39,872 nucleotides of DNA from Octopus bimaculoides (Eukaryota): the NCBI RefSeq assembly GCF_001194135.2, contig NC_069005.1, forward strand, positions 6,554,131 through 6,594,002. The letters run 5' to 3'. The position numbers and the translations under genes were made by a program. The notes under the pieces were generated by a model that had not been told where the DNA came from, ran no database searches, and worked only from the letters and a program-made list of their open reading frames with translations. Numbering within the stretch: position 1 is the stretch's first letter; the number at the start of each line of letters is the position of its first letter. This document shows positions 1 to 39,872 of the stretch, piece by piece.

Positions 1-122
1 ACTGCGGAAGAGGAGTAGTAGTAGGAGGAGGAGAGGAAAAGAAGTTGGGGGTAATGTAGGAGAGGGATGAAGAACATTATTTACATTATTTACATTTGAC
101 AGATATTTGTCTTTATCTTGTT

Positions 123-168
123 AACACAACGTTTCGGCTGATATACCCTCCAGCCTTCGTCAGGCGTC
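123..168 (-). ncRNA. Minimal type I hammerhead ribozyme motif (left arm)
   Basis: Minus strand reads gacgc-CUGACGA-a-ggcug[gaggguauau]cagcc-GAAA-C-GUU-guguu: core boxes, 5-bp stem II, stem I with G-U pairs, palindromic AACGUU stem III. Confidence 0.75.
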
Positions 169-365
169 TGGGGGGGAAATTTTGAACCTGGGTTCTCATT
201 CCTAACGATGTTACTATTATTATATTATTATTATTATTACTATTATTAATCAGGTCACTGCCGTGAATCGAACTCGGAATCTTGGGGTTAGTAGCCCACG
301 CTCTTAACCACTACGCCATATGTAACATCGTTAGGAATGAGAACCCAGGTTCAAAATTTCCCCAA

Positions 366-411
366 GACACCTGACGAAGGCTGGAGGGTATATCATCCGA
401 AACGTTGTGTT
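366..411 (+). ncRNA. Minimal type I hammerhead ribozyme motif (right arm)
   Basis: gacac-CUGACGA-a-ggcug...caucc-GAAA-C-GUU-guguu; one mismatch in stem II; predicted cleavage after position 406. Confidence 0.7.
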
Positions 412-1382
412 AACAACAAACAAGATGAGGACAAATATCTGTCAAATGTAAATAATGTAAATAATTCCTCATCTCTTAAATATAGAACTGGGGATGAAGA
501 AATTAAGTAGAAGAGGGTGCAAGAGGTGGAGAAGGAAAGAATAAGAAAAAAGAGGAGGAGCCCAGGATTGAGAAGATTTGATGAATTGTTGCATAAATGG
601 TGAAATATTTGAAGATATTTCTCCCTCCATACATACACACAAACACACACAGAATATTTTTTAAAAGTTACTGTATAAAAAATATATTGTCAACATCAAC
701 GAAAAATGTTTTAAAAGAAGAAATAAAAAGTAAATAAAATAAACTCCGAATAGAAGAAACAAAACAAAAAATGCGGAAATATTTGTTTTACAAAAAAAAA
801 AAGGGAGAAAAAAATCAACATACAAATATACATACATATATATATATATATATAATTTGTAGATTAAAAGGCAGCCAACTGTTGGAACTCGTTTACATAT
901 TAGGAGGCGAGTAACGACATTCCAAATTGGTTTGCTTGAATAATTGTGGAGAACTTTTTTACATGAAACCATTGGTTGCCTTGTTAATCTACAAACAACA
1001 AATATTTACCCACCAATGTGGCATTGAGCACTCATTCTCATTATTCGATACTATNNNNNNNNNNNNNNNNNNNNNNNNNNNNNNNNNNNNNNNNNNNNNN
1101 NNNNNNNNNNNNNNNNNNNNNNNNNNNNNNNNNNNNNNNNNNNNNNNNNNNNNNNNNNNNNNNNNNNNNNNNNNNNNNNNNNNNNNNNNATGTATATATA
1201 GGTTTGGCGGAACGAACACAAAACAGGCCTCAATTCATGTGTATACATATTCTTTTTTAATCAGCAGAAAAGTTACAGACATAACCCAAAAGTTTCATTT
1301 TTATATGTATGAAACATTCAGCCTTTGAGTCACTTACATAACATTTTGACTGATTAAAAAGTTATATATATATACATATAAA

Positions 1383-1760
1383 GGTGCAGGAGTGGCTGTG
1401 TGATGATAAGCTTGTTTCCCAACAACATGGTTCCGGGCTCAGTCCCACTGTGTGGAACCTTGGGCAAGTGTCTTCTAAAATACCCTCCGGCCAACCAAAG
1501 CCTTACGAGTAGATTTGGTAGATGGAAACTGAAAGAAGCCTGTTGTATATAAAGATAAATATTTGAGTGTTTGTGTTTGTCTCCCCACTATCATTTGACG
1601 ATCGATGTTGGTGTGTTTGCATCCCTGTAACTTAGTGGTTCGGCAAAAGAGACCGATAGAATAAGTACCAGGCTTACAAAGAATAAGTCCTGGGGTTGAT
1701 TTGTTCGACTAAAACCCGTTAAGGTGGTGTTCCAGCATGGCCACAGTCAAATGACTAAAA
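1383..1760 (+). mobile_element. SINE family A (tRNA-like head, CCTTGGGCAAGT CORE-like box, internal microsatellite)
   Basis: Near-identical to many other copies in the window. Confidence 0.85.
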
Positions 1761-1799
1761 GAATATATATACATATATATACACACACATGCACACATA

Positions 1800-1805
1800 T
1801 TTATT
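1800..1805 (-). terminator. Candidate polyadenylation signal AATAAA for the FAM234-like mRNA
   Basis: First AATAAA I noticed on the minus strand after the stop, about 175 nt downstream. Confidence 0.4.
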
Positions 1806-1980
1806 AAATAAATGCTGAAAATTTGCAGGAAACAGAAAAAAATGGGTTTTTTTTTTTTTTCAACTAAACAAGACAAGAAGCAAAATAAACGTAACTATAA
1901 CAATAAAAAGAAACAAAAGGAAGCAAAAACAAAAAAAATATCTCAAATTCTCCCCACCCCGCCTACCAGTTCCCTGGAAT

Positions 1981-2387
1981 TTAAAGCAGAACAACCAATA
2001 ATGTAAAAAGAACAACTAAATAGTACAAAACTCTGCTACGTCTCGACATTGTGTTTCCTCCGTCACTCAGGTGTTGGCGACGGTAGATGCCAGTCTGTTT
2101 ACTACCAAAATACTCGTTCCATACTTGTTCCCGTTGAGGTACAAAGTGTGTCGATTCAAGGCTCTTGTCATGCTGTTTGCCCCCTTGCCCCTCATTCACC
2201 AGTGATGCAAACATCCTGATGGGTACCGACTTTCTGGAGCGATTGGATGGCATCAAGGTCTTCTTATACAGAGTCATATTCTGCCAGAAGAGTGGGCAGT
2301 TGGATTTTGTATCCATTACCTCCATAGCCAGATTGGTCAAGCTTATATAATCCGGTTGATTATCTCCGTCCACATCACCAATGGCTC
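1981..2387 (-). CDS. FAM234B: FAM234-like terminal exon 14 (GAIGDVDGDNQPDY...QVWNEYFGS...VLYYLVVLFTLLVVLL*)
   Basis: ttgacag acceptor; open frame to TAA at 1981-1983; last DxDxD motif and the WxxYxG C-terminal motif. Confidence 0.92.
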
Positions 2388-2590
2388 CTGTCAAGTAGAA
2401 AATTCACGACAACATGATCAATAAGATGATAGCAATTCTCGGATCATGAACATTTATAGTTTATCTTTAAAGGTAAGGGGGGGACATTTGAGTCAGTGGC
2501 GGAAAATTGTTGGGGTTGGAAAGCTACATTGAAATAGCGGGCGCCAACTACCATCTTAAAAGGCTGCCAGATCTAACATTTTAAAAATTT

Positions 2591-2760
2591 GCACTGGCAT
2601 GGCTGTGTGGTAAGAAGTTTGCTTACTAAATATATAGCTATGGGTTCAGTCTCACTGTAAGGCACCATGGGCAGTTGTCTTCTACTATAACTCTGGGCCA
2701 ACCAAAGCCTTGTTATTTGATTTGGTACATGGAAACAGAAAGAAGCCTGTTGTGTTTGTA
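2591..2760 (+). mobile_element. SINE family A, 5' portion
   Basis: Similarity to 14607-15010. Confidence 0.75.
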
Positions 2761-2859
2761 TGTATGTATGTATATATATATATTGTATGTATATATATAT
2801 ATATATATATATATNNNNNNNNNNAGCCTGTTGTGTTTGTATGTATGTATGTATATATA

Positions 2860-3195
2860 TCATCATCATCGTTTAACGCCCGCTTTCCATGCTTGCATGG
2901 GTTGGATGATTTGACTGAGGACTGGTGAAACCCGATGGCTACATCAGGTTCCAATCTGATCTAGCAGAGTTTCTACAGCTGGATGCCCTTTCTAACGCCA
3001 ACCACTCCGAGAGTGTAGTGGGTGCTTTTACGTGCCACCAACACAAGGGCCAGTCACGTGGTACTGGCAACAGCCACGCTCAAAATGGTGTTTTTTACGT
3101 GCCACCTGCACAGGAGCCAGTCCTGCGACACTGGCAACGAACTTGCTCGAATGGTTTTCTAACGTGCCTCCGGCACAAGTGCCAGTAAGGCGACG
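2860..3195 (-). mobile_element. Retroposon family C: (GAT)n tail, internal about 60-bp repeated units (GCCAGT...ACTGGC...GGTGGCACGTAAAA)
   Basis: Further copies at about 9812-9935, 10116-10430, 11960-12235, 12535-12770 and 15630-15807. The same 3' end occurs at about 24630-24770 (+). Confidence 0.8.
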
Positions 3196-3202
3196 CTGTT
3201 AT

Positions 3203-3284
3203 ATGTACCATACTGTCACATGTACCATGCAGTCACATGAACCATGCAGTCACATGTACCATACAGTCACATGTACCATGCAGT
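3203..3284. repeat. 17-bp tandem repeat ATGTACCATGCAGTCAC x about 5
   Basis: Directly visible. Confidence 0.9.
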
Positions 3285-3357
3285 GTGATTGGTTAAGCAA
3301 CAGCAGTAACACAACATCAAAGACCAGTGACACCCACCCACCCATTCCAGTACTCAC

Positions 3358-3420
3358 CTGTGCCACGACCAAAGGGTTTAGCAACAGCACACTGATTGTC
3401 TGTCGATGGAGACGGCGAAT
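3358..3420 (-). CDS. FAM234B: FAM234-like exon 13 (YSPSPSTDNQCAVAKPFGRGT)
   Basis: ttgctag acceptor and G|gtgagt donor; 63 nt, phase 1-1; joins to give GTGAIGDVDGD. Confidence 0.85.
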
Positions 3421-3811
3421 CTAGCAAAAGAGGGAAAATAAAATTTCAAATTTGATAAAATTAATTTTAGTAACACACAGACTACCTGTAGCTACAGCTG
3501 ACATTAAGGATCAACACCCCGCCACCACCACCATGCCCATAATCAAGTAAGTCGTTAGCCAATAGTCTAGAGGGCCCAGTACACTTGGCTGTATAGAGGT
3601 ACCACAAATGTTATTACTGAGGTTTTAGTGGTTTTAGTCATCAGATCACGGCCATGCTGCAGATATATCTTCAAAGTTTCTAGATTATCATATTGAGCCC
3701 TGTATACACGTTTTTGTTTTGCAAACAAGACAAGAAGTACTCAATACCTGGTGCAGAATTTGTATTTATTAAGAACCAAGTAATGTATTCCTCTGTTCTA
3801 TATATAATGGC

Positions 3812-4200
3812 TGTGGAGGCGCAATGGTTCAGTGGTTAGGGCAGCGGACTCGCGGTCATAGGATCGTGGTTTCGATGCCCAGACTGGGCATTGTGAGTGT
3901 TTATTGAGTGAAAACACCTAAAGCTCCATGAGGCTCCGGCAGGGGATGGTGGCAAACCCTGCTGTACTCTTCCACCATAACTTTCTCTCACTCTTACTTC
4001 CTGTTTCTGTTGTGCCTGTATTTCAAAGGGTCAGCCTGTCACACTGTGTCACGCTGAATATCCCCGAGAACTACGTTAAGGGTACACGTGTCTGTGGAAT
4101 ACTCAGCCACTTGCACGTTAATTTCACGAGCAGGCTGTTCCGCTAATCGGATCAGCCGGAACCCTCGACGTCGTAAGCGACGGAGTGCCAACAACAACAA
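3812..4200 (+). mobile_element. SINE family B (tRNA-like head, 3' hairpins, (CAA)n tail) with TSD TATATAATGGC
   Basis: TSD at 3801-3811 and 4201-4211; A/B boxes in head. Confidence 0.92.
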
Positions 4201-4835
4201 TATATAATGGCAAGCTTGCAGAATCATTAGTGCATTGTACGAAATGTTTAGAGGCATTTCTTCAAGGTTTTTTGAAATTGTGAGTTCAAATCCCACTGAG
4301 ACTGACTTTTGCTTTTCGTCCTTTCAGGGTTACTTAAATAAGAACTAGTTGAGCAGTGGAGCTGATGTAATTGGCTAGGTCCCTACCCAACCCAAAATTT
4401 CACAGCTTCTATCTTGACCCAGGGTTTTAAGGTACCCACCAGGGCCACTCAACCTCAGAATCAAGGACACCCCCTCCTTATAAACATATTCAGACCAGCC
4501 ATTAACAAGAGAAAGGAACTACATGAAACAGACTGGTTACCCTAGCAACTCAGTCTGCATACATCACCTTCCTCCTTCCTCTCCCACACACCTGAGCAAT
4601 GACTATCCCATTCCTCGCTTTTTCCAGATGTCCTGAAGAGGAGTCATAACCCCAAAATATAGAAATACAAAGTAAAACTGCAACCTTATTTCCTTTTGTT
4701 TTCCTTTTTCTTTAGTAGATAACTTCGTGGTTTCTTGTATTGTTTCAGCCTCACACAACAAATCCCTTTGTAGGAAACACTTGCCCAAGGTACCATGCAG
4801 TGGGACTGAATCTGAAACCATGTGGTTAGGAGTAA

Positions 4836-5170
4836 AGGAGTAAAGATCCCCTTCGGTCATGAATGACAATGGGATTGCATCAAAAATGTTCCCCTCTGAG
4901 GCACAAGTCTGGGCAAGGCTGTTTATGGAAGACCAGCAGTCACCGATACATACCAGCCTCACCTCCCCACACCAATGTTATCCAAGGGAAAGGCAAAGGC
5001 TGATACAGCTTGGCACCAGTGACATCGCAACTCATTTCTACAGCTGAGTTAACTGGAGCAACATGGAATAAAGTGTCTTGCTCAAGAACACAACACAGTC
5101 CAGTCTGAGAATTGAACTCACTACCTCATGATTGTGAACCTGATGCTCTAACCACTGAGCCATGCGCCTG
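4836..5170 (-). mobile_element. SINE family I (tRNA-like head GGCTCAGTGGTTAG, TTGAGCAAGACACTT CORE-like box)
   Basis: Related copies at about 26165-26300 (+) and 32880-33050 (-). Confidence 0.75.
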
Positions 5171-5387
5171 TGCTTAGGAAATATATATATGTTCAAACTG
5201 GCCATATCCAGCTTCTCACACGTACCCTACAATGTCATTCTAAAAATAACCAATCACCTTATTGTAATTTCAAAGCTACAAGATAATACAATGAATAAAT
5301 AAGCATTACATTTGACAGAGAAATCCAAATGCTAAAGGGTTAACAATAATAACAACAACATCAATGAATGAATCTAAAAATTCTCAC

Positions 5388-5480
5388 AGGAATATTTATT
5401 TTCTGCCAATTGAATGGGTTTGTCCATGTTGCTTCGGTCCATGATGAAAACTTCTTCAGTGATTGCTGACTGTGAAGTTA
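5388..5480 (-). CDS. FAM234B: FAM234-like exon 12 (TSQSAITEEVFIMDRSNMDKPIQLAENKYS)
   Basis: ttgtgcag acceptor and T|gtgaga donor; 93 nt, phase 1-1. An alternative AG would start the exon at 5469. Confidence 0.82.
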
Positions 5481-5688
5481 CTGCACAAATTAAGAAGTAG
5501 CCAGCCGGAGATATGAAGAAAGGTGATTGATTTTGAGGTAAATGGGCTGAAATAAATAAACGAATAAATAAATAGCCAGATAGATTTATTAAAAGAACTT
5601 CTTTAAAAAATTTGCTTCCCAACTACTACGTTCCAGACTCAATGAGTGGATTTGGTAAACAGAAACTGAAAGAAGCCCATCGTGCATG

Positions 5689-6060
5689 TGTTGTTGGCAC
5701 TCCGTCAGTTACGACGAGGGTTCCAGTTGATCCGATCAACGGAACAGCCTGCTCGTGAAATTAACGTGCAAGTGGCTGAGCACTCCACAGACACGTGTAC
5801 CCTTAACGTAGTTCTCGGGGATATTCAGCGTGACAAGGCTGGCTCCTTTGAAATACAGGTACAACAGAGAAGGACGAGAGAGTGAGAGAAAGTTGTGGTG
5901 AAAGAGTACAGCAGGGTTCGCCACCATCCCCTGCCGGAGCCTCGTGGAGCTTTAGGTGTTTTCGCTCAATAAACACTCACAACACCCAGTCTGGGAATCC
6001 AAACTGCGATCTTATGACCGCGAGTACACTGTCCTAACCACTGGGCCATTTCGCTTCCAC
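5689..6060 (-). mobile_element. SINE family B, adjacent to a family A fragment (about 5600-5685)
   Basis: Reverse complement of 3812-4200. Confidence 0.9.
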
Positions 6061-7873
6061 TTCCGTGCGTGTGTGTGTATGTATGTATGTATGCTCTTGT
6101 CTTGACTTCAGGAGTAAGTTGTAAGCAGGCGCCACAAAAGTGATGGTTGTTTACAACCTTGAACAATACCACGAAAGTGCCAGTACACCACATTAGATAA
6201 TTTGAGAAGCACTGTAGGAGACACTTGCCCAAGCTGCCACGCAGTGGGACTGAACCCAGAACCATGTGGTTGGTAAAGCAAGCTACTTATCACACAGCCA
6301 CTCCTGAACCTGTTTGCATACTCTTAGTTGATTCTTGACTACAGCAGAAAACAACTGCCCCTAGTGTCTGTGGTGGGACGAACGCCACACCCATCTAGTT
6401 CTTTATATGTTTTCTTGTTTCAGTCATTGAACTACAGCCATGCTAGGGCACTACCACCAAAAAGGGTTTAGGTTCAGTCAAACAAATTGACCCTGGTACT
6501 TATTCTGTCAGACATTTATTTTTTTTGTTGAACAAGAGGTGGTAAGGACAAACACAGACACAACAGCATGTGAGTGTGTGTGTTCTATCAGACATTCTTT
6601 TTTGGTCAAACTACTAAGTTGCTGGGACATAAACAAACCAACATTGGTTATCAGGAAGTGGTAAGGACAAACACAAAGACACACACAACAGGCGTGCGTG
6701 CGCGCGCGCGTGTGTGTGTGTGTGTGACAGGCAAGCTGTTCCACAAAGTGATTGAACTCAGAACCATGTGGTTGGGAAAGAGATTGTGTTGTGAGCAGAT
6801 TTTGTCTTTCTTTGCAAAGTGTGTTTGTATGCAAGCGAGTTACCATCACTAAAATTTCTTTAATTAAACGAAATTCAATTTCATGTTGGAAACCTCACAT
6901 GTGTGCACATACTTTTCCTTTGCCAGTTTTAAAATGCAAAACACACTGCGTGTGCACATACAAGCGGACAGAAGAAACACTGGGTTTTGTTAACAAAGTT
7001 TTAGCCAACAGTGTAACAGCCAAACACACACACACACACACAGAACTATAAGTAAACAAACACTTACAAGAATCTGGATAAGGTCTGTTATCTTCAACCG
7101 GCTACAAGAAAGAGAGAGAGAGAAAGACAGATTATTGATTGGCATTAGTAACATGGAACTATCAAAGGAGCTAAAAATAGTAGCCCTAAACTCAACTCTG
7201 TCTACTGTCTTAAAAAGAGGTTACATTAAATAATCTAGTCCAATGCTCCGCAACCTTTCTTCACTTGTGGTACATTTATATTCTTTTCCAAATTTGGTGA
7301 CACACCTGAACTAAAAATATAATTAAAAGTATAGGGAAAGAAAATTATATTCAGGTTACACTGTGGCACATGTAGCATGACACAGTAGGGGGTGTGGAGA
7401 ATGAGGGGTGGGGATCACTAGCCAAAAACAACATCGCTTCAGCCTGACATTGAGAATAAAGGGACAGCAAATTAGTCCTGTGGAATTCACTTCATGGTGA
7501 TGTAAGAAGAGGAAAATATTGTCACACTGATATTGACCACTTGATTGCAGACACTGGCCTCGGATGTATCTGGGACCTAAAGGCAGTGATGGTGGACTGA
7601 ACAATGTGGTGGGTGGACTTTGTTGCTGCAGCCCAGATTGGAACCGAGCCATAATAAATAATAAGGCCACATTGTCACTCGCTTCCGTGCGTGTGTATGT
7701 ATGTATGTATGTATGTATGTATGCTCTTGTCTTGACTTCAGGAGTAAGTTGTAAGCAAGCGCCACAAAAGTGATGGTTGTTTACAACCTTGAACAATATC
7801 ACGAAAGTGCCAGTACACCACATTAGATAATTTGAGAAGCACTGTAGGAGACACTTGCCCAAGCTGCCACGCA
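6061..7873 (+). repeat. About 185-bp dispersed direct duplication (6061-6244 and 7684-7873)
   Basis: Only about 2 substitutions plus microsatellite length differ. Confidence 0.9.
7068..7101 (-). CDS. FAM234B: FAM234-like exon 11, 34-nt microexon (PVEDNRPYPDS)
   Basis: Long pyrimidine tract ending cttgtag and T|gtaagt donor; phase 0-1, which exon 12 needs if it uses its first AG. Confidence 0.75.
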
Positions 7874-8146
7874 GAAATAGACAGGACAGTGCAGGCTGTT
7901 GAACTGCATATCCATATGACTCACCACAATATGCCCAAACTGTGAAACATGGGTCTCAGACATAGTGTAAACACAGCTAATGCACCTGTTCTGTGGTCGA
8001 CTGATTATCTAGGGAGCACGGGGCTGCTTGATTACTTCTGAAAATGGAGAGGGAGAGAGCCTCTATGCAGTTGCTCAAACTTCTAAGAATGGCAGCCAAA
8101 TATTTTCTTCAAATAATTGTCTAAGAAGAGGAAGGACAATTCAGAC

Positions 8147-8304
8147 CAGTGGTTCCCAACCTGTGGCCTGTGGACCCCTGGTGGTCTGTTGAAGTAGTAC
8201 AGGGGACCAGTGAACATGTTAAGCTGACAGACCTTTCAATATCTTGGGGTCCGTGGGAAAATTCATTCAAATTAAAGGGGTAGTGAAAAGGTTGGGAACC
8301 ACTG
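8147..8304. mobile_element. hAT (Charlie-like) MITE, 158 bp, TIR CAGTGGTTCCCAACCT
   Basis: Perfect 16-bp TIRs; 8-bp flanks are degenerate (ATTCAGAC / CATTAGAT). Confidence 0.85.
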
Positions 8305-8428
8305 CATTAGATGCTATAGTCTACAGATATACAGGATAAAACAAGGTGGTCCTGGTTGGAACACCTTTGATCATTGTCTGCTATGTGAGGACTGACTTTA
8401 AACTAAATGACATCTGCTCAGAGCATAT

Positions 8429-8823
8429 TTTGTTGTTGTTGTTGGCACTCCATCGCTTAAAACGTTGAGGGTTCCAGATGATCCGATCAACGGAACAGCC
8501 TGCTTGTGAAATTAACGTGCAAGTGGCTGAGCACTCCAACAGACACGTGTACCCTTAATGCAGTTCTCAGGGATATTCAGCATGACACAGAGTGTGACAA
8601 GGCTGACCCTTTGAATTACAGGCACAACAGAAACTGGAAGTAAGAGTGAGAGAAAGTTGTGGTGAAAGAGTACAGCAGGGTTCGCCACCATCCCCTGCCA
8701 GAGCCTCGTGGAGCTTTAGGTGTTTTCGCTCAATAAACACTCAGAACGCCCGGTCTGGGAATCGAAACCACGATCCTATGACCACGAGTCCGCTACCCTA
8801 ACCACTGGGCCATTGCACCTCCA
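8429..8823 (-). mobile_element. SINE family B with 12-bp TSD CTCAG(A/G)GCATAT
   Basis: TSD at 8417-8428 and 8824-8835. Confidence 0.92.
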
Positions 8824-8865
8824 CTCAGGGCATATAGAATATGAGAAAGAAAAACAGCAACTTAC

Positions 8866-9057
8866 AGAATCTGTAGGAATGATATCAGCTAGGTCTTTGT
8901 TGTGCACAAGAATATCTCCATCGCGATTAAATGTTTTGAATACAAAGACGTCACGCTGATGTTCGACTGTTTGTAAGGTGAGATCAGAGGTGAATGAAGG
9001 AAATGATGAGGCCATTTTCCAGAGTATTGTTCCATCTTTACCACTGACCACCATCAC
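8866..9057 (-). CDS. FAM234B: FAM234-like exon 10 (VMVVSGKDGTILWKMASS...RDVFVFKTF)
   Basis: tctag acceptor and TCT|gtaagt donor; 192 nt, phase 0-0. Confidence 0.9.
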
Positions 9058-9159
9058 CTAGACGGGATATAGAAGCAAAGAGAATGGTATAGTCAGTCAA
9101 CTCGTTAGCATTTAAATTGGTCATACCCGACCCAAATATTCTGTTTGTTTTATGTTCAA

Positions 9160-9162
9160 ACT

Positions 9163-9195
<33 letters not shown>

Positions 9196-9290
9196 ACAGC
9201 AGCAGTAGCAACAGTAGTAGTAAAAGCAGCAGTAGTAGTAGAAGCAGTAGTAGCAGTAGAAGCAGCAGCAGTAGTAGTAGTAGTAGTAGT
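9160..9290. repeat. (AGT/AGC)n trinucleotide microsatellite
   Basis: Directly visible. Confidence 0.9.
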
Positions 9291-9460
9291 CAGAAATATT
9301 GGGTCATAATGGTATTGATTAGTTCAATGCACAGTGGTTTGTAGTGGTCAACATAAGAGAATGGTGAGTATTGGTCAGTGGAAGGCAGAAGTGGGGGTAT
9401 GGGTCACTAAAACAAATGGTGTTGTGTTTCGGTCGAGAGAGAGAGGCCAGAAGAACTTAC

Positions 9461-9554
9461 CATGGAATATGTGTAATACGGCCAGGTACCAAAATTGAGA
9501 TGCAGCATGAAATCCAGGTAGGCATCATCGTTGAAGTAACCAGGGGCTGGAATA
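9461..9554 (-). CDS. FAM234B: FAM234-like exon 9 (SIPAPGYFNDDAYLDFMLHLNFGTWPYYTYSM)
   Basis: ctcag acceptor and ATG|gtaagt donor; 94 nt, phase 2-0; PAPGYFNxD motif typical of FAM234. Confidence 0.92.
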
Positions 9555-9754
9555 CTGAGAGAAATACGACAGTGATACAGAGGACGAAACAGAACAGTAG
9601 TGGGGGTAAGAGCGAGAAGGGGGGGGTCACTAGAAGTGTTGAGATCGATTGAGCTTGTAGTGGGTGGGGGGGGGGTCATAGACAGCCAATTCAAGACACA
9701 GCATTTATTGTCTTCAGGTCCACCAAATTTATAATAATAATACTCTCCAAATAT

Positions 9755-10044
9755 GAGCGAGTGCTGAAAAGTTCCTGGCTTTGGGTAAAAGAAAATACAG
9801 GAGGATCAGTTCATCATCATCATCGTTTTAACGTCCGCCTTCCATGCTAGCATGGGTTGGACGATTTGACTCAGGACTGGTGAAACCAGATGGCTACACC
9901 AGGCTCCAATCTGATTTGGCAGAGTTTCTACAGCTTTTATTTAAGCCCATAAAAGAACTCGGAAGGTCAGGCCTCCAAGTAGGCCTTTCAGGATACCCTT
10001 AAAACCAGGAACTTTTCAGCCCCTGCCCCTTGTAATGTATCTGC
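9755..10044 (-). mobile_element. Mariner-derived MITE family G, interrupted by family C (about 9812-9935)
   Basis: GCTGAAAAGTTCCTGG TIR; the two halves match 29637-29858. Confidence 0.75.
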
Positions 10045-10115
10045 ACAACCATGTTTCCAACAACAAGCTTAGGCCCCTTTTTTGAATTTCATATGACTAA
10101 CACTCATGGACATGC

Positions 10116-10430
10116 TCATCATCATCATCCTTTAATGCCTGTTTTCCATGCTTGCATGGGTCGGACAGTTTGACAGGAGTTGGCCAGGCTGGAGAGCTAT
10201 CCAGGCTCCATTTGTCTGTCTTGGCATGGTTACTATGGCCGGACATCCTTTCTAATGCCAACTGCTATACAGAGTGCACTGGGTGCTTTTGATGTGGCAC
10301 CGACGCAGGTGCTTTATCCGTGGCATTGGCACGGGTTCTTTCTACATGGCACTGGCATGGGTGTTGTACATGTGGCACTGGCATGGGTGCTGTACATGTG
10401 GCACTGACCCACATGCATTTTATGTGGCAC
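10116..10430 (-). mobile_element. Family C-related copy with about 24-bp internal minisatellite (ATGTGGCACTGGCATGGGTG...)
   Basis: Shared tail; tandem units at 10285-10430. Confidence 0.7.
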
Positions 10431-10859
10431 ATTACATGATCAAAAAGCGATGCCAACACCCATGACTTTTGGAAACATTTTTTTCGTGTTCAGAATTGTT
10501 GAAGAGCATTGAATAAGCTACCAGCATCAGTTGTTAGTTATCAGGACACTACATCCTTAAAAACTTCCATGCTTTCTGAAATTCATCAAAAGTACACCTG
10601 ATGCCCACCAACCTATATTTTGTGTTTTTTTTTTCATAAAATGACTCATTCACTATTCACTTCCTGTGCATAATTCTATGTCCTGGTCATGTACTATCGG
10701 TTACATTTTCTGATGAGCTCTGTATACAATAAGATCATTATTATTTTAACAATGTCCAGCCGATAGAGTCCAGACAAGAATCACCATAGAACAGTTAATT
10801 TAAATCAATTAGTTTTCTCTACTTCAAAACTGAAAACAAAACCATGTTTAATTACTCAC

Positions 10860-11024
10860 CTGAATGATTCATAATTAGTAAAGTTAATTTTCCACTTGGG
10901 TGTAAATGCCTGGCCATCAACCAGAGCAATGGTTCCATCAAATGTACTCACAAGAATATCCATTATGTTATTATTTTGGATGTCCACTATGACAGGTGGA
11001 ACAAAGATCCCTTTTGTCTTACTC
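10860..11024 (-). CDS. FAM234B: FAM234-like exon 8 (SKTKGIFVPPVIVDIQNNNIMDILVSTFDGTIALVDG)
   Basis: tgcag acceptor and AG|gtgagt donor; 165 nt, phase 2-2. Confidence 0.92.
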
Positions 11025-11821
11025 CTGCAGAGACAAGATGGAAATAAAGAACTTGTTACATGTTGTATAGGGGGTGTAGTATTATGGAGGACATAGTTTG
11101 GGGCTTGTCCTCCAGCATATTAATGACTGGGTCACTTGTGTTCTCCTTTTAACTTGGCTACATTAAGATATAAAAGACGCATGTCTTAACCCTTTAGCAT
11201 ACAGATTATTCTGTCAAATGTAATCCTTATTTATACACATTGTTTGGAAATAATTCAAGCATTATCTCGTTGCTTCAAGTTTTCGATAATGTTGATATTT
11301 TATTTTTAGAATGACATTGCAGGACAGATGTGAGAGACTGGATCTGGGCTATTTTTTAATATAAAGAGGGTGCAATATTTGAGCCAGATGCAAACAGTTT
11401 AAGATTTGAATGGCTCTGTCAAAGGGAGGGAGACAAGCAATGCTAATAGCCTTTTCTAGAATCTCTGAAAGTGGTTGTAGTTCTGAGGCAGATAGCAANN
11501 NNNNNNNNNNNNNNNNNNNNNNNNNNNNNNNNNNNNNNNNNNNNNNNNNNNNNNNNNNNNNNNNNNNNNNNNNNNNNNNNNNNNNNNNNNNNNNNNNNNN
11601 NNNNNNNNNNNNNNNNNNNNNNNNNNNNNNNNNNNNNNNNNNNNNNNNNNNNNNNNNNNNNNNNNNNNNNNNNNNNNNNNNNNNNNNNNNNNNNNNNNNN
11701 NNNNNNNNNNNNNNNNNNNNNNNNNNNNNNNNNNNNNNNNNNNNNNNNNNNNNNNNNNNNNNNNNNNNNNNNNNNNNNNNNNNNNNNNNNNNNNNNNNNN
11801 NNNNNNNATTAGGGAACTTAC

Positions 11822-11912
11822 TCATAGATTGCTTTAGCATTTGATAGCTGCTCCACCTTGGGATCCAACAGCTGTTTCTTTAAAACATCCCAATATATCT
11901 GATATAGATGAC
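11822..11912 (-). CDS. FAM234B: FAM234-like exon 7 (GHLYQIYWDVLKKQLLDPKVEQLSNAKAIYE)
   Basis: cacag acceptor and GA|gtaagt donor; 91 nt, phase 1-2, exactly bridging exons 6 and 8. Confidence 0.88.
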
Positions 11913-11959
11913 CTGTGGAAGTAAGAACAACTTAATAGATGTATGGAAATTTTATATAT

Positions 11960-12770
11960 ATCATCATCATCATCATCATACAGACATGGGTTGGACAGTT
12001 TGACCAGGGCTGGCAAGCTGAGCAGAATCCAGTCTGATTTGGCATGGTTTATACAGCTGGATGCCCTTCCTAATGCCAACCACTCTGAGAGTGTAATGGG
12101 TGCTTTTATGTGCCACCAGCACAGGTGCCAATTTGCATGACACCAATATCTGCTACGACTATGGCTTGATGGGTCTTCTTCTCAAGCACAACATAATGCC
12201 AAAGGTCTCGGTCATTCATCATGGCCTCTGTGAGGAACAAAACTCCAATGCTGTTCCTTCACTTCAGCCATTGCAAAAAATCAATGAACAGGGGAGAAGC
12301 ACTACAAAACAAAGACACACCATGTGGTGCGGTTGGCAGACTGATGCCTGAGGGTTGCATCAAGTGGAAGCCTGAACTACAACAGGCTTGTCTCACAGAG
12401 AACGGTTCTAGTTACTTTTGGGTACTCCCTTGTACATGAATATGGTGGCTGTCTGCTTCTTGCACACACACATACTTGGTGGGTTTCTTTCAGTTTCTGC
12501 CTACCTAGTCCACTCACAAGGCTTAGCTACTTATCACCTCTGTGAGGCTCAACCTTTGAAGGGTGCTCTTTATGTGCCACCAGCACAGGTGCCAGTTACA
12601 TGACTCCGGCATCGGCCACAACAACGATTTCACTTGGCTTGTCAAGTCTTTTGAAGTATGGTATATCACCAAAGGTCTTGGTCACTTATCAACCTCTGTG
12701 AGGCCCAGCGTTTGAAGGCTGCTCTTTATGTGCCTGTCATGTGACACTGGCATCAGCCAATCATGCATTA
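11960..12770 (-). mobile_element. Family C-related sequence with about 155-bp internal units repeated
   Basis: Units containing TTTATGTGCCACCAGCACAGGTGCCA...CCAAAGGTCT...CTCTGTGAGG at about 12105, 12570 and 12725. Confidence 0.65.
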
Positions 12771-12779
12771 CCCTTGTAG

Positions 12780-13264
12780 GTTTCAATGGTGTGATTTAAA
12801 AAAATTTTTAGAATGACATTGTAGGGTAGGTGTGAGATGTTGGATCTGGTCAGTTTGAACATAAAACAGTTAATATATTTGGGTTTAATTGTTGGCACTC
12901 CGTCGCTTACGACGTCGAGGGTTCCAGTTGATCCGATCAACGGAACAGCCTGCTCATGAAATTAACGTGCAAGTGGCTGAGCACTCCACAGATACGTGTA
13001 CCCTTAACGTAGTTCTCGGGGATATTCAGCGTGACACAGTGTGACAAGGCTGACCCTTTGAATTACAGGCACAACAGAAACAGGAAGTAAGAGTGAGAGA
13101 AAGTTGTGGTGAAAGAGTACAGCAGGGTTCGCCACCATCCCCTGCCGAAGCCTAATGGGAATCGAAACCGCGATCCTATGACTGCGAGTCCGCTGCCCTA
13201 ACCACTGGGCCATTGCGCCTCCACTTGGGTTTGATATGGCTGGATTAAATGCTGAAGGGTTTAA
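12780..13264 (+). mobile_element. piggyBac-type MITE family F (TTAA-CCCTTTAGCAT termini), split by SINE B
   Basis: Other copies at about 5185-5343, 11187-11360, 15008-15063, 28170-28280, 28579-29030 and 32757-32833. Confidence 0.75.
12887..13224 (-). mobile_element. SINE family B with internal deletion, inserted in a family F MITE; TSD TTGGGTTT
   Basis: TSD at 12879-12886 and 13225-13232; F sequence on both sides. Confidence 0.9.
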
Positions 13265-13311
13265 TCTGGCACTAAACTGTACAAAAAGAGAATTGGAAAG
13301 CCTGGACTTAC

Positions 13312-13486
13312 CTGGTGAAGACAACTGACCACTGGTGAACAGGACAGTGAGCTTGTTATTTGATGACTTGTAGAGGACAGGGTTTCTATAGACGCCTGCT
13401 TTCGTAATGGAAATATTGACAAAAGTGCCTACAGCTTGTCCTGTAGCCCCAGAAAACAGCAGGAAACGACCAGAGTTGTCAGGGGG
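13312..13486 (-). CDS. FAM234B: FAM234-like exon 6 (PPDNSGRFLLFSGATGQAVG...VLFTSG)
   Basis: tgcag acceptor and G|gtaagt donor; 175 nt, phase 0-1. Confidence 0.9.
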
Positions 13487-13794
13487 CTGCAATAAGAAAG
13501 ATAATAGATATACATTATCATCATCAACATTAGGATCATGCCAGGTACATTTAACGACCCCTATTTAGCTCTGAATTATGCCAATGAGAGATAAGTGTCA
13601 CTTGTATTCTGGAGAGAATATCAGTCCTATATCAAGATAATTTCTTTTCAGAGTAATTTTAATGCCTCATCTACTGAATCTAAGAAACCTGAGGCAATGA
13701 TGAGAATTGTAAATGTTGCCTGGAAGCACAACAAAACTCACAGACCATGATTGATGCTTTAAAAGATCAAATATGTCTCCTAGTAACTCATTAA

Positions 13795-14015
13795 CCCTTT
13801 TGTTACCAACCTGGCTGAAACCGGCTCTGGCTCTGAGTACAAGTGTCTTGTTTTCATTAGTTTTGAATTAAAATCTTCCACCAAACCTTAGTCACAATTA
13901 ATGTTCCTAACACTAGCTTAATGATAACTAAGTTATTTTACTAAATTCTTTGTTATATTTAAAATTAATTGAAAGAAATACAGAGCATCTCAAAATAAAT
14001 ACAGTAACGAAAGGG
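13795..14015. mobile_element. piggyBac-type MITE, 221 bp, TTAA TSD, TIR CCCTTTTGTTAC / GTAACGAAAGGG
   Basis: TTAA at 13791-13794 and 14016-14019; 12-bp TIR with 1 mismatch. Confidence 0.88.
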
Positions 14016-14172
14016 TTAAAAATGAACAAAATTAAATACAAGAAATTAATTAAAAAATGAATTAACTTTAATGTAACAACAAAAGTTACATAGTAACAAT
14101 CAAAAGCACCATACTGTCTCTATAGCACCAAGAAAAGTCGTGGTTAGTTTCCATAGTAACGAAAACACTTAC

Positions 14173-14318
14173 GTATTTGTCTCCATAGTAACAACATCCA
14201 GCATGTAAAATGAGGACATCATCTACATTGTCGTGGTCAACATCAGGTACCACAAGAGCCTGGTAGATATTCCAGTGGTCAATCAGGTATGTACTATTTG
14301 CTGACCATATCACAAAAC
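14173..14318 (-). CDS. FAM234B: FAM234-like exon 5 (FVIWSAN...WNIYQALVVPDVDHDNVDDVLILHAG)
   Basis: gaag acceptor and TAC|gtaagt donor; 146 nt, phase 1-0. Confidence 0.9.
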
Positions 14319-14606
14319 CTTCACAACAAAAATTGAAATAAATACACACAAATTACTTTTTCTTCATCAATGATAAAACAACAACATTTAGTCAACCTAA
14401 TCGTTCAGAATTTACATTTCTATATTGCTGAGGACAACATGCTGCCTACAGGTTTCAACATCAAAGCCCTACTGTACTTAAAATGACTCTTTCAAAGGTC
14501 TGTGATAGCTGTTGCTAGTGGTGATGGTAATAACAGTTGTCCAGTCTCAGACCAGGCCTTATTGACAAGACTAATTATCAAAGATATTCTAGCTACGACC
14601 ATACAT

Positions 14607-15010
14607 GGCACAGGAGTGGCTGTGTGGTAAGTAGCTTGCTTACCAACCACATAGTTCCGGGTTCATTCCCACTGCATGGCACCTTGGGCAAGTGTCTTCT
14701 ACTATAGCCTCGGGCCGACCAAAGCCTTGTGAGTGGATTTGGTAGACGGAAACTGAAAGAAGCCCGTCGTATATATGTATATATATGTATGTGTGTATAT
14801 GTTTGTGTGTCTGTGTTTGTCCCTCCAACATCGCTTGACAAGCGAGGCTGGTGTGTTTACGTCCCCGTAACTTAGCGGTTCGGCAAAAAGAGACCGATAG
14901 AATAAGTACTAGGCTTCCAAAGAATAAGTCCTGGGGTCGATTTGCTCGACTAAGAAGCAGTGCCCCACGATGGCCGCAGTCAAATGACTGAAACAAGTAA
15001 AAGAGTAAAT
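14607..15010 (+). mobile_element. SINE family A, full length
   Basis: Head GGAGTGGCTGTGTGGTAAG, CORE-like box, tail ...AAACAAGTAAAAGAGTAAA. Confidence 0.9.
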
Positions 15011-15091
15011 AAGCATTACATTTGGCAGAGTAATCTGGAAGCTGAAGAGTTAAACAATGTTAAGAGTCCATGCATAGATGGTAGGGCTTAC

Positions 15092-15283
15092 CTTTACGAG
15101 GATCAATGGCTTGTAGAGTGGCATGATAGCCACTGATCAAGCAGTCGTGCTTACCATCCTGGTTAGCATCCAGTTGGTCACAGTGTATGTAGAGGATACT
15201 TGATTTGGTGGAGTGTTTCCACAACTGTTTGCCATCACAGCCACGTATGGCAAGAAGTTGACCGGTAGGTGGGCTGGAAAGTC
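15092..15283 (-). CDS. FAM234B: FAM234-like exon 4 (GQLLAIRGCDGKQLWK...DANQDGKHDCLISG)
   Basis: gtcag acceptor and G|gtaagc donor; 192 nt, phase 1-1; propeller blade motifs. Confidence 0.92.
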
Positions 15284-15383
15284 CTGACAAAATGAAAGAA
15301 GACATTATGCTGGCTTCCTCATCACAAAGCTGTGATAGAAGACCCTAACTAATGTGAAGGGCCATGGTGAGGGAATATTGTTG

Positions 15384-15477
15384 TTATTCAGGTCACTGCC
15401 TGGAATCAAACTCGGAATCTTGGGTTAAGAGCGTGGGCTACTAACCCCAAGATTCCGAGTTCGATTCCAGGCAGTGA

Positions 15478-15508
<31 letters not shown>

Positions 15509-15868
15509 CATAATATAACATCAAAAAATACCCTAAGAATGAGAACCCTGGTTCGAAATTTCCCCAAGACACCTGATGAAGGCTGGAGGATATATCAGCC
15601 GAAACATTTGTGTTAACAACAAACAAGATCATCGTTCATCGTTTAACGTCCGCCTTCCATGCTAGCATGAGTTGGATGATTTGACTGAGGACTGGTGAAA
15701 CCGGATGGCAACACCAGGCTCCAATCTGATTTGGCAGCTGGATGCCCTTCCTAACGCCAACCACTCAGAGAGTGTAGTGGGTGCTTTTACATGTCAAAAT
15801 GGTGTATTTTATGGCGGACAAATATCCCTCAAATGTAAATAATTCCTCATCTCTTAAATATAGAACTG
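15384..15868 (+). mobile_element. Second family D copy with inverted 5' head, interrupted by a family C insertion at about 15630-15807
   Basis: Head, (TAA)n and tail match 215-490. Inverted repeat 15384-15427 / 15442-15486. The tail resumes at about 15808 (ggacaaatatccctcaaatg...tatagaactg). Confidence 0.8.
15568..15614 (+). ncRNA. Degenerate hammerhead motif (CUGAUGA, intact stem II, GAAA; stem III and cleavage site mutated)
   Basis: gacac CTGATGA a ggctg...cagcc GAAA catttgtgtt. Confidence 0.55.
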
Positions 15869-16086
15869 CATTAAAGAAATTTAACACTAGAAGTACTGAA
15901 CAGTCATTTATGACTACTTTTGCTTTTTACTTTTTAATTTCTATGACTGTATTGAATGTGCAATCAAGAGTATCATGTCATATATATGTGTGTATATATT
16001 TTTTGGTACACAAATAAATGCTAAAAGGCTGTATTTTCAAATCCTTTATTTACTGCATTAGCTTATATTTAAAATAAATTGCATTA

Positions 16087-16235
16087 GGCGTAGGAGTGGC
16101 TGTGTGGTAAGTAGCTTGCTTACCAACCACATGGTTCCGGGTTCAGTCCCACTGCGTGGCACCTTGGGCAAGTGTCTTTTATTATAGCCTCGGGCTGACC
16201 AAAGCCTTGTGAGTGGATTTGGTAGACAGAAACTG

Positions 16236-16277
<42 letters not shown>

Positions 16278-16480
16278 GTGTGTGTGTCTGTGTTTGTCCC
16301 CCTACCATCGCTTGACAACCGATGCTAGTGTGTTTACGTCCCCGTAACTTAGCGGTTCGGCAAAAAGAGACCGATAGAATAAGTACTAGGCTTACAAAGA
16401 ATAAGTCCTGGGGTCGATTTTCTCGACTAAAGGCGGTGCTTCAGCATGGCCGCAGTCAAATGACTGAAACAAGTAAAAGG
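16087..16480 (+). mobile_element. SINE family A, full length
   Basis: Highly similar to 14607-15010. Confidence 0.9.
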
Positions 16481-16548
16481 GTAATGTTGGTCAAAAATGA
16501 CCGCTATGGTCCTTGTAGGAAGTTGTTATATAAGGTTTCAAATCTCAC

Positions 16549-16701
16549 CTGTATCATTACAGAATTCATTTACTGGCTGTTGGTCATCTGTGTCCATGCT
16601 GGAGTGATAATGATGGTAGTAATCTGGTGCGGCCAAACTAAGGAGAATGTCCAGTTGGCCATCATTGTCCATATCAAGTAGCCGGATGCAAGAATCACTG
16701 A
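16549..16701 (-). CDS. FAM234B: FAM234-like exon 3 (SDSCIRLLDMDNDGQLDILL...)
   Basis: ccag acceptor and G|gtgaga donor; 153 nt, phase 1-1; FG-GAP-like DxDxDG motif. Confidence 0.9.
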
Positions 16702-17319
16702 CTGGTTAAAATAATGAGTACACAAGAATGACCAGTGGTTAATTGGGTGGAGTGGAAGAAACAATACATAGCAAAATGACCAGTGAAGTTAAGAGGCATG
16801 TTAAGAGGCCACTAAATTAAGATACTTGGGAATAATGAAAGGTAAGGTGAATAACCTAAATGATACATAAAAAATGACCATTGGTCAATGAAGGCCTCAA
16901 CAGGCAAGTATATCAGTGGTCAGTATATAATTACAATGGCCAAAATATTGTTGAAGAAAGGAATGGAGAATCAGTGGCTAGATGTAGCAATAAATGTACA
17001 CAAGTGGTCAATGTTTGATTAAGATAATGGATAACGCTTTAGAGATCACGAGATGATGATACAGTGAGGACTAGTGGTCAGTCTAAGACTGATTATTTTG
17101 ACAAGGGGAAATATAGTGTCTTGAGAAAGAGGCCTCAACACAAAGACACGATGTATTGTTGAAATGGTAACAAACTCTGTTACCAAGATGGGTTTCAAAG
17201 AACGTCAACGGTTCACTATCATAACGATGTGACGGCTTGAATTCACAGCAACAGGTTGCCTTGACAAGTAGGGATAGCTCACTGTTTCAACTGGACTGCC
17301 ACACTGTGGCTTGACAGTA

Positions 17320-17870
17320 TTGTGACACAGTGTATCGACATGACTGTAACACAATGCATCAAGATGAGTGTAACACAGTGTATCACCATGATTATGACAA
17401 TGTGTTGACATGGCTGTAACACAATGTATCACCATGACTAACACAATAAACATGACTGTGACACAGTGTATTGACATGATTGTAACACAATGTATCACCA
17501 TGACTGTAACAATGTATTGACATAACTGTGGCACAAGTACCATGACTAAAACAATGTATCACCATAAACTGTGACAATGTATCGACATAACTGTGACACA
17601 ATGTATCATCATGAGTGTGACACAATATATCAACATGACTGTGGCACAATTAATATGACTGTCACACAATGTATTGACATGACTGTGACACATATATTAA
17701 CACAACTGTGACAGTGTATCAACATAACTGTGGCACAATGTATCACCATAACTGACACAATATATCAACATGACTGTGACACATTGTATGAACGTAAGTG
17801 TGACACAATGAATATGACTGTAACAAGATACTGATATGAGTGTGACAATATATCCAAAATCATCATTGAC
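17320..17870. repeat. Degenerate minisatellite, about 24-bp unit TGTATCAACATGACTGTGACACAA, roughly 20 copies
   Basis: Visible periodicity; located just 3' of exon 2. Confidence 0.9.
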
Positions 17871-17925
17871 ACAATATCTAAAAAAACATATCTGAAAGAC
17901 AAAGGTATGTTTAAAATGTCCTTAC

Positions 17926-18294
17926 CATTGTTGCCGAAACTCAAATTCCACTCATTTGACAATGTCTGGCAGGGAGAATGCTGGGAGGAATTTTTATAAT
18001 GCAAGACGGCAACGACAAAAACGGTGATGGCGAGGATTACAAATAAGATTATCACCACATTTTTTATGATACGACAGCATGATGAATGACCAGCTCGGTT
18101 GGGGTCACGCCGCTTCAACTTGCTGCCCGGTAAATTGTCCAACTCTATGACATTTTTACTGAACTTCTTAACACCGTTCCGAGAAGCCGGAGTGATGTTC
18201 AGGTCTTTGTTGAAAATGATTTGATCTTCACTGTCATCGTCATCACTGATGTTTTGTTGTAAGGGTGAATAGACGACATTGTCACGATTGATTA
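17926..18294 (-). CDS. FAM234B: FAM234-like exon 2: cytosolic tail (YSPL, acidic SDDDDSED) and type II TM helix VVIILFVILAITVFVVAVL
   Basis: ttgcag acceptor and G|gtaagg donor; 369 nt, phase 1-1. VVYSPLQQNISDDDDSEDQII resembles the vertebrate FAM234B N-terminal EYDPLTQADSDESEDD motif (recalled, not searched). Confidence 0.88.
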
Positions 18295-18807
18295 CTGCAA
18301 AGACAAAACACAAAAAATCTAAAAATGTCCATAACAAAAACTGAAATATTGGCCTATCATTAGGCCAATATTTTTTACGGTAATCTTCCAGTTTCGAGGG
18401 GCTAAATAAATTACAAGGGAAATAACTGAACGTCTTACCAGTATTATCCGTACTACTTTGTTTATAAATAAATCGCGTGATTTGATTGACGTTAACTGCT
18501 TATATATAAATCACACACGTGATTGAATATCATAGTTTCTTATGAGAAATCGAAAATGCCTCGTGGAAGACCGGCTGCACAACATCTAACCCGAACCCTA
18601 ACCCTAAACTTTTATATTAAAAAAATTCCGTCGCATGCTGTTTGTAAAAAGAAAAAAACATTTTAAANNNNNNNNNNNNNNNNNNNNNNNNNNNNNNNNN
18701 NNNNNNNNNNNNNNNNNNNNNNNNNNNNNNNNNNNNNNNNNNNNNNNNNNNNNNNNNNNNNNNNNNNNNNNNNNNNNNNNNNNNNNNNNNNNNNNNNNNN
18801 NNNNNNN

Positions 18808-19440
18808 AGAATAAGTACCAGGCTTATAAAAAGTAAGTACTGGGGTCGATATATTCGATTAAAATTCTTCAAGGCGGTGTCCCATTATGACCGCAGTCAA
18901 ATGACTGAAACAAGTAAAAGATAAAAGATAATCTACGGGGGAATTATTAAATTTGCCATGTCCGTATGTCTACTAGATAGGTTTAGATATATTATATATA
19001 AATCAAATATTACGCACTTTGTGTTTTCATGGAATAAATTGCATTGCATGAAACAACTTCATGGTACGAAAAAAAAAAAAAAAAGATCGCTGCCCCGCAA
19101 TGATCAAGGGAAGCAACTTTGTAAATCATAAACTATTCACTAAGTGGTTATCTTCCCTTTATGTCGGTAGTTTCGAATTTGATTTTCACTACTGATATCC
19201 TTTTATTTAAATGAAAATTTTCACGGGCCTTAAGCTTTTAAAAGCGAGGTATATTCATCAGCTAATTATATTAACTAATAACAAGGCCGTTTTCTCACTT
19301 TCATCTCTTACCTGATAACTCATTAATAATCATATTTAATCACTGTGTGGCATTTTGGGCAAGTGTTTTCTGCTAGAGCCCCAGGCTGACCAAAACCTTA
19401 TGAGTGGATTTCGAAGACAAACTGAAAGAAGCCCGTCATG
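18808..19440 (+). mobile_element. Two SINE family A fragments (about 18808-18926, 3' end; about 19341-19440, middle)
   Basis: Similarity to family A. Confidence 0.65.
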
Positions 19441-20671
19441 TGAGTGTGTGTGTGTGTGTCTGTGTATCACACACACACATATATTCTATCGTTCACACTC
19501 ACACACACATATTCTATCATTCACACTCACACACATTTCATCACACACACTTATATATTCTATCATTCACACTCACACATATTCAGTCATTCACTCACAA
19601 ATTCTCCCACCCACCCCCTCTCTATCTATCTATCTATCTATCTATCTCAGTAGACACATTTTAAAAGGGTAATACAAAGAACATTCAATGAGAAAGAAAG
19701 AAAGGAGAAAATGGTGTGAAAGGCCCCAGAGCAGAGCATAATAAGATTCTTGAAGGAAAATGTGAGTTTGGGGCCAAGCAGAAGTTTTCACACCGTTCCT
19801 TGATCTTTAGAATTAGCAGCAGAATTACTCTCAGTCTATCCCTTATCACGAAGGCATATCTGGAAAAGGCAATCTAGGATACATTGTCTGAAACTATGAT
19901 GAGATGGTCATGGCTGGAATGCTTAGACCATACTGGAGCACTGGTACTAAACACGAACAATTATAGGGACCATAAAACAAGGGAAAGCCTCTACTATGAG
20001 CAACCCCACAAACAGAGGGATCACTTTGACTGAAATAAAGTGTGGTTGATCAGAGCTGGCCTGGAGTCAAACATCAACAACAATGTGACCACTGCTGTTT
20101 TCTTTTGTTAACTTGTTACTCTCATTGTGAAATAGCTCAAACATTAGTCACACTATGCTACAATTATTACTTGTTAAACTACTACTACCACTACTACTAC
20201 TACTACTACTTAGTGTCCTATTATAACTACATTTTCAAGTACCTGGCTATTAAGTATCGAGTGAAGATATTCATTGTTAATACAAAATACAGGCCTACTT
20301 CATTATTCTGGTCACATATATATACACTTGAATATAAACCATTATCACAGTTAATCTGTCTACATGGTTGTTCAACCTGCTAGATATAACAGCCAAATCT
20401 TCATCGTATCACATGCTAGTGTCTGAGTACAGGGGTTCTCAGTCTGGAGTAAAAGTAGTAGAGTTCCTTCCCGAGTCATATAGAGTTGTGGGGCTGGTTT
20501 CAAATGGAACAAAAAACAAAGTTGGCTACAGTTGAATTTGAACTCAGAATGAAAAGAATTAGAACAAATACTGCAAAGCAACTTTACCAGTGCTCTAATG
20601 ACATTGTGTGTAGTTCAAAGTTTTGCAATATTTTGGCAAATTATTTGTTTAATTCATAAAGTTTGAACAAA

Positions 20672-20900
20672 GGCAGCCTAGCATTCAAAGTAGAGACCAT
20701 CATGTCATGCTGTCTGAAGCCACCGTTCTGGCAGTTCTTTGACCTCACACTGGTACCAATTCTCGTCCTCTGAGGTGAGGAACTTCTTCACTGAAGTTTC
20801 CACCTCCTGTTCATTGACGAAGCATCACGATTGCCGGAAGTGAGCCCTGGATCAAAACAAATAATAATCCAAGGAAGATATTTTCCCATAATCCTAATAT
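20672..20900 (-). pseudogene. Decayed mariner transposase C-terminal fragment (ISSLDYYLF...EQEVETSVKKFLTSEDENWY...KELPERWLQT...DGLYFEC)
   Basis: Hand translation; in-frame stops. Confidence 0.75.
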
Positions 20901-20974
20901 GCAAGGCCAGCTTCCAGAACCTGTTGCCAAACATGGGCATTTTGAACACAAGGGGATAATTCACAATGAGTTTT

Positions 20975-21348
20975 GTTTCAGATGGTTAAACCAGCAACGC
21001 CAACCTATATGCTGAACAACTGGAACAGATGTATGTCATTGTGCAACGAAAATACTCAACATTGGTTAACAGAAATCAAACTCTTCCACAAGACAATGCA
21101 CAACCCCATACGACCGAGAATAAACTCCAGGAATTTGAGGGAAATAAAGCATATAGTCTGGACATATCTTCCTTGGATTACTACTTGTTCCTGTGCTCCC
21201 TGATGCTTCATCAATCAAGAAAAGGTGGAAGTTTCAGTGAGGGAGTTCTTCACCTCAAAGGACGAGAACTGCTATCATCATGGGATCAAAGAACTGGCTC
21301 CAGACGGTCCCACATGATGGCCTCTACTTTGAATGCTTGGCTGCTTTT
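20975..21348 (+). pseudogene. Decayed mariner transposase fragment (LVNRNQTLPQDNAQPHT...YSLDISSLDYYLF)
   Basis: Matches mariner HDNARPH and YSPDLAPSDYHLF motifs; frameshifts. Confidence 0.8.
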
Positions 21349-21364
21349 GTTGTAGAAAGACAGT

Positions 21365-21765
21365 TACTCTTTACTCTTTTACTTGTTTCAGTCATTTGAC
21401 TGCGGCCATGATGGAGCACCGCCTTTAGTCGAGCTAATCAGCCCCAGGACTTATTCTTTGTAAGCCTAGTACTTATTCTATCGGTCATTTTTTGCCAAAC
21501 CGTTAAGTTACAGGGACGTAAACACACCACCATCGGTCGTCAAGCGATGGTGGGGAGACAAACACAGACACACATACATATATATATATATATACATATA
21601 TACGACGGGCTTCTTTCAGTTTCCGTCTACCAAATCCACTCACAAGGCTTTGGTCGGCCCGAGGCTATAGTAGAAGACACTTGCCCAAGGTGCCACGCAG
21701 TGAGACTGAACCCGGAACCATGTGGTTGGTAAGCAAGCTACTTACCACACAGCCACTCCTGCTCC
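21365..21765 (-). mobile_element. SINE family A, full length
   Basis: Reverse complement of family A. Confidence 0.9.
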
Positions 21766-34134: not shown

Positions 34135-34330
34135 GTTTGTCCCTCTCAACTTCGCTTGACAACCGATGCTGGTGTGTTTACGTCCCCTGTAACTTAGCGG
34201 TTCGGCAAAAAAGACAGATAAAATAAGTACTGGGCTTACAAAGAATAAGTCCTGGGGTCGATTTGCTCGACTAAAGGCAGTGCCCCAGCATGGCCGCAGT
34301 CAAATGACTGAAACAAGTAAAAGAGTAAAG
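34135..34330 (+). mobile_element. SINE family A, 3' half
   Basis: Similarity to family A tail. Confidence 0.85.
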
Positions 34331-34339
34331 GAATATACA

Positions 34340-34371
<32 letters not shown>

Positions 34372-34898
34372 CACATACACACATATATATACATATATAT
34401 GTACATACATGTGTACATGTGTGTGTGTATGTATGTGTTTGTGTGTGTTTGTCTGTATGCACGTATGCAGAAATACATAATTGCTATTTCCATGCATACT
34501 GTGTGTATATATGTTCCTGGATGTGGTCCTCGTGTGGGTGTAAATCTATTTAAGAATGGTGTATGAGTCAGTGTGTGTGTGTCTATCTATATGTGTATAC
34601 ATGTAGGAATGTTTGTCTATCTGTATATGTGTGTGAAGGGGGGGGGGCTGTGACTCATTTCTCCACCCAAGGCTATGAGATGGCACACAGGTGTCACTCA
34701 TTTCGCGTCATTAGTATGTGAAGACACTTGTCTGCTTTACATGAAATCTGTTTGTGCCAAGGAAGGGTCCCGTACATGGCTGATTTACTTGCTGGAAAGA
34801 GCAGCCAAATCTCCCTCAAATCAAACCTTACTGTCTTAAAGAAGGAAACAAGATAAAGCAGTCTGCAATATCCTTACAAAGATGGGATGGGCATGGCT

Positions 34899-35296
34899 CT
34901 TTTACACTTTTACTTGTTTTAGTCATTTGACTGTGGCCATGATGGAGCACCGCCTTTAGTCAAGCAAATCGACCCCAGGACTTATTCTTTGTAAGCCTAG
35001 TACTTATTCTATCGATCTCTTTTGCCGAACTGCTAAGTTACAGGGACGTAAACACACCAGTATAGGTTGTCAAGCGATGTTGAGGGGACAAACACAGACA
35101 CACAAACATATACACACATATACATATATACATATATACAACGGGCTTCTTTCAGTTTCTGTCTACCAAATCCACTCACAAGGCTTTGGTTGGCCCGAGG
35201 CTATAGTAGAGGACACTTGCCCAAGATGTCACGCAGTGGGACTGAACCCGGAACCATGTGGTTGATAAGCAAGCTACTTACCACACACCCACTCCT
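34899..35296 (-). mobile_element. SINE family A, full length
   Basis: Reverse complement similarity. Confidence 0.88.
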
Positions 35297-35929
35297 GGAA
35301 ACTTTAGTCATGGGTCATCACTGTCAAGGCTGACTTTGGGCAAAATATTGGTTTAAAATTTTGACACAAGGCCAGCAATTTTAGGAGAGGAGTAAATCAA
35401 TAACATCGATCCCAAATGTATGACTGGTACCTATCTGATCCCTTAAAGGATGAAAGACCAAATTAACCTGGGCAGAATTTGAACTCAGAACATAAGAATG
35501 GATGAAATCACAGCTTGCCACTTCTACTTTCGGCAGAATAATAACACTCTAATTCCATGAAAGGGGCTAAACTTTGTACTGTGAGCTGTTGAAGATACCC
35601 CAAAATGTTAGCGCCGTTGTCCATGACTGTGAGGGGACCTACTGACGGCCGGGTGAACTAGGGCTCGCTTGTAACCCTAGCTATTGCTGGCAAATCAAAA
35701 AGCAAACACCTATGGGGGTAACTCAGCTTGCTAAAAATAACAACCTAATCTCATTATGATTTTAAATAAGAAATAAGAAAACAAAATAGTTGGTGCAGTC
35801 TTCCAGTACTCTATATAATGTTGGGATTGTCATGGCTGGACTGTCTTCTATCATAAGTATGGGTTGGAAGATTTAATAGAATCCAAAGAACACATCATGC
35901 TTTAGTGTTATATACGTGTGCATGTATGT

Positions 35930-35973
<44 letters not shown>

Positions 35974-35983
35974 NNNNNNNNNN

Positions 35984-36017
<34 letters not shown>

Positions 36018-36139
36018 CCACACATACCTTACATATACACATGGCATCATTTCTTTTTGCCTATGTATGTATGTGTGTATCCGAGTGTGTATGTTTGTTT
36101 GTATAGCATGTGGGTCTGATTATAATTAGTAAGAAAGAG

Positions 36140-36184
36140 AGACATACATACATACATACATACGCATATATATATATGAATGTG

Positions 36185-36256
<72 letters not shown>

Positions 36257-36297
36257 GTGAAAAAGACAGAGATAGACAGATACAGACAAACAGAAAC

Positions 36298-36329
<32 letters not shown>

Positions 36330-36353
36330 GCAGATAGATAGACAGACAGATAG

Positions 36354-36433
<80 letters not shown>

Positions 36434-36434
36434 T

Positions 36435-36491
<57 letters not shown>

Positions 36492-36790
36492 GGAGACACA
36501 GACGGACAGACAGACAGACTGGTAAACAGACACACAGACGGACGGACAGACAGACCGACGGACTGATAATTAGATAGATCAATAGATGGATAGGTAGACA
36601 CAAAGGTATGGCTAGAGAGTGTGTGTGTGTGTGTATGTGTGTGTGTGTATGTGTGTGTGTGAATAAAACAGGGAGTATGAATGAAAGTTAAAAAGACAGA
36701 TTGTGTATGCATGTGAATGTGTGTGTATGTGGGGAAACGTACAAAAGACAGAGAGAGATAAAGAGAGAGAGAGAGAGAGAAAGTGGGAGC
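36140..36790. repeat. Compound microsatellite block (AT)n/(AG)n/(AGAT)n/(AGAC)n
   Basis: Directly visible. Similar blocks at 27380-27770, 31020-31800, 32310-32580, 33110-33480 and 39470-39872. Confidence 0.9.
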
Positions 36791-36957
36791 ATGCAATTGC
36801 TGAATACATCCTGCTATTTCGCTATTTTTGGAGTGTCTAATATATTTACTTATTCAGACTTTTAACTTAGTCAACCCACCTACTTCCTTATATAACAAAC
36901 TCTACACACTCACATTCACAAACACATGCACATATATACACATTTCTATATGGATAT

Positions 36958-37400
36958 TACAGGGTGTTCAAAAAGTCTCTCCGCAGTGAATCTTTTGAAG
37001 ACCCCCCCCCCCATCAGCACCGAGAGATCTTGCTCAAATATTGTCCATCCATTTGTAGGCCAACTCACTGAAAGTGAAACTAATAATGCATATTTTTCAG
37101 TAAGATGCAGCTACAGCGCATATTTCGTGCATCACCATGGCGCTACTTCAAGAGTTTTTCAGTGAACAGATTATTTCGAAGGGACTTTAGCCACCAAGAT
37201 CATCTGATTTAACACCACCAGACATTTTAATTTTTTTCTGGGGAGCAAGTAAAGTATCAGTGTATAAGAATTGCCCGGAAACCGTTAATGAGCTAAAAGA
37301 CGCAATCATAACCTTCATATGGTCCATACTGTGTCAGACTCTCCAAGATGTATTTCAAAATATGTGGAGAAGAGTCAACTTATTTTATTGAAAATGAAGG
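36958..37400 (+). pseudogene. Decayed Tc1/mariner-superfamily element (TA-CAGGGTG terminus; PPRSSDLTPPD..FFWG..K..VYKNCPETVNELKDAI)
   Basis: Hand translation of 37185-37400 resembles the WPPRSPDLTPxDFFLWG motif. Confidence 0.7.
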
Positions 37401-37422
37401 ACAACACATTCAACACCTCACT

Positions 37423-37591
37423 CTTTTACTTGTTTCAGTCATTTTGACTGTGGCCATGCTGGAGCACCACCTTTAGTCGAGCAAATCGACCCCAGCACTT
37501 ATTCTTTGGAAGCCTAGTACTTACTCTATCAGTCTCTTTTGCCGAACCACTAAGTGACGGGAACATATACACACCAGCATTGGTTGTCAAC
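37423..37591 (-). mobile_element. SINE family A, 3' end running into an N-gap
   Basis: Reverse complement similarity. Confidence 0.8.
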
Positions 37592-38030
37592 TGNNNNNNN
37601 NNNNNNNNNNNNNNNNNNNNNNNNNNNNNNNNNNNNNNNNNNNNNNNNNNNNNNNNNNNNNNNNNNNNNNNNNNNNNNNNNNNNNNNNNNNNNNNNNNNN
37701 NNNNNNNNNNNNNNNNNNNNNNNNNNNNNNNNNNNNNNNNNNNNNNNNNNNNNNNNNNNNNNNNNNNNNNNNNNNNNNNNNNNNNNNNNNNNNNNNNNNN
37801 NNNNNNNNNNNNNNNNNNNNNNNNNNNNNNNNNNNNNNNNNNNNNNNNNNNNNNNNNNNNNNNNNNNNNNNNNNNNNNNNNNNNNNNNNNNNNNNNNNNN
37901 NNNNNNNNNNNNNNNNNNNNNNNNNNNNNNNNNNNNNNNNNNNNNNNNNNNNNNNNNNNNNNNNNNNNNNNNNNNNNNNNNNNNNNNNNNNNNNNNNNNN
38001 NNNNNNNNNNNNNNNNNNNNNNNNNNNNNN

Positions 38031-38070
<40 letters not shown>

Positions 38071-38887
38071 GTAGATAGATATACATACATATATATACCA
38101 TACATGTCATATATGAAACGTATACCATTAATAGAGATGACAGGATTGTGGACAGATGGTATAGGCTAGAAAGATAGACGTAGCTTTATGAATGACTGTA
38201 CAGCAGGCCTGGTTGGCCCACCTTCACTCATGTATTAGGAGGAGAAGGAAGGAAGTGGACGTTAAAACAATGGCAATAATGATGAGGAGGATTCTACACC
38301 CACACATCCTCCCACCCTCACACACCTACACTTGCACATACACATACAGAGAAACACATACATACACACACACAAACACACATGTAGCATGTCCTCATTC
38401 CCTCCTCCCACATCTTCCTCGAGTCTTCCTCTGTCAAAAAGTACTTACTTTCCTTAACGGGGGGGGGGACCACCACCATCACCACTACCTCAAAGACAGC
38501 AGATGGTAACATTTTCCTGCCTCCGCTGCTACCACTGCAGTACCACTCAGTACTCACTCACTCACCATCCTCTCGCTTGGCATGAACATATGTCATCACC
38601 AATATAGTCACCTGTCCCTATGTACATCACTTGATCAAGAGCCAGCAAGAGAACCCCTAGGTCATTCATTCTCAACCATTTTTTTCCCCTATGGACCTCT
38701 TCAATTCCCATCTTTCTTGGATCTACTTTCCCTGTCATCTCATGTCAGAAAACCATATATTTTTATAATCAAATATTATTATCTCACATGGGGCAGATTT
38801 TTTTCACTGGTGGTGCCCCAACATGGCCACAGACTTTACGCTGAAACATAGAAAAAGGATAAAGGAATTGAGAATTTTTTTCTTTTT

Positions 38888-39082
38888 TCTTGTTTACAAA
38901 CTGTGGTCATGCTGGGGCACCATCTCGAAGAATTTTTATTCAAATGGATCAATCTCCAGCACTTGGGGATTTTTTTAAGCCAGGTACTCATTCTATTGGT
39001 CTCTTTTGCCAAACCGCTAAGTTACAGAGGTGTAAAAACACCGGCACTGGTTGTCAAGCAGTGGTGGGGGACAAACACAGAT

Positions 39083-39113
<31 letters not shown>

Positions 39114-39302
39114 AAGATACACACACAAATACACACACATGCATACACACACACAAACACATACAGACACACACACACAATCACACACACAAAGACACAC
39201 ACACACACTCAAAGACACACAAAGACACACACACACACACATGTGATGGGCTTCTTTCAGTTTCCATCTACTAAATTCACTCACAAGGCTTTGGTTGGCC
39301 CA
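38888..39302 (-). mobile_element. SINE family A, diverged, with expanded (CA)n
   Basis: Reverse complement similarity. Confidence 0.8.
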
Positions 39303-39518
39303 ATTCAACAGATTCTGAGAATAACTCAATATCTTCCTCCATTGCTTTTAACTGCAGGAAGTCATGAGTTGCAATTTCTTCACCTTCCTTTTCCTTTCTC
39401 TGCCCCCACAGACTTGGTGGCCCCACAGATAGCTTTTGGGGGCACTGCCCTTCCCCTCTTGATTAACCTGCATGTACGTGAATGTGTGTGTATGTGTACA
39501 AGTGCGAATGTACGTATG

Positions 39519-39565
<47 letters not shown>

Positions 39566-39872
39566 ATATATATATGTGTGTGTGTATGCGTGTATATGTG
39601 TGTGTGTGTATGTGTGTACATGTATGTATGTATGTGTGTGTATATATATATGTGTGTATGTGTGCCTGTGTATACTCTCTCTCTCTCACACATACATGCA
39701 AACAAATATATATTTACATATACATATGTACATATACACATATACATATATTATGCATATATATATATATATGTGTATACGTGTGTTTATATATATGTGT
39801 GTATATGTAAGTATGTGTGTATGTGTGTATATATATCTATCTGTGTGTGTATATATGTGTATGTGTATATGT

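What the first reader, a model, noticed from the sequence alone, without database searches (positions are those of the whole stretch)
75..490. tRNA-headed retroposon carrying a Penelope-type hammerhead ribozyme tail
Seen: a Pol III-type tRNA-like head (A and B boxes) is followed by (TAA)n and a tail containing a complete minimal type I hammerhead: stem I gacac/guguu, CUGACGA, stem II ggcug/cagcc, GAAA, and a loopless palindromic stem III AACGUU with a GUU cleavage triplet. One extra A sits before stem II. Established: minimal hammerheads with palindromic stem III that act as dimers mark Penelope-like element pLTRs and metazoan non-LTR retrozymes, and a tRNA-related SINE with a hammerhead is known in Schistosoma (Sm-alpha). 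Inference: this is a non-autonomous SINE/retrozyme hybrid, with a Pol III promoter and a self-cleaving end, mobilised by a Penelope-like RT/GIY-YIG partner. I know of no description of this in cephalopods.
Basis: partly seen in the sequence, partly recalled or inferred. Interest (0 to 1): 0.9.

Follow-up and report, generated by a model that had tools for sequence, protein, structure and literature searches.

The report
Octopus tRNA-SINE with Penelope-type hammerhead
Window 75-490 is one insertion made of two head-to-head copies of an octopus tRNA-derived SINE whose tail carries a Penelope-type minimal hammerhead ribozyme motif; the insertion's shape suggests, but does not prove, that a Penelope-like retrotransposon rather than a LINE copied it, which I did not find described for any SINE in the open papers searched.

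Summary
Region 75-490 is a 416-bp insertion flanked by an exact 11-bp target-site duplication (64-74 and 491-501). It holds two copies of one SINE joined head to head. A full copy lies on the minus strand: tRNA-like head, (TAA)n, then tail. A 5'-truncated copy (tail only) lies on the plus strand and is 25 nt longer at its 3' end.

The only motif that meets a strict minimal-hammerhead descriptor is on the minus strand (168..123). The descriptor matched 0 of 1,500 simulated windows. The motif also shows three hallmarks published for Penelope-like-element hammerheads. No Rfam hammerhead model matches it.

A second copy (15376-15868) and an Octopus bimaculoides ORF show a dispersed family whose majority consensus is an intact hammerhead. 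Outward-facing 3' ends, two alternative 3' ends and microhomology joints fit published Penelope-like integration.

I could not obtain more copies or a partner element, and cleavage is untested. Verdict: real, a probable new variant of a known kind, of moderate interest.

The parts
64..74 (.). Left copy of the target-site duplication GGGATGAAGAA
   Evidence: Exact 11-bp repeat of 491-501 that abuts the element end. Its reverse complement TTCTTCATCCC is 9/11 identical to element 465-475.
75..214 (-). Tail of the full-length minus-strand SINE copy, ending in the short form (no 25-nt extension)
   Evidence: ~90% complementary to 322-465. Aligned with the other tails. Has a 7-nt deletion relative to the other copies.
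123..168 (-). Intact minimal type I hammerhead motif: stem I GACGC/GUGUU, CUGACGA, extra A, stem II GGCUGG/UCAGCC, GAAA, ACGU, U17. Predicted cut between 128 and 127.
   Evidence: Only descriptor hit in the window. 0 hits in 1,500 simulated windows. Folds and energies. No Rfam hammerhead hit.
215..250 (-). (TAA)n microsatellite linking head and tail
   Evidence: TRF period 3, 13 copies. Same position in copy 2, 15482-15515.
253..326 (-). tRNA-derived Pol III head: A box 318->308, B-box-like 275->265
   Evidence: Rfam tRNA 16.7 bits, below the 29-bit cut-off. ARAGORN cloverleaf only at the 90% threshold. A box perfect. A-to-B spacing 32 nt.
322..326 (.). Central joint: GTAAC is shared by the plus-strand tail start and the complement of the head's 5' end (microhomology)
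   Evidence: Sequence. ARAGORN cloverleaf extends to 326 while the tail starts at 322.
322..490 (+). Inverted, 5'-truncated second copy (tail only) with the full 3' end
   Evidence: Aligns to copy 2 through ...CTCTTAAATATAGAACTG. Spanned by a 57-aa ORF whose relative is O. bimaculoides A0A0L8FV75.
366..411 (+). Hammerhead motif of the truncated copy, defective: C.U mismatch in stem II (caUcc).
   Evidence: Fails the descriptor. Weak fold, z = +0.42.
466..490 (+). 25-nt 3' extension present on this arm, on copy 2 and in the O. bimaculoides copy, but absent from the minus-strand arm
   Evidence: Alignment. P0001 ends ...SSSLKYRT, which encodes it. Comparable to the optional PLE 'tail'.
491..501 (.). 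Right copy of the target-site duplication GGGATGAAGAA
15376..15868 (+). Second family member. Inverted partial head 15376-15429, head 3' part 15430-15481, (TAA)n 15482-15515, tail 15516-15630 plus 15816-15868, split by an unrelated 185-nt repeat. Decayed hammerhead at 15568-15614 (CUGAUGA; ACGUU changed to ACAUUU).

Best explanation
Region 75-490 is a single retrotransposition event of an octopus tRNA-derived SINE.

The family unit is a degenerate tRNA head with Pol III A and B boxes, an internal (TAA)n, and a tail of about 170 nt. The tail carries a Penelope-type minimal type I hammerhead 59-84 nt upstream of the 3' end.

Inferred mechanism:
1. Pol III transcribes from the head through the tail. 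There is no internal terminator.
2. The tail, derived from or mimicking the hammerhead-bearing terminal region (pLTR) of a Penelope-like element (PLE), is recognised by that element's RT/GIY-YIG protein.
3. The protein cuts both target strands 11 bp apart and uses both 3' ends as primers.
4. One strand primed at the RNA 3' end, giving the plus-strand copy with the long end. That copy stopped at the start of the tail.
5. The other strand annealed about 25 nt inside the RNA, where the target is 9/11 complementary, and was copied to the RNA 5' end. This gave the full minus-strand copy with the short end.
6. The two cDNAs were joined at a 5-nt microhomology, which created the 140-bp inverted repeat.

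The hammerhead has no helix III, so it could cleave only when two RNAs pair through ACGU and swap helix I. It is probably weakly active and not needed for insertion.

Shown: the anatomy, the duplication, family membership, the descriptor match and its rarity by chance. Inferred: Pol III transcription, the PLE partner, two-strand priming, and any cleavage.
For: - Anatomy and inverted repeat.
- 11-bp duplication at exactly the points where similarity to copy 2 and to the other arm ends.
- Family: second locus and an O. bimaculoides ORF 82% identical.
- Head.
- Hammerhead: one descriptor hit against 0 in 1,500 simulations.
- Three hallmarks that Cervera & de la Pena say were not built into their descriptor are present: an unpaired nucleotide between A9 and 10.1, G10.1-C11.1, and palindromic 15.2-16.2. 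Their 'dual min-HHRs 100-700 bp apart on opposite strands' also matches.
- Each lesion is private to one copy, and the majority consensus is intact.
- PLE-type integration. Craig 2021 describes an inverted 5'-truncated copy abutting the 5' end and a short extension at one end only. Frangieh 2024 shows that the PLE protein cleaves and extends both strands and has two RT start sites that explain the 'tail'.
- Here the 3' ends face outward, one end is 25 nt longer, and the joints are microhomologies: GTAAC in copy 1 and GGTTA in copy 2.
- Both loci in the window carry an inverted partial duplication.
Against: - No Rfam hammerhead family matches, even on 81 nt.
- Only one of three motifs in the window is intact. 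With 3-4 copies there is no real covariation test.
- The active double-hammerhead fold (-21.5 kcal/mol) is less stable than two inactive monomers (-28.0) or the best dimer (-32.0).
- A read-through transcript of the whole insertion would form a -240.8 kcal/mol hairpin.
- No PLE RT/EN is in the window, and no octopus PLE sequence could be compared.
- Copy 2 has no recognisable duplication, and its left arm ends in the (TAA)n, not at a normal 3' end.
- The extension is 25 nt against the published 30-40 nt.
- Frangieh 2024 reports RT initiation at sites not homologous to the target, whereas homology is seen here.
- Twin priming by a LINE could also give inverted copies joined at microhomology.
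Confidence: 0.6

Rival explanations
1. An ordinary LINE-dependent tRNA-SINE (for example with an L2/CR1- or RTE-type partner). The inverted copies come from twin priming. The hammerhead-like motif is a non-functional relic, perhaps picked up from a PLE fragment when the composite SINE formed, or convergent.
For: - An 11-bp duplication is typical of LINE target-primed reverse transcription.
- The tail has a TGTAAATAA unit, 2 copies in copy 1 and 1 in copy 2, just before the short end. From my own knowledge, this resembles the 3' repeat tails of L2-type LINE/SINE pairs.
- The internal priming site shows target/RNA complementarity, as in twin priming.
- The nearest-neighbour model does not favour the active fold.
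- No Rfam hit.
Against: - Twin priming on one RNA gives adjacent, non-overlapping segments. Here the two arms duplicate about 140 nt, which needs two templates or sequential copying.
- Both loci in the window carry inverted partial duplications, which is unusual for LINE-driven SINEs.
- The motif has the specific PLE min-HHR hallmarks and is very unlikely by chance.
Confidence: 0.22
2. The hammerhead resemblance is chance. The tail simply contains an extended hairpin (stem I, a GACG/CGUU helix and stem II) with no ribozyme ancestry.
For: - The monomer minimum-energy fold is that extended hairpin, with core nucleotides paired.
- In copy 2 two substitutions keep the GACG/CGUU helix paired, z = -3.05.
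- No Rfam hammerhead hit.
Against: - The descriptor hit 0 of 1,500 simulated windows, about 115 Mb scanned.
- My analytic estimate is about 1e-9 per position, or a handful per 2.7-Gb genome, and far fewer within repeat consensus sequences.
- Extra hallmarks not needed for a hairpin are present.
- The two copy-2 changes are both CpG decays, so their pairing is weak evidence.
Confidence: 0.08
3. A DNA transposon: a MITE or foldback element with ~140-bp terminal inverted repeats (for example Mutator-like, which makes 9-11-bp duplications) that captured a tRNA-like segment. Alternatively, a palindrome created after insertion by replication template switching.
For: Long, ~90% complementary arms and an 11-bp duplication.
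Against: - The termini are not equivalent. The right end has 25 nt (466-490) that the left end lacks, yet copy 2 and the O. bimaculoides copy share them.
- Copy 2 has the same head-(TAA)n-tail unit without the long inverted arms.
- The head carries a Pol III promoter, and the unit behaves as a directional retroposon.
Confidence: 0.05

Closest known systems
Sm-alpha / Sj-alpha SINE-like retroposons of Schistosoma (Ferbeyre 1998; Laha 2000; cited via PMC2770079 and PMC8490949)
   Same: A tRNA-derived head, a high-copy dispersed short retroposon, and a type I hammerhead downstream of the head.
   Different: From my own knowledge, Sm-alpha carries a canonical type I hammerhead with a short helix III that is active and detectable with Rfam-type models. 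Here the motif has no helix III or loop 3, carries the PLE-type extra nucleotide, and is invisible to Rfam. The host phylum differs (Mollusca, Cephalopoda). There is an internal (TAA)n. No sequence homology was tested, because the original paper is not held.
Minimal hammerheads (min-HHR) of Penelope-like element pLTRs (Cervera & de la Pena 2014, PMC4209133)
   Same: Helix I of 4-5 bp, unpaired nucleotide between A9 and 10.1, G10.1-C11.1, no helix III, palindromic 15.2-16.2, and implied dimeric action. Dispersed single motifs, and pairs on opposite strands 100-700 bp apart.
   Different: Here the motif sits behind a Pol III tRNA head in a ~280-nt non-coding unit, not in the flanking repeat of an RT/EN-encoding element. 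Helix II is 6 bp, against the 7-8 bp typical of Schistosoma families.
Metazoan non-LTR retrozymes (Cervera & de la Pena 2020, PMC7229834; Li et al. 2026 preprint)
   Same: Non-coding, AT-rich, hammerhead-bearing and non-autonomous. Proposed, and recently argued phylogenetically, to derive from PLE pLTRs.
   Different: Retrozymes are head-to-tail tandem repeats of 170-400 nt, each with a hammerhead, and are expressed as circRNAs. This element is dispersed, is not in tandem, has one hammerhead per unit, and has its own Pol III head. Neither paper mentions a tRNA-derived head.
PLE insertion architecture (Craig 2021, PMC8557442; Frangieh 2024, PMC11167929)
   Same: An inverted 5'-truncated copy abutting the 5' end, an optional short extension at one end only, priming from both cleaved target strands, and a hammerhead cut site tens of nt upstream of the RT start sites: 59 and 84 nt here, and about 85-92 nt in the anole element by my subtraction.
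   Different: No partial tandem (pLTR) copy is seen. The extension is 25 nt, not 30-40 nt. Target/RNA complementarity is seen at the internal start, whereas Frangieh reports none.
Octopus tRNA-derived SINEs OK, OR1 and OR2 (Ohshima & Okada 1994; cited)
   Same: tRNA-derived SINEs have been known in octopus since 1994, so the head as such is not new.
   Different: I could not compare sequences because the paper is not held. The held literature mentions no hammerhead in them. Whether this family is one of them is untested.

Membership tests
PLE-type minimal type I hammerhead (min-HHR) | CUGANGA and GAAA boxes in type I order, with open helix I (>=4 bp) and hairpin helix II (>=4 bp) | tested here: met
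   Minus strand 168..123: helix I 5 bp, helix II 6 bp including one G.U, loop 8 nt. The plus-strand copy fails through one stem II mismatch.
PLE-type minimal type I hammerhead (min-HHR) | Unpaired nucleotide between A9 and 10.1; G10.1-C11.1 pair | tested here: met
   An extra A is present in all three copies. G-C closes helix II in all three. Both hallmarks are listed.
PLE-type minimal type I hammerhead (min-HHR) | No helix III or loop 3; positions 15.2-16.2 palindromic so that two copies form helix III | tested here: met
   GAAA-CG-UU: ACGU is self-complementary in both arms of copy 1 and lost in copy 2 (ACAUU). A non-crossing double-hammerhead can be drawn, at -21.5 kcal/mol.
PLE-type minimal type I hammerhead (min-HHR) | Large consensus families with covariation and compensatory changes | tested here: inconclusive
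   Only 3 DNA copies and 1 protein-level copy. There is one pair-preserving change (A-U to G.U in helix I) and two disruptive ones. The majority consensus is intact.
PLE-type minimal type I hammerhead (min-HHR) | Located in, or homologous to, the pLTR of an RT/GIY-YIG element | not testable with these tools
   No RT-like ORF in the window. No octopus PLE sequence or further octopus genomic DNA could be reached.
PLE-type minimal type I hammerhead (min-HHR) | Self-cleavage, as a dimer | not testable with these tools
   Needs in vitro transcription. Published min-HHRs cleave only weakly, even as dimers.
Rfam hammerhead families (Hammerhead_1, HH9, HH10, II, 3) | Covariance-model score at or above the gathering threshold | tested here: not met
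   No hit at gathering threshold on the window, at E<=10 on 700 nt, or on 81 nt around the intact motif.
tRNA-derived SINE | Head homologous to tRNA with internal Pol III A and B boxes | tested here: met
   A box is a perfect consensus match. B box matches 9/11 in copy 1 and 10/11 in copy 2, at 32-nt spacing. tRNA similarity is sub-threshold: 16.7 bits against 29, and ARAGORN detects it only at 90%.
tRNA-derived SINE | Short, non-coding, dispersed multi-copy element with target-site duplications | tested here: met
   Two loci in 40 kb plus an O. bimaculoides relative. An 11-bp duplication at copy 1, none recognisable at copy 2.
tRNA-derived SINE | 3' tail shared with a partner LINE | not testable with these tools
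   No octopus LINE sequences were available.
Metazoan non-LTR retrozyme | Head-to-tail tandem repeats (at least a dimer), each unit with a type I hammerhead | tested here: not met
   TRF finds only the (TAA)n at both loci. The two motifs of copy 1 are on opposite strands.
Metazoan non-LTR retrozyme | [quoted passage not shown] | not testable with these tools
   No RNA data.
PLE-mediated insertion signature | Inverted 5'-truncated copy abutting the 5' end; short extension at one end only | tested here: met
   Copy 1: a full minus-strand copy plus an inverted plus-strand tail-only copy, with a 25-nt extension on one end. Copy 2: an inverted partial head at the 5' end. Criteria.
PLE-mediated insertion signature | Partial tandem copy forming a pseudo-LTR | tested here: not met
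   No direct repeat of the unit at either locus.
MITE / foldback DNA transposon | Equivalent terminal inverted repeats at both ends in all copies | tested here: not met
   The right end has 25 nt that the left end lacks. Copy 2 lacks the long arms.

The most novel reading that the evidence does not exclude
This may be the first SINE family shown to depend on a Penelope-like element rather than a LINE: a Pol III-driven, tRNA-headed derivative of a PLE pLTR. Its minimal hammerhead may act less as a processing ribozyme than as an RNA dimerisation module. Two SINE RNAs paired through helix III and swapped helix I would be delivered together to a dimeric RT/EN. That would explain why both cleaved target strands receive a copy and why head-to-head insertions are common.
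Probability: 0.15. Interest if true: 0.8.

Novelty: new variant of a known kind. Interest (0 to 1): 0.55.

Why it matters
SINEs are textbook parasites of LINEs. A SINE that uses the third retrotransposon class, Penelope-like elements, would widen that rule. It would connect three literatures that are still separate: tRNA-SINEs, PLE minimal hammerheads and animal retrozymes.

Octopus genomes are rich in SINEs that are embedded in neural transcripts. A self-cleaving or dimerising module inside an abundant SINE could therefore affect many host RNAs.

The insertion is also a compact natural record of two-strand priming, an activity so far shown only in vitro for one lizard element. That makes the PLE integration mechanism testable by simple genome-wide counting of end types and orientations.

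Tried and rejected
1. More copies from public data:
- Two metagenome scans. The strict pattern gave nothing. The CpG-free pattern gave six contigs that are one identical microbial sequence sharing only a 25-nt chance match, with no GAAA or stem I.
- Genome contigs and viral-contig scans gave nothing.

2. Using a spurious ORF across the tail as a handle. It gave one UniRef hit from O. bimaculoides. Neither that protein nor the window ORF is on record with DNA.

3. Using a host-gene exon. It gave one 1.2-kb Logan contig at 82% identity, useless for repeat sampling. I left the last homology search and the representative search unused, because close relatives would already have been found through shared words.

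4. Literature string search for the element's sequence: no paper.

5. Papers not held: Lunse 2017 and Ferbeyre 1998, and the supplement with the published descriptor. I therefore used my own descriptor, written from the main text.

6. nhmmer profile search for older fragments in the window found no further tails. It found only weak hits to heads of other tRNA-SINE families.

7. The other two CUGANGA...GAAA cores in the window (4633, 19219) have no stems and were rejected.

8. My first register for the target/extension comparison was off by one and was corrected.

9. Pfam on candidate exons: nothing significant.
Full report
**What is in the sequence**

Region 75-490 is not a simple head-then-tail unit on the plus strand. 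Positions 76-214 and 322-465 are inverted repeats, about 90% complementary over roughly 140 nt. Between them lie a (TTA)n run at 215-250 and a tRNA-like sequence that reads on the minus strand.

Evidence for the tRNA-like head:
- Rfam tRNA aligns to 318..261 at 16.7 bits, below the 29-bit cut-off.
- ARAGORN finds nothing at default settings. At the 90% threshold it finds a 74-nt cloverleaf at 326->253 with an oversized, unassignable anticodon loop.
- The A box at 318->308 (TGGCGTAGTGG) is a perfect consensus match. Six such boxes occur in the window against 0.5 expected, and the other five belong to other SINE families.
- A B-box-like GAGTTCGATTC follows 32 nt later.

On the minus strand the order is therefore head (326->253), (TAA)n (250->215), tail (214->75). 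On the plus strand a second tail runs from 322 to 490.

**Boundaries and family**

GGGATGAAGAA occurs at 64-74 and at 491-501, directly abutting both ends. This means 75-490 went in as one unit.

A second member lies at 15376-15868 on the plus strand. It has an inverted partial head, then the 3' two-thirds of the head, (TAA)n and the tail. Its tail is interrupted by an unrelated 185-nt repeat, and it ends in the same ...CTCTTAAATATAGAACTG as position 490.

A 57-aa ORF across the plus-strand tail has one database relative, an Octopus bimaculoides 'uncharacterized protein' at 82% identity. That places the window in an octopod and shows a third independent copy. This copy also encodes the last 25 nt. 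Those 25 nt (466-490) are therefore part of the family unit, and only the minus-strand arm of copy 1 lacks them.

**The hammerhead motif**

I wrote a descriptor from the text of Cervera & de la Pena 2014. It requires:
- helix I of at least 4 bp;
- CUGANGA;
- 0-1 extra nucleotide;
- helix II of at least 4 bp;
- GAAA;
- a Watson-Crick 15.2-16.2 pair;
- U16.1;
- H17.

It hits once in the whole window, on the minus strand at 168..123. That motif is GACGC CUGACGA A GGCUGG-8 nt-UCAGCC GAAA CG U U / GUGUU, with the predicted cut after 128.

The other two copies fail the descriptor:
- Copy 2 has CUGAUGA, which is allowed, but ACGUU has become ACAUUU, so the palindrome is lost.

Each lesion is private to one copy, and several are CpG decays.

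In 1,500 composition-matched simulated windows, about 115 Mb scanned on both strands, the descriptor never matched. My analytic estimate is about 1e-9 per position. That gives a few chance hits per 2.7-Gb genome and far fewer inside repeat consensus sequences.

Three features match hallmarks that the 2014 authors say emerged without being in their descriptor:
- the G10.1-C11.1 pair;
- the palindromic 15.2-16.2.

They also report pairs of such motifs 100-700 bp apart on opposite strands, as seen here.

**Evidence against, or neutral**

- No Rfam hammerhead model matches, at gathering threshold, at E<=10 on 700 nt, or on 81 nt. This is expected for a motif without helix III, since the published searches used RNAmotif descriptors.
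- The monomer's best fold keeps helices I and II but pairs G5-G8 with C15.2-U17, which is an inactive form.
- The domain-swapped double hammerhead is feasible at -21.5 kcal/mol. It is less stable than two inactive monomers (-28.0) or the best dimer (-32.0).
- Published minimal hammerheads cleave poorly in vitro even as dimers. In the one PLE studied biochemically, cleavage is not needed for insertion.
- A transcript through the whole insertion would form a -240.8 kcal/mol hairpin. Only separate head-driven RNAs could form the ribozyme.

**How it was inserted**

The two copies in 75-490 have their 3' ends facing outward and their 5' ends meeting at 322-326. There GTAAC is shared by the tail start and the complement of the head's first bases.

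The plus-strand copy ends at the full 3' end (490). The minus-strand copy ends 25 nt earlier. At that short end, the target DNA (reverse complement of 64-74, TTCTTCATCCC) is 9/11 identical to the element's own 465-475 (TTCCTCATCTC). Only 56 of 300,000 random 11-mers from the window reach that identity. The cut target end could therefore have base-paired with the RNA there and primed internally. Two extra bases at 75-76 are not explained by this.

Copy 2's left flank shows a similar match (ATTCCCTCA against ATTCCTCA). Its two parts are joined at a GGTTA microhomology.

These features match published PLE behaviour:
- an inverted 5'-truncated copy abutting the 5' end;
- a short extension at only one end;
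- an enzyme that cleaves and extends both target strands, is predicted to be a dimer, and starts reverse transcription at two nearby internal sites.

The cut-site-to-end distances are 59 and 84 nt here. That is the same scale as in the anole element, about 85-92 nt by my subtraction.

Points that do not fit neatly:
- There is no partial tandem copy.
- The extension is 25 nt, not 30-40 nt.
- Copy 2 has no recognisable duplication, and its left arm ends in the (TAA)n.
- Frangieh et al. report no target homology at the start sites.

**Rivals**

*LINE partner with twin priming.* This would also give an 11-bp duplication, internal priming at a complementary site and a microhomology joint. The TGTAAATAA repeat near the short end resembles L2-type tails (from my own knowledge). 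However, twin priming on one RNA should not duplicate 140 nt. Both loci here carry inverted partial copies, and the motif is specifically of PLE type. I give this rival about 0.2.

*Chance hairpin.* About 0.08.

*MITE, foldback element or later palindrome formation.* About 0.05, because the ends are unequal and copy 2 lacks the long arms.

**Comparison with known systems**

- The kind 'tRNA-derived SINE-like retroposon with a hammerhead' is known from Schistosoma Sm-alpha and Sj-alpha.
- Minimal hammerheads are known in PLE pLTRs and as dispersed motifs.
- Animal retrozymes are now argued to be non-autonomous PLE derivatives.
- tRNA-SINEs have been known in octopus since 1994.
- Penelope elements and 235 Rfam Hammerhead_1 hits are recorded for the giant squid.

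What I did not find in the held literature is a tRNA-headed SINE with a PLE-type minimal hammerhead, a SINE said to depend on a PLE, or either of these in cephalopods. That search covers open-access papers only.

The element is not a retrozyme in the strict sense, because it lacks tandem repeats. It is not a member of any Rfam hammerhead family by score.

**Limits**

I could not obtain more copies or any octopus PLE or LINE sequence. Covariation, the genome-wide consensus and the identity of the partner therefore remain open. Transcription and cleavage are inferred, not shown.

**Verdict**

New structural evidence makes the PLE partner plausible but does not prove it. I rate it a new variant of a known kind, with interest 0.55.

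Noticed in passing
window 17765-18337, 13004-13492, 8776-9057, 1981-2394 (minus strand): Four ORFs read like consecutive exons of one host gene: a transmembrane-like segment, then an FG-GAP-like GDVDGDNQPDY. Copy 2 would lie in an intron of this gene and copy 1 beyond its last exon-like ORF. The only database relative is a 161-aa Logan protein at 82% identity. No Pfam hit.
   Followed up: partly
window 15631-15815; also 2866-3037, 9820-9922, 12054-12108, 10125-10290, 31613-31653: The 185-nt sequence that splits the tail of copy 2 is a different interspersed repeat, with at least five more copies in the window at 67-94% identity. It inserted after the SINE did.
   Followed up: partly
window 5152-5162, 6038-6048, 8802-8812, 13202-13212 (minus), 26823-26833 (plus): Perfect Pol III A boxes (mostly TGGCCCAGTGG) mark heads of other tRNA-derived SINE families: 6 matches against 0.5 expected. 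These families would be a natural control for counting inverted insertions.
   Followed up: no
window 15568-15614: In copy 2, C7->U and G16.2->A (both CpG decays) together keep the inactive helix G5-G8 / C15.2-U17 paired. The motif folds unusually well (z = -3.05). This could be coincidence, or a hint that the extended hairpin itself matters.
   Followed up: partly
window 338-362 (plus) and 174-198 (minus): The start of the tail, GAGAACCCAGGTTCAAAATTTCCCC, resembles a second, degenerate tRNA T-arm/B box (about 8/11 to GGTTCGANNCC). The tail may begin with a remnant of a second tRNA-like unit.
   Followed up: no
window 64-76 and 465-476; 15361-15376: The target DNA at the internally primed junctions resembles the element's own TTCCTCATCTCT (10/12 in copy 1; 8/8 with one gap in copy 2). 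Bases 75-76 (CA) are not explained by simple annealing. They may be untemplated, or the start of a third TGTAAATAA unit.
   Followed up: partly
window 17321-17853: A minisatellite with a 24-nt unit (TGTGACACAATGTATCAACATAAC) and higher-order periods of 112-159 nt. It overlaps the 3' part of the 17765-18337 ORF.
   Followed up: no
L001-L006 (e.g. L002 5558-5582): Six metagenome contigs from different projects carry an identical microbial stretch that matches 25 nt of the hammerhead core by chance (CTGATGATGGCTGGAGGGTATATCA). It lacks the downstream GAAA and helix I. It shows that core-only pattern searches give false positives.
   Followed up: yes
window 1070-1330, 11380-11800, 25600-25900, 29900-30200, 37600-38030 (approximate): Runs of N (assembly gaps) show that the window is scaffold-level sequence. 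Palindromic insertions such as 75-490 are prone to mis-assembly, so the arms should be confirmed in long reads.
   Followed up: no
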